Notes under the pieces: generated by a model
Told to the model about the DNA's origin: nothing
The model's database searches: none
The model's input: only the letters and a program-made list of their open reading frames with translations
Shown: piece by piece, positions 1-64,000 of the stretch
How positions within the stretch are numbered: the stretch's first letter is position 1
Layout of the letters: every line of letters begins with the position of its first letter
Position numbers and translations under genes: made by a program
Source: Candidatus Latescibacterota bacterium
GTDB lineage: Bacteria; Latescibacterota; UBA2968; UBA8231
Assembly: GCA_965217585.1 (NCBI GenBank)
Contig: OZ244561.1
Coordinates: forward strand, 2,368,001-2,432,000
DNA length: 64,000 nucleotides
Direction of reading: 5' to 3'

Positions 1-2290
1 CCTCCACGTCCACCACGACGAAGATGTAGCCACGGTGGTCGTGGTCCCCTAACGGCCCGGCCAGAGACGGCTGGGTGGAGATCTCCCCGGTCACCGGCTC
101 GGTCGATATCCCGGTGACGGTGACCACCGTGCCCTCGACCTTGCCGGCCTCCACCGTGAACACCCTCTCGCCGCCAGCGATCGTCACCGGGATAGCGACC
201 TTGAGCGGCGCCCCCGCCAGCACCTTCGCCAGCACCTGATTGGGCCCCACATGCTCCAGGGTCACGGAAAGCGGCAGCAGATCGTCGGGGTCGGGGTTGT
301 GGCGCAGGTCGAGAAGGAGCAGCTCCTCCAGGCCGGAGAACACGCCGTCGGGAAGCGACGTCAGATCGTTGTTGTGCAGATCGAGCAGCCCCAGCTCCTC
401 CAGGCCGGAGAACACGCCGGCGGGAAGCGACGTCAGAGCGTTGTCTCTCAGCAAGAGGTTCTTCAGCTTCGTCAGGCCGGAGAACACGCCGGCGGGAAGC
501 GACGTCAGAGCGTTGTCGTGCAGCCAGAGCGTCTTCAGCTTCGTCAGGCCGGAGAACACGCCGGCGGGAAGCGACGTCAGAGCGTTCTCTCTCAGCAAGA
601 GCTCCTCCAGCTTCGTCAGGCCGGAGAACACGCCAGCGGGAAGCGACGTCAGACCGTTGTTGTACAGACGGAGCAGCTTCAGCGCCTCCAGGTCGGAGAA
701 CACATCGGCAGGAAGCGACGTCAGAGCGTTGTTGTGCAGCCAGAGCTCCTCCAGCTCCGTCAGGCCGGAGAACACGCCGGCGGGAAGAAGCGACGTCAGA
801 GCGTTGTTCAGCCTGAGCTTCTCTAGCGCCGTCAGGTCGGAGAACACGCCGGCGGGAAGCGACGTCAGAGCGTTGTCGTACAGCCAGAGCAGCTTCAGCT
901 TCGTCAGGCCGGAGAACACGCCGGCGGGAAGCGACGTCAGAGCGTTGTCGTACAGATAGAGGCTCTCTAGCGCCGTCAGGTCGGAGAACACGTCAGCGGG
1001 AAGCGCGCTGAGCGTGTTGCGGCTCAGACTGAGGAACGTCAGCGCCGTCAGGCCGGAGAACACGCCGGCGGGAAGCGCGCTGAGCGTGTTGCCGCTCAGA
1101 TTGAGGCTCTCTAGCGCCGTCAGGTCGGAGAACACGTCGGCGTCAGGAAGCGTGCTGAGCGCGTTGCCGCTCAGACTGAGGTACGTCAGCGCCGTCAGGC
1201 CGGAGAACACGTCAGCGCGAAGCGACGTCAGATCGTTGTCGTGCAGATCGAGGCTCTTCAGCGCGTCCAGGTCGGAGAACACGCCGGCGGGAAGCGACGT
1301 CAGATCGTTGTCGTTCAGCCAGAGCTTATCTAGCGCCGTCAGGCCGGAGAAATCACCCGGCTTCAAGGACTGGATGTTATCATCCTCGAGATTGAAAGTA
1401 CCCGTCACGCTGGCCAGTTGCGTTGTCGTCACCTCGGCGCAGTCCGACACGCCGACGATTGCAGCCATGATCGCGTCCCGCACCTGAGCGGTGCGATCGC
1501 AGATGCTGGACAGCTGCCGCGTTCCACCGCCGGGCGCGCCGACGGGATCGTCCTCCCCGTCCGGGTCGGCCGGGTCGTCGGCTTCGACGAAAGTCGACTG
1601 CGGCGCGGCCGGCGTGGCGACGTGGAACCAGCGGGAGCGTTCGCTCACCCCGTGCGCGTTGATCGCCTTGATCCGGTAGGTATACGTCGTGCTTGCAGCC
1701 ACCGTGTCGTCGGTGTACGTCGTCGCCGCCGTGCCCGTATCCGGCACCAGTTCACTGAACTCGCCCCCTTGATCGTTCACGCGCACGCGCCGCAAGATCA
1801 CGTAGCCGGTGATGCTGGCGTCGCCAGGGTCGGCCCAGGTGAGCACCACCTGGCCGAGCGTCGCCGTGGCGGACAGCCCCGTGGGCTGGGCGGGTACGGG
1901 CGCCGCCGGCGTGTCGACGTGGAACCAGAGGGAGCGCTCGCTCACCCCGTACGCGTTGATCGCCTTGATCCGGTAGGTATACGTCGTGCTTGCAGCCACC
2001 GTGTCGTCGGTGTAGGTCGTCGCCGCCGAACCCGTGTCCGCTACCAGCTCATCGAAGTGGCCCTTCTCGTCGGTATCCCGGTTGCGCCGCAAGATCACGT
2101 AGCCGGTGATGCTGTCGTCGTCAGGATCATCCCAAGTCAGGGTTATGGCATCGTGGGACGCCGTGGCGGACAGCCCCGTGGGCTGGGCGGGTGCGGAGTC
2201 CTCCTGCGCCTGCACTGGTGAGCAGAGCAGGGCCAGCGCCGCGATGGCGGCGAACAGAACGGGGAATCGTCGTCTATCGGTGCGAGTCAT
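1..2290 (-). CDS. Secreted FN3 + leucine-rich-repeat surface protein (3' end runs off the window)
   Basis: Absent from the ORF track because it has no stop in the window. Manual translation from ATG 2290 (AAGGAGG RBS upstream) gives MTRTDRRFPVLFAAIAALALLCSPVQAQ (signal peptide), two FN3 domains (PAQPTGLSATA...LTW...GYVILRR...YTYRIKAIN), a cap (ICDRTAQVRDAI) and about 15 LRRs of type LxxLxLxxNxLTSLPAGVFSG. An in-frame upstream ATG at 2404 also has a GGAGG RBS. Confidence 0.92.
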   Translation of the reverse strand, partial: MTRTDRRRFPVLFAAIAALALLCSPVQAQEDSAPAQPTGLSATASHDAITLTWDDPDDDSITGYVILRRNRDTDEKGHFDELVADTGSAATTYTDDTVAASTTYTYRIKAINAYGVSERSLWFHVDTPAAPVPAQPTGLSATATLGQVVLTWADPGDASITGYVILRRVRVNDQGGEFSELVPDTGTAATTYTDDTVAASTTYTYRIKAINAHGVSERSRWFHVATPAAPQSTFVEADDPADPDGEDDPVGAPGGGTRQLSSICDRTAQVRDAIMAAIVGVSDCAEVTTTQLASVTGTFNLEDDNIQSLKPGDFSGLTALDKLWLNDNDLTSLPAGVFSDLDALKSLDLHDNDLTSLRADVFSGLTALTYLSLSGNALSTLPDADVFSDLTALESLNLSGNTLSALPAGVFSGLTALTFLSLSRNTLSALPADVFSDLTALESLYLYDNALTSLPAGVFSGLTKLKLLWLYDNALTSLPAGVFSDLTALEKLRLNNALTSLLPAGVFSGLTELEELWLHNNALTSLPADVFSDLEALKLLRLYNNGLTSLPAGVFSGLTKLEELLLRENALTSLPAGVFSGLTKLKTLWLHDNALTSLPAGVFSGLTKLKNLLLRDNALTSLPAGVFSGLEELGLLDLHNNDLTSLPDGVFSGLEELLLLDLRHNPDPDDLLPLSVTLEHVGPNQVLAKVLAGAPLKVAIPVTIAGGERVFTVEAGKVEGTVVTVTGISTEPVTGEISTQPSLAGPLGDHDHRGYIFVVVDVE
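310..1380 (-). repeat. About 15 tandem 72-bp repeats encoding 24-aa LRRs
   Basis: The motif ggagaacacg recurs at about 335, 407, 479, 551, 623, 695, 767, 839, 911, 983, 1055, 1127, 1202 and 1274, with a variant at 1346. Spacing is 72 nt except one 75-nt unit. Confidence 0.95.
1600..2195 (-). repeat. Two near-identical ~300-bp FN3-coding units
   Basis: Long shared stretches, e.g. cgcgttgatcgccttgatccggtaggtatacgtcgtgcttgcagccaccgtgtcgtcggtgta at about 1655 and 1952. Confidence 0.9.
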
Positions 2291-2445
2291 GGTCGTTCCT
2301 CCTTGTGCTTGTGGGGGGGTATGGGACGCCGGAGCGATAGCGAGAAACCGAGTGCTCAGCCGCTGAGGCCGGCGCAGACTCCGGTGCGTGGATAGCGGTC
2401 TCATGATTCTCCTCCGTTTGGATAGTGAACGTGTTCGGGCAGGCG

Positions 2446-2490
2446 CAAAAAGAAAGGGCGAACGTCTGTAAATAAGGAACAAACGTTCAT
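2446..2490 (-). terminator. Putative intrinsic terminator in the leader of the LRR gene
   Basis: Minus strand reads GAACGTTTGT-tccttattt-ACAGACGTTC followed by gccctttctttttg (hairpin plus U-rich tail). Confidence 0.5.
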
Positions 2491-2603
2491 ATCAGGTCGC
2501 ACAACCAAGGCGACCTCCAGCCCATCGGACCTCGACCAAGAACCGAGCAGGCGCGGCCAAACAGACGTTGGCCGCAGTATGGAAAGAGTGGGTCTTAGAG
2601 AAT

Positions 2604-2619
2604 GGGGGGGGGGGGGGGG
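2604..2619. repeat. G16 homopolymer (C16 on the LRR gene strand), candidate phase-variation tract
   Basis: aat-G16-taaac, about 200 bp upstream of the 2404 start codon. Confidence 0.9.
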
Positions 2620-2827
2620 TAAACTACTGTTTTTGAACGACTTATGAAATTATATCTGTCGTCCAAAGCTCGGGGCCGGACGCTACATAGGGCCACAGCA
2701 CCAAGCGCTGTCCTATCAGATGACGGGGTATGTACCATTATTTTCGGCCAATATGAATATGCAAATGTCTGCGGTCACTAAAATGCAAACGATTAGGGGG
2801 AAGTCAAGCACGCAGCACAATTTCAGA

Positions 2828-5194
2828 TCAGTAAACTACTGAGACCAACTCGGCAGCCAGCTCGGTGCTCCCATCCCCTTTGACCTTCAACCGCGCTATA
2901 TAATTGCCCGGCGGCACTTGCCCTCCCGTCCCGGTGCGCCCGTCCCACGCCAACCGCAGCGGTCCGGCCATGCCCATCGACTCTACCCCGGCCACGCGCC
3001 GTCCCGCCAAATCGAAAATCTCCAGCTGCACGGGCCGCGCTGTCAAAACATCGACCAGATCCAGTGCGACGACCAACTCGTCGTTGACCCCGTCGCCGTT
3101 GGGCGTCAACACGCTGGGGGCAATGGACATATTGGCCCACAAGGATCGACCCAGCGGCAAGCGCACCACATTGGTGCTGCTTTCCACCAACTCCGCAGCA
3201 TCCCCTGGTTCGACCCGCTGGCGCACGGGCTCGGCCAGACGACTGTCCTCCAGGAACAGCTCAAAGCGAGTGGCGTCGAGGAATATGGCCGCGGCAAAAT
3301 CCACTTCCACCAACTGCCCCGAGCGCACTGGCTGCGGCAATTGCACGGCAAAACCATCCTCCACCGCGGCCACTGCCGCTTCCCGCACCACCCCATCCAC
3401 CCGCACCTGGTCGAACTGCAAATCCGTCGAGGCCTGCACCAATAGTCGGTCAAAGCCGTTGCGCGTGCGCACGGGCCGCACATAGTAGGTGAAAATCTCC
3501 TGCCGGCCCGGTTGCACCAGCACGGGTGCCAGTTCCGCGGCCACCTGCTGGGCCAGGGGCTCGGAAAAATTCAGCACCACCCAATCCAGCAGCGCCCCCA
3601 CCGCCGGATCGCCGGATACCAGCCGCCCTTCCAGCTGCACATAGCGCCGCATGGAGGGCGACTGGAAGGGCTGGTCCGGCTCCAAGTACACCGGACTCCA
3701 CGGACTCCAATCCGCCCCTGGCACAAAGACCGTGTCAATGGGCCCGCGAAAAGAGGGGATGCGCCGCTCCCACTGCCGCTGAGTGATTTCCTTGCCCTCT
3801 GGATTGCGGTATATCACCTCGGTGTCGAGCGTATTGCCCGAGCGGCTGCGCAGCTCCAGATGCGTGCCCCCCGGGGCCTGACCGCCCCAGCGCAAGGCAT
3901 TGATATTCTTCTGTCCCTGTAAATCCAAAATGGGCGAGCGCAGATCTACCTGGACCGGCACGCCGCGGCCAAAGACCTGGAGTTCGGAGATAGTACCAGA
4001 AGCTCCGCAGCCGCGCGCAGCCGCGCCGCCGAACTCGTCGCCGCAGTTGGCGTCCCACGTCTTCCATCTGATGCGCACAAAGCGGACCGGTAGACTGGTA
4101 AAACGGTGATCGGCCAAGCCCTGTACCCGGTTGAGCTGGCCGCCCCAACCGGAGAAGTGCTTGGTCCAGAGCAGCGAGCCGTCCGGGGCCCGCGAACCGT
4201 CCGAGGTCAATACCTCGTAGAAATTGAACGAGAATCCGCGGTACTGGCGGGAAAAGGTGATCAGCCGCACCTGGTCGACCCAGTAAACAGCCCCCAGATC
4301 CAGGGTGATCTGGGCAATCACATCGGCATCGGCCCGGGTCGCCCGGATATTAGACCAGACTGTGCTGATGCGGCCGTCCATCAACTGCAGGGCATTGGCC
4401 AGATTCGGGGTATCGGGCTTCTTGGTATCGACCCCCACGACAATGTCCACGCTGCCGCCTCGCTTGATGGCCCCTTGTACCAGATTGTCGCCAAAGGCCT
4501 CCACCTCGATCTCGACCAGTCGCGCCTCGGGTGCCGCTTTCAGGACCTCTACCCGCACGAAGTGCACTGGGAAGGGCTCGTCCGGGTTCAATTCATAGGT
4601 GATCCGGCGGCGGCGGTCCTCGGTAAAGCGCTCTTTAATCCGGTACGCCAGGGTGCCTTCTATCTGCGTGCGGGTCTCGTCGCGGAACTGTTCGCCGGTG
4701 GACAGCAGCAGATCGAAAATCTCAAAGGGAGGCCCTCGCGCGGAAAAAACCAGATGCACCCGGTGGGCCGAAACCACCCGGCCCAGATCCACTTCGACAA
4801 ACCAGTCCTCGACCCTCTCGTCCAAATCCGGACCCCAGCCTGTGTCCCCGTCCCCGTCCAGCACCCCCGGTGCCTCTAGGGCATTGGAACCCACCCGGCT
4901 GATCCCCCCGCCAAAGGCCACCGCGTCCAGGGCCGCATTGTTGTTCTGGCGCACCGCCACCGGCCGAATGATCCCCTCTCGCGTCAGCTCCACCGCCCCC
5001 AGGGGCAACTCCCACTGGCGCCACTGGGCCGCTGTTGCAAAGCGCAACTCGTCGCCGGCACCCTTTTGCCAAGGGGCCAACAGAATGCCGATGGCGAGCA
5101 AAAACGCCCGGCCTGAATCCATCGCCGCACGACGGAAAATGCCCCCACTCGCCGCCGCATCCCGGCGGATTTCTACTCCCTGCTCCATCGACAC
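2828..5194 (-). CDS. Secreted protein with discoidin/CBM-like segments and a C-terminal FlgD/CHU_C-like domain
   Basis: 788-aa ORF with a hydrophobic signal (AFLLAIGILLAPW), WFVEVDLGRV and ITLDLGAVY motifs, and C-terminal SIAPSVLTPNGDGVND...IFDLAGRRV...WDGR...PGNY. The true start may be downstream (e.g. MDSGR). Confidence 0.75.
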   Translation of the reverse strand: MSMEQGVEIRRDAAASGGIFRRAAMDSGRAFLLAIGILLAPWQKGAGDELRFATAAQWRQWELPLGAVELTREGIIRPVAVRQNNNAALDAVAFGGGISRVGSNALEAPGVLDGDGDTGWGPDLDERVEDWFVEVDLGRVVSAHRVHLVFSARGPPFEIFDLLLSTGEQFRDETRTQIEGTLAYRIKERFTEDRRRRITYELNPDEPFPVHFVRVEVLKAAPEARLVEIEVEAFGDNLVQGAIKRGGSVDIVVGVDTKKPDTPNLANALQLMDGRISTVWSNIRATRADADVIAQITLDLGAVYWVDQVRLITFSRQYRGFSFNFYEVLTSDGSRAPDGSLLWTKHFSGWGGQLNRVQGLADHRFTSLPVRFVRIRWKTWDANCGDEFGGAAARGCGASGTISELQVFGRGVPVQVDLRSPILDLQGQKNINALRWGGQAPGGTHLELRSRSGNTLDTEVIYRNPEGKEITQRQWERRIPSFRGPIDTVFVPGADWSPWSPVYLEPDQPFQSPSMRRYVQLEGRLVSGDPAVGALLDWVVLNFSEPLAQQVAAELAPVLVQPGRQEIFTYYVRPVRTRNGFDRLLVQASTDLQFDQVRVDGVVREAAVAAVEDGFAVQLPQPVRSGQLVEVDFAAAIFLDATRFELFLEDSRLAEPVRQRVEPGDAAELVESSTNVVRLPLGRSLWANMSIAPSVLTPNGDGVNDELVVALDLVDVLTARPVQLEIFDLAGRRVAGVESMGMAGPLRLAWDGRTGTGGQVPPGNYIARLKVKGDGSTELAAELVSVVY

Positions 5195-5233
5195 CCGCTT
5201 CCCCTTTGACAGAGTTTGTGGACATTTATACTA

Positions 5234-5256
5234 ATAAAAAGCGACGCATGCGTCGC
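5234..5256 (-). terminator. Intrinsic terminator closing the ECF sigma / mini-RNAP operon
   Basis: Immediately after the TAG, a perfect palindrome GCGACG-CATG-CGTCGC followed by TTTTTAT on the minus strand. Confidence 0.8.
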
Positions 5257-5258
5257 CC

Positions 5259-8200
5259 CTAGGCCGGCAGCCCTGCAAAGAGCCGGCTGAACAGGCTGGT
5301 CAAGGGCTCGGTCTCGCCGCGCTCGGCCGCCCTAGCAAAGACTACGCCCGGCTGCGCCGCCCTAGCGGCCCGGCCCAAAATGTGGTAATCGGCCCGGCTA
5401 GGCCGCTGGGCCGCTTCCCGCGCCTCGGTCCAGCCCTGGTTGGTGGCGGCCAAACCCCATAGGGCACGCGGTGCCCGCACCTTGGCCTCCTCCACCGACA
5501 GGCCGTCGCGCCAACAACCGCGCTGAGCGAATAGACTACCATCTTCCCGATAGATCAGCCCGCCGCCCACGTATTGGATCAACTGCTGTTGGTTGCCCCG
5601 CGCCCCCGACAGCGCTAACAGGGCTAGGGGCCCCAAGTCGTTGTCGTCGAAATCGGCCTGCTGGTGGAAAGCCGCCACTAATTCGTCGCTGTACATTTGC
5701 CACTCGTCCCAATCGATCTCTGCGGGCTGCTCGGGCCACTCCTTGCCCGAACCGAGGAAGGGGTTGAAGGAGGCTCCAGACTGCTTGCAGACCTCAAAAC
5801 CGCGCCGCGTCAGTCGGTCGAGTACCTCCAGCGCTCGCTCCAAACCCTCGCGCTGCAGCACCTGGACTAGCAAGCGGTTGAGATCGCGCTTGGCGAACAG
5901 CCGGCTGCCATCCACGGCCACTCCGATCAGCCCCTCCACTTCAGCGCGACCTTCCTCCGTGCGGCACAGCCGCGCCAAACCCCATATCATGCCGTGGTAG
6001 TTGTCGGCCACGTAGCGCCATACATCCGCATCGCGCTGTATGTGTCCGGCCACCGACAGCGCGGTCTCGGCTTCGGCCTGGGCTTCCTCAGTGAGGGGCA
6101 AAAACACCTCTATCTGATCGCCATCGAAATCTAGCTCCATCAGTCGGCAAACGCGCGGATGGACGCGCACTGCGGCCCCGGCCAAACGCTGCGGACGAAA
6201 GGCCACCATCGCGGTGGGCGGCACGTGGAACACCGGGCCGTGGCCCTCGTCCACCAGCACCCGCTGGGCGCTGTATAGCAGCACCCACGAGCGTGCCATG
6301 ATCGCGTCCAGAACCTCAGCCGCTCGGGCCGAACGCCGCGCCACTTCCTCGGCGCGATCCATCTCCCGCTCTACCTGAGGCGCGAACAAAGCCCAGGCCA
6401 TTTCCTCGGGCAGGCCCACTTGGTCGAGATTCAACTCAAAACCCGAGGCAAGCGCGGCCCGGCCGCTAAACAGCGGCCTAGCCCGGAAGTGGAGGTGCTC
6501 CGGGCGCAACAACGCAGAAAAAAGATCCTCCACCCGTTGGGCCACCTGGGCCACCGCCGGTCTGACTAGGGCCTCGGGCGCTTCGCTATCGACGATGCGC
6601 TGCAAGCGCGTATTGGCTTCGACCAAATCCTCGAAGCAGCCTCGGATTGGGTCGAACTCGGTCCCCACTGGCAAAGCAACGGGGGATCCCACCGTCCCCA
6701 CTTGGCGTCCTGGGGCCCACGGATGTGGCACTGGGCGGGCCAAGGTCAGCCCCTCGGACTCGGCGAAGGAAAAGCGCAACTCCGCGCTCGCCAACTCGGC
6801 CCGTATCCCGGCCATACCCAGTAGCTGCTGCAACAAGGCAAAGCGCGGGGACGGGGGCGGGGACGGGGATACCGGACCGGTGGCCAAGCACTGGCCCAGC
6901 GCATTGGCGTCGGGCCGCTCGGCCGCGGCCGTGTTGAACAAAGCGTGGATATTGGCTACGGCCCCGGCCTCGCGCAAAGCACCGTAGGCCATCATGTCGA
7001 TTTCCGGTCCGCCGGCTCCTGCCACCGCGGTTTCCAAGCGCTCGGCCGCGGTGTGGGTCAGGCGGCCCCAGTACACCCAACCCACAGTACTGCGATAAGG
7101 CAGCTCCTCGCCTTTGAGGGTCAGTTGCTCCATGCCGTCTTCGGGCAGTCCCGCCTCGACTAGACGCGCTTTCAACATCTCTTCACTGGGTGCCTGAAAA
7201 GGTGGCACCACCGCCGGGTGCCCGGCGGCCTGGGCGAGGCGACCCATGACCGCCTCGCGCTGCTGGCCGAAATTGAGCCGCGAGACCATACTGGTGGGAC
7301 TGAAGATGAGTTCTATCGGCGCACCATCGGGCAACTGCGGCATGTCGGCGTCGGGCAGGATGCGCGTCACCACCCCTTTGGCACCGTGGCGGTTGCTCAT
7401 GCGGTCGCCCACCCCCACTGCGGCGGGAAAATCCATCCGCGCCGCGGCCGACTCGCTAATGACTAAGCCATCCTCAAACGTGTCCCCATCCCACATGATG
7501 AAGGCGGTCAACAGATTGTAGCCACCCCAAAAGTCGACGGCCCCAGGCTCGTATCCCGTCTGCACTAGGGCCGGCTCGGGTTTGTGGCCCTTGGAGGCCA
7601 AGCGTTGGTCGTACTGCTGGCGGAACCAACCCGTGGAGTGGATCGGTGCCGCTGTATCGGCTGCGCTCGTCCACTGGCGCATCATATTGATGCCCATCAG
7701 GGCGCGATTGGTATCGTCGTGTTCGAGAAAGGGCACCATGGAGGCCGAAAAACCCAAGATGCTGTCGGGCGCTTTGTCGATTCGTTCGAGCTTGCCGTCG
7801 CGGATGCGGGCACCGCGGGCCACTTCCAGCACTCGGCCGATATTGGGCCCTTCGGGGGTGCAGTAGGGGCACACTAGGCCGTATTGGCTGTAGGAGAAAA
7901 CGTCTTGGTCGTCAAAAGGCTCGACGACGACGGGGATCAAAGTCAGCCGCCGCAGATGGGTATAGCGGTCCAGCCAGTTGGTCGCCTGTAGATACTGCGA
8001 AGTTTCCTCCAAGTGGAAGTCGCGCAGCCAGGCGTCCAGCGGCAGCCAGTTGCGCACCAAGTCGCCATCCCAAGCCAACTGCTCGGGGGCCGCCTCCAAC
8101 CTTTGGTCAATAAAGTCGTAGAGCTGCTCGCCCACGCACAGAATCCGCGCTTGGTCGAGTTCGCGCCGGTCGGGATAGGGGACCACGACCCGGTAGTTGC

Positions 8201-8432
8201 CTTCAATGTGGAAAAGGCCATCGCGGTCGGGCCGAGGCAAATCCCGGTACTCAACCTCGACCGAGGCATCGCCGAGTCCCAAGCTCAGTTTAATGGAAAA
8301 AGTATAAGAGTCCTGTTGTTCGACTTGATAGTCGGCCAGCGGCAAGCGCTCGCCCAAAAGCCGGGGCAGTCGCTGGTGGACGAAAAGGTCAAAAGATTCC
8401 CTATGCCAAGGTACGTCGAGATTCAATGTCAT
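5259..8432 (-). CDS. Miniaturised single-chain RNA polymerase beta-beta' (RpoB-RpoC)-like fusion protein, 1057 aa
   Basis: Colinear RpoB motifs: [112 protein letters not shown]. These are followed by RpoC motifs: [24 protein letters not shown], FSGR...[51 protein letters not shown]. Confidence 0.93.
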   Translation of the reverse strand: [1057 protein letters not shown]

Positions 8433-9028
8433 TGATGTTCCTCCGGGTTATGGATAGCCTGCCAAGCCTGTGAGAGCTGGCGGCGGCCGTGGTGCAGACG
8501 CGACTTTACGGTGCCTTCGGGAATGCCCAGTCGCTCGGCGGCGTCCCGCACCTCGACTTGGGCGTCGTAGATCAGACGGAAAACCTCGCGCTTGTCCTCG
8601 GACAACTCTTGTACCTGTCGCCGCAGCCAGCGCTGCTGGTCAGCCCACTCCACTTGGGCGTCGGGGCGCTCAGACGCGGCCTCAATCATCCATTCGGGCA
8701 CTTGCTGCGTTTCCTGCTCCACGGTTTCAGACAGCATTTCCAGCCGCTGCTCCCGCCGCCGCCGCACAGTGCGCAGGTGCGTCAGGGAAAGATGAGTAGC
8801 AATGCGGAACAGCCAAGCAGCCACAGACCCTCGACCACTCCATTGGCCAGCCCGGTTCCACACCCGCAAGAAAACCTCTTGTACTACATCGTTAGCACTC
8901 GCATCGTCGCGGACGATGCAGCGCACGTGATGGTGGATCTGCTCCCGATAGCGCTCAAAGAACTGCTGGAACGCGCATGCGTCGCGTTCTTTTATTTGCG
9001 CTATAAGTTGTGGATCCGGTATCTGCAT
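8429..9028 (-). CDS. ECF (group IV) RNA polymerase sigma factor
   Basis: 199 aa with region 2 (ANDVVQEVFLRVW...AWLFRIATH) and region 4 HTH (AAERLGIPEGTVKSRLHHGR). Its stop overlaps the next gene's start (ATGA). Confidence 0.95.
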   Translation of the reverse strand: MQIPDPQLIAQIKERDACAFQQFFERYREQIHHHVRCIVRDDASANDVVQEVFLRVWNRAGQWSGRGSVAAWLFRIATHLSLTHLRTVRRRREQRLEMLSETVEQETQQVPEWMIEAASERPDAQVEWADQQRWLRRQVQELSEDKREVFRLIYDAQVEVRDAAERLGIPEGTVKSRLHHGRRQLSQAWQAIHNPEEHQ

Positions 9029-9045
9029 CGAGGCCTCTGCAGATA

Positions 9046-9073
9046 AAGACGCCGCCCGGAAAGTACAGGTTCA
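9046..9073 (-). promoter_or_regulatory. ECF-type (probably autoregulatory) promoter TGAACC-N16-CGTCTT
   Basis: Minus strand TGAACC tgtactttccgggcgg CGTCTT lies about 18 nt upstream of the sigma ATG. It matches the AAC(-35)/CGT(-10) ECF consensus with a 16-nt spacer. Confidence 0.7.
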
Positions 9074-9128
9074 AGGGCGAAGGTGAAAAAGCCCGGAAAT
9101 CTCATTGAAGGCTGGCTTCCTCCTTGAG

Positions 9129-9156
9129 TTGACCCACTAGTCGAGCATGGTATTTT
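9129..9156 (+). promoter_or_regulatory. Possible sigma70 promoter for the divergent PhyH operon
   Basis: TTGACC-N16-TATTTT with a TG extended -10 element. Confidence 0.35.
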
Positions 9157-9329
9157 ACAGCAGTCCTGAATGACTTGAACGATTCGATAGGCGGATCGTC
9201 TTGTGAATATTATTCTGCGTCTGTCTGCGTCCATCTGCGGATCATCTTGTGAATGGTTTTGCTATACCACCCACCGCCTGAAGACCAGCTTCAACCCTTA
9301 CAGGCGCTCTTGCGCCAGATCGAGACCCC

Positions 9330-10286
9330 ATGAGCCTAACGCCAGCCCAACTCGACCAATTCCACCGCGACGGCTATATCATCGTTCCCGACCTATTCAC
9401 GGCTGACGAGATGGACGCTGCCCGAGCGGCGATGGAACAGACTTTCTACGGCCAATCCTTCCAGCAATGGCTGGCCGATTGCGACCGCGGTGAAGCGGCC
9501 GGGGTCTCGGACGGCTTCACCACTACGCACGACCACTCCGAGGGACGCTCGCAATTTCCCGTGGGCGCACCGGCCTTGGATCGGCTGATAGAAAACGAGA
9601 CGTATCTCGACATTTTTGAGCAATGCCTAGGCGCAAAAGCCAGCTACTGCAACGCCCACCTTTTTATGCGCTCGGGGCCTACTGACAAGCGCCATCCCGA
9701 CAATCCCTGGGAGGGGTACCACATTGACCACTACACCAATTGCCTGCTGCCGCCCCACGACCAGACAGGCCGTTTTGACTACGTCAATTCGGGGGTGTAT
9801 CTGCACGATGTCGAAGACGACGGTGCCCCCATGCTGCTCATCCCCGGCTCGCACAAAGTAGCTGGCCCCGCTTTTGTGCGGGCACTTGCCCAAGGCAACG
9901 CCGCAGGTGGGTCCTTCAAAGACCTTCGCCAAGCCACCGAACTGGCTGCCCCGGTTCCCGCCACTGGCCGACGGGGGACGGCTGCGTTCTACTCGTCGTA
10001 CCTAGTCCACGCAGCGCAACCCTTTGCCAATAAGCGCACGCAGCGCGCCTTTTGGACCTTGTCCATGTGCCGCTGCGACAACGATCGCTGGACCCGATTC
10101 GCCAATCCCTTCATCTACGGCGAACGCGAGCACATGCTGCCCTTTTTCACGGCCACCACGCCCCGAGTGCGCGGCCTGTTCGGCTGGCCCGAACCCGGAC
10201 ACCCGTACTTCACCAGCCAAACCTTGGACCTCTTGGAACATACCCTACCCGGTATTGATACAGGCCCCTATCGCGATGACAGTTGA
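9330..10286 (+). CDS. Phytanoyl-CoA dioxygenase (PhyH) family Fe(II)/2OG oxygenase
   Basis: LTPAQLDQFHRDGY, YHID (HxD), IPGSH and distal LVH. Confidence 0.9.
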   Translation: MSLTPAQLDQFHRDGYIIVPDLFTADEMDAARAAMEQTFYGQSFQQWLADCDRGEAAGVSDGFTTTHDHSEGRSQFPVGAPALDRLIENETYLDIFEQCLGAKASYCNAHLFMRSGPTDKRHPDNPWEGYHIDHYTNCLLPPHDQTGRFDYVNSGVYLHDVEDDGAPMLLIPGSHKVAGPAFVRALAQGNAAGGSFKDLRQATELAAPVPATGRRGTAAFYSSYLVHAAQPFANKRTQRAFWTLSMCRCDNDRWTRFANPFIYGEREHMLPFFTATTPRVRGLFGWPEPGHPYFTSQTLDLLEHTLPGIDTGPYRDDS

Positions 10287-10325
10287 AAGACAGCCAACTA
10301 TGAATCGAGAGGTGGTTTCTCATCT

Positions 10326-11237
10326 ATGACTCCGACAATCACCCTGCGACAAAAAGTAATAGAAGGGGCCCAAAAAGGGCCCAACCTGCTGCTCCTAGGC
10401 GGCGTCCACGGCGACGAATTCGAGTCTATGGCAGCCATCCGCCGCCTGCTGGACCACCTCGACCCAGCGGCCTTGCGGGGCCGCCTCACCGCTATCCCCG
10501 TAGTCAACGAGGCCGCCTATTGGCGCGGCCAGCGCACAGCCGAGGACGAGCTGGACTTGGCCCGCACCTGCCCAGGCCGGCCCGACGGCTCGATCACCGA
10601 GCGCACGGCCCACGCCGTCAGCCAGGAAATCCGCCGGGCCGACTATCTCATCGACCTGCATAGCGGCGGGCTAGTCATGGAATTCTACCCTACCGTGGGG
10701 TACTCCCTGCATCCCGATAAAGCCGTCCTCGACGTGCAACGGCGCATGGCCCGGGCTTTGAATATGCCCATCATCTGGGGCACCTCGGCCCGGCTCGACG
10801 GACGCACGCTCTCGGTGGCCCGCGACGCCAACGTGCCGGCCATCTACGCCGAGTGGATGGGGAGTGGTACGTGCGATCCCCGGGGCGCGGATGCTTATTT
10901 CGAGGGCTGCCTGAACGTCTTGGCCGAACTGGATATGATCGACCGCATCCTGCCGCCCCTGCACACCGAGTACACCGTGGAGGACGACCGCGACAACGCA
11001 GGTCACATACAGATCAATTACCCGGCGCCTTTTGCCGGTTATTTCGAGCCCCAGGTAACATTGAAGGCACCCGTGCAACCGGGCGATGTGATCGGCACGG
11101 TGGTCGATCATCTGGGGCAGCGGCGCGAGGAAGTGGTATCGACCCAAGCGGGCTTGATCCTGTGTCTGCGGGTCTTCAATCGCGTCCACCAGGGCGACAG
11201 TTTGGCCGCGGTTTTGGAACTCGACCCTTCCCAATGA
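10326..11237 (+). CDS. Succinylglutamate desuccinylase/aspartoacylase (M14-like) family protein
   Basis: GGVHGDE, DLARTCPG and IDLHSGG motifs. Confidence 0.9.
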   Translation: MTPTITLRQKVIEGAQKGPNLLLLGGVHGDEFESMAAIRRLLDHLDPAALRGRLTAIPVVNEAAYWRGQRTAEDELDLARTCPGRPDGSITERTAHAVSQEIRRADYLIDLHSGGLVMEFYPTVGYSLHPDKAVLDVQRRMARALNMPIIWGTSARLDGRTLSVARDANVPAIYAEWMGSGTCDPRGADAYFEGCLNVLAELDMIDRILPPLHTEYTVEDDRDNAGHIQINYPAPFAGYFEPQVTLKAPVQPGDVIGTVVDHLGQRREEVVSTQAGLILCLRVFNRVHQGDSLAAVLELDPSQ

Positions 11238-12568
11238 TCAACTTTTCCGCGCCGCTGGACTCGCGCCGTTTCCAGTCCGCGCTCCTGCTTCTTTTAGGCC
11301 CCCTGTTCATCGGGGTCTCCTTTGTCCTTATGCTGCGACGGGTGGAACCTGTGACCACCTTGTTTTATCTGTGCGCTTGGTACGGTACCATTTGGACCCT
11401 GGACCGACTCATCCACTGGCGGGAAGGGCGCCCGCTCATCGCCCGCTGCGGTCCGGCTTTTTTGCTGATCCTTTTTTGGTCCGCAGTGGTGTGGTACGCC
11501 TTTGAGTTGATCAATTTCCGTCTGCAAAACTGGTATTATATCTTCGTCCTCGACCGCCCTGTTTTGCAGACGCTGAACGCCTTCTTCTCCTTTGCCACTG
11601 TTTTCCCCGGCCTGCTGTGGTTGGAATACTACTTGGGTCTGCACGGCGTGGCTGCCGGTTGGCAAGGTCGCCGTTGGTCGCTGACTCCCCGTCGCCTAAC
11701 CTTCCTGCAAATAGCCGGCCTGATCGGGCTAGCGCTGGTCCTTTTGTGGCCGCGCTACTTCTTCCCGCTCACTTGGCTCGCCTTTATCCTGCTCTTGGCT
11801 CCCGTCGAATATCGCCGCCTGCCCGACAGCTTGCTGCATCAATTGGCACGCGGCGACTACGCCCCATTGACCCGCCAGTTGCTGGCTGGATTCATCGCCG
11901 GTGGTCTGTGGGAGTTCTTCAACTACTGGGCCCAAGTCAAGTGGATCTACACAGTGCCTTTCTTTGCAGAATTGAAACTCTTTGAAATGCCGCTGGCCGG
12001 CTTTTTGGGCTTTCCTCCCTTTGCCGTGGAATGCGCTCTAGTCTATCGCCTGTTGGTCTGGTACAGGTTGGCACCTCCATTGGGAGCGCATCGGGACCAG
12101 CGGTCGGGACCGATCAAGGTCTGGAGTGCGCTCGTCGTCCTTTTGGCCGCGGCTTTCGCCCTGACGGTCAACCACTACATACACTTGAATATCGGCTCGG
12201 TGAAGCCGCGCTTGGCCAAAGTGGACAGTCTGGATCCGGCCGCCCGCACTTTTTTGCAGGACAAAGGCATCGTCTATCTGACCGATTTGGAAGCTGGAGG
12301 ATCGGCGGAAATTTGGCGGCAAATGGAAGGAGAATTGGGCCGCGAACGCACCCAATCTACCCGCAGCCGCATCGAACTATACCTGCACCAAGGCATTGGG
12401 GTAGCATACGGCAATCTGCTAGTCAAAGCCGGGATCCGTTCACTGGCGGATTTGGCTACCTCATCTGCCGAGCAAGTAGAGGAGCGGATAAACGCGCTTT
12501 CCGGGAATGTCCGACGGCCCACCCCAGCGCAAATTCGCCTGTGGATCCGGCGGGTTCCAAGCCCTTGA
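11234..12568 (+). CDS. Multi-TM membrane protein with a C-terminal HhH-like (DUF4332-like) domain
   Basis: ATG overlaps the upstream TGA. LWEFFNYW..KWIY..FEMPLAGFLGFPPFAVE motif and C-terminal GIGVAYGNLLVKAGIRSLADLA. Confidence 0.75.
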   Translation: MINFSAPLDSRRFQSALLLLLGPLFIGVSFVLMLRRVEPVTTLFYLCAWYGTIWTLDRLIHWREGRPLIARCGPAFLLILFWSAVVWYAFELINFRLQNWYYIFVLDRPVLQTLNAFFSFATVFPGLLWLEYYLGLHGVAAGWQGRRWSLTPRRLTFLQIAGLIGLALVLLWPRYFFPLTWLAFILLLAPVEYRRLPDSLLHQLARGDYAPLTRQLLAGFIAGGLWEFFNYWAQVKWIYTVPFFAELKLFEMPLAGFLGFPPFAVECALVYRLLVWYRLAPPLGAHRDQRSGPIKVWSALVVLLAAAFALTVNHYIHLNIGSVKPRLAKVDSLDPAARTFLQDKGIVYLTDLEAGGSAEIWRQMEGELGRERTQSTRSRIELYLHQGIGVAYGNLLVKAGIRSLADLATSSAEQVEERINALSGNVRRPTPAQIRLWIRRVPSP

Positions 12569-12722
12569 CTACCCAAACCGGGCGATCCGGCCGGAGGGGA
12601 AATCGCCATTGCACGTCGGTCGGATCGGTCAGATATTGATTCGCTCATTTGCCGTGATCGTACTCAATCAGCCCCCGCGATGGACGGGGCGCACCGCATT
12701 GGAGGAAACAAGGGAGTAACAA

Positions 12723-13652
12723 ATGTTTCGCGAAGCAATCGGTTTATTCGTCCCTGAACCAAAGGCCAAACTCTACATCCCCAAGAACAGTGGTCTGCAT
12801 GAATATGTGAACAATCTGCTGAGTGAAATTGGCGTTAGAGACGGAGGTGAGTTCACGCGGACTGACGAGAGTGTGGGAACCCTCGAAATAATTTCGGCGC
12901 GCGGTGAGGATGTGCCCCAACGGGTTGACGATTGCCTCCTACGTGGAGAAGTCGCGTATGGCCTCACTGGAGACGATCTATTCGACGAGTATATGCTGGG
13001 GGCTGGAGACTCTCCACTTGGGGTCCTCAATACCTACGATTGGTTCGATCCAAGTGCTCAATTCTATCGGCCTGCCCTTTGTCTGTTGAATTGCGCAGGG
13101 CGGATTCCAGATTCGTCCGCGATGGTTTCCATTGCCGTGAACAAGAAATATGAACTATCCTCTCGCCAGTATCTGTCGCAGCGCTTCCAATCCAGCAAAC
13201 TGCAGATCAGTATCGTTGCTTACGCTGGCGACACTGAAAACACCGTAGCAGAGGGTACTCACGACTGGTGTGTCGAGGTGGTGTATCGGGGGGAACGCTC
13301 GCCCGCAAGCGCGATGTCCAAGACTGGCCTCAAGGTCGCCGAGGTCGTCCGCTTCAGCGACATCTCATTGATCGGACGGGAAATCGTCAATCCCTGGGCA
13401 GAGGAGTACCGGAGAATATCCGCGGTCGCGCAAAAGCCCACAGGCTCCAGTACGTCAAAGCTCCTTGCAGACAGCAATGAGATTTGCAAGAAAGTCGGTG
13501 AGGAATCGGCTGAGTTTGTGAGAGCTTTTACACAGGAAACGGGGATTCCAGAAGAATTTAACGGCGTCGTGTATGCGTTGATGGTCGCAGCCGCAAAACT
13601 GCAAGTTCCCTGGCAGGAAATCGAGGCGGATCTGAAATCTAGGTGGTCGTGA
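12723..13652 (+). CDS. ATP phosphoribosyltransferase (HisG catalytic core) fused to a HisE-like domain
   Basis: IPKNSGL, RGEDVP, YGLTGDDLFDE, AGDTE and VEVVYRG (HisG-like). C-terminal GSSTSKLL...ICKKVGEESAE (HisE/MazG-like). Confidence 0.7.
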   Translation: MFREAIGLFVPEPKAKLYIPKNSGLHEYVNNLLSEIGVRDGGEFTRTDESVGTLEIISARGEDVPQRVDDCLLRGEVAYGLTGDDLFDEYMLGAGDSPLGVLNTYDWFDPSAQFYRPALCLLNCAGRIPDSSAMVSIAVNKKYELSSRQYLSQRFQSSKLQISIVAYAGDTENTVAEGTHDWCVEVVYRGERSPASAMSKTGLKVAEVVRFSDISLIGREIVNPWAEEYRRISAVAQKPTGSSTSKLLADSNEICKKVGEESAEFVRAFTQETGIPEEFNGVVYALMVAAAKLQVPWQEIEADLKSRWS

Positions 13653-13847
13653 TCTACCGATGCGCCAGCACCGCAGCTAACAACAGATGGCCTGTGCGCT
13701 CCTTTTTGGCAATTTGAAAACGTTGGAGGAGATTGACCTGCGTCACCAGCAGTATTACTGTACAAATATCATCTACCATCACGGTCTGCGTCGTCCCGCC
13801 GGATACGGGCTGACGCAGACGCAACCCACGGCGAAAGGAAGTTTCTG

Positions 13848-14339
13848 ATGGCCATTATCAATGAACTCCTCGAGAACAACGCCCGCTATGCCGAGAACTT
13901 CGACAAGGGCGACCTTCCCCTGCCTCCAGGACTGCACCTCGCGGTGGTGGCCTGCATGGACGCGCGCCTCGACACGCACAGCCTGCTAGGGCTCGCAGAA
14001 GGGGACGCGCACGTGATTCGGAACGCGGGCGGCGTGATAACCGACGACGCGATTCGTTCGCTGACTATCTCGCAGCGGCTACTGGGCACGACTTCGATCA
14101 TGCTCATCCACCACACGGACTGCGGCATGCTGACGTTCCGCGACGACGAGGTGAAGGACGCGATCGTGGCGGATACCGGCATCCGCCCGGCCTTCGCCCT
14201 AGAGGCATTCGGCGATCTCGCGGCGGACGTAAGGCAGTCGATAGCCCGCATTCAGTCTAGCCCGTTCATCCCGCACAAGGACGACGTGCGGGGGTTCGTC
14301 TATGACTGCGCCACCGGAAAGCTGAACGAGGTCACCTAA
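13848..14339 (+). CDS. Beta-class carbonic anhydrase (Rv1284-like)
   Basis: CMDAR, RNAGG and HTDCG zinc-ligand motifs. Confidence 0.95.
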   Translation: MAIINELLENNARYAENFDKGDLPLPPGLHLAVVACMDARLDTHSLLGLAEGDAHVIRNAGGVITDDAIRSLTISQRLLGTTSIMLIHHTDCGMLTFRDDEVKDAIVADTGIRPAFALEAFGDLAADVRQSIARIQSSPFIPHKDDVRGFVYDCATGKLNEVT

Positions 14340-14345
14340 CCCCGA

Positions 14346-14383
14346 GCCGAGGCACCACAGCCGTGCAGCATTGGTGCCTCGGC
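14346..14383 (+). terminator. Hairpin downstream of the carbonic anhydrase
   Basis: GCCGAGGCACCA...TGGTGCCTCGGC 12-bp stem with no U-tract. Confidence 0.45.
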
Positions 14384-14547
14384 ACGCTTCGCGGCGACAC
14401 TAGGTAATCGTGATCTATCTATTGGTACGCCAGTGCCGCAATTAACAACGAATTGCCGCTGCGCTCCCCTTCAGCAACTTGAAAACGTTGGGCCGCCGTA
14501 AAGCCGCTGCTTCAGCTTCATTAGAAGACGCGAAATTTTGAGAGATC

Positions 14548-15093
14548 GTGCGACACTTGTTGCTGATTAGACATTGTCAGTCCTCAGGGCAAGACCCGGA
14601 TGCGGCGCTGACAGAGATTGGGCGGAAACAGGCGGAAGCACTCGCTAGGTTCTTGTCCGACTACCAGATCGACATGATCGTCTCCAGTTCCTACACGCGG
14701 GCACAGCAAAGCATTGAACCGTTCGCTGCTAACGTGGGATTACCTGTTCACTTGGATCACCGCCTAATCGAACGGACGCTTTCGGGGAGTCCGATTGACA
14801 ACTGGCGCGAGGTGGTCCGCGATTCATTTGGAGACTTGGAGTTGCGGCTACCGGGAGGCGAGTCGGCACGCGAAGTATTAGACCGCGGCTGGACCGCCAT
14901 AACCGAGCTAATCGACGGTGGTCACCAGTTCCCTATTGCGGTAACCCATGGCAACCTCTTGAGTCTGATCCTGAACTCACTGGACCCTACTTTCGGCTAC
15001 GCTGGATGGGAATCTCTATCGAATCCAGACGTATTCGCACTCAAATACGCCGACAATGGGCGATTGGTATTTGAGAGACTCTGGTCTGAGTAG
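14548..15093 (+). CDS. Histidine phosphatase (phosphoglycerate mutase) family protein
   Basis: LIRHCQS, RAQQS, GGES and VTHGN motifs. Confidence 0.9.
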   Translation: MRHLLLIRHCQSSGQDPDAALTEIGRKQAEALARFLSDYQIDMIVSSSYTRAQQSIEPFAANVGLPVHLDHRLIERTLSGSPIDNWREVVRDSFGDLELRLPGGESAREVLDRGWTAITELIDGGHQFPIAVTHGNLLSLILNSLDPTFGYAGWESLSNPDVFALKYADNGRLVFERLWSE

Positions 15094-15158
15094 GCACCGC
15101 TGACAACGCAGTTCGAGTACAAATGATTTTTGAGGTTGAAATATGAGGAGTACGTAGA

Positions 15159-15605
15159 ATGATACGGGCCATCACGTCAGAGGACTTGAAAGGTTGCGCG
15201 CGTCTATTCGTGAAGGTTTTCTCCGAATGGCCGTACGAGGAATCGTGGAGTGTCACCCAAGCGCACCACTATCTCAGTCGATTCTGGAAGTTCGATCCCG
15301 CTCATTGCCTCCTCGTTCTCGAAAAAGATGACGTGATCGGAGCGATGTTCGGATACTGCTATCCCTGGCAAGACCGAATCAACTATTACATGCAGGAACT
15401 TTTTATCGAGCCTGATCAAAGGCGGTCAGGCCACGGACGAAGACTGGTGCGTCATCTACTCGACAAAATCGGGGAATCGAACGCATCCATGTCCCTAATT
15501 GCCAATGAGGCAACGCCGGCAGCCGCGTTTTACGAGGAACTTGGATTGCGGCAGCATAGATATTACAAGTTCTATTGTGGCACCGTGAAAACGGGCGTGG
15601 AATAG
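15159..15605 (+). CDS. GNAT family N-acetyltransferase
   Basis: ELFIEPDQRRSGHGRRL acetyl-CoA motif and AAAFYEELG. Confidence 0.9.
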   Translation: MIRAITSEDLKGCARLFVKVFSEWPYEESWSVTQAHHYLSRFWKFDPAHCLLVLEKDDVIGAMFGYCYPWQDRINYYMQELFIEPDQRRSGHGRRLVRHLLDKIGESNASMSLIANEATPAAAFYEELGLRQHRYYKFYCGTVKTGVE

Positions 15606-15686
15606 TCCACCGTATAACACAGCGGTTTTCGCTGCGGTAGAAAGGTGATTCAATGCCCACGTTCTCTCTCGAATCAATCGACGTTT

Positions 15687-16658
15687 TTAGGCGCAAACGG
15701 CCGCGGCGGCGCTCCAGCGGTTGAAGGGGGTGTGCGCCTCTTGCGCCAGCCGGTCGCGGGTGTCGCGCCAGAGCTTTTCCCACGCCGCTGGATCGCGCAG
15801 GACGCTTTCTGGGTTCGCTCTACTGCGGGCGACAAAGCCGGGGAAAATATCGCGACCGGTGGTTTGGCCAACGGGATTGTAGCGCAGGTCGAAGCTCCAG
15901 CGCACGTCGTCGCTGTGGTTGGACAGCGAGCCGTGGATGGTGTGGCGGGTGAGGAAGAGCACGTCGCCGGGCTGCATCGGCACCGGCATAGCCGATTCCA
16001 TATCCATAAATTGCTCGGGGATGCGCAGGCCGCTGGGATGGCCGGGGCAGTGGGTGTGCAGGCCCGAGCGATGGCTTTGGGGCATAATCTGCAGACAGCC
16101 GTTTTCGAGCGTCGCCTCATTGAGCGGAAACCACACCGTCAACACCTTGGACGCATCGGCTTCGGGCAGGACCACGCCGCTATCCTGGTGCCAGTTGGTG
16201 GCGCTGACCAGCGCTTGGCCGTTGTGGTCTTTGGGCACTAGGCGCTCGGGCGGCTTGAGGCGCACGTGCTGGACGGGGTTGGACCAGATCTCGGGGCCGA
16301 CGATCGACTCGGCCACGTCGAGCAGAGTGGGGTCGGTAATGCAGCGAAAGACGGCCGGTCCGGCCCAGAAGGGGGTATTCGCTTCAATGCCCGTCTGGGG
16401 CAAGGAGAAGTCGAAGTACTGGGCGTGGATCTGGCCGCTCTCGACGACGATTTGGGTCAGGCGCTTGCCAAAGGGCAGGTCGTCGTACGTGGATGCGATC
16501 TGGCCGACTTGGTAGAGCTCACGAGCTAGGTTGTCGAGGACGCCGTGGTATTCGTCGATAATGGGCTGGATGACCTTGTCCACGTCGAGCATCCCCCTCA
16601 CTAGTAGGTAGCCTTCTTCGTCAAAGTGTGTGAGTTGTTCGTCCGTCAAGCATGGCAT
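15687..16658 (-). CDS. PhyH family dioxygenase
   Basis: LTDEQLTHFDEEGY, WHQD and PQSH motifs. GGAGG RBS before ATG 16658. Confidence 0.9.
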   Translation of the reverse strand: MPCLTDEQLTHFDEEGYLLVRGMLDVDKVIQPIIDEYHGVLDNLARELYQVGQIASTYDDLPFGKRLTQIVVESGQIHAQYFDFSLPQTGIEANTPFWAGPAVFRCITDPTLLDVAESIVGPEIWSNPVQHVRLKPPERLVPKDHNGQALVSATNWHQDSGVVLPEADASKVLTVWFPLNEATLENGCLQIMPQSHRSGLHTHCPGHPSGLRIPEQFMDMESAMPVPMQPGDVLFLTRHTIHGSLSNHSDDVRWSFDLRYNPVGQTTGRDIFPGFVARSRANPESVLRDPAAWEKLWRDTRDRLAQEAHTPFNRWSAAAAVCA

Positions 16659-16766
16659 ATGCTTTCCTCCGTGGGTTGAAGAATCCAATCTGCGCTTGAA
16701 TATAGCGCGATATGGTCCGTTTGCGAATAGTTGAAAGGAGGAGCGGCGCTCAATTGTCGCGTCGCA

Positions 16767-17699
16767 ATGGTTATGGAATTTCCCAAACTCGACGAAGCCC
16801 TGCGCTTGGAGCGCTTGACGCCGCCGACAGGCAAGGTGCGGATGGTGCTCGACACCGATACGTACAACGAGATCGACGATCAGTTTGCGGTGGTCCAGGC
16901 GCTGCTCTCGCCCGACCAGCTCGCGGTCGAGGCGATCTACGCGGCACCTTTCTACAACAGTCGTTCGTCCGGGCCGGGCGACGGGATGGAGAAAAGCTAC
17001 GCGGAAATCCTGCGGCTATTGGAGCGGTTGGATATTTCGCCGGAGGGCTTGGTGTTCCGGGGAGCGACGGATGTGCTGCGGGACGACGCGCCGCAGAAAA
17101 GCGCAGCGGTCGATGACCTGATCGCCAAATCCAAAACCGCCGCCGACCCGCTCTACGTGGTGGCGATCGGCGCGCTCACCAACGTGGCCTCGGCTATTCT
17201 GCAAGATCCTGCCATAATCGAGCGAATCGTCGTGGTCTGGCTCGGCGGCCACGCGCTCTACTGGCCGACCGCTAACGAATTCAATCTCCAAGGCGACCTC
17301 GTAGCATCGCAAGTAGTCTTCGACAGCGGTGTGCCCTTCGTACAGATTCCATGTCACCCGGTGGCCTCGCACCTGTTGACGACGCTGACGGAATTGGAGC
17401 GCTTCGTCAAGGGGCGGGGGGCGATTGGCGACTATCTGGTCGAGATCTTCGCCGCCTATTCCCCAAACCACTTCGCCGCTTCCAAGGTGATTTGGGACAT
17501 GTCGGCGGTCGCTTGGCTGCTCGACGCATCGTGGGTGCCGACCGACGTGGTACATAGCCCGGTATTGACCGATCAGAAGACTTGGAGCCACGATCCGTCG
17601 CGGCACTTTATGCGAGTGGCGCAGACGGTGCGGCGCGATGCGATCTTCGGGGATTTCTTCGAGAAATTGGAGAGGTGGGCGGGGAAGCTCGAAGCATAG
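16767..17699 (+). CDS. Inosine-uridine preferring nucleoside hydrolase family protein
   Basis: DTDTYNEIDD, IGALTNVA and NEFN motifs. Start is 16767 or 16773. Confidence 0.9.
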   Translation: MVMEFPKLDEALRLERLTPPTGKVRMVLDTDTYNEIDDQFAVVQALLSPDQLAVEAIYAAPFYNSRSSGPGDGMEKSYAEILRLLERLDISPEGLVFRGATDVLRDDAPQKSAAVDDLIAKSKTAADPLYVVAIGALTNVASAILQDPAIIERIVVVWLGGHALYWPTANEFNLQGDLVASQVVFDSGVPFVQIPCHPVASHLLTTLTELERFVKGRGAIGDYLVEIFAAYSPNHFAASKVIWDMSAVAWLLDASWVPTDVVHSPVLTDQKTWSHDPSRHFMRVAQTVRRDAIFGDFFEKLERWAGKLEA

Positions 17700-17752
17700 A
17701 AGGGCAATGGTCAATCATTGCGCCGGAGCTAGTCGATTAGTAGCATAAATCC

Positions 17753-20260
17753 ATGGCCACCGTCGTCCTCACCGAAAAGCCCAGTGTGGCGCGCGATATT
17801 GCCCGAGTCCTAGGGGCCAACAAACGCGGCCAAGGCTATGCCGAAGGCAACGGCTATATCGTCACCTGGGCACTAGGGCACCTCGTGCAATTCGCCGAAC
17901 CAGACGAGTACGGCCCGCCCTGGAACAGCCGCTGGTCCTTTGCCCAGCTACCGATGATCCCCGAGCAGTGGAAGCTCAAGACGACGCGCTCGACCTCCGA
18001 TCAGTACCAAATCGTCAAAAAGTTGCTCAACAGCCCGCAGACCGAGCGCGTCATCTGCGCTACGGACGCCGGGCGCGAGGGCGAGCACATCTTTCGCTTG
18101 ATCTACGAGCACGCCCGCTGCAAAAAACCGTTTGGCAGGCTGTGGGTTTCAAGCCTGACTGACGAGGCAATTCAGGGCGGCTTCCGCGCCTTGCAGGAAG
18201 GAGCGGCCTTCGATCATCTCGCTGCGGCCGCCCGGGCGCGCGGCCAAGCCGACTGGATAATGGGCATGAACCTGACCCGCGCCTACACCGTCCATAACAA
18301 GGTACTCTGCACCATCGGCCGAGTGCAGACGCCGACCCTGTCCTTGGTGGTCAAGCGCGATGCGGCAATTGCCAGCTTTGTAAAGGCGTACTTTTACGAG
18401 TTGGTGGCGCAGTTAGAAGAGGGCTTTGCCGCCAAGTACTGCAAGGATGGCCAGACGCGCATCGACAAGAAGGAGGAAGCCGAGCGCCTGCATCGCCAGC
18501 TCAGCCCCAACAAGGTCGGCACCGTCCGCAAAGTTGAGAAGAAAGTCAAAAAAAACCGGCCGCCTGCCCTCTACGACCTCAACAATCTCCAGCGCGACGC
18601 CAACCGCTATTTTGGCTTTACCGCGGCGCAAACCCTCGAACGCGCCCAAGCCCTGTACGAAACCCACAAGCTCATCACGTACCCGCGCACCGAGAGCCGC
18701 CACATCTCCGAGGACATGGTGCCCAAGCTACCCGGCATCCTAGAAAAGCTAGCGCACCCGCAGGCAGCGGCTGCACTGGCGCGGCTGCGCGGCGGGCACC
18801 GGCTCGGCAGGGCGTATGTCGATCGCACCAAACTCACCGATCACCACGCCATTATTCCCACCGGGCAACAGCCCGCCCCCAATCTCGCACCGGACCTACA
18901 GAAGGTGTACGACTTGGTGGTAGCGCGCTTCGTCGGCGTCTTCCTGCCCGACCAAGTGGTCGAGGAGACGACCGTCTTGCTCGACATCGGCGGTGCCGAC
19001 TTTGTGGCCAAAGGCTCTGTCGTCCTAGAGGCGGGCTGGACGGTGGTGGAACCTGCCCCCGCGAAAGCGGGGGTGCGGCCTCCGAACGCTGCAAAGGGCA
19101 AAGAGAAGGAAGAAGAAGACCAGCGACAGGTGCTCCCGCCGTTGCAACAAGGTCAGCAAGTTCACGTAACGAGCATGGATGTGGTCGAGAAGGAAACCCA
19201 GCCGCCTCGGCCGTACAACGACGCCACGCTCCTAGCGGCGATGAAGAACGCCGGCCGCGAAATCGAGGACGACGAACTAGCCGCGGCCATGAAGGAATCG
19301 GGGCTGGGCACGCCGGCCACGAGGGCCGAGACCATCGAAAAGCTGATTCGCACCGGCTATGTAGTCCGCGACCGCAAGGCGATCACCTCGACGGAGAAGG
19401 GCAAAGCACTGGTGGGTTTGGTGGCCGAACCGCTGCGTAGCCCGGAGTTGACGGCCGAATGGGAGCAGCAGCTCAAGGAAGTCGAAGAAGGGCAGCGGCC
19501 GGTGGCAGGGTTCTACGAAGGGATCGCCGATCTGGTGAGAACGCTGGTCCCCAAGGTCCAGCAAGGACCGGCGCTCTCGCCCGAGCAGGCGGCGCAGGCA
19601 CAAGGCAATAAGAGGAGCAGCGGTAAAGGCAGCGGCAAAGTGTTGGGGCCTTGTCCCAAGTGCAAAGAGGGGCAAGTAGTAGAAAACGCCAAGGCGTACG
19701 GATGCAGCCGCTACCGGGAGGGCTGCAACTTTACTATCTGGAAGACGGTGGCGCGCAAGAAGCTGACCGAAAAGCAGGTGCAGTTGTTGATGGCCAACGG
19801 CCGCACCGAAAAGATGCAGGGCTTTATCTCCAAGGCCGGCAAGAAGTTTGCGGCGCGGCTCAAATTCGACGATGAGTTCAAGGTCGTCTTCGAGTTTGAT
19901 GATCGGCCGCAGAATGACTCCGCTAGGTCGGAGCGACGCGAGGAGCCGCCAGCGGAGTCTACCCGATCCACCGCCGACCCATCGGCTGCCCTCACCTGCC
20001 CCAAGTGTCGTCAGGGACAAATAATCGAGGGGCAGCGCGGCTTTGGTTGCAATCGCTACCGCCAAGGGTGCGACTTCGTGGTGTGGAAGGAAATGGCGGG
20101 CAAGAAGCTAACGGAACGGCAGATACAGACCTTGATCGCCAAAGGTAAAACCGGAGTGATCAAAGGCTTCAAGAGCAAAAAGGGCAGCAAATTTGACGCG
20201 CGGTTGAAGCTCGGGCCGGAGTGCAAGGCTGCGTTTGATTTTCCCGCCGGAGCGCGCTGA
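17753..20260 (+). CDS. topB: DNA topoisomerase III with two C-terminal Zn-ribbon/C-terminal repeats
   Basis: EKPSVA, ATDAGREGE, GRVQTPT, ITYPRTES and GLGTPATRA. Repeated CPKC...YGCSRY...FTIWK units. Confidence 0.93.
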   Translation: MATVVLTEKPSVARDIARVLGANKRGQGYAEGNGYIVTWALGHLVQFAEPDEYGPPWNSRWSFAQLPMIPEQWKLKTTRSTSDQYQIVKKLLNSPQTERVICATDAGREGEHIFRLIYEHARCKKPFGRLWVSSLTDEAIQGGFRALQEGAAFDHLAAAARARGQADWIMGMNLTRAYTVHNKVLCTIGRVQTPTLSLVVKRDAAIASFVKAYFYELVAQLEEGFAAKYCKDGQTRIDKKEEAERLHRQLSPNKVGTVRKVEKKVKKNRPPALYDLNNLQRDANRYFGFTAAQTLERAQALYETHKLITYPRTESRHISEDMVPKLPGILEKLAHPQAAAALARLRGGHRLGRAYVDRTKLTDHHAIIPTGQQPAPNLAPDLQKVYDLVVARFVGVFLPDQVVEETTVLLDIGGADFVAKGSVVLEAGWTVVEPAPAKAGVRPPNAAKGKEKEEEDQRQVLPPLQQGQQVHVTSMDVVEKETQPPRPYNDATLLAAMKNAGREIEDDELAAAMKESGLGTPATRAETIEKLIRTGYVVRDRKAITSTEKGKALVGLVAEPLRSPELTAEWEQQLKEVEEGQRPVAGFYEGIADLVRTLVPKVQQGPALSPEQAAQAQGNKRSSGKGSGKVLGPCPKCKEGQVVENAKAYGCSRYREGCNFTIWKTVARKKLTEKQVQLLMANGRTEKMQGFISKAGKKFAARLKFDDEFKVVFEFDDRPQNDSARSERREEPPAESTRSTADPSAALTCPKCRQGQIIEGQRGFGCNRYRQGCDFVVWKEMAGKKLTERQIQTLIAKGKTGVIKGFKSKKGSKFDARLKLGPECKAAFDFPAGAR

Positions 20261-20261
20261 T

Positions 20262-20840
20262 ATGGCTCTCCAACGCTGCCCGTGGCTGGACCTCGACAAA
20301 CCCGATTACGTCGCGTATCACGACCGCGAGTGGGGAGTCCCGGTCCACGACGACCGCAAACACTTCGAGTTTCTCACCCTCGAATCCGCCCAAGCCGGTC
20401 TTAGCTGGTACACCGTCCTCCGCAAGCGCGCCAACTACCGCAAAGCCTTCGCCGAATTCGATCCTGCTAAGGTCGCTCGCTTCAGCGCGGCCAAGGTCGA
20501 ACAGATGCTCCAAGACCCCGGGCTGATTCGCAATCGCCGCAAGATCGGCGCGGCCGTGGAAAACGCGCGGCACTTCCTCGCCGTGCAGGACGAATTCGGC
20601 AGCTTCGACGCCTATATTTGGCGCTTTGTCGATGGCAGACCCATCGTCAACGAGTGGCGCACCCTCGCCGATTTACCAGCCACCAGCCGCGAATCCGACG
20701 CTTTGAGCAAAGACCTCAAAAGCCGCGGCTTCAAATTCATCGGCTCGATCGTCATCTACTCCCACATGCAGGCCACCGGCCTGGTCAACGACCATGTACT
20801 CGACTGCTTCCGCCGCAGCCAGATCCTCAGCGCGGGATAG
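20262..20840 (+). CDS. tag: DNA-3-methyladenine glycosylase I
   Basis: RCPW, YHDREWG, LESAQAGLSW and NDHVLDC motifs. Confidence 0.95.
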   Translation: MALQRCPWLDLDKPDYVAYHDREWGVPVHDDRKHFEFLTLESAQAGLSWYTVLRKRANYRKAFAEFDPAKVARFSAAKVEQMLQDPGLIRNRRKIGAAVENARHFLAVQDEFGSFDAYIWRFVDGRPIVNEWRTLADLPATSRESDALSKDLKSRGFKFIGSIVIYSHMQATGLVNDHVLDCFRRSQILSAG

Positions 20841-20868
20841 GCACCCGCCACTCCACAGGAGAACGCCC

Positions 20869-21666
20869 ATGCTCAGCACCGAACAATACCAGCACTTTCA
20901 GACCTTTGGCTTCGTCATCCTGCGCCAATTCTTCACCGCCGACGAGGTGGCCACCTTGAGCGCAGAGTTTGAAACGGGCCTCGACCTCGCTTATGGACAC
21001 CGCCCCTTCGACGGCTCTGAGCGCCATTGGGTGCCGCAAATGGGGCCGAGCACGCCCTTGTACGCCAGCTTGCTAGAGGACGAGCGTTTCTGGTCGATTA
21101 CCGCGCAGCTCTACGGCGAGGATGCCTTTGCCGTGGGCGTGGATGCCAACCGCTACGTCGGCGACACCCGCTGGCACCCCGACCACCGCGTCGATCCCAC
21201 CCAAGACTGCTACGGAATCAAGTTTGCCTTCTATCTCGATCCGGTCGGCCCAGATACAGGTGCCCTGCGCCTCGTGCCCGGCTCGCACAAAAACCCGCTG
21301 CACGACGACTTGCGGGCATATATTCAGGACCAGAGCATGGAACTGGCGGACACCCCCTCGTACACCTGTTCCTCCGAGCCGGGCGACGTCGTCGCCTTTG
21401 ACGTGCGCTGCTGGCACTCCAGCTTCGGTGGGCAACAGGGACGCCGCATGAGCACCTGCGTGTACTACAAAAACCCCGAGACCCCAGAGCAAGAACAAGC
21501 GGCCCGGCAACGCGCCCAAAGCAGCCACCAAGCACCCGCGCAATACCACCGCCCCGGCGACCCGCTCATCCACCCCCATTGGATCGCCAATCACTCGGCC
21601 AGCCCCTTGCGCCAACGCTGGATCGAACGGTTAGACGATCTCGGATTCCTGCATCCGGCGGCCTGA
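20869..21666 (+). CDS. PhyH family dioxygenase
   Basis: FQTFGF, WHPD, VPGSH and CWH motifs. AGGAG RBS. Confidence 0.88.
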   Translation: MLSTEQYQHFQTFGFVILRQFFTADEVATLSAEFETGLDLAYGHRPFDGSERHWVPQMGPSTPLYASLLEDERFWSITAQLYGEDAFAVGVDANRYVGDTRWHPDHRVDPTQDCYGIKFAFYLDPVGPDTGALRLVPGSHKNPLHDDLRAYIQDQSMELADTPSYTCSSEPGDVVAFDVRCWHSSFGGQQGRRMSTCVYYKNPETPEQEQAARQRAQSSHQAPAQYHRPGDPLIHPHWIANHSASPLRQRWIERLDDLGFLHPAA

Positions 21667-21737
21667 AAAATTGCCAGACTAGCGCCGCTTGCGTACCGTT
21701 TCCGACCCGGCCCTTTCACCCCACCAAGGAGTCTCTC

Positions 21738-22736
21738 ATGCACGTCGGCACCCAGCAGTTCAATACATCGGACGAAGACCTCGAATATCTGGCCCGCCAC
21801 GGGGTCTTCAACAAGAACGAAAACTTCATCGCGTTCCACCGCGAATACGGTTGGGACGTCGAAGAGTTGGTCGCCAAGAAGGAGAAGTGCGCTCGCTTTG
21901 GCATCAATCTGGAAATGGTCGCCCTGCCCATGGCCCAGTTCAACATCAACGGCGATAGCGTGCCCAACTTTATGATGGGCAACTACGAAGAGGGCGACAA
22001 AGAGATCGAGCTGGTCATCAACATGGTTCGGCAGGCGGCCGAAGCCGGCATCCCAGCCATTAAATACTATCTCTGCGCCCTCGAAAACCAGCGCACCGAA
22101 AGCACGCCCCCCGGTCGCGGTGGCTCCATGTACAGCACTTGGGACCTCGAAAAGGCCGACGCCGATACGCCGCGCTACGACCAACCGGTCACCGCAGAGG
22201 AAAACTGGCGTCGCATCACCTACTTCTTGGAGCGGGTCATCCCCGTCGCTGCTGAGTGCAAGGTCCGCATGGCCTGCCATCCCTGCGACCCGTGGCTGCC
22301 GCCCGGCTATAAGGGCGTCGATCGCGTGATGGGCGGCTTTGACGGCTTCAAGCAGTTTATCGAGATCTGCCCCAGCCCCTACCACGGCGTCAATCTCTGC
22401 TTGGGCTGCATGGCCGAGAGCGTCGAAGATCCGCTCAACGAGGTGCCCGACATCATCCGCTACTTAGGCTCGCGCGACAAAATTTTCCTCTGCCACTTCC
22501 GCAACATCGTCGGCAAGCGCAACAAGTTCCAAGAGGTCTGGCCCGATGAGGGGGTGATGAACATGCACCGCAACATGCAAGCTCTCAAAGAAGTGGGCTA
22601 CCAGCACATGTGCGTCCCGGATCACGCGCCCGGGCACAAAGATCCCCACAGCTCGCGCCAGGCTTGGGCCTATGAGTTCGGCTATATACAGGCCATGATC
22701 CAGGCGGTGATGGACGAGAATGGAGCGAGCGCGTGA
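21738..22736 (+). CDS. uxuA: Mannonate dehydratase (UxuA)-like protein
   Basis: YFLERVIPVA, HPCDP, HFRN and PDH motifs. AAGGAG RBS. Confidence 0.8.
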   Translation: MHVGTQQFNTSDEDLEYLARHGVFNKNENFIAFHREYGWDVEELVAKKEKCARFGINLEMVALPMAQFNINGDSVPNFMMGNYEEGDKEIELVINMVRQAAEAGIPAIKYYLCALENQRTESTPPGRGGSMYSTWDLEKADADTPRYDQPVTAEENWRRITYFLERVIPVAAECKVRMACHPCDPWLPPGYKGVDRVMGGFDGFKQFIEICPSPYHGVNLCLGCMAESVEDPLNEVPDIIRYLGSRDKIFLCHFRNIVGKRNKFQEVWPDEGVMNMHRNMQALKEVGYQHMCVPDHAPGHKDPHSSRQAWAYEFGYIQAMIQAVMDENGASA

Positions 22737-22752
22737 CCATATTTTCGGCGTG

Positions 22753-22792
22753 GCGTTCGGCAAGGGGCCACTGGCGGCCTCTTGCCGAACGC
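22753..22792. terminator. Long intergenic hairpin
   Basis: GCGTTCGGCAAGGGGCC / GGCCTCTTGCCGAACGC, a 17-bp stem with one G-U pair. Confidence 0.55.
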
Positions 22793-22803
22793 GCTAGACG
22801 CCC

Positions 22804-23622
22804 ATGAGCACCGCCCATCCACTGCGCGACATCGAGCGCATCGACGGGCCGCCCGGTCCGTATCTCAAATCAATCGGCACCATCTTCGCCACCTTCGGTG
22901 CGCCTGCCCAAGACTCGGGCAATGTCTCCTATGGCGTGCAGGTTGGCGGCGAGCGCTTCTTCGTCAAAACCACCGATCCCGAGGCCGAGGTCTTCGGCGA
23001 CCACGCGACCCGCGTGGCACTCTTGTACAATGCGGCTCGGCTCAGGCGCAGCTGCGATCATCCGACCTTGCCAGCGCTGCATCGCATCTTCGAAACTGCG
23101 CACGGCCCGGCACTCGTGTACGACTGGGTTGACGGCGAGTGCTTATACGGTGGACGCGACGATCCGCAATCGGCGCATCAGCGATTTCGCCACCTGCCCG
23201 CCGACGCCATGCTCGCCGTGCTCGACGCGATCTACGATTTGCACGTCCAGCTCGTCCAGCGCGGGTGGATTGCCGTGGATTTCTACGATGGCTGTCTGAT
23301 GTACGACTTCGAGCGCCAAGCCGCGCACATCGTGGATCTCGATAACTATCACTTGGGGGCGTTCACCAACCAGATGGGGCGGATGTTTGGCTCGACGCGC
23401 TTTATGGCTCCAGAGGAATTCGAGCGCGGCGCGCTAATCGACGAGCGCACAACCGTCTTTACTATGGGCCGCACCGCAGTCGCATTCCTCGGCGACGACA
23501 TCGGCGGTACGATGGGGGAGGTCGTGCGGCGCGCCTGTCGCCAAAAGCGCGAGGCGCGCTACCGTTCTATGGAGGAGTTTTACGCTGCTTGGCAGCAGGC
23601 GAGGCGGCTAGGGCACGGCTGA
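22804..23622 (+). CDS. Ser/Thr protein kinase-like protein
   Basis: FFVK lysine, GSTRFMAPEE and TTVFTMG. The catalytic loop is atypical (AVDFYDG). Confidence 0.75.
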   Translation: MSTAHPLRDIERIDGPPGPYLKSIGTIFATFGAPAQDSGNVSYGVQVGGERFFVKTTDPEAEVFGDHATRVALLYNAARLRRSCDHPTLPALHRIFETAHGPALVYDWVDGECLYGGRDDPQSAHQRFRHLPADAMLAVLDAIYDLHVQLVQRGWIAVDFYDGCLMYDFERQAAHIVDLDNYHLGAFTNQMGRMFGSTRFMAPEEFERGALIDERTTVFTMGRTAVAFLGDDIGGTMGEVVRRACRQKREARYRSMEEFYAAWQQARRLGHG

Positions 23623-23767
23623 TAGGTTCTGCCCGTTGTATCCTTTAGGTGCCAACGCCGTAGCGCCTAGCTCCCATTCTGAATTTTAACAGCCCTACCG
23701 GCCTCAGAGCCACCTCCGCTGGCACGGTTCTTGTTTCCTGTTACCTGTCTCAACGGAAAGGAACCGC

Positions 23768-25294
23768 ATGCCTTCCACCGTCCTCTCGGCCGCCACGCTC
23801 GGGATTGACGCGTACCCGGTCCACGTCGAAGTCGATACCGACCGCAGCTTGCCGACCTTCACGGTCGTCGGCCTGCCCGACTCCGCAGTCCGCGAAAGCA
23901 AGGAGCGCGTCTTAGCGGCCATCAAAAACGCTGGCTATCAGTGGCCGCGCCGCAAGATCACCATCAATCTCGCACCGGCCGACCGCAAGAAGGAAGGCTC
24001 GGCTTTCGACCTGCCCATAGCCGTCGGCGTCTTGGCGGCCTCCCGGCAGATCAAGCCCGTGTGTCTCGCCGAGTTCGCGCTCTTGGGCGAGCTGTCGCTC
24101 AACGGCAGCGTGCGCCCGGTACACGGCATGCTTCCCATGGCCACGTCCCTGCACCAGCAGGGTCTCTACGGCATGATCGTACCGACGCAAAACGCCCGCG
24201 AGGCCGCTATTGCCAATGGGCCGCTCATCTATGGCGTTAGTTCACTAAACGAAGCCCTAGCCATTTTGACCGGCGACGCGCGCCAACGGCCCTACGAATT
24301 GAACCTGGAGGAGGTATTTAGCAGTAACGCCAACTACGGGATTGACTTTGCGGAGGTGCGCGGCCAAGATCACGCCAAGCGCGCCCTCGAAGTCGCCGCC
24401 AGCGGGGGGCACAACTTGCTCATGGTCGGGCCGCCTGGGTCGGGCAAAACTATGCTCGCCCGCCGCCTGCCCACGATCCTCCCGGCACCGACCCTGCGAG
24501 AGGCGCTCGACACCACCAAAATCCATTCGGTCGCCGGCATCCTTGCCCCAGGCCAAGCCCTAGTCGCCACCCGGCCCTTCCGCGCTCCGCACCACACCAT
24601 TTCGGACGCTGGCCTCATCGGCGGCGGTGCGTACCCTCGCCCGGGCGAAGTGTCGCTCTCCCACCACGGCGTGCTCTTCCTAGACGAGCTGCCCGAATTT
24701 CGCCGCAACGTCGTCGAAGCCCTGCGCCAGCCGCTCGAAGACCACACCGTCACCATCACGCGGGCGCAGATCTCGCTCGCCTATCCAGCGGATTTTACCC
24801 TCGTCGCGGCGATGAATCCCTGCCCTTGCGGCTACCTTGCGGACGCCCGCCACACCTGCACCTGCTCTCCGGCCGCAATCCGCCGCTATCGCGCGCGCGT
24901 TTCCGGGCCGCTCCTCGACCGCATCGACATCCACATCGAAGTGCCAGCCCTCGCCTACGACGACTTGGCCAACAAGCAAAGCGGGGAAAGCTCAGCGCAA
25001 ATCCTCCAGCGCGTCAACGCCGCTCGCCAGCGGCAACTCGACCGCTTTGCCGGCGAGCTATTCTGCAACGCCCATATGAGCACGCGGCACACCCGCCGCC
25101 ACTGCGCGCTCGACGACGCCGGGCAAGCCCTGCTCGAAAAAGCCATGGCCCGCCTCGGCCTCTCGGCCCGGGCCTACGACCGCATCCTCAAAGTCGCCCG
25201 CACCATAGCCGACTTGGCCGACGCCCCGATTCAGTCGCAGCATCTAGCAGAGGCCATACAATATCGGGCACTTGATCGCAGCGGCCTTCTGTAG
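23768..25294 (+). CDS. comM: YifB/ComM Mg-chelatase-like AAA+ ATPase
   Basis: VGLPDSAVRES, GPPGSGKT, LFLDELPEF, MNPCPCG and LDRIDI motifs. Confidence 0.95.
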   Translation: MPSTVLSAATLGIDAYPVHVEVDTDRSLPTFTVVGLPDSAVRESKERVLAAIKNAGYQWPRRKITINLAPADRKKEGSAFDLPIAVGVLAASRQIKPVCLAEFALLGELSLNGSVRPVHGMLPMATSLHQQGLYGMIVPTQNAREAAIANGPLIYGVSSLNEALAILTGDARQRPYELNLEEVFSSNANYGIDFAEVRGQDHAKRALEVAASGGHNLLMVGPPGSGKTMLARRLPTILPAPTLREALDTTKIHSVAGILAPGQALVATRPFRAPHHTISDAGLIGGGAYPRPGEVSLSHHGVLFLDELPEFRRNVVEALRQPLEDHTVTITRAQISLAYPADFTLVAAMNPCPCGYLADARHTCTCSPAAIRRYRARVSGPLLDRIDIHIEVPALAYDDLANKQSGESSAQILQRVNAARQRQLDRFAGELFCNAHMSTRHTRRHCALDDAGQALLEKAMARLGLSARAYDRILKVARTIADLADAPIQSQHLAEAIQYRALDRSGLL

Positions 25295-25398
25295 CTTAGG
25301 AACGCGGGCGGCCAGAGGGCCGGCAACGTAGCGCATTAAGTTCCCGCGCTTCATATTCCTATGTAGATAGCCGTCCCCACCACTAAAAGGAAAAGACC

Positions 25399-26328
25399 AT
25401 GGCCTCTAGTCCCGACCCGCGAATTCCCTGGTACACCCCCGCCGGTGCGGTAACCGTAGAAAAGCACACCCCCGGCAAACCCCACCAAGGCAAGGTGCTA
25501 GCCGCCGTCCAAGCCCATGCCGACGATATTCCCCTCTTCTGCTCCGGCCTCGTCGCCAAGCTCATCGCCGAAGGCTACACCGCCTATTTGATCCAGACCA
25601 CCAACGACGAGAAGTGCGGACCGGGGACGATGGGCGAGACCATTCTCCAAAACGAGCGCGAAGTCGAAGTGCTAGCCGGGGAGTTGGGCTTCAAACAGGT
25701 CATCCACCTCGGCTACCGCAATCACTTCCTCGACGAAGCCGCCCCCACCGAGCTGAGGGCCCGGCTGGTCTTTCTAATCCGCGCTCTCAAAATCGACACC
25801 ATCACCACTTTCAGTCCTTGGGGTCACTGGGAAGAAAATCCCGATCACTATATCACCGGCCAAGCCGTCGAAGCCGCTCGCTGGATGGCTGGCATGGGCA
25901 AGGATTACCCCGAGCAGTTGGCCTGTGGGATGCAGCCGCACTCGGTTGGGGATCTCTACTATTGGGCGATGCGCCCCGGGCAACCCTACAACTCCGTCGT
26001 CGATATAGCGCCTCATCTCGACGCAAAGGTCGCCGCCATGAGTGCCAACAAGGCCCAAGGGCCAGCGGGTGCCCACGGCCGCCGTCTCAAGGAACGGCTG
26101 GCACGTCAAGGCAAGTACCTGCCCGCCTTGGGCGACGACGATGAAGAGGCCGACCGCCAGTACATCCGCCTCTTTGGCTTGCAAGAATACCAACGCCTCG
26201 GCGAGCCCTATGGCTTGGACTACGCCGAGGCGTTCTACTATATGCCGCCCGGCGGAACCTTTACCGGCGCGATGAGCGCAGCGGAGATCGAGCGCTACAT
26301 CGCAGACCACGCCGAGGATTTGGGCTGA
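25399..26328 (+). CDS. PIG-L/LmbE family deacetylase
   Basis: AHADD and NPDH motifs. Confidence 0.85.
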   Translation: MASSPDPRIPWYTPAGAVTVEKHTPGKPHQGKVLAAVQAHADDIPLFCSGLVAKLIAEGYTAYLIQTTNDEKCGPGTMGETILQNEREVEVLAGELGFKQVIHLGYRNHFLDEAAPTELRARLVFLIRALKIDTITTFSPWGHWEENPDHYITGQAVEAARWMAGMGKDYPEQLACGMQPHSVGDLYYWAMRPGQPYNSVVDIAPHLDAKVAAMSANKAQGPAGAHGRRLKERLARQGKYLPALGDDDEEADRQYIRLFGLQEYQRLGEPYGLDYAEAFYYMPPGGTFTGAMSAAEIERYIADHAEDLG

Positions 26329-26439
26329 GAAGTGTGGGAGCGCGCTGTTGCGGAATGGAGACTGGAAGACGCCGAGCCGTTTACAGCTTGGTAGTCGTTT
26401 CTTTAATTTGCCCGCACAACTGATTGGGGAGAAACCGCG

Positions 26440-27324
26440 ATGAAACTCACGACGGAACAGATCGCAGAATTCAACACCCGAGGCGTCATCATCGCCCGCG
26501 AGGCACTGACCTACGATGACTTGCAGCCGGTGATCGACGAGCTGTCGGCGTGGATCAACGAGCGCGCGCGGGTGCTACACTCAGAAGGGGAGCTAGCGGA
26601 CCTGCACGAGGACGCCCCGTTTGCGACGCGCTACGGCTTGCTGTTCAAACAATGCCCAGACATCGGACACGGAATGGACATCATGCACTATCGGGGGCGG
26701 GCGATGTTTGAGTTTTTGCGCAATGAGAATCTGCTCGACCTCCTCGAATCCCTCTTGGGTCCCGAGCTGACTTGCAACCCCATCCAGCATTTGCGATCCA
26801 AGCCGCCGCAAGCCTACGAAAACCGCGAAGGCCCCTCTTTCCACAACGCGCCCTGGCATCAAGACGCCGGCGTGATGATGCCGGAAGCCGAAGGCTCTGA
26901 CGTCGTCACCTGCTGGCTGCCTTTGGCCGCAGCCACGGTAGAGACCGGCTGCATGGAGGTCTTGCCCGGCCTCGTCGAAACCGGCTACCTCCGGCATTTG
27001 GCGGCCGGCGGCACCACCATCGCCCCCGAGGCCATGCCCCAAATTGAACCCTTCCCCTTGGAGTGCAAGCGCGGCGACGTGGTGCTCATGAGCCGCTTTA
27101 CGCCCCATCGCTCCACCCCCAATTACTCAGACCAATGCCGTTGGTCCCTCGACCTGCGCTACCAGCCCACTGGCGAGCACACCGGCCGCACCGGCCACCC
27201 CGACTTTGTCGCGCACTCCCGCCGCGGTCCGTCCGGCGAACTGACCGACTACGAGGAATGGTGCCGCCTGTGGATTGACGCCTTTGATAATCCCCATGGC
27301 GTTGTCGCACACCGCGGCGAATAG
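26440..27324 (+). CDS. PhyH family dioxygenase
   Basis: LTTEQIAEFNTRG, WHQD, TPH and RWSLDLRY motifs. Confidence 0.9.
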   Translation: MKLTTEQIAEFNTRGVIIAREALTYDDLQPVIDELSAWINERARVLHSEGELADLHEDAPFATRYGLLFKQCPDIGHGMDIMHYRGRAMFEFLRNENLLDLLESLLGPELTCNPIQHLRSKPPQAYENREGPSFHNAPWHQDAGVMMPEAEGSDVVTCWLPLAAATVETGCMEVLPGLVETGYLRHLAAGGTTIAPEAMPQIEPFPLECKRGDVVLMSRFTPHRSTPNYSDQCRWSLDLRYQPTGEHTGRTGHPDFVAHSRRGPSGELTDYEEWCRLWIDAFDNPHGVVAHRGE

Positions 27325-27387
27325 CGCGGCGCTACAAGCAAACTTGGCGAATGGCTAGCTGCGCTGAGCGATTACAAGGAGACGACG

Positions 27388-28965
27388 ATGGCCAAACCAC
27401 GCATTTTTTTCGACCACGACGGTCGGCACCCGCTGATCTACATGTACGAGCCGCCGATGCAGAAAGAAGAGCTGGAGGCGGCGGTAGACGAGTTGGTGGG
27501 GACGCCAGTCGAGGCGCTGTCGCTGACCCTGGGCGATGCGCAGAGCCTGCTCTACGATTCGCAGGTGGGCGCGTTGTGGGGACGGGATATAAAGAAGTGG
27601 CCGCATCTGATCTGGAAGCGGGCCAACCAGAATTTCACCCAATTGATCAAAGCCGGATGCGATCCGCTCCAGGTGCTCTGCGACAAAGCCCATGCCAATG
27701 GCCTGCTGCTCTACGCGATGCTATTGCCGCAGCAGGGGCCGCGGGAGTGGATGTTGAAAAGCTGGGAAAATCCGCGCTTCGCCGCCGAGCAGCGCGACCT
27801 GCAGCCGTTGGAGATCGGCAGCAAGGGCGGTGTGGACGCGGAGTGGCCGGGGTATCGCGCGTGGGATTACGCTTGTGATGCAGTGCGCGAGCGGAATTTG
27901 GCGATTGTCGAGGAAGTGCTCGCGCGCTATCCCGTTGACGGTTTTGAGCTACAGCTCAATTACTGCCCCTATTATTTTCACCCCGATGAGATTGCGGCGG
28001 GGATGGGGATTATGACCGAGTGGATAGGGCGGGTTTATGCGGCTGTAAAAAAGAGCGATCCGGCACGAGAATTGGTCCTGCGCGTGCCGGCGAATCTGGA
28101 TGGATGCCGGGCGGTGGGGCTGGAGCCATTGGAGTGGATGCGCCGGGGCATTGTCGACGCGATCGTGCCCGAGGCATCGGGAGCGGCGGATCCGTCGGCG
28201 GATTTCAGCGCCTTCGTCAAAGCGGCACACGGGACGGTGTGTCGGGTCTTGCCGGCGTTACAAAGTCGGATCGACAGCGACCGGGTCGGCGAGGGGACGA
28301 TCGAAATGGTGCGGGCGGGGGCTTGCAACTATTGGGCGCAGGGAGTCGACGGCCTCTATATCGCGCATTGGTTTGGCTGTTGGCCGTATAAGGCCGATTT
28401 CTACCAGAAGCTGCGCGAGGTGCCCTTCCCCGAGACGATGGCGGCCAAGGACAAGGTCTATCGAATCCCCAGCGAGGGCAGCGCGCCGGCGCCGGAGGCG
28501 ATTGCGCCGCATGTCGCTAATCCGCTACCCATTGAGTTGACAAAGGGGCAGGCGCAACAGGTGGGTTTTGCGGTGAGCGATGATCTGAAAAAATGGGACA
28601 AGGTCGATCGGGTCCACGAGGTGATCTTGCGGGTGCGAGTGCAGGAGACGACGGAGCGGGACCGCTTGCGCTTTGCTTTTAACGGCAAAGAATTACCGCA
28701 ATCGCTGCTGCGCAAAATCAATCAGATGTACGTGATGGATGCGCCGCGCTATCGGGTTTTTGGCTATTGGTATGTCTTTCGTTTGGACGAAAAATTTAGG
28801 CCGGTGCAGGGGTGGAATGTGCTGGAGGTCGAACTGCTCAAACGGGACGGGCAGGCGCTACCGGCTGTCGTATTGCGCGATGTAGAGCTGGAAATCAAGT
28901 ACTTGATGGGGAAGAATTACCATCGGGGTTTGATCGATGCAGATCTGGGACCGGGTGAATTGTAG
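27388..28965 (+). CDS. Glycoside-hydrolase-like TIM-barrel protein (GHL10-like) with a C-terminal beta domain
   Basis: WDYACDAVRE, YPVDGFELQL and YWAQGVDGLY motifs. RBS aaggag. Confidence 0.6.
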   Translation: MAKPRIFFDHDGRHPLIYMYEPPMQKEELEAAVDELVGTPVEALSLTLGDAQSLLYDSQVGALWGRDIKKWPHLIWKRANQNFTQLIKAGCDPLQVLCDKAHANGLLLYAMLLPQQGPREWMLKSWENPRFAAEQRDLQPLEIGSKGGVDAEWPGYRAWDYACDAVRERNLAIVEEVLARYPVDGFELQLNYCPYYFHPDEIAAGMGIMTEWIGRVYAAVKKSDPARELVLRVPANLDGCRAVGLEPLEWMRRGIVDAIVPEASGAADPSADFSAFVKAAHGTVCRVLPALQSRIDSDRVGEGTIEMVRAGACNYWAQGVDGLYIAHWFGCWPYKADFYQKLREVPFPETMAAKDKVYRIPSEGSAPAPEAIAPHVANPLPIELTKGQAQQVGFAVSDDLKKWDKVDRVHEVILRVRVQETTERDRLRFAFNGKELPQSLLRKINQMYVMDAPRYRVFGYWYVFRLDEKFRPVQGWNVLEVELLKRDGQALPAVVLRDVELEIKYLMGKNYHRGLIDADLGPGEL

Positions 28966-29353
28966 CTTCTCTGCACGTGCCCTGGTGCTGGGGGGCGCTC
29001 CAGCCCTGTTTCAGAGTTTCGGTGGGTATGGGCTGGCGCTCCAAGGGGAGTACGGGCTGCTGGAAAATATCTATCCCGAGATCGAGCGGCGGGGTTGGGA
29101 CCAGGTGCTCGATAAAAAATGGTTGGATCTCGTTACCTTCGACGGGGAATTTTACGGCATTCCCATCGAAGCCGCTACGTTCGGGATCATCGCCAATACG
29201 ACCCTCTTCGACCGTCATGGCATCGAGTATCCCACGGATTGGCCGACGTTTGTGCGGGCCTGCGAAGCGTTCAAGGCGCGCGGTATCCAGCCGCTGCTGA
29301 TAGCCGGCAAGGAAGAAGGCGGCGGCAATAAGACGCAGATTGACGCTTTCTAA
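28966..29353 (+). pseudogene. Fragment of an ABC-transporter sugar-binding protein
   Basis: DGEFYGIP..GIIANTTLFDRHGIEYPTDWPTFVRACEAFKARGIQP is an internal SBP_bac_1 segment. There is no start or signal peptide, and the frame ends early. Confidence 0.7.
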
Positions 29354-29674
29354 GCTGCTTTGCAACTTAGATCCGGTGTACATATTAGGAACCCGACTAT
29401 CGCCTTTTAGGATGACGATTATGCCGCCCCAGCAAACTCGCTATCCTGCCAAAGAAACGGCGCGGCGGTGGCGACGCGGGAGAAAATCCATTCGGCATGG
29501 GCATTCGGGCACACTATATTCGGGGCGGGCAGCGGCAGGCTTTGCGCAGGTACCAGAGACGTATCAGCCGAGGTACTCACGGAAGTTAGGGGCGACTGGC
29601 GATGGTGGGGGAAAGGTAGCCCATTGTCAAATTACTCTGAAAGGTGTCGGCATAGATGTCAAAGAAACCCACCG

Positions 29675-29711
29675 CTATATATGAAGCGTCTATATATGAA
29701 GCGTCTATATA
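29675..29711 (+). repeat. 15-bp tandem repeat (ctatatatgaagcgt x2.5) overlapping a TATAAT box
   Basis: Copies at 29675 and 29690, partial copy at 29705. TATAAT at 29708-29713, AAGGAG RBS before ATG 29743. Confidence 0.85.
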
Positions 29712-29742
29712 ATCCATATCTATATGTGAAAGGAGCCGTTGC

Positions 29743-30438
29743 ATGACACGGGATAGAACGCGCAGCAACGGGGGGAATGAGCCGAGCATCGAGATTGTCG
29801 AGTTCTCCGTTGTCGTGATCGCAACTGCAAACAATCCGTCCATCTTAAATCTTGATTTCTTGCGATACAACGAAATCGTGAATCCAGATTGGCAGGTACA
29901 GGGTTCTCCCGTCTCGAATCCAGCTTTTGCCCAAGTGTCATTTGAGGACGGGCTTACCGTTACCGCTGACCTGAACCGCGTCATCTTTGAGCAAAAAACC
30001 GGAGGCACTTTGGTCGCACCAGAAGTGGCGAAACGCTATTTTCAGCAGGTCCCGCATGTTCCTTATTCCGGCATCGGCATCAATCCCAAGTTCTTTCTGC
30101 GCTCAACGGGAGAGCATCTGTCGCTTATGGATAGTGTAGTGTGCGATCAAGGCGCTTGGATGTCGTTCAAGGATGCAGCGCCGACGGTTCAACTGAAATT
30201 AATCTATCGCTACGAAGACGAAGCAAGGACTATTTTCCTTGATGTTGCCCAGATTGAACCGACAATAGATGACCAGACGGTTTCTGGGATACTGTTCCAA
30301 GCGAATGTCCATCGTGACGTGGAAGGACCGAACGCACAAGCCCGAAACGAGCACATCCAGTCTATTTTGGACAGGTGGGAAGACGATCTGGAGGATGTCC
30401 GTCAGTTGAGTAAGGTTCTGTCAGGAGGGATAAAATGA
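29743..30438 (+). CDS. Hypothetical protein, possibly TIGR04255-like
   Basis: 231 aa with NNPSILNLDFL, VPYSGIGIN and FQANVHRD motifs. Overlaps the next gene (ATGA). Confidence 0.55.
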   Translation: MTRDRTRSNGGNEPSIEIVEFSVVVIATANNPSILNLDFLRYNEIVNPDWQVQGSPVSNPAFAQVSFEDGLTVTADLNRVIFEQKTGGTLVAPEVAKRYFQQVPHVPYSGIGINPKFFLRSTGEHLSLMDSVVCDQGAWMSFKDAAPTVQLKLIYRYEDEARTIFLDVAQIEPTIDDQTVSGILFQANVHRDVEGPNAQARNEHIQSILDRWEDDLEDVRQLSKVLSGGIK

Positions 30439-31328
30439 CTGCGGTCCTCAATGAATCCATAACGACTGCATACTACGGGGACGAACCCGTATCACCAACG
30501 GCCGAGGGTCCTGCTCCAGTCATACCTCCAGAGCCTCCTGCGGAAGATGATTCGGCAGACGTGTATCTGGTTACGGCAGAAGGGCTACGCAGTGTCTCTC
30601 AGTTTGGAGAAGGCTCAGAAGCCGAACTCATATCCCCGAAAACGGCATACGCGGAATATTTAATACGGAGCGGAGTAGGAAAGGACCTTTTTACGAGCCA
30701 GAGTGCGGAAGGTTTTCCTTGGGGGCCTCCTAATGCCTTATTCGGTCTTGAGCAAAGCACTGACGCAAGGGAAAAGGAATTACTCCTAACGGCCTTACCG
30801 AACGTCCTCGATACTTCCAAACGGCCTTATAATATCTATTCCACGCCAGTGTGGACGTCTCCGATATGGAACGAGGTAGGAACGCACCACGTCAGGCACC
30901 AGAGAACGGAACATCCTTCCGGAGCGTTTTTTGATGCCGTACTCTCTTTTGAGCAGAGCAGTGAAGACGCAAAGGAAGAGGACCTCGCCAACGCCTTACG
31001 CGATCTTCACGAGATAAACGAAGAGGCCGACGAAGAAGGAATTCCGCCGCCTTCAGAATCGGCTATTGCCAACGCGGATCGTCTGATACGAGCAATCTAT
31101 GACATATTGCCACGTCAATATCTGGTGGAACTCCTGCCGGAAGGGGTTATTGCTATCACCGTTCCCGGCGGATTTCGGCGTTCAGTTATATTATTGTGCG
31201 AATCTAAGGGCGGGGCACTGTGCTCTGTCAACATGAACGGCGAACATCGGCGCAAACGGTATCCACACGCGGACCAACTGCCGGATAGATTTCTGCATGA
31301 AGCCTTGAGTGAACTGGGACAGGAGTAA
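30435..31328 (+). CDS. Hypothetical protein (acidic, low-complexity N-terminus; folded C-terminal domain)
   Basis: 297-aa ORF, GGAGG RBS, translationally coupled to the upstream gene. Confidence 0.7.
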   Translation: MTAVLNESITTAYYGDEPVSPTAEGPAPVIPPEPPAEDDSADVYLVTAEGLRSVSQFGEGSEAELISPKTAYAEYLIRSGVGKDLFTSQSAEGFPWGPPNALFGLEQSTDAREKELLLTALPNVLDTSKRPYNIYSTPVWTSPIWNEVGTHHVRHQRTEHPSGAFFDAVLSFEQSSEDAKEEDLANALRDLHEINEEADEEGIPPPSESAIANADRLIRAIYDILPRQYLVELLPEGVIAITVPGGFRRSVILLCESKGGALCSVNMNGEHRRKRYPHADQLPDRFLHEALSELGQE

Positions 31329-31333
31329 GTTGG

Positions 31334-31789
31334 TTGGCTCGCACGAGCCTCCCTCAGAGCATATCTCCGAACGAGACTTTGGGGAGGGGCGTATTTTCAA
31401 GCAGACAGGCACGCCAAGCTAGACGCGGGACGAAAATGCCCCTCCGTGCATTCCTCGAAGCGTGGGGGAAAGTGACGCTCTCCGTTGACCGGCTTGATTT
31501 CGCAGAACCTGAAGAGATGGCGACGCTTGGCGACAGTGTAGCAGCTAGCCGTAGTAGCGTGGACCGTAAGGTCACTTTTTATGGCTGGGCCGTCATTGCT
31601 GCTAAAGACGCCGAAAACAATGGGCGGCAGGTGGTTTACACTCCACAACCCGATAATCCATACCATACAGACATTATCTTGCCAGACTCCACAGCGGAGG
31701 ACCGCGACGAACAAATTAGTCACGCCCAAGAGTTGGCGGATGCGTCCCTATGGCGCGAACGTCCAAACTCCACGAAAACTGACGAATGA
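31334..31789 (+). CDS. Hypothetical protein, possible ART/RES-like fold
   Basis: TTG start after AGGAG. LGR, LSVDRL and NPYHTDI pattern. Confidence 0.6.
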   Translation: MARTSLPQSISPNETLGRGVFSSRQARQARRGTKMPLRAFLEAWGKVTLSVDRLDFAEPEEMATLGDSVAASRSSVDRKVTFYGWAVIAAKDAENNGRQVVYTPQPDNPYHTDIILPDSTAEDRDEQISHAQELADASLWRERPNSTKTDE

Positions 31790-31938
31790 CTCTTCGCGGA
31801 TTGGCTCAATCGAAAATAAAATCGACCTAATCGGCTCCTCGGGCCGCCTCGCACCAGCTTGACCAAGCAGGCGGATTGCATTAACTCAGAAGTGCACTGC
31901 CTCCGGGCTACCGAAGCTAACCGAAAGACAGGTGCAAC

Positions 31939-33879
31939 GTGGACCTAGACGCACTGCTGCGCGACGTGGATCTAGACGAAATGATGCGCCTCTACGACGA
32001 GGCGGCTGAGGAGCTGCTGCAAGTCGCGATAAGCGACGGCCACTTTGCCGACCGCGACCCAAGCGAAATCACCTGGCCGGTAGGCGCAGACCTCGACGCA
32101 CTCACGCGACGCGCCGAGCTGATCGGCACCATTCACGAGGGCACCCCCCCGCTCCGCGACAAGCGCCTGCAAGAGGCCTACGACCACTACGAGCGCGTCG
32201 GCCCCGCCTACCACCAAGCGAATCGCCTCTACCTAGCAACGCGCCGGCTCTTCGTCGAACGCGGGCGCGGCGACTCACTCGATTTCCACGCGCTCTACCA
32301 ATCGGTCTATCTACACGCCCTAGGCCGCGACAACCCCTACACCCTTGACGAAGGTGAGGCTGCCCTCGTCAAGCTGCGGGTCGCCCGCGTGCCGCTGTCC
32401 CACGCCCACGCCGTCGCCGAGAAGCTGGAAGCCAGTGCGGCACAAAAAGAACCCGCGACCGACTCGGCCGACGATCCGCGCTTGGCAGAGCACTACGCCT
32501 GCGAAATTGACGGGGTGCGCCACGCCGGGACACTCGGCGATCTACTTGACGAGGTTGCCGAGCGCGTCGTCGATTACCTCGCCGCTGGCGAGCACTTCGC
32601 CATCCGCTTTAACACCTATAGCAACTTCATCTATCTCGGAATATCGGTGTGGAAGGCCATCACGGACGCCGACTTGCTCTTGGCCCGCATTGAGGGCCGG
32701 GTGCGCGCCCAATGGCACCAAAAGCTGTGCAAGCTGGTCCTGCTGGGTAAGGGCATGCTACTCAAGTTCCTCCAAGCCCACTCCGAAGATCCCGCCCAAA
32801 TCAAGCCGAGGGAATTTTGGTACGGCCAAGAGTATAGCTACCTGACCCGCGACATGATCGACCTAACGCGCCGCTTAGTCGGCTACGTCAACCGGCTAGC
32901 GGGCCGGGCGGGGGGGGAAGTTGATCTGGTGATCCTGCCCCCCCTGCTCGACGGCAAGGCCAAGGGCCGCTTTCTCGAATACCAGCACGTCGGGCGACGC
33001 CAGACCCTCGGCTCATGGAGCCGTCGGGCGCGCCTCTTTCGGTGGGCTTTCCTCTACTACCGCACCGGCAAGAAAAAAATGAGCCTCCTAGCGGCTCAAC
33101 TCCCAGAAGCGGAGCGCCTCAAAGCCGCCAGCGCCCAAAGCAGCGAATGGGGGCGGAAATCGCTGGACATTTTTGACATTGAATTGACCATAAGCGCCGA
33201 CCCGCTCTTCGCCGCCACCGCGCGCGACCTCGACCTAGCCAACAAACAGGAGAAAGTCCTTTTCCTCCCTACGCACCGCAGCCTCTTCGACCATCCGGTG
33301 ATGAGCAGCCTGCTCCACGATCCTCGCTTCCTCGAGCTGATCGGCTGGCGCGAACCCCCCACGCCCGTGAGCCTCGCCCGCGCCCGACTCACCGAACCCG
33401 CAACCCTGCGCATTGGCGGGCGCTCTTTTTCGCTAATTGGCTTTACTACCGAGGAAGTTGACAACATAATGGAGACCGTTGACGGGCACGTCATTATGAG
33501 TCGCTCGGCCGACACAAAGAATCCCACGCGCCGCTTTGCCGAGCTCCTCACAGAGCGACCGGGCATCGTCTATGGCGAGGGTACCACCGCCGCCTTTGAG
33601 CATCAGTGCCTGCCCATGCAGCACGCACTTTTTGCTTACTTGCCGCCCGACGTGATCATCGTGCCGCTGGCTTTTCGCGGCCTCCATTCCCTGTGGCCCA
33701 AGTGCCCGCGCGGCAATCTCGACATCGGCAGCGGACGGGTCGAAGTGGTGGTTTGTCCGCCCATGCTCGGCGAAACCACACTCCTGCCGCGCAAGCGCGC
33801 ACTGCGTACGCAGCTAGAGCCAGCGACGCTCTTCCAAGCCGTACACATCGCGCGGCTTTTCAACCCGGAACCAGCTTAG
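31939..33879 (+). CDS. Large protein with a C-terminal lysophospholipid acyltransferase (PlsC-like) domain
   Basis: THRSLFD (HX4D), YGEGT and IVPLAFRG. The ~430-aa N-terminus is unrecognised. Confidence 0.75.
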   Translation: MDLDALLRDVDLDEMMRLYDEAAEELLQVAISDGHFADRDPSEITWPVGADLDALTRRAELIGTIHEGTPPLRDKRLQEAYDHYERVGPAYHQANRLYLATRRLFVERGRGDSLDFHALYQSVYLHALGRDNPYTLDEGEAALVKLRVARVPLSHAHAVAEKLEASAAQKEPATDSADDPRLAEHYACEIDGVRHAGTLGDLLDEVAERVVDYLAAGEHFAIRFNTYSNFIYLGISVWKAITDADLLLARIEGRVRAQWHQKLCKLVLLGKGMLLKFLQAHSEDPAQIKPREFWYGQEYSYLTRDMIDLTRRLVGYVNRLAGRAGGEVDLVILPPLLDGKAKGRFLEYQHVGRRQTLGSWSRRARLFRWAFLYYRTGKKKMSLLAAQLPEAERLKAASAQSSEWGRKSLDIFDIELTISADPLFAATARDLDLANKQEKVLFLPTHRSLFDHPVMSSLLHDPRFLELIGWREPPTPVSLARARLTEPATLRIGGRSFSLIGFTTEEVDNIMETVDGHVIMSRSADTKNPTRRFAELLTERPGIVYGEGTTAAFEHQCLPMQHALFAYLPPDVIIVPLAFRGLHSLWPKCPRGNLDIGSGRVEVVVCPPMLGETTLLPRKRALRTQLEPATLFQAVHIARLFNPEPA

Positions 33880-33910
33880 AGATCCTAACAAAACCTGCTA
33901 GGCGATCCTC

Positions 33911-33963
33911 GGAACGCGGGCGTCCCGCCCACCCATGTCATTCCCGCTTTCGCGGGAATCCAG
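33911..33963. repeat. REP-like palindromes between convergent genes
   Basis: ggaacgcgggcgtcccgccc plus gtcattcccgc-tttc-gcgggaatccag. The 12-mer ggaacgcgggcg also occurs at 25299. Confidence 0.6.
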
Positions 33964-33983
33964 TTTTGTTAGGGCCTCTTAGA

Positions 33984-36900
33984 CTAAAAGAGCGATAGCT
34001 GCTCAGCCCCCCGTCGGCGCGGCATTGCCACATCCTCGCGCGCGAGCAATCGAGCGGGGATCTCTTCTACAAACGGCGATAGCGCACATTGCACCCGCTC
34101 GCCATAGCGCTGGCGGCTGCGCGCCCGCAGCAACACTAGCTCCTCCTCCGCCCGCGTCATACCCACGTAAAAGAGCCGTCGCTCCTCGGCGAGGTCGGCG
34201 TCCCGCTCGCGGAAGGGGATGAGTCCATCCTCCACCCCGCAGACAAATACCACTGGGAACTCCAAGCCCTTGGCCGCGTGCAAGGTCATCAGCGCGACGG
34301 CCTCCGGGCCTTGGGGACCGCCCCGCTCCTCGTAGTCGGCCTCCGCGCCTAGGAGCACAGTCTCCAGTAGCTGTGCGAGCGTTCCGGCCGCGTCCGCTAC
34401 TCGGGCCAAGTGCTCCAAGTCCTCGTCCTCCGGGTCGCCGAACTCGGCCTGCCAGCGCCGCACCCAAGTACCCGCCCCCTCCTGCGCGGCCCATTGCCTG
34501 TACTCCGCTATCCGCGCCTCTAGCGCCTCGACCCGATCCTGTGCCGCGGCCGACAGTTCCCCCCGTCTCACTTGGCGCAAAATGTGCGGCTCCGTGCCCA
34601 TGGCCTCTAGTGCCTGCCAGCGGCGCACGTCCTCTTGCGAAATTGAGGCGTAGCGGGCAAACGCCAAAGCAGCTCGCACCGCCGGCGCTTGCAGAAAACC
34701 CTTATGCCCGACGAGCCGATAGGGCAGACCCTCCCTGCGGAAGCATTCCTCTAGCGCTCGGCCCTGTTGGCCAGTGCGGAAGAGCACGGCAAAGTCGGCG
34801 AAACTGCGCGTGCCCTCTGCGCCGGCATCGGTCTGCACCATGTCGGTACCGCCGACCATGCGGGCAATCTCCCGCACCACCGCAATGCCTTCAGCCGTCT
34901 CGCCCTGTACCTCCATTAGGCGGATTCGCTCCTTTCCCGGGCGCACGGCCGCGAGTTCAATGGCCTCGCGCCCCGGATTGTGGCTGACGACGGCAGTGGC
35001 GGCCTCGACAATATGTCCCTGTGAGCGGTAGTTCGCACCCAGATGAAAGAGTCGCGTATCCGAGAAACGGTCGCGCAAGTGAACGAAGTAGGCGGGCGAA
35101 GCTCCGCGAAAGCTGTAGATCGCTTGATCCGGGTCGCCGATAGCCATCAGACCCGCGCCCGCACCCGCTAACTGGAGGACCAATCTATACTGCGCGGCGT
35201 TGAAGTCTTGGAACTCGTCTATTAGCAGGTAGGGAAAACGCGCTCGCACCTGTTCCCGCACGGCTGCATCCGCTTCTAAGAGGCGCAGCAAATCCAAGAG
35301 AATGTCGTCGTAGTCGCAGGCCCTGGACGCGTGTAGAGCCGCCTGATAGGCGTCGTAATGCGGTCGCCACTCCTCGGCGATCTCATCCGGCCCTTGCGCG
35401 GCGGCCTTGGCCAGCGAGATGGCTCGACCGGCCCCGGCAACCGGCCCCGGCAAACCGGCGTCTGCCAGCGCCCCTTCCAGCACCCGGCGCGCTTCCACCT
35501 CGTCGAGCACCAGCTTTGGCTCGCAGTCCAACTCCCGCAAGAGCGACAACGCCAAGCGGTGGAAGGTCCCCACCTGCATCGCGCCCAGCCCGGACTCACC
35601 GCCCAACAATGCGCTCAGCCGCTGCCGCATCTGTCCTGCCGCTCGCCGGGTAAAGGTAATGGCCATGATCTGCCCCGGGTCCACGCCGCTTGCGACCAGC
35701 CGCGCAATGCGCCGCGTCAGCACTCGGGTCTTGCCCGACCCTGGCCCGGCTACGACCACTAAAGGCCCTCCTGCGGCCTCTTCGATTTGCCGCTGTGCGG
35801 CGTCGGGCGCATCCGCGTCCTGCTCCGCTTGTGCGGTGCTAGCGGGCCTTGGCGGCATCGGCACCACTTCCTCAGCCGTCTTAGCGGCCGCTGGGCCCAA
35901 GTCGAACAGCACACCTTGCCCTTTTAAGCGCGCCCGCTCCTCCTCGCTGAACACGCTGATCACGCCGTACTCCCCATCGTGGCCAGGGTAGATGTCCACC
36001 TCGCCGCAGCGCATCCGGCGCACACCCTCGGCCACCAACGGCCCGGCGCAACTTTCAATCGCTGCGAGTCCGGCGCGGCGCAATACGTCGAGTTCCGGGC
36101 CGATCTCGGCCAAGAGCCGGTCGTACACGGCGCGAACTTTTTTGCTCTTTGGACCAACGCCAATTGCTGCGCCGATCACTTCGTCGAGCGGGATCAAGTA
36201 CTCGTAGGGTGGAGCAATATCCGGGCGGAACCCCTCCGGGCGATCGGCCAGCCGTTCCACCCGGTGCAAAACCCCCACCGTCAGCTTGCGTCCGCACACC
36301 GGGCAGATTCCCTCAGCGGCCAGTGTTTGCGCGGGCTTGTAGCACACCGCGCACTTGCGGTGTCCGTCGTAGTGGTATTTGCCTTCTTCAGGATAGAATT
36401 CCAAAGTGCCCAAAAAGCGCGCTGGGTCGCGGTCTTTGAGCGCGGAGTAAATGCCCGGATACGAGCACTCGGTGTCAAAGCACGTGGCCTCGCGGGCCAG
36501 CTTTTGCGGCGAGTGGGCGTCGGAATTGGATACGATCGCATAGCGGTCGAGGGCCGACAGCCGCCAGTTCATCGGCGGATCCGAGGACAGGCCAGTCTCC
36601 ACCGCGAAGATGTGCGGCAGCAAATCCCCGTAGCACTCCTCCAACGAGTCAAAGCCCGAAGAGGCCCCCAAAGCGGCAAAGTGCGGCGTCCATATATGGG
36701 CCGGGACGAATAGCACGTTCTCGTCGGCTTCGAGACAGATTTCTAAAAGGTCGCGACTGTCCAGCCCCAAGATGGGTCGGCCGTCGGACTTCAAGTTGCC
36801 AATGACACCGAGGCGGCGGTTGAATCGGGCGACGGATTCGAGGGTGGGTAGGATGACGACGTGGTGGATCTTGCGGGTTTTGTCGCCCTTCTTGTAGATA

Positions 36901-37187
36901 GTGCTTATTTCCACCGAAAGCATGAAGCGCACGGCGCGGTGGCAGTGCTCGGGCAACTCTTGTTCGACGACGGCGCGGCGACCGGGTTCGAGTTGGTACA
37001 GCCCCTCTTCGGCTGGTTCGAGTTGCTCCGACAGCTCGGCGAACCACTCGGGATGCGTATAGTCTCCCGTTCCGACCACGTCAACGCCCTTGAGCGCCGA
37101 CCACTTGTGCAAGTTGGAAGGGTTGAGGTCGCGGCTCGTCGCTCGCGCAAAGCGCGAGTGCAAATGCACGTCGATTACGAACTGCAT
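33984..37187 (-). CDS. Endonuclease Q-like PHP domain fused to a UvrD/REP helicase
   Basis: DVHLHSRF, GTGD, SNSDAHS, GKYHYDGHRKC and CPVCG, then AGPGSGKT, DEFQD, GDPDQAIYSFRGA, TLHAAKGLEF and EERRLFYVGMTRA. Confidence 0.92.
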   Translation of the reverse strand: MQFVIDVHLHSRFARATSRDLNPSNLHKWSALKGVDVVGTGDYTHPEWFAELSEQLEPAEEGLYQLEPGRRAVVEQELPEHCHRAVRFMLSVEISTIYKKGDKTRKIHHVVILPTLESVARFNRRLGVIGNLKSDGRPILGLDSRDLLEICLEADENVLFVPAHIWTPHFAALGASSGFDSLEECYGDLLPHIFAVETGLSSDPPMNWRLSALDRYAIVSNSDAHSPQKLAREATCFDTECSYPGIYSALKDRDPARFLGTLEFYPEEGKYHYDGHRKCAVCYKPAQTLAAEGICPVCGRKLTVGVLHRVERLADRPEGFRPDIAPPYEYLIPLDEVIGAAIGVGPKSKKVRAVYDRLLAEIGPELDVLRRAGLAAIESCAGPLVAEGVRRMRCGEVDIYPGHDGEYGVISVFSEEERARLKGQGVLFDLGPAAAKTAEEVVPMPPRPASTAQAEQDADAPDAAQRQIEEAAGGPLVVVAGPGSGKTRVLTRRIARLVASGVDPGQIMAITFTRRAAGQMRQRLSALLGGESGLGAMQVGTFHRLALSLLRELDCEPKLVLDEVEARRVLEGALADAGLPGPVAGAGRAISLAKAAAQGPDEIAEEWRPHYDAYQAALHASRACDYDDILLDLLRLLEADAAVREQVRARFPYLLIDEFQDFNAAQYRLVLQLAGAGAGLMAIGDPDQAIYSFRGASPAYFVHLRDRFSDTRLFHLGANYRSQGHIVEAATAVVSHNPGREAIELAAVRPGKERIRLMEVQGETAEGIAVVREIARMVGGTDMVQTDAGAEGTRSFADFAVLFRTGQQGRALEECFRREGLPYRLVGHKGFLQAPAVRAALAFARYASISQEDVRRWQALEAMGTEPHILRQVRRGELSAAAQDRVEALEARIAEYRQWAAQEGAGTWVRRWQAEFGDPEDEDLEHLARVADAAGTLAQLLETVLLGAEADYEERGGPQGPEAVALMTLHAAKGLEFPVVFVCGVEDGLIPFRERDADLAEERRLFYVGMTRAEEELVLLRARSRQRYGERVQCALSPFVEEIPARLLAREDVAMPRRRGAEQLSLF

Positions 37188-37379
37188 GTTTGGTCTCTGC
37201 GTTGGAGGGGAAGAGGTCGCGAGGAATAGCGATCTGCTGATTGCCCGCGTTGCAGGGCCATAGTATACTAGAATATCCTATAGCCGACAGCCAGACTTAG
37301 CGAGACCTTCTGGCAGGGTATGATTTGATCCATCAGTGCGTCAACGAAACCGTCGCCTTGGCTGAGGGCGGAAGACCTC

Positions 37380-37439
37380 ATGAAGGTAGCGGACATCTTC
37401 GTCAACGACACTGAGACGATTGTGGAGGTAGCATTATGA
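37380..37439 (+). pseudogene. Possible 3'-terminal remnant of a site-specific DNA methyltransferase gene
   Basis: Reads MKVADIFVNDTETIVEVAL*, resembling the recalled 'KVVDIFGNDT' C-terminus of Mod-type methyltransferases. Its stop overlaps the next ATG. Confidence 0.4.
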
Positions 37440-38626
37440 GTGAGCCTATTTCCGTCAATTCCCAAGTCTTGCGCTGGGCGCGTACCAGCTTGGGTCTCTC
37501 GCAGGAAGAAGTGGCTCAGCGCATGAATAAGAAGGCCACAGAGGTTGATACTTGGGAACGCGGCGAGGCGTCTCCAACATATATTCAGTTGGAAAAGCTG
37601 GCATACAAAATCTATAAACGCCCGATCGCATTGTTCTTTTTTCCCGAGGTGCCGGAAGAGGAAATCATAGAGCAAGAATTTCGCACCTTGCCAGAGGACG
37701 AACTGCTGCGTATTCCGCCATGGATGCGTTACCTACTCCGCAAGGCAAGAGTACTACAACTCAATCTTGCCGAACTGTATGAGGGTGTCAATCCGGCAAA
37801 ACGCAGAATATTACACGATCTTGATTTTGCTCCCTCTGCTGCCGCTACCGATATGGCGGAGCAAGTCCGTACCTATTTGGGCATTGAACTCGCTCAACAA
37901 CAGACATGGAAAAATACAGAGGACGCTCTCAAGCATTGGCGGGAAATGTTGGAGGAATGCGGAGTTTTTGTTTTTAAAGACACCTTCAAGCCGCCTAGAA
38001 GAAGGGGGACAGGTACGGGCGATATTCCTTTTTCTGGTTTCTGCTTGTACGACCCATATTTTCCGATTATCTACGTCAATAACAACAACGCTAAATCCCG
38101 TCAGATTTTCACCTTGTTCCATGAACTAGCGCATCTCCTGATGCATACTGGCGGGATAGATACTCGACAGGACAACTACATTGAGCATATGACCGGCGAC
38201 AATAGGCGCATAGAAGTGCTCTGCAATCTGTTTGCCGCTGAGTTTCTGGTTCCCTCCTATGATTTCGAAGCGCGTTCGGCTGGTGTTTCTATTGACGATC
38301 ACGCTATTGAAAATTGGGCTAGTCTGTACTGCGTTAGTCGCGAAACCATCCTGCGTCGCCTGCTCGCCCAGGGACGAGTGCGTCAACAGGATTACGAACA
38401 GCAGGTAAAGCAATGGTCAAAGGATCAAACGGGAAGTGGAGACACGGGCGGTGATTACTATCGGACCAAGGGAGCGTATCTAGGTGAACGGTACATTGAA
38501 ATGGTGTTTAGCCATTATCACCAAGGGAATATTTCCGTGGAGCAAGCCGCTGACTATCTAGGTGCACGGACGAAGAATGTCCCTAGAATAGAAGAATGGC
38601 TCTTCAATCAGGGAACAAGGACATGA
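37436..38626 (+). CDS. XRE HTH + ImmA/IrrE metallopeptidase
   Basis: N-terminal HTH (LRWAR..LSQEEVA..WERGEASPT), RQIFTLFHELAH (HExxH) and EVLCNLFAAEFL. Confidence 0.92.
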   Translation: MSEPISVNSQVLRWARTSLGLSQEEVAQRMNKKATEVDTWERGEASPTYIQLEKLAYKIYKRPIALFFFPEVPEEEIIEQEFRTLPEDELLRIPPWMRYLLRKARVLQLNLAELYEGVNPAKRRILHDLDFAPSAAATDMAEQVRTYLGIELAQQQTWKNTEDALKHWREMLEECGVFVFKDTFKPPRRRGTGTGDIPFSGFCLYDPYFPIIYVNNNNAKSRQIFTLFHELAHLLMHTGGIDTRQDNYIEHMTGDNRRIEVLCNLFAAEFLVPSYDFEARSAGVSIDDHAIENWASLYCVSRETILRRLLAQGRVRQQDYEQQVKQWSKDQTGSGDTGGDYYRTKGAYLGERYIEMVFSHYHQGNISVEQAADYLGARTKNVPRIEEWLFNQGTRT

Positions 38627-38715
38627 CGGTCTATGTGTTCGATAGCGGCCCACTGATTGATCTTTTTCGCCACTATTACCGCGATCGTTTTCCCTCTTTG
38701 TGGGAAGCGCGTTAG
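38623..38715 (+). pseudogene. Truncated DUF4411/PIN-like gene (N-terminal 30 aa)
   Basis: MTVYVFDSGPLIDLFRHYYRDRFPSLWEAR* overlaps the ImmA gene stop. This is the position and N-terminal pattern of the usual DUF4411 partner. Confidence 0.6.
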
Positions 38716-38762
38716 TCGCGAAATCATACTGCTTCGCCTTCTTGACTAAGGATAATTTTGAT

Positions 38763-39890
38763 ATGTCTTTGACTTCGCATTTGAAATATACACATAGCCC
38801 GATTCGGAAATTTTTGCGTTTGACGTTTTCAAATCGCTCGTTTCTTAAAGATGCTAATAAGCTAATGCGGTCTGCATCTGTAGTACTGCCCTGTAATTCC
38901 AATTCTCTTGGGACTATTGGCCTCGCTCTAGATTATCGAATTCGATATTATTTTGCTAGGACACCGACTAGGGAGCTTTTTGCTTTTCATGGGCTACGGG
39001 GACTTTTATACTTAAATAGTGCTGGAGATAAAACCAAAGAAACTTACAAGAATTTTCTTGAAGGTCTTGATAACTTTATAGATTTCAATACCCCTGTTAA
39101 TAGGCGATTGTCGAAGACTGAAGAGGACGAGCTCAATCGTTATTGTTTTATTTTAGCTTTATTAGAAGAAGTATATAGGCTTGGTAAAATACATCCAAAT
39201 TCACTATTAGCAGGAGATTGTACTTCTGTCCAAGAATTACTTAATCTTGCTGATAATCAGAGTATCGTCGATTTGCGTACACTTTCCTACAAGTTTTATG
39301 ACAATTTCCAGCAGATGTTGACGCTTCCTCATATCCTCAATCCAACATTTGATGGATCGGCAGATGTTAGGGGAGCCGATGCAGACTTGATAGTTGACGG
39401 TACACTGATCGAGATCAAGACCACAAAAAGAAAAGATTTGAAAAGGGACTGGTTGTATCAGTTATTAGGATACGTTTTGCTTGATTATACGAATCGGTAT
39501 GATATACGACGTATTGCTTTTTACATGACTCGACAAGGAATCCTGATTGAATGGGATTTAGAAGACGCCATAAGTATTTTGTGCTCTGGTACTCGACCGA
39601 AGCTCAGTGAGTTGAGAAGTCAATTTCAAAAAATTGCACTAGCTTGGACCCACACCAACAGGGGAAGAGCCTACATACGTAAAGGGGAATATGACCGGGG
39701 TGTCGAGGAACTGAGTCAAGCTATCCAGCTTAACCCTGACTATGCCGCAGCCTACAAAATCAGGGGAGTAACCTACGGCTACAAAGGCGAGTATGACCGA
39801 GCTATTGAGGACTTGAATAAGGCGATCCGACTCAACCCTAACTATGCTGCAGCCTGCAACGGGTTAAAGAAAAAGTTATCATCCTATTGA
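38763..39890 (+). CDS. PD-(D/E)XK nuclease-like protein with C-terminal TPR repeats
   Basis: LNPTF...GADADLIVDGTLIEIKTT...YQLLGY, then two TPRs (RGRAYIRKGEYDRG..AIQLNP; RGVTYGYKGEYDRAIEDLNKAIRLNP). Visibly AT-rich. Confidence 0.8.
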   Translation: MSLTSHLKYTHSPIRKFLRLTFSNRSFLKDANKLMRSASVVLPCNSNSLGTIGLALDYRIRYYFARTPTRELFAFHGLRGLLYLNSAGDKTKETYKNFLEGLDNFIDFNTPVNRRLSKTEEDELNRYCFILALLEEVYRLGKIHPNSLLAGDCTSVQELLNLADNQSIVDLRTLSYKFYDNFQQMLTLPHILNPTFDGSADVRGADADLIVDGTLIEIKTTKRKDLKRDWLYQLLGYVLLDYTNRYDIRRIAFYMTRQGILIEWDLEDAISILCSGTRPKLSELRSQFQKIALAWTHTNRGRAYIRKGEYDRGVEELSQAIQLNPDYAAAYKIRGVTYGYKGEYDRAIEDLNKAIRLNPNYAAACNGLKKKLSSY

Positions 39891-40035
39891 ACGGTGTGCT
39901 TAACCATCTCTCTGAAGTAGAAAACTTACCGCCAAAACCCACCCAAAACACCTGCATCACCCTTGTCAAGGCGACCTTCATCCAGTACGCCACTCTGTCA
40001 ATCTGTGGAATCTGTAGGGGCAACCCCTGCCCTGC

Positions 40036-40932
40036 CTAATCCCGCCCGATCCAGTTGGCAACCACAATGCCCAACGCCACCAACCCCATGCTGGCCAGCA
40101 GATAGGGCGATATGGCCTCGTCCAAGAGCGCGGCACTCAACAGCACGCCCACCACTGGGGTGACAAAGCTGAAGCCCCCCAATCGCCCTGGCGAGTGATG
40201 TCGGAGCAAAAAGACTAGGATGATAAAGCACAGCCCGGCGACGGCGATGCCCTGGTAGAGTACGCCGGCGACGACCGGGCCGGTTAGGACGTACTCGGCC
40301 TCGGATTCTAAGAGCGCGCTCCAAGCGGCGAACAGCGGCAGGCTCAATATGGCCTGCCAGAACAGTACTTGATAGGGATTAAGCCCCTGCACCAACCGCT
40401 TAATCACCACCTGCCGCAAACCCAACAACAAGCCGCTAGCGGCCACCATCGCGTCCCCAAGCAGGTACTGAGTGTCGGCCAGCGCAAGCGACTCCCAAAA
40501 CAACAGCATCACACCGGCAAACGAAATGGCCAAACCGAACCACCGACCCAAGCCCAAGCGGTCGCCGACGAGCAAGTGCGCGAAGAGTGCCGTGGAGAAA
40601 GGATAGATATTGACCACCACCCCCGAGCGGCTAGCCGTGGTGTATTGAGTGCCCGCGTTCAGCAGCCATATTTGCAGCGCGAACAGCAGCGCCAAGCCGC
40701 CCAGCCCCTTCCATTCGCCGGGGGGTATGCGCAGCCGAATACCAGCAAAAAGTGCCCCGACCCATACGGTCAGAGCACCTAGTGCGAAGCGCAAGCCAGC
40801 CATTGCCGCGGGCGGCACCCCGTCGAGACCCATCTTGATCGCCACCGGATTGCCGCCCCACAACACGGCGGTCACAAGGGCTAGGGTCCCGGCCTTTAGC
40901 CCGATGGCCTCATTGCGGATTTCGGCGGCCAA
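40036..40932 (-). CDS. EamA/DMT family transporter
   Basis: About 10 TM helices; LWGGN..AIK, GLRF and TPVVGV motifs. Confidence 0.9.
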   Translation of the reverse strand: MAAEIRNEAIGLKAGTLALVTAVLWGGNPVAIKMGLDGVPPAAMAGLRFALGALTVWVGALFAGIRLRIPPGEWKGLGGLALLFALQIWLLNAGTQYTTASRSGVVVNIYPFSTALFAHLLVGDRLGLGRWFGLAISFAGVMLLFWESLALADTQYLLGDAMVAASGLLLGLRQVVIKRLVQGLNPYQVLFWQAILSLPLFAAWSALLESEAEYVLTGPVVAGVLYQGIAVAGLCFIILVFLLRHHSPGRLGGFSFVTPVVGVLLSAALLDEAISPYLLASMGLVALGIVVANWIGRD

Positions 40933-40933
40933 T

Positions 40934-41575
40934 TTACTCGATGATCTCTGCCTTGGCGATATAGTCTAGGTTGGGAAAGTTTTCTTCGAGATAGGCTTTG
41001 CCGCGCCCGGCGATCTTTCCTTGGGAAGGCTGCTGGCCGTACTCGGCATTGATCGCATCGACCACCTCCATGCCTTCTACTACTTCGCCGAAGGGCGCAA
41101 ACCCCATGCCGTCGAGATTGGCGTTATCTCCTAGGTTGATAAAGAGCTGGGTCGTGCGCGTATTGGGCTGGTTGGTTTTGGCGTACGTGATCCGTCCGCG
41201 CGTATTACTCTGCTTGACGGGGTCGTCGAGGATATGGGCCCGATGCCAGGCCATGTTCAGCTCTGGATTGCCGCTCAGGCCCCACTGCACCACAAAGTTA
41301 GATACCACGCGGAAGAAGCGCTGCTCGTCGTAGAAACCGTTGCGGACCAAGTTGTAGAAGCGGTCGGCACCGCGCGGTGACCAATCGCGCGTCACTTGGA
41401 TGACCACCGGGCCGGCGCTGGTCTCTAAGCGCACTGAGAATTCGTCGGGTGCCTGCTCGTTTAAGGCTTCGCCTGCAGGATCCATTAAGATCTCCTTGAT
41501 TGCTTCCCCACCTTGGTCGCCGGTTCCACAGCCGAAAGCCCAAAGTGCGATGATTAGTAGTGTGATCCGCTTCAT
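40934..41575 (-). CDS. Cyclophilin-type peptidyl-prolyl isomerase, probable lipoprotein
   Basis: MKRITLLIIALWAFGC lipobox-like signal; FFRVV, TTQLFIN and FAPFGEVVEGM. Confidence 0.9.
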   Translation of the reverse strand: MKRITLLIIALWAFGCGTGDQGGEAIKEILMDPAGEALNEQAPDEFSVRLETSAGPVVIQVTRDWSPRGADRFYNLVRNGFYDEQRFFRVVSNFVVQWGLSGNPELNMAWHRAHILDDPVKQSNTRGRITYAKTNQPNTRTTQLFINLGDNANLDGMGFAPFGEVVEGMEVVDAINAEYGQQPSQGKIAGRGKAYLEENFPNLDYIAKAEIIE

Positions 41576-41613
41576 TTTTAATGCCTTTTGCTTGGTGTGT
41601 TTGTTGATCACCG

Positions 41614-43851
41614 CTACAGCCCTCTCACGGCTGCGACGAGCGCCTCGGTCGTAATGCCGAAGTGCGCCCACGTCTCTAGATGGCCTTCTGACGGGGCCGT
41701 CGTCGGGTCGGTAATGCCGATGTGCGCCGCCGGGATTCCCAAGTCGCTAGCGGCACCCGCCACTAGCCCAGCGAAACCGCGCACGCCGGCGTTGGCTGCG
41801 CCGATCAGGCCGTCTTCTATGGTTACCACGCCCTTGGGATAGCGACCCACTAGCTCTTCTAAAGCAGCGGCAGGTAGCGGCAGCCCGTTGATTATATGCG
41901 CATCCACCGCGCCTTCGAGTTGTTCGACCGCCTCGCCAGCGAGAAAAGCCGGCGCGCCAAAAGCCAAGATCGCCCGCTCGGCTCCGGAGTATGTGCGATA
42001 GACCGTCACCGGCTCCCAAGCGTCGCCCGGCTCCCACAGCGGCCCCAAGCCGTCTTGCTTTGCGAGGATGGGCAGGGAGTCACGCGGGATGCCGATGATG
42101 TGCCCTCCGTAGTGCGCCGCCATATCGCAGACGGCCAAAAACGCCGCCCGCGCATCGGCTGGCGCATAGAAGCGATGCAGATAGGGCAAATAGCTCAAGC
42201 CGACGTTGATCCACTCCAAGCCCCAACCCGAAAAGTGATCGCGCCCGGTGCAGGCCCCCACGTGCGAGACGTGGAAGGCGACGTTGAGGCCCTCGTTGAC
42301 GCCGGTGAGGTTGCGCTGATAACGCCAGACATCAAAGCCCTCGCGGGCGATGCCCTCGTAAAAGGCGGCAAACGTCGATACCACATTGAGCTGCGGACCC
42401 GACCCGCTCATCGCCAACCCATCGGTAATCAGACAAGCGGCTTGCTCCTCAATGCTCATCTCGAATTGGTGCTCGGCGGCCAAGAAACCGCGCGCCTTCG
42501 CCAGTTTGGTCGAGGGATCGAGGTCGCAGCTAACGACGAAGACGTCGTCGGGAAAATGCGCGGCCACCGCTGCGTACGCAGCCTCGGACCCGGCGCGCGG
42601 GCTTTCGCTAGTACCCACCGCGGGCAGGCTGACCTCTTCCTTGATGCTTTCGGGTAGGACCAAGTTGCGGCTGCCGGGGGCAGGCCTCGCTCGGGTTTCG
42701 ACTTGGCGCTTCTCGTCTTGGCGCAGCGTCGCTAGGGCTTGGGATGCCGCCGCTATTTTTTGGAACATGGGGTTGCTCAGCACTTGCGCGGCGTCGCGGC
42801 CCTTCATGTGGCCGTCGTGATGCCCTTCCCCGCCGGGTAGCTTGTTGACCAAGAAGATGCACTCGAGCATCGGCACTACGTCGCGGTAGCTCATCAGCGA
42901 GCCGGGGACCCAGATGCGGGTGCTGAGATCAACGCCGTGCTCGGCGGCAAACGTTGCGACCTCGGAACCGATGCCCAAGCGCTCGCCAAAGTCGCCGAGG
43001 TTCTCGTGCGTTCCCGTGGGATAGATCAGCGTCGGCTGACCCTGCTGCGCCAGTTTGTAGCCTTCGAGATAGGTTTCGTAGAGCGCCGCAGCGTCGTGCA
43101 GGGTCTCGATCTCGATGACTTCCACGCCCATCGCCGCGACAATCGGGCGCGGATCCTTGTCCATAATGCCCTCGGTAGCGCCCGAAAGCTGGATGCCGTT
43201 GCGGTGCATGACGAAGGTGATCGGCGCCCCGTGTACGGCTGCGCCGTTGAAGCCGTTGAGCGCTTGGCCCGAGATGTAGCCAGCGTCGCCACAGTGGCAG
43301 ATGACCCAGCTACCCTCGCCGAGCTTGGCTCGCTTGCCGAGGGCTTGGCCCACGGCCACCGGGATCATCACCCCCAAGCGCCCGCCGTTGAGTTGGGTGC
43401 CGCCTGGCAGCCAAGACACGTGCCCGGGAACGTCGAGCCCGCGGCGAAAACCCTCGACGACAATCTCCTCATCGACAAAGCCCAGCGCCGCCAATGCCGC
43501 GTAGTAGCCCACGGAGGTGTGGGCGTGTTCGATGGTGTATTCGATGCGCTCGTAGTCGGTGATCGCCAAGGTCAGCAACAGCGGCGGAATCAGCTCTAGA
43601 CCACCGCCGAGGTGATCCAGTTCGCCGAGCTTGGCCAGCGAGGCCAGCGAGCGAATCGCGACTTCGGCTGCTTCGATCTGCAAGCCCTCCAAGGCTGTGA
43701 TTTGCTCTTGGTGCAGCGCTTGTTGTTTGCCGATATCCACGGTGAGCGGCAAGACCTCGGAATGCACCTTCTCGCCTAGGTAGCGCACTCCGCCCAACAG
43801 CTCTTTGTTGCGCTGCCGCTGGCCTGCTTGCGCCGCTTCAATCCCCCGCAT
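41614..43851 (-). CDS. Divergent transketolase-like TPP enzyme
   Basis: HLGG, PGHVS, GRLG, GDAG...HRNG TPP motif, DLDPST, SIEEQ and STFAAF. Confidence 0.8.
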   Translation of the reverse strand: MRGIEAAQAGQRQRNKELLGGVRYLGEKVHSEVLPLTVDIGKQQALHQEQITALEGLQIEAAEVAIRSLASLAKLGELDHLGGGLELIPPLLLTLAITDYERIEYTIEHAHTSVGYYAALAALGFVDEEIVVEGFRRGLDVPGHVSWLPGGTQLNGGRLGVMIPVAVGQALGKRAKLGEGSWVICHCGDAGYISGQALNGFNGAAVHGAPITFVMHRNGIQLSGATEGIMDKDPRPIVAAMGVEVIEIETLHDAAALYETYLEGYKLAQQGQPTLIYPTGTHENLGDFGERLGIGSEVATFAAEHGVDLSTRIWVPGSLMSYRDVVPMLECIFLVNKLPGGEGHHDGHMKGRDAAQVLSNPMFQKIAAASQALATLRQDEKRQVETRARPAPGSRNLVLPESIKEEVSLPAVGTSESPRAGSEAAYAAVAAHFPDDVFVVSCDLDPSTKLAKARGFLAAEHQFEMSIEEQAACLITDGLAMSGSGPQLNVVSTFAAFYEGIAREGFDVWRYQRNLTGVNEGLNVAFHVSHVGACTGRDHFSGWGLEWINVGLSYLPYLHRFYAPADARAAFLAVCDMAAHYGGHIIGIPRDSLPILAKQDGLGPLWEPGDAWEPVTVYRTYSGAERAILAFGAPAFLAGEAVEQLEGAVDAHIINGLPLPAAALEELVGRYPKGVVTIEDGLIGAANAGVRGFAGLVAGAASDLGIPAAHIGITDPTTAPSEGHLETWAHFGITTEALVAAVRGL

Positions 43852-43929
43852 GTAAAACTCCCCTAAGTGGGTATTTTCAGTTGAATAAAGAACCGTAAAA
43901 AGTATAAACCCAGCACCGAATGCGGGCAA

Positions 43930-44940
43930 TTAACGCGGCTTGAACTGCACTGCCAATTTCTCTGCCCACGTCTTGTTCGCGTCGATCGTGCGCCCGGCGT
44001 TGTGCGGCGTATGCACCACGTTATGCCGTCCCAGCAGCGGATCGTCTAGGGGCAGCGGCTCTTGGTCCCACACATCCGCCGCTAGGCTCAGTTCGTCGGC
44101 CATCACTCGTCGCCGGATTGCGTCGGTATCGCAGATTTTGGCTCTGGTCACCAGCACCACTAGACAGCCCTTGGGCAGCGCGTCGATGTGCCCAGCCTCG
44201 ACTAAGCCGCGCGTCGATTCCGTGAGTGGCACCATGGGCGCAAACACTTCGGCATCGGCGACTAGCTGCTCCAAATGGTATTCGCGGCGCGACCCGGCCC
44301 GGTGAAAGCATGGCTCCGTGGCAAACGGATCCCAAGCCGCTACATCGGCTCCCAGCATCGCGGCGAAGCTGGCATAGCGGCTGGCGATATTGCCGGCCCC
44401 GACGATCCGCACCCGCTTGCCGCACAGCGTACCACTGGCAAAGGCCGGGTCGTCGCCAAACTGGTGCCCGCGCGCCCCGGGCCGACCCTGGCCCCCGGGC
44501 GGCTCGTAGTTCCAAGGTGCTTGGCTTTGGATGATCTCGCGGTGCAACTGCGGAATCCGCCGCAGGCCGCACAGCGTCAAGGCCAACCCAAATTCCGCCA
44601 CGGTCTGCGACCAAAACCCCTCGCTCGGATGGTCGTAAACAGCGACGCCGGCCTCGGCTAGATACTCGTTACAGCCCCCGCCTAGCCGCCGGCCATAAGA
44701 CCCTTGAAAGGTCGCTTCCTGCAATCCGCTGAAACGCTGTAGGCACGTCAGGCTCACTGGCACCCCTAGCATAGCCAACCGCGTCACGCGGCTCGGATCC
44801 TCGGTCACCTCGCCCAAGGGCCGCTCGTCTCCGTGCACTAGGCGCACAAAGCCCGCTTCGGGCCACAGGGTGCGGAAGTGGTCGGCGGCAAAGGGCCAAA
44901 CCCCGTCAAAATCTGGATGAACGACGATCAAATCGCCCAT
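43930..44940 (-). CDS. D-isomer-specific 2-hydroxyacid dehydrogenase family protein
   Basis: VGAGNIA, PLTEST, DVWDQEP and TPHNAG motifs. AGGAGG RBS. Confidence 0.88.
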   Translation of the reverse strand: MGDLIVVHPDFDGVWPFAADHFRTLWPEAGFVRLVHGDERPLGEVTEDPSRVTRLAMLGVPVSLTCLQRFSGLQEATFQGSYGRRLGGGCNEYLAEAGVAVYDHPSEGFWSQTVAEFGLALTLCGLRRIPQLHREIIQSQAPWNYEPPGGQGRPGARGHQFGDDPAFASGTLCGKRVRIVGAGNIASRYASFAAMLGADVAAWDPFATEPCFHRAGSRREYHLEQLVADAEVFAPMVPLTESTRGLVEAGHIDALPKGCLVVLVTRAKICDTDAIRRRVMADELSLAADVWDQEPLPLDDPLLGRHNVVHTPHNAGRTIDANKTWAEKLAVQFKPR

Positions 44941-44941
44941 G

Positions 44942-45823
44942 TTATTCGTCCTCCTGACAAAAAAACGGCTGCGTCCAAGCAAAGGCCTCTCCGGCGCCCC
45001 AACACTCAAAGCGCACGTATCCCGCCTGTGCCGGCACTTCCACCTCAATTTCCCGCCCATCGGCCACGGCTATCCGCTTCGCGCCGGCGCGCAAGGCCAC
45101 GATCCGCGCCGCATTCTCCGTCTCAATCCAAATCCTGTTTCCCTCAACTTGGACCTGGTTGATCTCGACTCCCGTCGAGGCGTAAAACCGACCGGCGCGC
45201 AGGGCCTCCATCACGCCGCTGGCGGTCTCCTCCTCCACATAGGCCACATTCCACCCCAACCCCACATCGCCTTTCGCCGCGTGGCTGTCGTCGTTGGCAA
45301 ATCCCCACAGGCGTCTTCCCGCGCTCAGCAGCATGTCCCAGCGATTCGTCGCGTAGGGGCTGCCGTCCAAGCGGCTGATCACGCCGTTGTATATCTCCAA
45401 GCCCACATAGCCCTCACAGGCTTGCAAAAGCTCCTGCGGACAGTGGTTGAAGTTGCCGTGCCAGTTGGGATGGTTGAACAGGGCAAAACCACCGCCCGAT
45501 TCGTTGACCTCGTCAATTACTCGTTGCCGGTCCACATGCGGCGCGACCCACGTTGCGTCCCCCACGTGCAAAACGTGCGGGCCGTTGGCGGAAATCTCAT
45601 TGCCCGGCACCAAGATCATCCCTTGGGCGTCGTATTGCTCGTAGTCTGCCAAGGACGTATAGATGTCGTGATCAGTGATCGCCAAAAAGCCGTAGCCGCG
45701 GCCCGCGTAATCGTCGATTACCGCTTGGTGATCGCGTTCGCCGTCGCTGGCGGTCGTGTGCGTGTGCAGGTTGCCGACTAGCCAGCGTCCTCCGCTCAAA
45801 TTCTGATAGGGATGTTCGATCAT
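44942..45823 (-). CDS. CehA/McbA-like PHP-domain metallohydrolase
   Basis: GNLHTHTTASDG, ITDHD, NHP and NDDSH motifs. Confidence 0.85.
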   Translation of the reverse strand: MIEHPYQNLSGGRWLVGNLHTHTTASDGERDHQAVIDDYAGRGYGFLAITDHDIYTSLADYEQYDAQGMILVPGNEISANGPHVLHVGDATWVAPHVDRQRVIDEVNESGGGFALFNHPNWHGNFNHCPQELLQACEGYVGLEIYNGVISRLDGSPYATNRWDMLLSAGRRLWGFANDDSHAAKGDVGLGWNVAYVEEETASGVMEALRAGRFYASTGVEINQVQVEGNRIWIETENAARIVALRAGAKRIAVADGREIEVEVPAQAGYVRFECWGAGEAFAWTQPFFCQEDE

Positions 45824-45985
45824 CAGATTCTCCTCTGTTGGAAAGTGTCTCAAGATATGGGAGCACCCTGCGGGCGACAAGGGAAGAGTACCGCCGGGGC
45901 AGTGTTGACGCAAAAAGTAAGTGGCCCTTTAATACAGGCCCGTGAAGAAATAAACTTTAAGCACACATGATAGAATAGGTTCCCG

Positions 45986-47140
45986 ATGAAAATAACCGAC
46001 ATCCGCACCCTCTCGCTCTCGCGTGCCCACGAGCCTGAGCGCCAGTGGTACAGCGCCACTTTCCACGTGCCCAAGGCCGACTGCTCGATCTGCATCATCG
46101 AGACCGACGAGGGCTTGCAGGGTATCGCCGAGCCTTGCGCGTACGGTGTGCCGCCCGCCATCGCCGCTCGCATCGCCGAACTCAAGCCCAGTCTTATCGG
46201 CCGCGACCCCCGCGACGAGGACCTGACGCCGCACAACGAGGCGGTGCGCGCCAACGACATCGCCAACGCCGGCCTCAACTGCGCGCTGTGGGATTTGCGC
46301 GGCAAGATCGCCGGGAAACCCACTGCCGACCTGCTCTGCGCGCCGGGGCAAACTCCCCTGCGCCGCCTCCGCCTCTACGCTTCCTCGGGCGTGCGCTACG
46401 ACTGGGACGACCACCCCGAGTCCGTCGTCGAAGAGGCGATCGGCTACGCCGAAGAGGGCTTCACCGCCTACAAGATGCGCCTCGGCACCCACTGGGCTTG
46501 GTCGGGCATCACCGTTGATTGCTTTCTAAAAATAGCGCGCCAAGTTCACGAGGCCGTGGGTGCGCGCATGGACCTAGCCCTCGACGGCAATTGTCGTCTC
46601 TCAATGGAGGAGGCGCTGCCTATCGCCGAGGCGCTCGACGAGATGGGCTGGGCTTGGTTCGAGGAACCAGTTGAACGCGTGCCCGCGGACTACGCCCGGC
46701 TCAACGAGGCCGTCTCCATCCCCGTCACCGGCGGCGAGCCTTTTACTACTTGGGCTCAGTTCGAGCCCTTCATGGAGGCAGGGGGCTTCGGCATTGTCCA
46801 GCCCGACGCCGGCGTCTGCGGCATCGACCTCTGCATGGAGGTCGGCCACAAGGCTCACTTCGAGTACGGCGAAATACCTCTGATCCCGCACAACTGGCAC
46901 AACGGCCTGATGACAATGGCCAACGCCCACATGGTCGCGGCGCTACCTGTCCCGCGCCTAGTCGAGCTAAACATGTGGCAAGGGTCCCTACAGTGGGAGA
47001 TCCTGCGCGAGAAACCACTGATCGAAGACGGCCACTTGATTCTGCCCGACGCTCCAGGCTTCGGTGTCGAATTGGCCGACGATCTTGAGACTCGCTTTCC
47101 TTATATTGAAGGCTCTTGGGGCAATCCCGTCCAACGCTGA
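45986..47140 (+). CDS. Mandelate racemase/muconate lactonizing enzyme family enolase
   Basis: ALWDLRGK, KMR, LDGN, WFEEP, GGE, QPD and PGFG motifs. Confidence 0.9.
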   Translation: MKITDIRTLSLSRAHEPERQWYSATFHVPKADCSICIIETDEGLQGIAEPCAYGVPPAIAARIAELKPSLIGRDPRDEDLTPHNEAVRANDIANAGLNCALWDLRGKIAGKPTADLLCAPGQTPLRRLRLYASSGVRYDWDDHPESVVEEAIGYAEEGFTAYKMRLGTHWAWSGITVDCFLKIARQVHEAVGARMDLALDGNCRLSMEEALPIAEALDEMGWAWFEEPVERVPADYARLNEAVSIPVTGGEPFTTWAQFEPFMEAGGFGIVQPDAGVCGIDLCMEVGHKAHFEYGEIPLIPHNWHNGLMTMANAHMVAALPVPRLVELNMWQGSLQWEILREKPLIEDGHLILPDAPGFGVELADDLETRFPYIEGSWGNPVQR

Positions 47141-47146
47141 GGACTT

Positions 47147-47980
47147 ATGGTCACCGACCTCGAAAATTATCTCTTCGACCTGCGCGGCTACCTGCACTTA
47201 GAGGGGGCACTTACCGCCGACGAGGTCAAAGATCTCAACGATTGCCTCGACACCATCCCACCGCTAGAGCCGGGCGACTGGTATGGCCATGTCCACGCCC
47301 ATACCTATGGCACGATTGACGGCCTCAACTTGCAGCAAATCTACGAGGCGGGCGAACCTTTTGAGCGGATGATTGACCATCCCACTTGGATCGAGAAAGT
47401 GCAGCACTTCGTCGGCGGCGAAGGCACGTTCGACTACGCACACGGGCCGCTCTTTATCGACGAAAACTTTGCCAACTTTCGTCAGCCTGGGGAGGCTATC
47501 GGCCTGCACTCCGGCGGCTATCCGCCCATCATGCGCAACCAATTTCGCTACCACGGCGGACGCTACATGTGCGGTCAAATCAACATCCTCGTCGCGCTCA
47601 CGGACATCGGTCCGGGCGACGGCGGCACCATGCTGATCCCCGGCAGCCACAAGTCCAACTTTACGCACCCCGACTTAGACCGGCATCGCATGCGGCCCGA
47701 AGGCGCCACCGTCGAGGGCATCACCGGTGCGGTCGAGTGCCAAATGGCTAAGGGCGACGCCTTGCTCTTTGTCGATGGCCTCTCGCACGGCTCGGCCCGG
47801 CGCCAAAACGAGGGTACCCGCCGGATTTTCGTCTATCGCTACGGGCCATCCTGGGGCAACTTCCGCCACGGCTACCATCCCTCGGACGGGCTATTGGCGC
47901 GTCTGACGCCCGAGCGGCGGCAGATTGTCTGGCCGCAGAGGCCCCGTCCCCAAGGACCGCAAAAAAAGGCTATTGAGTAG
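47147..47980 (+). CDS. PhyH family dioxygenase
   Basis: YLFDLRGY, LHSG, IPGSHKSN and LSHG motifs. Confidence 0.85.
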   Translation: MVTDLENYLFDLRGYLHLEGALTADEVKDLNDCLDTIPPLEPGDWYGHVHAHTYGTIDGLNLQQIYEAGEPFERMIDHPTWIEKVQHFVGGEGTFDYAHGPLFIDENFANFRQPGEAIGLHSGGYPPIMRNQFRYHGGRYMCGQINILVALTDIGPGDGGTMLIPGSHKSNFTHPDLDRHRMRPEGATVEGITGAVECQMAKGDALLFVDGLSHGSARRQNEGTRRIFVYRYGPSWGNFRHGYHPSDGLLARLTPERRQIVWPQRPRPQGPQKKAIE

Positions 47981-47985
47981 ATTCC

Positions 47986-48867
47986 ATGAAGGGCATCATT
48001 CTCGCCGGCGGCCAAGGCACGCGCCTTTACCCCTTGACCGTATCGGTCTCCAAGCAGATCCTGCCGATCTTCGACAAGCCAATGATCTACTACCCGCTCT
48101 CGGTGCTCATGCTGGCCGATATCCGCGAGATCCTCATCATCTCCAGCCCAGAGTACATCGACCTCTATCGCCAGCTCTTCGGCGACGGCGAGCGGCTGGG
48201 GCTGAGCATTGAATACGCGGTCCAAGACCGGCCCGAGGGCGTGGCCCACGCCTTTGTCGTGGGGGCCGATTTCGCCGGCCGAGACCCCTGTGCCTTGATA
48301 TTCGGCGACAACTTCCTCTATGGACACGGCCTGACTGCGATTCTACAGCGCGCCAGCCAACTACGGGAGGGGGGGTTGGCCTTCGCTTACTACGTGAGCG
48401 ATCCCACGCGCTACGGGGTCGTCGAATTCGACGCCGAGGGCAATGCCATCAGCATTGCAGAGAAGCCGCAAAACCCCAAGTCCAACTACGCGGTCATCGG
48501 CCTTTACTTTTACGACGGGGAGGTCGTTGACATCGTCCGCGGCCTCAAACCCTCGGCCCGCGGCGAACTAGAGATTACCGACGTCAACAACGAGTATCTG
48601 CGCCTCCAGCAACTCAAGGTCGAGGTGTTGGGACGGGGCTTTGCCTGGCTCGACACCGGCACGCACGAGAGTCTGCTAGAGGCCAGCAACTTCGTCCAAA
48701 CCATCGAGCACCGGCAGGGGCTCAAAGTGGGCTGCGTCGAGGAAATAGCGTACCGCAAGGGCTACATTGGCGAGGAACAGCTCCTCCGCATCGCCAATTA
48801 CTCCCAAGACAATGCGTATTGTCTCTATCTGAAGCACCTCGTCGAACAGTCCGGGCCGACGTTCTAA
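47986..48867 (+). CDS. rfbA: Glucose-1-phosphate thymidylyltransferase
   Basis: GIILAGGQGTRLYP, PSARGELEITD and WLDTGTHESL motifs. Confidence 0.96.
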   Translation: MKGIILAGGQGTRLYPLTVSVSKQILPIFDKPMIYYPLSVLMLADIREILIISSPEYIDLYRQLFGDGERLGLSIEYAVQDRPEGVAHAFVVGADFAGRDPCALIFGDNFLYGHGLTAILQRASQLREGGLAFAYYVSDPTRYGVVEFDAEGNAISIAEKPQNPKSNYAVIGLYFYDGEVVDIVRGLKPSARGELEITDVNNEYLRLQQLKVEVLGRGFAWLDTGTHESLLEASNFVQTIEHRQGLKVGCVEEIAYRKGYIGEEQLLRIANYSQDNAYCLYLKHLVEQSGPTF

Positions 48868-48934
48868 CGCCTTTTGACTTATCGGCCCGCCGCCCTACCT
48901 TAATATTTTTCACTCCCTGCGCAGACACTTAGAC

Positions 48935-49186
48935 ATGAATCAACTCGCACTCGACAACCCAATCGCACAAGGGCTCGACCTAGCCTTCGTGGGCATGAGC
49001 ATCGTCTTCACCGCCCTAGTATTGGTCAGCGTTTTTATCGCCGTCTTGCCGAGAATCCTCGCCGCGATCAACCCCTATATTCCCCCAGCACAACTCCACA
49101 CGCAGAGCCAGGACAAGGAAACCGACGCAACCGCAATCGCCGCGGCCATCGGCTTCGCCCTGCACGCGCGCCGCCAAAACGACTAA
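48935..49186 (+). CDS. oadG: Na+-transporting decarboxylase gamma subunit
   Basis: GMSIVFTALVL single TM and IAAAI motif; adjacent to oadB. Confidence 0.8.
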   Translation: MNQLALDNPIAQGLDLAFVGMSIVFTALVLVSVFIAVLPRILAAINPYIPPAQLHTQSQDKETDATAIAAAIGFALHARRQND

Positions 49187-49192
49187 ACGGCC

Positions 49193-50320
49193 ATGGAGAT
49201 TCTCCTCGAATTCCTCACCACCACGGCCGTGGCCAACATGTCGGACGGCAACCTGTTGATGATCGTTATCGGCGCGGTCTTCATCTCTCTAGCCATCCGC
49301 AAAGACTACGAGCCGCTACTGCTTCTGCCCATCGGCTTCGGCTGCATCGTGGGTAATCTCCCGTCTATTTCCAGCATGGCCATCGGCGTGTACGACAAAG
49401 GCAGCGTGCTCTACTACATCTATTTTGGCGTCAGCCAGGGGATCTTCCCGCCGCTGATTTTTCTCGGCATCGGCGCGATGACCGACTTCTCGACCATGCT
49501 CTCCAGCCCTCGGCTGGTGCTGCTGGGGGCCGCGGCGCAGACGGGCATTTTCCTGACCTTGATCGGCGCGCTTTACCTGGGTTTTACTCCTACCGAGGCC
49601 GGGGCCATCGGCATCATCGGCGGGGCCGACGGGCCAACGGCGATCTTCCTCTCGGCCAAACTCGCTCCCCACCTGCTCGGGGCCATTGCCATCGCCGCGT
49701 ATTCCTACATGGCCCTCGTGCCGGTCATCCAGCCGCCGGTGATGAAACTTTTGACCACCCGTAAGGAGCGGCTGATTCGCATGAAGCCCCCGCGCGAGGT
49801 TTCGCAGCGCGAAAAGATCATCTTTCCCATCGCCGCCTTCCTCATCTGCGCGCTCCTCGCCCCGGGTGCGATTGGGCTGCTCGGCATGCTGTTCTTCGGC
49901 AATCTGCTCAAGGAAAGCGGCGTCACCGAGCGCTTGGCCCAGACCGCCCGCACCTCGATGGTCGATATCGTCACCATCCTCCTCGGGTTCTCAGTGGGCT
50001 GCTCGACCCAAGCCCAAACCTTTCTCACGCCGCAGTCGGTACTCATCTTCAGCCTCGGTGCCCTGTCCTTTGCAGTCGCCACGGCCAGCGGCGTGCTCTT
50101 CGCCAAGTTTTTGAACCTCTTCACCAAAGACAAAATAAACCCTCTCGTCGGCGCTGCCGGGGTCTCGGCGGTGCCCGACTCGGCCCGCGTGGTGCAGATG
50201 ATGGGCCAGCGCGAAGACCCCAATAACTACCTCCTGATGCACGCGATGGCCCCCAATGTCGCCGGGGTCATCGGCTCGGCGGTAGCTGCCGGCGTCTTGT
50301 GGGCCGTGCTGGTGGGATAG
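49193..50320 (+). CDS. oadB: Na+-transporting decarboxylase beta subunit
   Basis: EPLLLLPIGFG, IGIIGGADGPT and HAMAPNVAGVIGSA motifs. Confidence 0.95.
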   Translation: MEILLEFLTTTAVANMSDGNLLMIVIGAVFISLAIRKDYEPLLLLPIGFGCIVGNLPSISSMAIGVYDKGSVLYYIYFGVSQGIFPPLIFLGIGAMTDFSTMLSSPRLVLLGAAAQTGIFLTLIGALYLGFTPTEAGAIGIIGGADGPTAIFLSAKLAPHLLGAIAIAAYSYMALVPVIQPPVMKLLTTRKERLIRMKPPREVSQREKIIFPIAAFLICALLAPGAIGLLGMLFFGNLLKESGVTERLAQTARTSMVDIVTILLGFSVGCSTQAQTFLTPQSVLIFSLGALSFAVATASGVLFAKFLNLFTKDKINPLVGAAGVSAVPDSARVVQMMGQREDPNNYLLMHAMAPNVAGVIGSAVAAGVLWAVLVG

Positions 50321-50337
50321 ACAACGAGGATGCGACC

Positions 50338-52137
50338 GTGAACAAGAAGAAAGTTCGCTTCATGTGTACCGCTTTCCGCGACGGCTTCCAGTCGGTCTAT
50401 GGAGCGCGCGTTTTCACGTCCGATTTTCTGCCCGCCGTCGCCGCGGCCAAGGAAGCTGGCATCGACTACTTCGAGGCTGGCGGCGGGGCCTGCTTCCAAT
50501 CGTTTTACTTCTACTGCGGCGAAGATGCCTTCGCCGCGATGGATGCCTTCCGCGCAACGGCCGGCCCGGACGCCGACCTACAGACCTTGGCGCGGGGGGT
50601 CAACGTGGTCGGCCTCGAATCGCAGCCGAGCGACATCGTCAAGCTCCACGCCGAGCTCTTCAAAAAGCACGGCATCACGACCATCCGCAATTTCGACGCA
50701 CTCAACGATGTCGATAACCTCATCTACTCTGGGCAGTGCATCGTGGATGCTGGGCTCAAACACCAAGTCTGCATCACGCTGATGGAACTGCCTCCGGGCT
50801 GCTCTGGTGCCCACGACGCGGCCTTCTACACCAATACGTTGCGCCAGATACTAGACGCCGGCATCCCGTACGACGCGGTCTGCTTCAAGGATGCCTCGGG
50901 CACGGCCGTGCCCGCCAAAGTCTATGAAACGATCTCAGAGGCGCGTCTCATGCTGCCCGAGGACACCTTCATCCACTTCCACACGCACGAAACGGCCGGT
51001 ATTGGCGTCAGTGCCAACATGGCCGCCCTCGACGCCGGTGCCGACGCCATCGACCTGTCTATGGCTCCTTGCTCCGGCGGCACCTGCCAGCCCGACATCA
51101 TCGTCATGTGGCACGCGCTGCGCGGCTCCGACTACGACCTCGACATAGACATCGACAAGATCCGCGACACCGAGGAAGTCTTCAAGGAGTGCATGGCCGA
51201 CTACTTCCTGCCGCCCGAAGCGGTGGCCGTGGAGCCGATGATTCCCTGGAGCCCCATGCCCGGCGGCGCGCTGACGGCCAACACCCAGATGCTGCGCGAC
51301 AACGGCATCATGGACAAGTACCCGGATATGATCAAGGCCATGCGCGAGGTCGTCGAAAAGGGCGGGTTCGGCACCTCGGTGACGCCGGTCTCGCAATTTT
51401 ACTTTCAGCAGGCTTTCAACAACGTCATGTTCGGCCCGTGGGAACGGATCGCCGCGCCCTACGGCCAGATGGTCTTGGGCTACTTCGGCAAGACGCCGGT
51501 CGCGCCCGACCCCTCGGTCGTCGAAATCGCCGCTCAACAGCTCGAGCTAGAGCCAACGACCCAAAATCCACTCGAACGCAACGACGCCGACCCAAACAAA
51601 GGCGTCGAACCGGCCCGCAAACAACTACAAGAAGCCGGCCTCGCCGAGACAGACGAAAACATTTTCATCGTCGCCACCTGCCAAGACAAGGGTTTGGCCT
51701 TCCTCAAGGGAGAAGGCGAGATCGGCGTGCGCAAGGTGGAGAGAAAGCAAAAGGAAGAGGCCCCGACCGACGGTCCGACGCACTATGCGATCACCGTCGA
51801 TGGCCGTCGCTACGCCGTCGCCATTGACGGCGACACGGCCACCGTTGATGGCCGCCGCTTCCAAGTCAGCTTGGACCCAGCGACCGATGGGGCGGCACCC
51901 CCACCGGCACCCAATGCTGATGGGGGCACACCGGTGCAAGCCCAGATGCCCGGGAAAGTAATCCGCCACCTTGCCCAAGTCGGCGACCACGTAGAAGAGG
52001 GCGACGGAATCATAGTGCTCGAAGCCATGAAGATGGAAATGCCGGTAACGGCCCCCGTCGGAGGCACGGTCGCCGATATTTTGGTGCATGCCGGGGATCA
52101 GGTGGCCAACGGACAGGTGCTCGCGCGCATCAGCTGA
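50338..52137 (+). CDS. oadA: Oxaloacetate decarboxylase alpha / pyruvate carboxylase B-like subunit with a biotin domain
   Basis: RDGFQS, FDALND, KDASG, HTH, PGG, VTPVSQ and EAMKM biotin site. GTG start after GAGG. Confidence 0.9.
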   Translation: MNKKKVRFMCTAFRDGFQSVYGARVFTSDFLPAVAAAKEAGIDYFEAGGGACFQSFYFYCGEDAFAAMDAFRATAGPDADLQTLARGVNVVGLESQPSDIVKLHAELFKKHGITTIRNFDALNDVDNLIYSGQCIVDAGLKHQVCITLMELPPGCSGAHDAAFYTNTLRQILDAGIPYDAVCFKDASGTAVPAKVYETISEARLMLPEDTFIHFHTHETAGIGVSANMAALDAGADAIDLSMAPCSGGTCQPDIIVMWHALRGSDYDLDIDIDKIRDTEEVFKECMADYFLPPEAVAVEPMIPWSPMPGGALTANTQMLRDNGIMDKYPDMIKAMREVVEKGGFGTSVTPVSQFYFQQAFNNVMFGPWERIAAPYGQMVLGYFGKTPVAPDPSVVEIAAQQLELEPTTQNPLERNDADPNKGVEPARKQLQEAGLAETDENIFIVATCQDKGLAFLKGEGEIGVRKVERKQKEEAPTDGPTHYAITVDGRRYAVAIDGDTATVDGRRFQVSLDPATDGAAPPPAPNADGGTPVQAQMPGKVIRHLAQVGDHVEEGDGIIVLEAMKMEMPVTAPVGGTVADILVHAGDQVANGQVLARIS

Positions 52138-52194
52138 CAACTGCTCCACAGCGGACTTGACAACACCCCTAGAACTGATGGGAGGTGAATAGTC

Positions 52195-52389
52195 ATGGAT
52201 ACCTATCGAGAATTGATTGACAGCATACGAGAGAGCCGAAGGCGAATGTCAGAGGAATGCAATCATGATTCGGCCAGATACCTAGCGTATTTGCAGTCTT
52301 TCAATGCCAGATATTCAAAGCAAATTGAATCATTTCAAAAACTGCGTGATTCTGCTCATGCGGAAGACTTAATATCTCCGTCAGAATAA
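52195..52389 (+). CDS. Small hypothetical protein (64 aa)
   Basis: GGAGGTG RBS; AT-richer; IRESRRRMSEECNHD helical pattern. Confidence 0.6.
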   Translation: MDTYRELIDSIRESRRRMSEECNHDSARYLAYLQSFNARYSKQIESFQKLRDSAHAEDLISPSE

Positions 52390-52412
52390 GGCATCCAAAT
52401 ACGGCATGCTTC

Positions 52413-53120
52413 TCATGTTCCCACATCCCCGGTCCACACCTCGCGCCGCGTGCCATCGTCTTCGCGCAGCAGCAGTTGCCCGGCTGCGCCAAAGCCCAGC
52501 ACCACGCCCGTGTGCCCGCCGACTGCGACGTACTGGCCCAAGTTGGCGCAGTGAGATTCCCACGCCGCACTCAGCGCAGCAAAGCCGCCTTTTTCCCAAC
52601 GCCCGATCCACACCTGCAAATGCACCAGTAACTCATCCAATACCCACTCGACATCGCGCTCGACCCCCGTCTCGATCCGCAGCGAGGTAGCGGTCTGGCC
52701 GATGGACGATGCCTCGTCGGCATCCATGTTGACGTTGAGGCCGATTCCGAGAACGACTCCTTTGCAGCGCTCGGCTAAAATGCCGCAGATCTTGCGGCCG
52801 CCCACTAGCACATCGTTGGGCCACTTGGTCTGTGCCGCCAAGCCATTTTCCTCCAAATAGGCTACCGCGCCCAAGGCGGCGGCCTGCGGCAGCGACAGGA
52901 ACTGCAACGGCGACGCATCGCTCCGCAACAACACGGAAAAGGTCAGGTTGCGGCCAGCCTGGGCGAGCCACTGCCGCTCGTAGCGGCCCCGGCCAGCGGT
53001 TTGAGAACGAGCGGCGAGCACGAAGCCATCGGGCAGGTCCCGACCCTCGCGCAACCACTCGACCAAGGTCGTATTGGTCGAGGGCAACTCGTCGTGCCAC
53101 TGGGGTTTTTGGAATCGCAT
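52413..53120 (-). CDS. birA: Biotin-protein ligase (no N-terminal HTH)
   Basis: STN, QTAGRGR, KWPND, KICGIL and GIGLNVN motifs. Confidence 0.93.
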   Translation of the reverse strand: MRFQKPQWHDELPSTNTTLVEWLREGRDLPDGFVLAARSQTAGRGRYERQWLAQAGRNLTFSVLLRSDASPLQFLSLPQAAALGAVAYLEENGLAAQTKWPNDVLVGGRKICGILAERCKGVVLGIGLNVNMDADEASSIGQTATSLRIETGVERDVEWVLDELLVHLQVWIGRWEKGGFAALSAAWESHCANLGQYVAVGGHTGVVLGFGAAGQLLLREDDGTRREVWTGDVGT

Positions 53121-53248
53121 CGTTTTAAATATATGGACGAAGACCAAGCGTTGAGAAAGCTCGCATTTGACCATGAGCTACGCCTTGGTATTATTTACAA
53201 GTTCCCTTCAAGCCGCTCTCACGCCTCTTAGCTATAGGAGACAATCCC

Positions 53249-54628
53249 ATGCCCGTTTCTAGACGCCAATTCCTCAAAAGCGCGGCAGCCGTTTCCATCG
53301 GCTTTGCCGGCCTCCATCGCCACCTCGCGTGGGGCGAGCCAGTGCTCGAAAATAGCTTTGGGCCGCTCGTGCCCGACCCCGGAGGCATCCTCGACCTGCC
53401 CGAGGGATTTAGCTATCGGGTTCTCGCACGCGCCGGCGAACTCATGGACGATGGCCTGCGATTGCCGGGCGCAGCCGACGGGATGGCTGCCTTCCCCGGG
53501 CCAGAAGGCCGCGTCGTTTTGGTGTGCAACCAAGAGCTGAGCCCCGGGTCGAAAGAAGCCGGTGCCTTTGGCGACGACAACGAGAATCTGGGCAAACTGC
53601 CCAAAGAAGATCTGTACGACTGGGGCCAAGGCGAGATGCCGTCCTTGGGCGGCACCACGAACATCGTGTACAACGCGCAAACCGGCGCAGTGGAGCGGAA
53701 ATTTCTCAGCTTGGCCGGCACGGTGCGCAACTGCGCCGGCGGGCCGACCCCTTGGCATAGTTGGATTAGCTGCGAAGAGACGACCCAGCGGATCGACGGG
53801 CCGATCGAAAAAGACCACGGCTACAACTTCGAGGTCCCCGCTACCACAGAAATCGGCCGCGCCGCACCAGTGCCGCTCAAGGCCATGGGGCGCTTCGTGC
53901 ACGAGGCCGTCGCCGTAGATCCCCGCTCGGGAATCGTCTATCAGACCGAAGATACCGGCGACAGCTTGATCTACCGCTACATCCCCGATGCACCGGGCAA
54001 ACTAATAGCTGGGCGGCTGCAAGCCTTAGCCGTAATCGACCATCCCGGCTTGGACACCCGCAACTGGGAAAAAGCGCTGGTAAGCCCAGGCGAGCCGCTC
54101 GCCGTGCGCTGGGTCGATATAGAAAACGTCGAGTCGCCAGACAACGACTTGCGCATTCAGGGCTTTGAAGGCAAGGGCTGCGCTCGCTTTGCCCGCGGCG
54201 AGGGCATGTGGTACGGCCGCGATGCGATTTACTTTGTCTGCACCAGCGGCGGCCGCAAAAAGAAAGGCCAGATCTTCCGCTACCAGCCCAGCCCGCACGA
54301 GGGCACGGCCGATGAAGGCAAGGCACCGGGGACGCTCGAACTGTTCGTCGAGCCGAACGACGGCGACCTAGTCGACAACGCCGACAACCTCACGGTCTCG
54401 CCTTTCGGCGACTTGATCGTCTGCGAAGACGGCGGCGGGGAAAACAACCTAGTCGGCATAACGCCCGCAGGCCAGATCTACCGCTTCGGGCACAACCGCA
54501 TGAACAATTCCGAATTCGCCGGCGCGACCTTTTCGCCCGACGGCCAAGTGCTCTTCGTCAATATCCAGCATCCCGGCACCACGCTGGCCATCTACGGCCC
54601 CTGGGATCAGCGGCGGTCTGACGGTTAG
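53249..54628 (+). CDS. phoX: PhoX-family (DUF839) alkaline phosphatase, Tat-exported
   Basis: SRRQFLK Tat motif, NCAGGPTPW..CEE, GRFVHEA, RGEG, DNL, CEDG and NIQHPG. Confidence 0.9.
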   Translation: MPVSRRQFLKSAAAVSIGFAGLHRHLAWGEPVLENSFGPLVPDPGGILDLPEGFSYRVLARAGELMDDGLRLPGAADGMAAFPGPEGRVVLVCNQELSPGSKEAGAFGDDNENLGKLPKEDLYDWGQGEMPSLGGTTNIVYNAQTGAVERKFLSLAGTVRNCAGGPTPWHSWISCEETTQRIDGPIEKDHGYNFEVPATTEIGRAAPVPLKAMGRFVHEAVAVDPRSGIVYQTEDTGDSLIYRYIPDAPGKLIAGRLQALAVIDHPGLDTRNWEKALVSPGEPLAVRWVDIENVESPDNDLRIQGFEGKGCARFARGEGMWYGRDAIYFVCTSGGRKKKGQIFRYQPSPHEGTADEGKAPGTLELFVEPNDGDLVDNADNLTVSPFGDLIVCEDGGGENNLVGITPAGQIYRFGHNRMNNSEFAGATFSPDGQVLFVNIQHPGTTLAIYGPWDQRRSDG

Positions 54629-54933
54629 CTCTGCAAGTCCATAGGAATTCTCTGCTGGCCGCGCCCGAGTCCGGCAGGCGATACAGCGCTGTGTAGTATT
54701 CTGCACAGCGCTTTTTGCGTCACGCGCTTGTCTTCTCTGAAGGATTGGGCTGATAAAGCTCTGGTACGCCAATTGCAAGAGTCTTGGGCCGACTGCTCAG
54801 GCGAGTTATATTTTTTTTCCGCGAGGTCCTACCACGCCGATCCAATCCTCTCGAATGACCAAACATAAAAACGTCCTCTTTCCCATCGCCGAAGGTTGGG
54901 CGCGGCTAGCCACCTGTTTTTGAGCGCGGTGTT

Positions 54934-56844
54934 ATGAGCCAGTCCTGTATCAGCGACGCCTCCTCTCTCAAGCCTCCCCCAGCCGTTCTCGACGCCGCGC
55001 TGGCCCGGCTCGGCTTTGCGAGTTTTCTACCCGGCCAACGCGAGGCCATCGAAACCCTGCTCGCCACCAGTCGCCTGCTTTTGGTCGCCCCCACTGGCGG
55101 AGGCAAGAGCTTGACCTACCAGTTACCCGCGGCCCTCCTGCCGGGCACGGCCTTAGTGGTCTCGCCGCTCATCGCCCTGATGCACGATCAAGTCCAAGCG
55201 CTAGAGCGGCGCGGCCTTGCTGCCACGTACCTATCCTCGACTCTCGATGGCGACGAGTTGCGCCGCCGCATGTACGGGGTGGCCCAAGGCCAGTACAAGT
55301 TGGTCTATGCCGCGCCCGAGCGGCTGACCTTCTCCGGCTTCCGCGCGCTCCTGAGCCAGATCAAGTGCTCGCTTATTGCCGTGGACGAGGCCCACTGCAT
55401 CAGCGAGTGGGGCCACGACTTCCGGCCCGAATACTTGCAGATTGGCGAGCTGGTACGCGAGCTGCCCGACTGTCGGGTTCTCGCTTGCACCGCCACGGCC
55501 ACGCCGGTGGTGCGCGACGAGATCCTCGAGCGCCTCGGGCTACCGAGTGACACCCCGCAGCTAGTGCGCGGCTTTGCGCGGCCCAACCTCTCGCTGCGAG
55601 TTGCCGAAATCAACAGCGCCGCCGAACGCCGCCAGCAGATTGATGCACTGCTGGCCGAAGCACTCGGGGCACCCGACCAAAGGCCGGGTACCGCCATCGT
55701 CTATGCCCCTACCCGCAAGAGCACCGAGGAAGAAGCCGCCCGCCTCCAAGGGACTGGCTGGCGGGCGGGTGCCTATCACGCGGGCATGGCCGGGCCGGAC
55801 CGCGACGCCGTTCAGCGCGCCTTTATTCAAGACCAAACCCAAATCGTGGTGGCCACCAACGCCTTTGGCATGGGCATCGACCGCGCCGATGTGCGCGCCA
55901 TCGCCCATCTGGCCCCGCCCAACTCGATTGAAGCGTACTATCAGGAAGTAGGCCGCGCCGGGCGCGACGGCCAAGATGCCTCCTGCCTGCTGCTGGTCTC
56001 CCCGGGTGACATGGCGCTGCGCCGCCGCCTGATCGAAAGCGATGCCCTTGAGCAGACGGTGGTCCAGCACAAGTGGAATCTCTTTTTGGAACTGATGCGC
56101 TGGAGCGAGGGCGGCTCCTGTCGCCACGACGCGATTCTGCGCTACTTCGGCGACGAGGAAGAAACCCTCTCGGGCTGCGGCCGCTGCGACGTCTGCTGTA
56201 GTCTCTCCCATGCCGAGGCGGGCGACGCCACAGAGGTCGCCACTACCGTGCGCAAAGCCCTGTGCGCGGTCGCCCGTCTGCACAGACGCTATGGGATCCA
56301 AATGGCGGCTAAGCTCCTGCGCGGCACCGAGGACGCACGCCTCGCACGCGACGGCCTAGATCGGACCCCGACCTTTGGCACGCTCAAGGAGCATTCTGAA
56401 CGTTGGCTTTTGCAGCTTTTGCGCCGGCTAGTAACGGCCGGTTGGGTCGATTTCTCCGGTGGCGAGCGGCCGGTCGTCGTCCTCACGGAGGAAGGACGCC
56501 AAGTCATTCACGCCGAGCGACCCGTGCGCCTGCTGCTGCCGCCGAAGTCGGCCCCGCTTCCAGCAGCCCGCACCGCGCGCGTCCGTCCTCGCACCCCCGA
56601 TCCTGGCGAGGGATTCGACGAAAACGCCCAAGCCCTCTTCGATGCACTGCGCCATCACCGCATGACACTGGCCCGCGACGAAAAGGTTCCGCCCTACGTC
56701 ATCGCCAGCGACCGCACGCTCCGCGATATCGTCCTGCTGCGGCCTGCCAACCTCGAAGAACTCAAGCTGGCGCACGGCATTGGTCCGGCCAAGGCCGAAA
56801 AATACGGCGACGGCCTGCTAGCTATCGTCCAACAGGCCGCTTAA
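54934..56844 (+). CDS. recQ: RecQ family DNA helicase
   Basis: PTGGGKS, DEAHCISEWGHDFRP, YYQEVGRAGRDG, Zn Cys cluster, RQC and HRDC domains. Confidence 0.95.
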   Translation: MSQSCISDASSLKPPPAVLDAALARLGFASFLPGQREAIETLLATSRLLLVAPTGGGKSLTYQLPAALLPGTALVVSPLIALMHDQVQALERRGLAATYLSSTLDGDELRRRMYGVAQGQYKLVYAAPERLTFSGFRALLSQIKCSLIAVDEAHCISEWGHDFRPEYLQIGELVRELPDCRVLACTATATPVVRDEILERLGLPSDTPQLVRGFARPNLSLRVAEINSAAERRQQIDALLAEALGAPDQRPGTAIVYAPTRKSTEEEAARLQGTGWRAGAYHAGMAGPDRDAVQRAFIQDQTQIVVATNAFGMGIDRADVRAIAHLAPPNSIEAYYQEVGRAGRDGQDASCLLLVSPGDMALRRRLIESDALEQTVVQHKWNLFLELMRWSEGGSCRHDAILRYFGDEEETLSGCGRCDVCCSLSHAEAGDATEVATTVRKALCAVARLHRRYGIQMAAKLLRGTEDARLARDGLDRTPTFGTLKEHSERWLLQLLRRLVTAGWVDFSGGERPVVVLTEEGRQVIHAERPVRLLLPPKSAPLPAARTARVRPRTPDPGEGFDENAQALFDALRHHRMTLARDEKVPPYVIASDRTLRDIVLLRPANLEELKLAHGIGPAKAEKYGDGLLAIVQQAA

Positions 56845-56867
56845 CTCGCTCGTCTGGAGAACGTTTC

Positions 56868-57839
56868 ATGGCTACAATTCGCTGGGGCATCATTGGCTGC
56901 GGCGACGTTACAGAAGTAAAGAGCGGCCCAGCCCTGTATAAAACCCGCGATTCCGCGCTAGTGGCGGTCATGCGACGCGACGCGGACAAGGCCCGTGACT
57001 ATGCCGAGCGCCACGACGTACCCAGATGGTACGATCAAGCCGACGCACTCATCAGCGACCCGGACGTCGATGCGGTCTATATCGCGACGCCTCCCGACAC
57101 CCACGCTTACTACACGGCCCAAGTCGCCCGAGCCGGCAAACCTGTTTACGTCGAAAAGCCAATGGCGCGCAACCACGGCGAGTGCTTGGCGATGATCAAC
57201 GCCTGCCGCCGGGTCGGGGTGCCGCTTTTCGTCGCCTACTACCGCCGCGCCCTGCCCGCCTTTCTCAAGGTCAAGTCGCTGGTCGAGGAAGAGGCCATCG
57301 GCGCGGTGCGCTTCGCCTCCATCGCACTCTGCCAACCCGCGTCAGAGGATCCCGACGACCTGCCCTGGCGCGTCATCCCAGAGGTCTCGGGCGGTGGCCA
57401 CTTCTTCGACCTAGCCTCGCACCAACTCGACTTCCTCGACTTTCTGCTCGGCCCCATCGCCCACGCCTCGGGCCACGCGACCAACCAAGCCAAGCTCTAC
57501 CAAGCCGAAGACGCCGTTGCCGCCAGCTTCGCATTCGAGTCCGGCGCACTCGGCGCAGGAGTCTGGAACTTCGCCTCCGACCAGCGCTGCGACCGAATCG
57601 AAATCGTCGGCGACAAGGGCCGGATCGCCTTTTCCACGTTCGCCTTCACCCCGGTCGAATGGACTACCAACGCCGGAACCCAAACCCTTGCCATCGACCC
57701 GCCCCAACACGTCCAGCAACCCCTGATCCAAACGGTAATTAATGCCCTGTTGGGCCGGGGCGAATGCCCCAGCACCGGCGCAAGCGCCGCCCGCACTAGC
57801 CGGATCATGGACCAAATCGTCCACGGCCATGCCGCCTAA
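56868..57839 (+). CDS. Gfo/Idh/MocA oxidoreductase
   Basis: WGIIGCG, YIATPP, EKP and DLASHQLD motifs. Confidence 0.92.
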   Translation: MATIRWGIIGCGDVTEVKSGPALYKTRDSALVAVMRRDADKARDYAERHDVPRWYDQADALISDPDVDAVYIATPPDTHAYYTAQVARAGKPVYVEKPMARNHGECLAMINACRRVGVPLFVAYYRRALPAFLKVKSLVEEEAIGAVRFASIALCQPASEDPDDLPWRVIPEVSGGGHFFDLASHQLDFLDFLLGPIAHASGHATNQAKLYQAEDAVAASFAFESGALGAGVWNFASDQRCDRIEIVGDKGRIAFSTFAFTPVEWTTNAGTQTLAIDPPQHVQQPLIQTVINALLGRGECPSTGASAARTSRIMDQIVHGHAA

Positions 57840-57969
57840 ACCCCCCGTCCTCGACGTTCCAATCTGACAACTTTGCGATCAACGCTTGGGCGAGAGCCTA
57901 AATTTTCTTATTTATATAAACTTGCTCTTGCACGCATTCCACTTAACTCGCACCTAAAGGGGGTTCGAC

Positions 57970-59262
57970 ATGCTGGTTCGCAGAAAGTGGGGCCTCCTTG
58001 CCCTGCTGGCTCTTATCTTTTTTGCAGTCCCCAATGCTAGCTTCGCCCAAGACAAGCTCGACTCCGGCGACACGGCTTGGATCCTGATTTCCACCGGCTT
58101 AGTTCTCTTTATGATGATCCCCGGCTTGGCCATGTTTTACGCCGGTCTGGTTCGCACCCGCAACGTGCTCTCGGTCTTTATGCACTGCTTTGGGATTGCG
58201 GCCCTGATCACTATCCTATGGACCATTTTCGGCTACAGCTTGGCCTTTACGGCCAACAACCCCTTTATCGGCGGCCTGTCCAAGTCCTTTCTCAGCGGCG
58301 TTACTGTGGATAGCCTCTCGGGCACCATCCCGGAATTGCTGTTCTTCGTCTTTCAGATGACGTTTGCCATTATCACCCCCGGGCTTTTCGTCGGTGCCTT
58401 TGCCGAGCGCATGAAGTTTTCGGCCGTGTTGTGGTTCAGTGGGCTGTGGTGCGTTTTGGTTTATCTGCCCATCACGCACATGGTCTGGGGAGAAGGCGGC
58501 TACTTGGGCGCAATGGGCGTCTTCGACTTTGCCGGCGGCATCGTCGTCCACATCACCGCCGGGGCGGCCGCGTTGGTAGCCGCGATCGTCGTCGGCAAGC
58601 GCGCTGGCTATCCCGAGCATCCCAGGCCCCCGCACAACATGACCATGAACCTCGTCGGCACGGCCATGCTCTGGGTTGGGTGGTTCGGCTTCAATGGCGG
58701 CAGTGCCTTGGCGGCTAATGGGCAGGCGGCTATGGCGGTCGTGGTCACCCAAATCTCGCCCAGCGTCGCGGCGCTGACTTGGATTTTTATCGAGTGGATC
58801 AAAAACGGCAAACCCAGTGCACTCGGCTTTGCCACCGGTGCCATCGCTGGCCTAGCGGCCATTACCCCGGCCTCGGGCACAGTGGGGCCGCTCGGCGCTT
58901 TTGCCATCGGCCTGTGCTCCGGTGTCGTCGCTTATTGGGCCGCCACTTGGCTCAAGCGCACCTGCGGGTACGACGACGCGCTCGACGTAGTGGGGGTTCA
59001 CGGCTTCGGCGGCTTGGTCGGGGTTCTGCTGGTGTCCTTCTTCGCCTCGACCGCCTTGGGCGGCACCGTCGAGGGCTTAAACATGGGCAAGCAGTTCGGC
59101 ATCCAGGCCTTCGCCGCTATCGGCGCGGCCGTTTATACCCTAGTCGTCTCGTTTGTCATTCTCAAGGTAATCGACAAAGTCAGCGGCCTGCGCGTAGATG
59201 AGAATACCGAGGCCGATGGGCTCGACGTGAGTGAGCACGGCGAAGCAGGATACGATCTATAG
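57970..59262 (+). CDS. amtB: Ammonium transporter
   Basis: FQMTFAII, DFAGGIVVH, WFGFNGGS and DDALDVVGVHG motifs. Confidence 0.96.
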   Translation: MLVRRKWGLLALLALIFFAVPNASFAQDKLDSGDTAWILISTGLVLFMMIPGLAMFYAGLVRTRNVLSVFMHCFGIAALITILWTIFGYSLAFTANNPFIGGLSKSFLSGVTVDSLSGTIPELLFFVFQMTFAIITPGLFVGAFAERMKFSAVLWFSGLWCVLVYLPITHMVWGEGGYLGAMGVFDFAGGIVVHITAGAAALVAAIVVGKRAGYPEHPRPPHNMTMNLVGTAMLWVGWFGFNGGSALAANGQAAMAVVVTQISPSVAALTWIFIEWIKNGKPSALGFATGAIAGLAAITPASGTVGPLGAFAIGLCSGVVAYWAATWLKRTCGYDDALDVVGVHGFGGLVGVLLVSFFASTALGGTVEGLNMGKQFGIQAFAAIGAAVYTLVVSFVILKVIDKVSGLRVDENTEADGLDVSEHGEAGYDL

Positions 59263-59289
59263 TTCGCGGCCCAATGACTCGCCGCTTAG

Positions 59290-60144
59290 ATGAAGGGCTC
59301 CATGGATGCTTCTTGCTTGCAGTATGCGTTGACCGAGGCTGAACGCCTAGAGTTCGCCCAGCGCGGCTACATCGTCTTCGACGAGATGCTGCCTCCCGAC
59401 GTGGTTGACGCACTCGTGGAAGTCTCCGACCGGATTGACGCCGAAGAGCGCCAAAAGCGCGGCGTCGGGCCCTACAACCGGCTGACCGTCCGCGACATGG
59501 TTTGGCGCGACGAGCGCTACCTAGACTTGGTCGATTGGCCCCGAGCACTGCCCAAAATCTGGGGAACACTCGGCTGGAATATCCAGATTTACCACACCGT
59601 CCTCGCCTACAGCCCGGCCGCAGAGCCTAGCAACCACCAAGTCAAGATGCAGGGCTGGCACCAAGACTCGGACCGCGTCAACCACGAGATCGAGTCCAGC
59701 CCCCGGCCGCGGATCTCGGTCAAGATGGCCTATTTCCTCAGCGACTGTTCGGCAGCAGGCCGCGCCAACTTCTGGGTCGTGCCCGGCAGCCATTTGCTGG
59801 ATACGTATGAGATCCCCAACGACGGCACTTTGCCCCGCAACGCCGTCCCCGTGCTGGTGCCGCAGGGCGGTGCGGTGCTCTTCGACCGCCGGATCTGGCA
59901 CTCGGCCAGTTCCAATGTCTCCGCTATCGCCCGTAAGGCGCTCTTCTACGGCTACTCTTATCGCTGGCTCCGCCCCCGCGACGACCAGACCGTCGAACAC
60001 CTTTTTAAGCGCTCTGATCCGATCCGCCGCCAGCTACTGGGGTACGCGCCTAGCGGTGGCTACGGTTACACCTCGCCCACCGATGAGGACGTGCCACTGC
60101 GCGTCTTTCTGCGCCAACATCTCGGTGCCGAAGCCGCCGCCTGA
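59290..60144 (+). CDS. PhyH family dioxygenase
   Basis: FAQRGY, WHQD, VPGSH and IWH motifs. Start may be 59302. Confidence 0.9.
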   Translation: MKGSMDASCLQYALTEAERLEFAQRGYIVFDEMLPPDVVDALVEVSDRIDAEERQKRGVGPYNRLTVRDMVWRDERYLDLVDWPRALPKIWGTLGWNIQIYHTVLAYSPAAEPSNHQVKMQGWHQDSDRVNHEIESSPRPRISVKMAYFLSDCSAAGRANFWVVPGSHLLDTYEIPNDGTLPRNAVPVLVPQGGAVLFDRRIWHSASSNVSAIARKALFYGYSYRWLRPRDDQTVEHLFKRSDPIRRQLLGYAPSGGYGYTSPTDEDVPLRVFLRQHLGAEAAA

Positions 60145-61157
60145 TGCGGGCGTTGGTAACCGGAGGCACCGGCTTTGTCGGCGGTGCCTTGGTCCGTGCC
60201 CTCGTCGCTGGCGGCGCGCAAGTCCGGGTGCTGGCGCGACCCACTAGCCAGACTGAGGCGCTGGAGGACCTAGGCGTCGAAATCGTCCGCGGCGACATCC
60301 TCGTCCGCACGAGTATCGAAGCCGCGCTCGAAGGGTGCGACACTCTCTTCCACGCCGCGGCTCTCTACGACTTGTGGGGGTTGGACGAGGCCGAACTCTT
60401 GGCCACTGAAACCGAGGGGACCCGCAACGCCATGGAGGCGTCGTTGGCGGCTGGCGTCGCCAAGCTCGTCTATACCAGCACTGCCGTCTGTATTGGCGAG
60501 GCCAAAGGCCAAGTCGGCACCGAGACAACGGCCCATCGCGGCTACTTCCTCTCAAGTTATGAAAAGGCCAAACATGCAGCCGAGCAGGTGGCGTTCACGT
60601 ATGTGGACAAAGGAGTGCCGCTCATCTGCGTCCAGCCCGCTGCCATCTACGGCCCGGGCGACCGCAAGCCCACCGGACGCTTTATCATTAACCTGCTCAA
60701 CGGTCGGGTCCCCGCGCTTTTCCCCGGCTGGGTGAGCTTGGTGTACATTGACGACGCGGCTCGGGGGCACGTGCTGGCGGCTGAAAATGGCCGGGTCGGG
60801 GAACGCTATATACTCGCGGGCACGGTCGGCAAATTGACCGAACTCGGCCGACTGGTCTGTCGGTTAGCCGGGTGCTGGTCGCCGCCGACCATTCCCGCTC
60901 CACTGGCCGCACCCTACGCGCTCGGCGGCGAGGCTCTTTCGCGCCTGACCCGCAGACCGCCGGTCCTGTCGTGGGAAACCTACCGCCTCGCCGCGCACGG
61001 CTTCCGCGCCGACGGAAGCCGTGCCACCGCTGAGTTGGGCCTAGCCTATACGGACCAAGAGGAAGGGTTGACGCGGACGATCAACTGGTACTGGGAGCAG
61101 GGCTTGCTTAGACGCCGACCGGCCTGTTTCCGCGATCCGCAATTTACCTACAGATGA
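60144..61157 (+). CDS. NAD-dependent epimerase/dehydratase (dihydroflavonol reductase/HpnA-like)
   Basis: TGGTGFVG, HAAA and YEKAK motifs. Confidence 0.9.
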   Translation: MRALVTGGTGFVGGALVRALVAGGAQVRVLARPTSQTEALEDLGVEIVRGDILVRTSIEAALEGCDTLFHAAALYDLWGLDEAELLATETEGTRNAMEASLAAGVAKLVYTSTAVCIGEAKGQVGTETTAHRGYFLSSYEKAKHAAEQVAFTYVDKGVPLICVQPAAIYGPGDRKPTGRFIINLLNGRVPALFPGWVSLVYIDDAARGHVLAAENGRVGERYILAGTVGKLTELGRLVCRLAGCWSPPTIPAPLAAPYALGGEALSRLTRRPPVLSWETYRLAAHGFRADGSRATAELGLAYTDQEEGLTRTINWYWEQGLLRRRPACFRDPQFTYR

Positions 61158-62262
61158 AAGCCGAATTGCCCATACCTTCCCCTCGGATCACTTGGCGGGG
61201 CGTCACCTTGGCCGGAGTGGGCTGGGTCCTCTACTCTCTCGCCTTCGCCGCATATTTTGCACAGGTGGTGCAAATACCCTTTCCGACGGCAGTTTTCCAC
61301 CAACTCCAAGGCAACGCGATACTGGCCCTGCTCAGCATTCCCGTCTGGCTTTTGACGGTCCGCCGGATGGATCGGGCGGGCTGGGGTTGGAAAATCGCCG
61401 TTCACGCGCTCATCGCCCCTCTTTATGCGGTCGGCGGCTTTGAAGCGATTGCTTGGTGGGTCCACTTAGCGGCTGGGCCGACTGCGGCCCAGCAGATGCG
61501 CGACTTCAGCCAATGGACCCTGCTGGGCTTTTTCTTTACGTACCTTGTGCAGTTTTCCTTTTACCACATCGTGCGTTCGGCCCAGCAGATACGCTGGCGC
61601 GAAAGACAGACCGCCGACTTGCTCGCTCTCACCCGCGAGCAAGAACTGGCCATTCTCAAAGCCCAACTCAATCCCCACTTTCTTTTTAATACTCTCAACG
61701 GCATCAGTGCAATGGTCACCCACGACCCGGAGGAGGCGCGCCACATGATCGCCCGCCTAGCCGAACTCCTGCGCTACGCCACCGACAGTTCCGAACGACC
61801 GCTGGTCCCGTTGCGCGAAGAAGTGGCGTTCATTCAAGCCTATGTGCAGTTAGAGCAGAAACGCCTAGCCGAACGGCTAAGCGTCGAACTAGACATTGAC
61901 TCCGAAGCCCTCGACGCTCCCATACCTCCAATGATCCTCCAATCCCTGGTGGAAAACGCCATCAAGCACGGCATCGCTCCCACACTGGAAGGAGGCAAAC
62001 TGCTCGTCCAGATTCGGGCTGCTAAGGGGCTTTGCTCGTCCAGATTCGGGCTGCTAAGGGGCTTTTGCGGTTCATCGTGCGAGATACGGGGATTGGTGTA
62101 AACGGCCGGTCTCTGGAGGAGTTGAAAGTGCTGGGAACCGGCTTGAAAAACAGCGATGAACGCCTGCGGCACCTCTTTGGTGAAGAGGGACAGCTCAGAT
62201 TACAGACGCCCGCTGGTGGTGGTTTCCAAATCGATTTTTCCCTGCCCTTGGAGTCGCAGTAA
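61154..62262 (+). pseudogene. LytS/YehU-type sensor histidine kinase, frameshifted by a 32-bp duplication
   Basis: QLNPHFLFNTLN and LVENAIKHG in one frame; the RDTGIG and GTGLKN boxes in another. Removing one repeat copy gives a 1077-nt intact frame. Confidence 0.88.
62001..62064 (+). repeat. Perfect 32-bp tandem duplication
   Basis: tgctcgtccagattcgggctgctaaggggctt at 62001-62032 and 62033-62064. Confidence 0.95.
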
Positions 62263-62984
62263 TGAGAGCTCTCATCGTCGACGACGAACCCCTTGCCCGC
62301 CAGTTGATCCGTGAGTATCTGGCCGATTTCCCGCAGATCCAAGTGCTAGCTGAATGCGGCGACGGGGAAAACGCGGTAAAAACCATAAACGCCGAACGAC
62401 CCGACCTCGTTTTCCTCGATGTGCAAATGCCGGGGCTCTCCGGTTTCGAGATCTTGGGGCAGCTCGACTTCATGCCTGCCATCGTCTTTTCCACCGCCTA
62501 TGACAAGTTTGCTTTGCGCACCTTTGAGATCAACGCCGTCGACTACTTGCTCAAACCCTACGAACGGGAGCGCTTCGCCCAAGCCGTACGTCGAGCATTG
62601 GAGCGCAAGGGGCGCATCAACCTCGATTCCTTCCAGGGCCTGTTGCGACAAACGACCACCCAGGACCGCTTCCTCATTCGCGTCGGCCGCCAAATCGTTC
62701 CGGTGGCGACGGAGGATATTCTGTGGATCGAAGCCGCCGGGGACTACGCCAAGCTGCACGCTATCGACAGAAGCCACCTGTGCGGCGTGGGGCTAGGTGA
62801 TTTAGAAAAAAGGCTCGACCCGCGCCGCTTCCTGCGCGTCCACCGCTCCGCCATCGTCGCCGTAAACGCGATCGCGCACCTCGAAAGCGACGGTGAAGGT
62901 GGTTATGTCGCCACGCTTAGAAACGGTGCGCGAGTGCGGGTCAGCCGATCTCGCGCCGACCAGATACGGCACCTCATCGTCTGA
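62262..62984 (+). CDS. LytTR family response regulator
   Basis: IVDDEPLAR, FLDVQMP, DYLLKP and FLRVHRSAIV motifs. Confidence 0.95.
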   Translation: MRALIVDDEPLARQLIREYLADFPQIQVLAECGDGENAVKTINAERPDLVFLDVQMPGLSGFEILGQLDFMPAIVFSTAYDKFALRTFEINAVDYLLKPYERERFAQAVRRALERKGRINLDSFQGLLRQTTTQDRFLIRVGRQIVPVATEDILWIEAAGDYAKLHAIDRSHLCGVGLGDLEKRLDPRRFLRVHRSAIVAVNAIAHLESDGEGGYVATLRNGARVRVSRSRADQIRHLIV

Positions 62985-64000
62985 CATTTTTCTCGTCGAG
63001 CTTCGCCAAAAATGTCTGTAATTCGCCCCACGACTCAGCGCGAGCGCGAGCGGTGGCAGCCGGAGTCCCGCCCATGACATAGGGAATCGCTTCAATCTGG
63101 TGGCGAACTTCCTCGTAGCCGGTCCCCACCATCGCATGTCCTGCCCCCTCGTACTGCACATGGCGGTAGGCATGGGGAAATGCGTTCGCGTCGAGTCTGG
63201 CGATCACCATTTCGCTCATGCGGCTGCCAGGCCAAAGCTGATCATCTCCGGCCGACAGGAGCAAGATATCCCCCTGGATACGCTCTGCGGGGATGGCCGC
63301 CTTGGCAACCGCTTCCGAGTCGTCCAAGGCGGCCGCGTAGAGTGAAAATACATTGATCTTCTCGGGCTGACCTGCGGCGAATTGCGCGTTGAATTCCGGC
63401 GTGTAAGCGTAGGGAAGGAAATCGAGCGGCTTGCCCTCGTACGACCACGAAGACTTCACCGAATTCCAGTCCACGCGGTTGAGGCCCTGGAACACAACCG
63501 ACGCTGGCACGTAGGCGACTACTGCTTGGATTTGCGGGAACGTCGCGCCCAGCAAGAGCGCCAGTTCAGCTCCCTTCGAGGCACCGACGACGCAGAGCTT
63601 GTTGTCTTTGATCTCCTCCCGGCGCTGCAACCAACCGATCGCCCGCTGGAAATATTCTAGGGGAATCTCTTCCAACTCCTCCGGCAAGCCCTCTGCTCCG
63701 AAGTAGGCGAGGGCGAAGACCGCATAGCCCTTGGTTGCCAAGAGGCTACCTAAGTAGCCCCCGATTCCCATCCCACCTTCGGAACCACCAAGCCAAATTA
63801 CCGTCGTCTTTCTAGTGTTATCGGGCGGCAGAATCAGACGGCCCACCAGTCCTTCTTCCCGCACCTCCTTGAAGGACAGATCCGGAGAATGGATGTAGAA
63901 TGAACGGCTCGTTCTATCTAGTATCTCACCTTTGACCTCCAAGGCGAAATACGCGGTATTAGGCGCTGGACTGACCTTCTTGCCCAGCGTCTCCCGGACC
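62974..64000 (-). CDS. Acyl-CoA thioester hydrolase/BAAT C-terminal domain alpha/beta hydrolase (5' end probably outside the window)
   Basis: GGSEGG, GASKGAELAL nucleophile motif, DDQLWP and GAGH. The frame appears open to the window edge. Confidence 0.88.
   Translation of the reverse strand, partial: VRETLGKKVSPAPNTAYFALEVKGEILDRTSRSFYIHSPDLSFKEVREEGLVGRLILPPDNTRKTTVIWLGGSEGGMGIGGYLGSLLATKGYAVFALAYFGAEGLPEELEEIPLEYFQRAIGWLQRREEIKDNKLCVVGASKGAELALLLGATFPQIQAVVAYVPASVVFQGLNRVDWNSVKSSWSYEGKPLDFLPYAYTPEFNAQFAAGQPEKINVFSLYAAALDDSEAVAKAAIPAERIQGDILLLSAGDDQLWPGSRMSEMVIARLDANAFPHAYRHVQYEGAGHAMVGTGYEEVRHQIEAIPYVMGGTPAATARARAESWGELQTFLAKLDEKNVRR

Follow-up and report, generated by a model that had tools for sequence, protein, structure and literature searches.

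A trimmed, single-chain fusion of the RNA polymerase subunits beta and beta', referred to here as mini, is encoded directly behind an ECF sigma factor in a Candidatus Latescibacterota bacterium. The window, which is the whole stretch of DNA that was analysed, comprises 64,000 nucleotides, and the genes and the promoter discussed below lie on its minus strand. Mini consists of 1057 amino acids (5259..8432); its start ATG overlaps the stop codon of the sigma gene (199 aa; 8429..9028) by 4 nt (ATGA), and the two genes are translationally coupled. We tentatively prefer, with a confidence that stays short of an even chance, the reading in which mini is a sigma-capturing mimic of the polymerase core that sits in the position of an anti-sigma factor and in which catalysis by the window's protein is doubtful. 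The two genes would then form a module in which an ECF sigma factor that regulates its own expression is joined by a single-chain skeleton of the core. This skeleton is without flap, Zn-binding domain and trigger loop and without most of the lobes, but it retains both catalytic barrels, the clamp coiled coil and the bridge helix. On the normal core of the host, the sigma factor would fire the promoter TGAAC-N15-GGNGTC, leading to expression of sigma, of mini and of any further gene located within the operon or after it. Mini would capture the sigma factor via its coiled coil, the equivalent of a surface on the beta' subunit of the host, and the captured sigma4 would lack the anchors that the flap and the Zn domain normally provide. 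In this way, mini would take the operon position and also the role of an anti-sigma factor, buffering or gating its sigma as a mimic of the core.

Architecture of the single-chain core

The preliminary description of this locus claimed that mini has lost the beta flap and the beta' Zn-binding domain and has kept the clamp helices that bind sigma2. The peptides that it quoted are all found in the translation of 5259-8432: the peptide ending in NRHGAKG corresponds to residues 319-353, SPRFALLQQLLGMAGIRAEL to 528-547 and LARPVPHPW to 564-572, while FEDLVEANTRLQRI begins at residue 600, and the span given for these observations (6520-7480) covers approximately residues 318-638. Judged by sequence comparison, the homology of mini to beta is far above chance level, and a phmmer search against the PDB retrieved beta chains with an E-value of 2e-46 and beta' chains with 1e-21. 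The AF2 model of mini (pLDDT 90.4, pTM 0.88) superposes with its residues 1-550 on whole beta chains (e.g., 9dvs_C: Z 27.4, rmsd 3.0, 522 aligned), and about 520 beta residues are retained. The only Pfam domains detected in mini are Rpb2_3, Rpb2_6 and Rpb1_2; Rpb1_1 and Rpb1_5 are absent.

The first 138 residues (8019..8432) are specific to the family, with W9 and H10 invariant, and are assigned to a remnant of the beta N-terminus and protrusion from the extent of the superposition on beta chains. They are followed by the beta fork region (residues 139-210; 7803..8018), TSQYLQATNWLDRYTHLRRL...TPEGPNIG, which matches Rpb2_3 (6.5e-07) and aligns to host beta 456-531. The beta-type barrel (Rpb2_6, 3.7e-32) contains both the active-site acidic pair, E320-D321 (7470..7475), which aligns to FEDAIV of the host and is found in 160 of 177 family members, and the two basic residues R344 and K352 (7377..7403), which align to GDKMAGRHGNKG. 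The first basic position carries a K to R substitution in mini, and KK or RK is present in 166/177 members. Comparison with host beta (1264 aa, L055:821-4615) by BLASTP aligned mini 300-327 to beta 747-774 and mini 339-538 to beta 1030-1246. As these blocks flank host residues 775-1029, this segment of 255 aa is replaced in mini by approximately 11 residues, a short linker at positions 328-338 (7419..7451). The same gap was obtained by hhalign with the family profile (prob 100, E 2.9e-44, 455 columns). A canonical flap, with the SBHM insert and the flap-tip helix on which sigma4 docks, is not found in mini, and the AF2 model also contains no extra domain that could be a flap relocated elsewhere in the chain, a check that the preliminary description had set for itself.

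In the second half of the protein, residues 600-1004 align to residues 267-774 of host beta' (1362 aa; hhalign prob 99.8, E 3.3e-30). Most of beta' 1-266 is missing from mini, and a counterpart of the host Zn cluster (CHCGKY...CDRCG), or any set of four cysteines in its place, was not found, in line with the claimed loss of the Zn-binding domain. Only the strand motif after the Zn cluster survives, as host GHIELAVQVSHIW can be matched by eye to LTLARPVPHPW of mini. This motif is part of the sheet that joins the beta and beta' parts without a Cys cluster (residues 539-590; 6663..6818), which forms four strands within 543-582 in the AF2 model and contains the invariant P571. Directly behind it lies the clamp coiled coil (residues 591-641; 6510..6662), with helices at 591-615 and 620-641 in the AF2 model, which in canonical RNA polymerase is the docking site of sigma2. 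Its alignment to host beta' 267-310 shares N, R, L, R/K and APE, and the residues common to mini and canonical beta' are N607, R609, R/K612 and A618-P619-E620, of which N607 is conserved in 113, R609 in 108 and P619 in 129 of 135 family members. The retention of the clamp helices, as claimed earlier, is thus borne out by both the model and the alignment.

The beta'-type barrel (Rpb1_2, 8.9e-13) carries an intact Mg-binding triad, D768-F-D770-G-D772 (6117..6131), aligned to NADFDGD of the host and preceded by M-E-L rather than N-A, and the SGR motif of switch 2 is present as well. At residues 721-737 (6222..6272), alignments place S-A-Q where the NRAPTLH motif has R-A-P, together with a clade-specific insertion that is modelled with low confidence (pLDDT <50 at residues 725-736). 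The bridge helix is found at residues 980-1008 (5409..5495) in the AF2 model and in the alignment to host beta', and the homology ends after it, at approximately residue 774-776 of the 1362 host residues. Only about 50 residues remain behind the bridge helix, so that a trigger loop would not fit; neither the trigger loop nor the remainder of Rpb1_5 is found in mini, and BLASTP gave no alignment of its last 70 residues to the C-terminal part of host beta'. A match of the C-terminus to the ...GRLIPAGTG region, proposed by eye, was therefore unsupported.

The sigma factor, its promoter and the distribution of the pair

The partner of mini contains sigma2 and sigma4 only (Sigma70_r2, 2.6e-15; Sigma70_r4_2, 5.3e-14) and scores 101.8 bits with TIGR02937, against a cut-off of 42.9, which places it among the ECF (group 4) sigma factors. 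The linker between its domains is unusually conserved, with P111, W113, P122 and E127 present in at least 90% of 50 aligned sequences; ECF linkers are described as highly divergent in PMC6648896. An ECF-type promoter, TGAACCTGTACTTTCCGGGCGGCGTC (9048..9073), is located approximately 20 nt upstream of the sigma ATG, with a -35 element TGAAC, 15 nt of spacing and a -10 element GGNGTC. The same motif with identical spacing precedes sigma in 35 of 38 loci, and in 511 kb it was matched 37 times, just two of these matches being located elsewhere. The preliminary description had suggested that a core without a flap might recognise promoters non-canonically. This suggestion has against it the conserved promoter, in which -35 and -10 are both present in ordinary ECF geometry, a geometry that fits use of the host core.

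Within its own 7.3-Mb genome, the promoter of the module is the sole strong match to a PWM built from 15 promoters (at least 22 bits: 1 match vs 0 in the control; at least 14 bits: 3 vs 5), and the strict motif was found 11 times, compared to 24 times for the reversed control. Since neither search gave an excess, a regulon is not detectable at this level, degenerate or -10-only promoters being beyond the reach of both. Both genes are covered in part by contigs, 90-97% alike, from three RNA libraries of two studies; as these come from relatives and DNA carry-over is possible, start site and expression level are not readable from them, and a lack of cover elsewhere in the genes carries no meaning. 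A repeat at 9150-9265 gave no signal as a structured RNA (z-score 0.27), and Rfam returned over 2500-9600 a single sub-threshold match (ZNRD1-AS1_2, 27.4 bits vs a cut-off of 60), taken as chance. PADLOC assigned no family to mini and one marginal HTH-type match to sigma (E 2.7e-4).

The bond between the two genes is visible in both gene order and genome co-occurrence, as had been claimed. Sigma lies directly upstream of mini in 34/38 loci, and among 168 genomes of the phylum 62 carry both genes, three mini only, one sigma only and 102 neither. Mini is thus present in 65 of these genomes, and the family, which comprises about 100 clusters at 50% identity, also occurs in Poribacteria, Chloroflexota, Armatimonadota and others (taxa as labelled in the records), with intact ORFs of approximately 1000-1070 aa across several phyla. 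The host carries normal rpoBC elsewhere in its genome. Among 14 loci compared, sigma and mini are the only conserved genes, and inspection of the divergent loci, both between the two genes and on either side of them, revealed neither a small anti-sigma ORF nor a conserved third gene. Genes inside the operon are an ABC exporter (L062 and L064) and a 381-aa protein (L063). In the window, another gene (2828..5194) follows 64 nt downstream of mini on the same strand; according to Pfam, its 788-aa product combines an F5/8 type C domain with a CHU_C tail (type IX secretion). A terminator-like site was not found on the minus strand of the gap, and the 788-aa protein is possibly co-transcribed cargo of the operon; it has no match in the 14 other loci compared and is not conserved. 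Long open frames in three genomes (G150, G159 and G166) that could have encoded sigma-mini fusions proved to be separate overlapping ORFs, and none of the family members found has the size of such a fusion, about 1250 aa. A mobile or viral origin was considered as well, and searches of phages, plasmids and viral contigs were all empty: the family-specific N-terminus had no match in 50,697 phage records or 72,556 plasmids, and a profile search of IMG/VR yielded no confirmed relative.

Active-site erosion and the proposed function of mini

In the alignments, the active site is eroding in the clade to which the window's protein belongs, which is monophyletic on a midpoint-rooted tree of 135 dereplicated members. 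This clade has S-A-Q for R-A-P of NRAPTLH and E for N of NADFDGD. Among the 58 members at least 53% identical to the window's protein, R is absent in 57 and N in all 58, and R is kept in 107 of 119 members outside this set (108/177 overall). The invariant Arg and Pro of the NRAPTLH-type motif are therefore not found in the window's protein, where Y-S-A-Q stands against N-R-A-P of the host. The replaced R and N presumably contact the ribose of the incoming NTP and take part in sugar recognition. The R and P (R446 and P448 of Rpb1) are listed in PMC2919709 among eight residues common to all two-barrel polymerases. Within the clade, at least four lineages have a broken Asp triad (DDN in three cases, S/Y-DD in one), and others carry a replacement of K352. 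The proteins with a broken triad stay full-length, and one of them (L027) retains both sigma and promoter. Of 13 representatives of the clade, 7 have an intact triad, while all 13 retain the clamp-helix residue N607 and 12 retain R609. The whole mini gene is under purifying selection among close relatives (dN/dS 0.13-0.18). By region, pooled over 11 non-independent pairs of the window's clade, the N-terminus (residues 1-138; 0.087) is most constrained and the beta' barrel and bridge helix (0.256 each) are least constrained. Taken over the wider family, 166/177 members have an intact triad, and in the majority clade, whose members are 35-50% identical, the active-site motifs are nearly invariant. 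Given the intact active site of the wider family, the complex probably descends from a genuine mini-polymerase that depended on sigma, and the function selected in the window's clade is most likely sigma capture rather than RNA synthesis.

Sigma binding, which the preliminary description had proposed, was approached by complex prediction. The predicted complex of mini residues 290-1057 with sigma scored 0.56, against 0.00 for the best of three controls, and was graded 'weak support'. The mark is reached by 58/80 solved complexes and 2/110 mismatched pairs, but at scores up to 0.60 by only 7 of the 80 and by both of the passing mismatches. Contact agreement between the runs was at least 52% and partner pLDDT at least 68. 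As sigma-RNA polymerase complexes have already been solved, this pass may reflect the predictor's memory of those structures. Binding of sigma by mini is a weakly supported prediction, and the same score also counts for an active polymerase.

That mini is an active, self-contained minimal RNA polymerase, with the ECF sigma factor as its dedicated initiation factor, is the main rival and a possible, if doubtful, explanation. Sigma2 would dock on the clamp helices, the conserved linker would substitute for the flap and Zn-domain anchors, and the pair would be a second, orthogonal transcription machine with its own promoter, reading into downstream genes. The window's protein, like all of its approximately 50 close relatives, retains DFDGD, ED and R344/K352, and together with switch 2 and the bridge helix this counts for a polymerase and against a mimic, as do the intact motifs of the wider family. 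The tight co-occurrence and the conserved sigma linker fit a dedicated initiation factor, and the single-chain YonO, of approximately 100 kDa, is described as a processive polymerase in PMC5467207. A 1000-aa protein with preserved active-site architecture would also be an extravagant anti-sigma factor. The sole detectable promoter is that of the module itself, which suits a private polymerase; without a second promoter by PWM, a pure sigma/decoy loop would have no visible output here, save the non-conserved downstream gene. On the other hand, the window's clade has lost the R-A-P and N residues that adjoin the triad, sister lineages have lost a catalytic Asp or Lys and yet remain intact, and the active-site regions are the least constrained. 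In a normal core, the distance from flap to clamp imposes the canonical -35/-10 spacing; the spacing here is fixed and canonical, but mini has no flap to set it. In addition, with the beta lobe, the walls of the RNA exit channel and the trigger loop lost, efficient promoter-dependent synthesis would be uncertain. The preliminary description had posed an either/or between a polymerase and a decoy that sequesters the sigma. The decoy gains from the residues lost in the clade and the triads broken in sister lineages, and a pure decoy is opposed by the fully intact active site of most of the wider family.

It is unlikely, although conceivable, that sigma merely switches the gene on via the host core and that mini acts free of sigma as another nucleic-acid enzyme, for example as a primer- or RNA-templated polymerase or as one with altered sugar specificity after the replacement of R and N, the presumed ribose contacts. 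An intact mini gene (1047 aa) whose cognate sigma has been deleted is found in one genome (L006), where the best ECF match is 30% identical, and this speaks for a sigma-free enzyme and against a mimic; however, the deletion took the promoter as well and may be recent. According to PMC2919709 and PMC7708050, some RNA-dependent polymerases and the DNA polymerase PolD also belong to the two-barrel enzymes. The broken triads oppose a metal-dependent polymerase activity in the sister lineages, the sigma-docking residues of the clamp helices stay conserved, and a co-occurrence of 62/3/1 suits partnership better than mere regulation.

Quite improbable is a further reading, in which mini is a target-mimic receptor: an attacker of RNA polymerase, such as a natural-product inhibitor or a phage anti-RNAP protein, would bind mini and free the clamp-held sigma to the real core, and the freed sigma would switch on the operon and yield more decoy and cargo, such as the ABC exporter of one clade. 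Catalysis would then not be needed, whereas the polymerase fold would be preserved together with its ligand pockets, and this is the pattern in the window's clade. A functionless, decaying rpoBC duplicate, to which the broken or truncated copies (L011, L024) and split ORFs (L031) might point, is very improbable and already contradicted by the intact ORFs in several phyla, the dN/dS values, the conserved partner and promoter and the confident AF2 model.

Related systems and significance

Compared to canonical rpoB and rpoC, mini shares the two barrels, the fork region, switch 2, the clamp coiled coil and the bridge helix, and the conserved blocks are 30-45% identical to the host subunits. It differs as a single accessory chain of 1057 aa, compared to 1264 plus 1362 aa, that is devoid of the flap, the Zn-binding domain, Rpb1_1, Rpb1_5 and the trigger loop. 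Such a fused protein would in principle not need the alpha scaffold. Full-length beta::beta' fusions (NF007172 and NF011417) have the same order, beta then beta', and are, as far as is known, the only polymerase of their cells; their models, of approximately 2840-2890 positions, require 5372 and 4632 bits, whereas mini scores 157.1 and 147 bits. The ECF sigma/anti-sigma operons are likewise autoregulated, with sigma first and the partner immediately downstream. By analogy, the partner would occupy the core-binding surface of sigma, but mini is a homologue of sigma's own target, and no anti-sigma domain was found in it by Pfam. Mimicry from the sigma side is known from PhyR, which carries a sigma-like domain (a Pfam family, PF22029, exists), and to our knowledge no core mimic that regulates a sigma factor is known.

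Other reduced polymerases resemble mini in part. Like YonO of the Bacillus prophage SPbeta, mini is a single chain with two barrels and no flap, and passages of PMC7824862 describe YonO-type enzymes as being without the flap (SBHM) insert. YonO has very distant homology to multisubunit RNA polymerases according to PMC5467207, whereas mini appears to be a reduced bacterial beta/beta', all of its significant matches in the profile and PDB searches being cellular beta/beta'. A sigma partner of YonO is not mentioned in the passages that describe it, in contrast to the pairing in the mini family. Orf6 of the yeast killer plasmid, an Rpb2::Rpb1 fusion of 982 aa that is roughly half-deleted, is described in PMC2919709 and is near to mini in size; it differs in its eukaryotic-type origin, its location on a cytoplasmic linear plasmid and the absence of a sigma. 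The non-virion RNA polymerases of jumbo phages (phiKZ, AR9) are, like mini, reduced bacterial-type homologues and have a promoter-specificity subunit; the AR9 enzyme has a distinct mode of promoter recognition, as described in PMC9209446 and PMC4666361. They differ in being phage-encoded and made of several polypeptides, and in having kept the flap insert according to the text of PMC7824862.

A trimmed beta::beta' paired with an ECF sigma was not found described in searches of the open full-text literature, including PMC7826278, PMC2919709 and PMC7824862, subscription journals and the supplements of ECF classifications being outside this scope. The family matters beyond the window. Bacteria are held to possess one multisubunit RNA polymerase, and here a second, one-piece version of approximately 1000 aa is widespread on chromosomes and tied to a sigma factor and a promoter of its own. 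If active, it would be the smallest known sigma-programmed polymerase and a natural orthogonal transcription unit, and it would test the need for the flap, the Zn domain and the trigger loop. If mini is a mimic, it would represent a new way of controlling a sigma factor, through a copy of the sigma's own target, and a clear case of an enzyme that has become a pseudo-enzyme with its partnership retained.

Architecture of the mini-core protein and its locus

Three features lie on the minus strand of window positions 5259-9073: a promoter-like site of the form TGAAC-N15-GGNGTC (9048-9073), a gene for an ECF sigma factor of 199 aa (8429-9028), and the 1057-aa ORF of the mini-core, a single-chain trimmed beta::beta' protein (5259-8432), with a 4-nt overlap between its start and the sigma stop. 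Elsewhere the same genome has a normal rpoB (1264 aa) and a normal rpoC (1362 aa), and their products, the host's own beta and beta', served as the yardstick for the losses in the mini-core (BLASTP, hhalign). The only Pfam domains found in it are Rpb2_3 (146-210), Rpb2_6 (best stretch 340-467) and Rpb1_2 (741-792). The rpoB, rpoC and rpoBC-fusion models of NCBIfam all match with scores far under their cut-offs, and a full-length rpoBC fusion was ruled out (157 bits versus a cut-off of 5372). In phmmer searches against PDB sequences, residues 128-470 match beta chains (E 2e-46) and residues 652-831 match beta' chains (E about 1e-21). The protein is therefore beta followed by beta' in one chain, at under half the usual size.

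Residues 139-210, 199-269, 300-327 and 339-538 were aligned by BLASTP/hhalign to host beta 456-531, 577-654, 747-774 and 1030-1246, respectively, and residues 600-1004 to host beta' 267-774. The preliminary description held that the flap and the beta' Zn-binding domain had been lost and that the clamp helices had been kept, and it was right in every particular that could be tested. Host beta 775-1029 (255 aa), the flap, flanked by the acidic ED pair and GDK...NKG, is replaced by about 11 residues, and the N-terminal Zn-binding Cys cluster of host beta' has no counterpart in the alignment. The clamp coiled coil that follows the Zn-cluster region is retained, aligning to host beta' from residue 267 onward and forming helices H591-615 and H620-641 in a confident AlphaFold2 model (pLDDT 90.4, pTM 0.88, built on 50 homologues), in which the bridge helix is H980-1008. 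Homology to beta' ends just inside the bridge helix, and with only about 50 residues after it the protein lacks the trigger loop and the remainder of Rpb1_5. Residues 1-550 of the model can be superposed on whole beta/Rpb2 chains, about 520 residues being aligned (e.g., 9dvs_C: Z 27.4, rmsd 3.0), and the model contains no spare domain that could be a relocated flap.

Downstream of the mini-core gene, on the same strand and after a gap of 64 nt in which no terminator-like site was seen, a non-conserved gene (2828-5194) codes for a 788-aa secreted-type protein (Pfam: F5/8 type C domain, FlgD-Ig-like region, CHU_C type IX secretion tail); it is missing from the otherwise syntenic locus L001. Divergent genes for a PhyH-family dioxygenase and an AstE/AspA-type deacylase (9330-11237, plus strand) are syntenic with L001 and lie outside the module. 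An intergenic dispersed repeat of ~100 nt upstream of the promoter (9156-9259) has 27 matches in its own genome, ~20 of which are near full length with 80-94% identity. No Rfam family or fold signal was found for this repeat, and its contig depth in RNA libraries is very high (up to 793).

Distribution of the two-gene module and its promoter

Many full-length relatives (1000-1075 aa) exist, and roughly a hundred full-length representatives in a 50%-identity library rank before the first true rpoBC fusions of 2000+ aa (E 5e-61). By record titles, they come from Latescibacterota, Poribacteria, Chloroflexota, Armatimonadota (Capsulimonas), Hydrogenedentes and MAGs labelled Gemmatimonadota. Searches of phage, plasmid and viral-contig collections gave no member of the family. 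The sigma gene lies directly upstream of the mini-core gene in 34 of the 38 fetched loci; the other four are a deletion (L006), a truncated copy (L011) and two loci without upstream sequence (L022 and L025). No further conserved gene was present among 14 loci compared with the window, and no small ORF was found between the two genes. In one clade of the family, genes lie inside the operon between sigma and mini-core, namely a fused ABC exporter of ~590 aa with ABC_membrane and ABC_tran domains (L062:3848-5641, minus strand; L064:1533-3293, plus strand) and a 381-aa protein of no clear family (L063:3967-5112, minus strand).

Of 168 genomes of the phylum, 65 contain the family-specific N-terminus of the mini-core and 63 a sigma of cognate grade (E ≤ 1e-25). 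Both occur in 62 genomes, the mini-core only in 3, the sigma only in 1 (at a contig edge) and neither in 102, counts that describe co-occurrence and do not test it because the genomes are kin. The mini-core is single-copy in the window's genome and patchy in its own genus (21/30 genomes). Genome G071, of the same class, has one module at 1.43 Mb of contig 1 and another at 3.37 Mb, each including a sigma gene. Natural deletion variants also occur: L011 (genome G146) has lost the sigma together with ~93 codons at the start of the mini-core, and L024 joins the first 60 sigma codons to the last ~300 of the mini-core with the rest missing. In L031 and L037 (Chloroflexia MAGs), the mini-core is split into two or three ORFs by frameshift or assembly error.

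TGAAC-N15-GGNGTC stands upstream of the sigma gene in 35/38 loci across phyla, and only 2 of its 37 matches in 511 kb lie elsewhere. As read from the motif, the predicted promoter is of ordinary ECF architecture, with -35 and -10 elements at a fixed spacing. The strict motif is not enriched in the 7.3-Mb genome (11 matches versus 24 in the control), and a PWM from 15 diverse instances picks out only the module's own site there; the sigma is therefore without another detectable target.

Active site, selection and predicted sigma binding

The window's protein carries DFDGD, ED and R344/K352. In a census of 177 members restricted to 900-1250 aa (fragments below and proteins above this range excluded; 48/177 near-duplicates of the window's protein), the Asp triad is intact in 166/177, ED in 160/177 and the basic pair (KK or RK) in 166/177. 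The R and N of the NRAPTLH and NADFDGD motifs contact the sugar of the incoming NTP. Most family members retain the R-A-P of the former and the N of the latter. The window's protein and relatives down to about 51% identity have S/G-A/G-Q for R-A-P and E for N, with an insertion of low model confidence at the replaced R-A-P spot. The R and P of NRAPTLH are listed in PMC2919709 among eight residues common to all two-barrel polymerases. On a midpoint-rooted FastTree of 135 dereplicated members, the proteins with these replacements form one clade. Inside this clade, the triad is broken in at least four lineages, as DDN in P0061, P0063/P0068 and P0056 and as S/Y-DD in P0060/P0062, and T, V or Q stands in place of K352 in three lineages. 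Every one of these proteins retains its full length, and L027, which codes for the Y-DD protein, keeps sigma and promoter. Of 13 clade representatives, 7 have an unbroken triad, whereas all 13 retain N607 and 12 retain R609.

Purifying selection acts on both genes in the window's close relatives (dN/dS 0.13-0.18 for the mini-core, 0.05-0.14 for sigma). By regional values pooled from non-independent pairs, constraint is lowest in the beta' barrel and bridge helix (0.256 each), which in normal polymerases are the most strongly conserved parts, and the N-terminal 138 residues have 0.087.

The clamp-helix residues common to the mini-core and host beta' are N607, R609, L610, R/K612 and A618-P619-E620, with N conserved in 113, R in 108 and P in 129 of the 135 members. 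Their E. coli equivalents, e.g., R275, are needed for sigma binding. In the solved ECF holoenzymes described in PMC6648896, sigma2 sits on the beta' clamp helices and sigma4 on the flap-tip helix, and the linker, called highly divergent among ECFs, passes through the cleft and out by the RNA exit channel. In the partner sigmas, linker residues P111, W113, P122 and E127 are conserved at 90% or more. A complex prediction for sigma with mini-core residues 290-1057 (N-terminus left out) scored 0.56 against 0.00 for the best of 3 controls and was graded as weak support, its mark being reached by 58/80 solved complexes and 2/110 mismatched pairs; at 0.60 or under, only 7 of the 80 solved complexes passed, as did both passing mismatches. 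Between runs, at least 52% of contacts are shared, and partner pLDDT is 68 or more. Because sigma-core complexes have already been solved, the pass may reflect likeness only.

Possible roles and relation to known polymerases

The fold, the sigma partnership, the promoter and the clamp-helix motif persist everywhere, and catalysis is, to judge from the motifs, the part being lost in the window's branch. For this reason, the reading put first, tentatively, is that the window's protein would mimic the polymerase core and thereby capture sigma, in the place normally held by an anti-sigma gene. Against it, a loop of sigma and decoy without another promoter has no evident output here, save the variable genes that lie within the operon or follow it. 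Most family members are taken for true sigma-dependent mini-polymerases, at present or in the past, and the mini-core of the window's lineage is probably a pseudo-polymerase. The main rival, in which the window's protein remains a sigma-dependent mini-polymerase, draws on its own intact Asp triad and is a possible but less favoured explanation. A sigma-independent enzymatic role is unlikely: it would fit L006 (genome G168/G143), where about 5.4 kb with sigma and promoter are deleted, the mini-core ORF is intact and no cognate sigma occurs elsewhere in the genome, but this deletion may simply be recent. The interpretation given in the preliminary description is partly supported.

YonO-type enzymes, as presented in PMC7824862, are likewise single-chain and without a flap insert, whereas the mini-core is an unmistakable bacterial beta/beta' derivative and has a sigma. 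Orf6 of yeast killer plasmids, as described in PMC2919709, is a comparable half-deleted fusion but of eukaryotic type. Jumbo-phage non-virion polymerases are similarly reduced, but are split and keep the flap. No description of the family was found by full-text searching of the open literature or in the main text of the ECF classification paper. In the ESM Atlas, it corresponds to two clusters of 73 and 135 members with generic names only. Matches of the family protein P0001 there include further fused Rpb2_6+Rpb1_2 clusters (1221-1787 aa, most named 'hypothetical'), so the diversity of fused proteins is wider than this family, which suggests other undescribed reduced beta::beta' families. With its obligate sigma partner, the mini-core adds a new and widespread variant to the two-barrel polymerases. 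Either outcome, mimic or active polymerase, would be unexpected, and two genes and one promoter suffice to test which holds.

Follow-up and report, generated by a model that had tools for sequence, protein, structure and literature searches.

A sigma-linked single-chain mini RNA polymerase with an altered sugar pocket in one Latescibacterota clade

The window, a 64-kb stretch of Latescibacterota DNA in which a scan of its whole length matched no Rfam RNA family, encodes a self-contained module of two genes. These genes, whose stop and start codons overlap, encode an ECF-type sigma factor and a mini RNA polymerase core, and they lie behind a promoter of their own (Table 1). This sigma gene and promoter frame the function of the mini polymerase. 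Most members of the polymerase family retain the full catalytic constellation, and thus the ancestral job of the family was most likely to make RNA under the direction of sigma and without a trigger loop. In the clade of the window, the role may have become one of binding sigma and DNA, with weak catalysis or none. This is the reading of the sequences that we prefer, at a little below even probability.

Table 1. Positions in the window of the module, its promoter and the parts of the mini polymerase (aa, residues of the encoded protein)
Feature	Position	Strand	Details
ECF-type promoter	9048..9073	(-)	TGAAC (9073-9069), 16-nt spacer, GCGTC (9052-9048); ends 19 nt before the sigma ATG
ECF-type sigma factor gene	8429..9028	(-)	199 aa; ORF and Pfam; stop overlaps polymerase start codon (ATGA)
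Mini RNA polymerase gene	5259..8432	(-)	single-chain β::β′ fusion, 1057 aa; translation, Pfam, structure matches, AlphaFold model, family profile
β-like module	6753..8432	(-)	aa 1 to about 560
β′ clamp coiled coil	6510..6653	(-)	aa 594-641; model helices 594-615 and 620-641; aligns to E. coli β′ 268-309
YSAQ	6264..6275	(-)	aa 720-723, in place of β′ N424-R425-A426-P427
Variable loop	6225..6260	(-)	aa 725-736, inserted after YSAQ; low confidence, pLDDT < 50
MELDFDGD	6117..6140	(-)	aa 765-772; triad D768/D770/D772 kept
Bridge helix	5409..5495	(-)	aa 980-1008; model and alignment
Region-H-like C-terminal tail	5262..5390	(-)	aa 1015-1057, directly after bridge helix

The 1057-aa protein matches the Pfam domains Rpb2_6 (3.7e-32), Rpb1_2 (8.9e-13) and Rpb2_3 (6.5e-07), as well as solved bacterial β (2e-46) and β′ (1e-21) chains. 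Motifs of the family profile fall on β E813/D814, K1065/K1073 and R1106 of E. coli, and on β′ R352, N424-H430, N458-D464 and R731. Together, the Pfam, solved-chain and profile alignments indicate that these motif matches reflect homology and exclude chance. The initial annotation was placed on 5259-6300, which corresponds to aa 711-1057 of the mini polymerase, and all the strings that it quoted are present in the protein: MELDFDGD (765-772), LLYSAQRVL (718-726), FSGRA (655-659), TFEDG (318-322), RHGAKG (348-353), SRLNFGQ (384-390), GRLTH (456-460), WRDGLSVEE...GLAATNQGW (974-1001) and FARAAERGETEPLTSLFSRLFAG (1032-1054). The AlphaFold model has a pLDDT of 93.5 and a pTM of 0.92. In Foldseek searches, both barrels matched β and β′ chains with E-values as low as 4.5e-23, and the β-like module was superposed on Rpb2/β chains by VIA-align with Z-scores of 26-31 and an rmsd of 2.5-3.0 Å over about 450-520 residues. 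Scores against the NCBIfam equivalogs are below the cut-offs, at 167 bits vs 801 for TIGR02013 (rpoB) and 93 vs 963.5 for TIGR02386 (rpoC).

What remains in the fusion, in one chain of about one-third the size of a bacterial RNA polymerase core, are the two double-psi β-barrels with the hybrid-binding regions, plus the bridge helix and the clamp coiled coil that binds sigma. Its β-like module consists of an N-terminal family-specific helix, the fork/Rif region, TPEGPNIG, NRALMG, FED, RHGAKG, SRLN and the β C-terminal region; in the family profile, this module covers E. coli β 118-148, 474-580, 651-707, 791-821 and 1054-1341. DFDGD, FED, RHGxKG, SRxN, SGR, SGARG and the bridge helix are kept, and so is the clamp coiled coil, where region 2 of sigma canonically docks. 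On the other hand, the trigger loop, flap, rudder, jaw and most of the lobes are gone. The β flap, the SBHM insert in the β barrel on which sigma region 4 docks, is replaced here by 27 residues (D321 to R348, also the family median), where E. coli has β 822-1053. The bridge helix has P988 and L991 where β′ has H777 and R780. No stretch of the family is more conserved than the C-terminal tail, which has weak local matches to E. coli β′ 1330-1350 (E 0.07) and to β′ 1299-1315 of the host's own enzyme.

The trigger loop, β′ region G (GEPGTQLTMRTFH), is carried by the Rpb1_5 domain. Only 49 residues follow the bridge helix in the AlphaFold model, and no cryptic equivalent is seen there, so that the absence already noted in the initial annotation holds. 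The family profile ends at β′ 792 and has nothing between this position and about β′ 1330, and the distance from the invariant G977 to the C-terminus has a family median of 83 residues (177 members). The loss is a trait of the whole family and not specific to the window. A separate gene as the source of a trigger loop was ruled out because the sole Rpb1_5 domain in the genome is that of the canonical rpoC. It had also been proposed that an enzyme without this element, if active, may be slow or non-processive. This does not follow from the absence by itself, since YonO of the Bacillus subtilis prophage SPβ is described as a DNA-dependent RNA polymerase that is fast and highly processive, without a recognisable trigger loop (PMC5467207). 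According to the same description, YonO resembles the window protein in being one polypeptide of about 100 kDa with both barrels. However, YonO is phage-borne and only very distantly homologous to the multisubunit enzymes, and the description, as far as it was available, makes no mention of sigma; the window protein is clearly derived from β and β′, chromosomal and tied to a sigma factor. The two are set apart here by description.

The sigma protein contains regions 2 and 4 only (Sigma70_r2, 2.6e-15; Sigma70_r4_2, 5.3e-14). A homologous sigma gene lies upstream on the same strand in 77 of 81 sources, and the pairwise distances of sigma and polymerase are correlated (Mantel r 0.976, p 0.001, 66 loci). 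The promoter is conserved across phyla: TGAAC-N16-G[T/C]GTC with its flanks was collected at 68 of the 77 sigma-bearing loci. Of the 77, 51 have the stricter GTGTC form, and in 49 of these the spacer is 16 nt long. In a profile scan of the 7.3-Mb genome, the module promoter was the sole strong match (41.3 bits vs 18.2 for the next), while the core motif showed no enrichment genome-wide (24 sites vs 25-27 in three shuffles). With the stricter pattern, the own module promoter was matched in four of five other genomes, the fifth being unmatched because its spacer is 15 nt; one of the four matched genomes (L088) also had one extra site, and a reversed-pattern control gave one hit. Neither the profile scan nor these five genomes revealed a sigma regulon beyond the operon, at a stringency that weaker sites would escape.

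The module is thus organised like a canonical ECF sigma/anti-sigma operon, with a two-domain sigma gene, a translationally coupled partner and a GAAC...CGTC-type promoter. However, the partner is an RNA polymerase core derivative, in which Pfam identified RNA polymerase domains only and no anti-sigma domain, and no regulon was detected outside the operon. Terms for an Rpb1/Rpb2 or rpoB/rpoC context were absent from the ECF classification paper and one supplementary file. We also predicted the complex of the sigma protein with aa 284-1057 of the mini polymerase (1-283 omitted). It scored 0.46, with 0.00 for the best of three controls, and the runs agreed in at least 33% of contacts, with a partner pLDDT of at least 65. 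Of 157 solved complexes and 215 mismatched pairs, 116 and 2, respectively, reach the pass mark for this score; passes at 0.60 or lower comprise only 18 of the 157 solved complexes, plus both passing mismatched pairs. The present score thus lends weak support to sigma binding. As sigma-core complexes have already been solved, the pass may reflect memory of the model.

We found relatives in 472 of 507 candidate stretches (genome contigs), that is, 472 chromosomal loci of several phyla in 185,579 species genomes. All family members with a source name are called 'hypothetical protein', and a full-text search, which included the ECF classification paper and did not extend to subscription-only papers, returned no description; the family is apparently undescribed. 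An origin from phages or plasmids was rejected. Viral contigs gave distant matches only (22-56% identity over segments) and no close relative, and plasmids gave canonical rpoB/rpoC only, with none of 68 records covering 80% of the query. The metal triad is present in 68-69 of 71 diverse family members. Hence DFDGD is nearly invariant at the family level, where the check on its conservation proposed in the initial annotation does not refute the reading given there. Most members also retain NRAP, NADFDGD, both β lysines and the arginines. The column of R425 has R in 57 of 71 members and that of P427 has P in 59 of 71, and both R425 and N458 are kept in 37 of 71. The ribose-pocket changes that the initial annotation reported are therefore real, but they belong to one clade and not to the whole family.

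In the window protein, S721 and Q723 stand where the RxPxLH motif has its Arg and Pro (β′ R425 and P427; Rpb1 R446 and P448), and E766 and L767 are the equivalents of N458 and A459. Further substitutions, at arginines lining the hybrid and NTP site, replace β R557 and β′ R780 with L. A published list of eight residues common to all two-barrel RNA polymerases includes the counterparts of R425 and P427 (PMC2919709), and R425 is described as the main selector against 2′-dNTPs (PMC7862312). A pairwise HMMER alignment had placed FHVPPT under NRAPT. We rejected this placement because FHVPPT lies in the low-confidence variable loop, most of which is lacking from 16-18 of the 19 close relatives. None of the alignments offers an Arg for the R425 position. 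The DxDxD metal triad on the β′-type barrel is present, as are the basic and acidic residues of the β-type barrel, namely R344 (a conservative K to R change at K1065), K352 (K1073) and D321 (D814).

A tree placed the window in a clade of 17 rows with 100% support, with 118 rows outside. The clade replaced R425, P427 and N458, plus β R557 and β′ R780, and has E at the N458 position in 16 of 17 rows. L991 is specific to the clade, R being found there in 95 of the 118 members outside. The equivalents of four arginines, β R557 and β′ R352, R425 and R780, have been lost in the clade, although that of R352 is kept in the window subclade. A broken triad is found in 6 of the 17 clade rows vs 5 of the 118 outside (Fisher p 5e-4, uncorrected for phylogeny), by a minimum of 4 changes in each group, and 11 of the 17 vs 115 of the 118 retain the K1073 equivalent. 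A triad Asp and/or β K1073 is missing from sister lineages that bear the S/G-x-Q + E signature, and these are still full-length. Such degenerate full-length ORFs extend across sizeable divergence (P0065/P0070 and P0062/P0064), and one degenerate relative (L025) still has the sigma gene and the promoter. The lost sugar contacts and arginines, together with triad and K1073 losses in sisters with intact sigma-linked genes, suggest that the window protein is no longer a normal template-copying polymerase. This agrees with the suggestion in the initial annotation of something other than a standard transcriptase. Of its proposal of an altered substrate, dNTP use is possible, but the losses in the clade look more like relaxed or lost polymerase chemistry than like a clean change of substrate.

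In the preferred reading, the mini-core would be made together with its sigma as a mimic of the RNA polymerase core. The mimic would bind sigma through the retained coiled coil, and could occupy DNA or control the availability of sigma. Any leftover synthesis on the retained Mg triad would be slow, residual and unselective for the sugar. Several observations stand against this. The invariant active site of the subclade and its low dN/dS would look like those of a still-working active site. The clade retains 173 of 202 family-conserved positions, which exceeds the need for sigma capture alone. At 1057 aa, the protein is a costly sigma partner, and it has no known anti-sigma domain. There is no obvious output for a sigma factor if the one promoter detected for it drives a partner without enzymatic activity.

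These points bear on the strongest alternative, an active sigma-directed polymerase in which the rebuilt pocket (S721, Q723, E766 and L767) relaxes or inverts 2′-OH selection. Working without a trigger loop, such an enzyme might incorporate dNTPs or nucleotides that are mixed or modified, or its products might be short. We regard this as a serious possibility, although on the doubtful side. The window subclade keeps D768/D770/D772, K352, E320/D321, R243, R385, R658 and R945; equivalents of the triad, K1073, E813/D814, R678, R1106, R352 and R731 are invariant in the 19 close relatives, as are MELDFDGD, FSGRA, TFEDG, SRLNFGQ and SGARG, yet 393 of 1057 columns vary and the median dN/dS is 0.16 (171 pairs). 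Of the 50 clade members listed at 70% identity or more, 49 share YSAQ and all 50 share E766, suggesting a selected pocket. In the canonical enzyme, R425K is reported to speed 2′-dGMP incorporation and lower selectivity, and R425L to lose the pause before dG (PMC7862312). PolD offers a precedent as a two-barrel core turned DNA polymerase through changes in a motif aligned with RxPxLH; like the window protein, it misses the RxPxLH Arg and has a changed sugar-selectivity motif (PMC7708050). Unlike the window protein, in which nothing comparable was identified, PolD has a histidine steric gate and partner subunits. The speed of YonO argues in the same direction. RNA libraries (three libraries, two studies) contain contigs 90-97% identical to both genes, which is compatible with expression, although assembled contigs of relatives cannot show transcription, strand or start site.

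On the other hand, sisters with the same signature persist after losing a triad Asp and/or K1073, implying that the conserved function of the clade needs no catalysis, and E766 is conserved even in these degenerate members. Several hybrid-lining arginines are lost as well, and R425L RNA polymerase is reported to be strongly defective in processive transcription (PMC7862312). By a rough estimate from branch lengths, the chance of finding no triad loss in the window subclade under equal relaxation is 0.1-0.3, so that the data for this subclade are compatible with both 'still selected' and 'not yet lost'.

Since part of the clade can do without catalysis, the protein might also serve as a target decoy, an abundant, catalytically idle copy of the cleft (Rif-pocket region, switch regions and bridge helix) that soaks up RNA polymerase-binding antibiotics or phage inhibitors and is amplified by sigma-promoter feedback. 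The cleft fold is kept, as seen in the confident model and the retained family-conserved positions, and so is the region homologous to β 474-580. The module also forms a closed autoregulatory unit that carries no conserved cargo: across the loci, no neighbour gene other than sigma is conserved. However, most of the family keeps catalytic residues that a decoy does not need, and conserved resistance or defence genes are missing nearby, which leaves this explanation very improbable. A downstream F5/8-type-C protein is common to only 3 loci. A decaying remnant, in which the module is being lost from the clade and the altered residues are early neutral damage, would account for the repeated loss of catalytic residues and for the damaged loci (polymerase in two ORFs at L057 and L083, truncated sigma at L013 and L020, a stop codon in sigma at L075), but it is highly unlikely in view of the dN/dS, the full-length ORFs in all 50 listed clade members at 70% identity or more, the retained promoter and sigma, and the 45 positions conserved specifically in the clade, E766 among them, which argue for a new constraint.

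The preferred reading would make the clade part of a larger picture, which we hold tentatively and with some doubt: many bacteria of at least eight phyla would have a second, portable transcription machine of two polypeptides, an ECF-type sigma and a mini-core of about 1,000 aa, which would initiate at its own promoter and would have been converted to a binding pseudo-polymerase in one Latescibacterota clade. If the family is active, it would comprise the smallest known sigma-dependent RNA polymerase and a ready orthogonal sigma-polymerase-promoter unit. In addition, nature would have done a deletion experiment on the bacterial enzyme, with fused large subunits and no trigger loop, flap, rudder or jaw. 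This raises the questions of what minimal core is able to use sigma and how sigma region 4 docks without the flap. The clade forms a natural series from the canonical pocket through the rebuilt sugar pocket to the loss of a triad Asp and Lys, and could show a change of substrate or the origin of a pseudo-enzyme in a two-barrel polymerase.

Fusion and reduction of the two large subunits have parallels elsewhere. The Rpb2::Rpb1 fusion Orf6 of yeast cytoplasmic linear plasmids has the same order, second-largest then largest subunit, with about half of the sequence deleted, and is described as having no detectable trigger, rudder or lid (PMC2919709). Unlike the window protein, Orf6 is eukaryotic and plasmid-borne, and is described with no sigma. 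Natural full-length β-β′ fusions (NCBIfam NF007172 and NF011417) likewise have β followed by β′ in one chain, but they are about 2,840-2,890 aa long and contain all domains. Against the full-length fusion NCBIfam, the window protein scores 157 bits where the cut-off is 5372, with about 60% of the canonical sequence absent.

The 1057-aa open reading frame under study encodes a single-chain fusion of RNA polymerase β and β′ parts (hereafter the mini-polymerase), and the module that it forms with an ECF-type sigma gene and a promoter is a larger finding than the altered active site singled out by the initial annotation. This sigma-plus-mini-polymerase module is apparently undescribed. One chain contains Rpb2 domain 3, Rpb2 domain 6 and Rpb1 domain 2 (Pfam), and all of the motifs quoted by the initial annotation were found in the translation. 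The NCBIfam rpoB, rpoC and fused-rpoBC models match piecemeal, with scores far under their cut-offs, and the best matches to solved bacterial chains are 2e-46 for β and 1e-21 for β′. The AlphaFold model (71 homologues as input; pLDDT 93.5, pTM 0.92) matches β/Rpb2 and β′/Rpb1 chains in Foldseek with E down to 4.5e-23, and VIA-align gave Z of 26-31 across about 450-520 residues for the β module. Ordinary rpoB (1271-aa frame) and rpoC (1366-aa frame) genes adjoin at 5.40 Mb in the same 7.3-Mb genome, where the mini-polymerase ORF is the sole extra copy of the rpoB/rpoC type.

Features of the module and its downstream neighbours in the window (nt, window positions; aa, mini-polymerase translation)
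Feature	Position	Strand	Remarks
Promoter motif with GCGTC	9073-9048 nt	-	
ECF-type sigma gene	8429..9028 nt	-	199 aa; stop overlaps polymerase start by four bases (ATGA)
Mini-polymerase ORF	5259..8432 nt	-	1057 aa
N-terminal region	8432-8040 nt	-	aa 1-130; family-specific, highly conserved helix
TFEDG	aa 318-322		
RHGAKG	aa 348-353		
SRLNFGQ	aa 384-390		
GRLTH	aa 456-460		
FSGRA	aa 655-659		
LLYSAQRVL	aa 718-726		
MELDFDGD	aa 765-772		
WRDGLSVEE...GLAATNQGW	aa 974-1001		bridge-helix-like
FARAAERGETEPLTSLFSRLFAG	aa 1032-1054		C-terminal tail
F5/8 type C protein with CHU_C / FlgD-Ig domains	2828-5194 nt	-	788 aa; starts 64 nt past polymerase stop
Large fn3 and leucine-rich-repeat protein	2-2482 nt	-	after the 788-aa protein

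Retained and missing regions were defined by aligning the family profile to E. coli β and β′, with the numbering checked. The β regions kept are 118-148 (a weak match), 474-580, 651-707, 791-821 and 1054-1341, followed directly by β′ about 99-110 (weak match), 268-309 (the clamp coiled coil), 337-516 and 586-792, which runs through the bridge helix. Most of the β lobes and the rudder are absent, and so is the flap, 27 residues occupying the place of β 822-1053. The whole stretch that would connect the bridge helix to region H is also gone, and with it the trigger loop, SI3 and the jaw. The sole local match of the tail after the bridge helix is a weak one to β′ 1330-1350 (E 0.07), and the distance from the invariant G977 to the C-terminus has a median of 83 residues in 177 family members. 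The genome has no second Rpb1_5 domain, the only one being in the canonical rpoC, and nothing in this search points to a trigger loop provided by a separate gene. Thus, the trigger loop, apparently lacking according to the initial annotation, is truly absent, family-wide. A yeast-plasmid Rpb2::Rpb1 fusion is described as being without trigger, rudder and lid (PMC2919709), and YonO, with no recognisable trigger loop, is reported to be fast, processive and error-prone and unable to cleave RNA (PMC5467207). PMC7824862 describes the flap of cellular enzymes as a binding site for sigma or TFIIB, so a flap-less polymerase tied to sigma is unusual.

In 77 of 81 sources a homologous sigma gene is found upstream, in the same orientation, and the sigma homologues are 44-56% identical across phyla. 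Distances among the sigmas track those among the polymerases (Mantel r 0.976), as expected of a pair inherited together. No neighbour gene other than sigma is conserved across the module loci; the F5/8 type C protein is found downstream in only three loci and is therefore probably outside the module. In one Latescibacterota subclade (L036, L040, L041, L044, L045, L048-L050 and L054-L056), an ABC-transporter gene (ABC_membrane and ABC_tran; for example, L040:4162-5958) lies between the sigma and mini-polymerase genes, and the conserved promoter is still ahead of sigma.

The clamp coiled coil, the canonical site for sigma region 2, is kept at aa 594-641. A complex prediction for sigma and aa 284-1057 gave 'weak support' (score 0.46, against 0.00 for the best of three controls), with runs sharing at least 33% of contacts and a partner pLDDT of at least 65. 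Of 157 solved complexes, 116 score at or above the pass mark, as do 2 of 215 mismatched pairs; among passes of 0.60 or under are only 18 of the 157 solved complexes plus both mismatched pairs. The predicted fit may reflect likeness to solved sigma-core complexes, not binding by this copy. The N-terminal 283 residues, which precede the part used in the prediction, hold the family-specific helix. In this helix W9, H10, S13, L22 and P23 are each at least 90% conserved, and it has no counterpart in E. coli β; it is a candidate stand-in for the missing flap tip that would dock sigma region 4.

Ahead of the sigma genes we found a bipartite motif, TGAAC-N16-GTGTC. Of 77 loci, 51 have the strict TGAAC...GTGTC form, 49 of them with a 16-nt spacer, and it mostly ends 18-24 nt ahead of the start codon. 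The window's clade has a one-base variant, GCGTC, and 68 of the 77 loci yield instances when both variants are allowed. In a profile scan of the 7.3-Mb genome, the module's site scored 41.3 bits and no other exceeded 18.2, while the bare core motif occurs at 24 sites versus 25-27 in shuffles. A stricter pattern matched the module's own promoter in four of five other genomes, the fifth having a 15-nt spacer; a single additional site turned up in one of the four (L088, the second genome; 5479751-5479776), an exact match outside the module and ~180 nt ahead of a 291-aa ORF. Since the reversed pattern, run as a control, likewise matched once, this site may be chance. No further regulon was detectable by these profile and pattern scans, which weak sites would escape. 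The module therefore resembles a self-contained unit in which promoter, sigma and mini-core belong together.

A word-indexed search returned 533 relatives, the best 120 of which are about 600-1,074 aa long (most 1,000-1,074); few of these 120 carry a source name, in all cases 'hypothetical protein'. An exhaustive search with a limit of E 1e-30 gave 380 cluster representatives, among which canonical rpoB / rpoBC proteins start only at about 1e-61. Contigs representing one genome per species contain 507 candidate stretches, of which 472 code for a relative; these belong to Latescibacterota, Poribacteria, Gemmatimonadota, Hydrogenedentota, Chloroflexota, Planctomycetota, Armatimonadota and Verrucomicrobiota, and the chromosomes that carry them are often of megabase size. 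No close relatives were found in viral contigs or plasmids. Single ~3.8-4.5 kb stretches of several viral contigs (L099, L101, L102, L107, L110, L144 and others) match both the β-like and the β′-like parts of the query, from aa 136/182 up to about 982, with an identity of 22-28%; they are not family members, and may represent phage RNA polymerase genes that are fused or lie next to each other. One Latescibacterota genome has two module copies, L034 and L070, on the same chromosome record (1.42 Mb and 3.36 Mb), and L070 has no recognisable promoter motif. The polymerase is in two ORFs in L057 and L083, the sigma ORFs are short in L013 and L020, and a stop codon lies within the sigma gene of L075; these could be sequencing errors or ongoing gene loss. 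Contigs 90-97% identical to parts of the sigma and mini-polymerase genes occur in three RNA libraries from two studies, which is compatible with transcription of relatives, the contigs carrying no strand or start and DNA contamination being possible. The most probable role of the family is that of a sigma-directed polymerase lacking a trigger loop, belief in it slightly outweighing doubt.

We then compared the active sites of 71 diverse full-length members. The metal triad, which the initial annotation saw as kept, is near-invariant (D768 in 68, D770 in 69 and D772 in 68). The R425 position (E. coli numbering) has R in 57 members and S in 6, the N458 position has N in 40, D in 17 and E in 8, and both residues are kept in 37. 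The ribose-pocket changes noted in the window protein (YSAQ and MELDFDGD) are real, and judged by the family consensus, the canonical NRAP and NADFDGD, they are a derived state. Sugar selection had been ascribed to both residues; according to PMC7862312, R425 is indeed the main determinant against 2′-dNTPs. R425K reduces selectivity by a factor of 17 in binding and 25 in incorporation, R425L causes a strong defect in processive transcription, and the effects of N458S are small. The R425 and P427 equivalents are listed in PMC2919709 among eight residues common to all two-barrel polymerases, and PolD is described as lacking the RxPxLH arginine and using a histidine steric gate (PMC7708050).

In a tree of 135 rows, from which 42 of 48 near-identical relatives (at least 84% identity) had been thinned out, the window protein groups, at 100% support, in a clade of 17 rows. 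None of these rows has kept R425 or P427. E occupies the N458 position in 16 of them, β R557 (the Arg of YGR) has given way to L or W in 16, only 7 still have β′ R352 (the Arg of SGR), and the bridge-helix β′ R780 has become L. A triad Asp is lost in 6 of 17 rows (as DFDGN in four rows and as SFDGD and YFDGD in one row each) and the K1073 equivalent is gone in 6 of 17, compared with 5/118 and 3/118 outside the clade. The difference in triad loss has a Fisher p of 5e-4 without correction for relatedness, and parsimony gives at least four triad changes inside the clade and at least four outside. The degenerate pairs P0065/P0070 and P0062/P0064 are full-length and have common lesions over sizeable divergence, L025, the one degenerate locus covered, keeps sigma and promoter, and 45 positions, including E766, are conserved within the clade and rare outside. 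On these grounds, the degenerate lineages are not debris, and the clade looks like one that underwent a function change, with polymerase chemistry dispensable.

The window's own lineage gives mixed signals. The window protein keeps the triad, K352 (K1073), R344 (K1065, a conservative change), E320/D321, R243 (R678), R385 (R1106), R658 (R352) and R945 (R731). When 19 close relatives are compared, 393 of 1057 columns vary, yet MELDFDGD, FSGRA, TFEDG, SRLNFGQ and SGARG are invariant, and the median dN/dS is 0.16 (171 pairs); every one of the 50 members listed with at least 70% identity keeps the three aspartates and E766. This would fit a metal and nucleotide site still in use. In the rest of the clade, the triad was lost about once per unit branch length by a rough estimate from the tree, and the chance of no loss in the window's subclade under the same regime is roughly 0.1-0.3, likewise estimated with no formal test. 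The data favour neither the still-used nor the same-regime reading. For the window copy, our tentative preference is for a core mimic with weak catalysis or none, which would act via sigma and DNA binding, in keeping with the function change suggested for its clade. An active polymerase with relaxed sugar selection, to which the retained site and the replaced R425 would be suited, comes next and is somewhat doubtful. A decoy and, with the low dN/dS, a decaying gene are both quite improbable.

Elsewhere in the window, a low-GC stretch at 37436-39890 (+) has a GC fraction of 0.44, other parts having about 0.61, and codes for an HTH and IrrE/M78-peptidase protein and a TPR protein, 396 aa each. 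It adjoins a gene (33984-37187, minus strand) for a UvrD-like helicase of 1067 aa that is extended far at its N-terminus, and the two together may be a mobile or defence islet.
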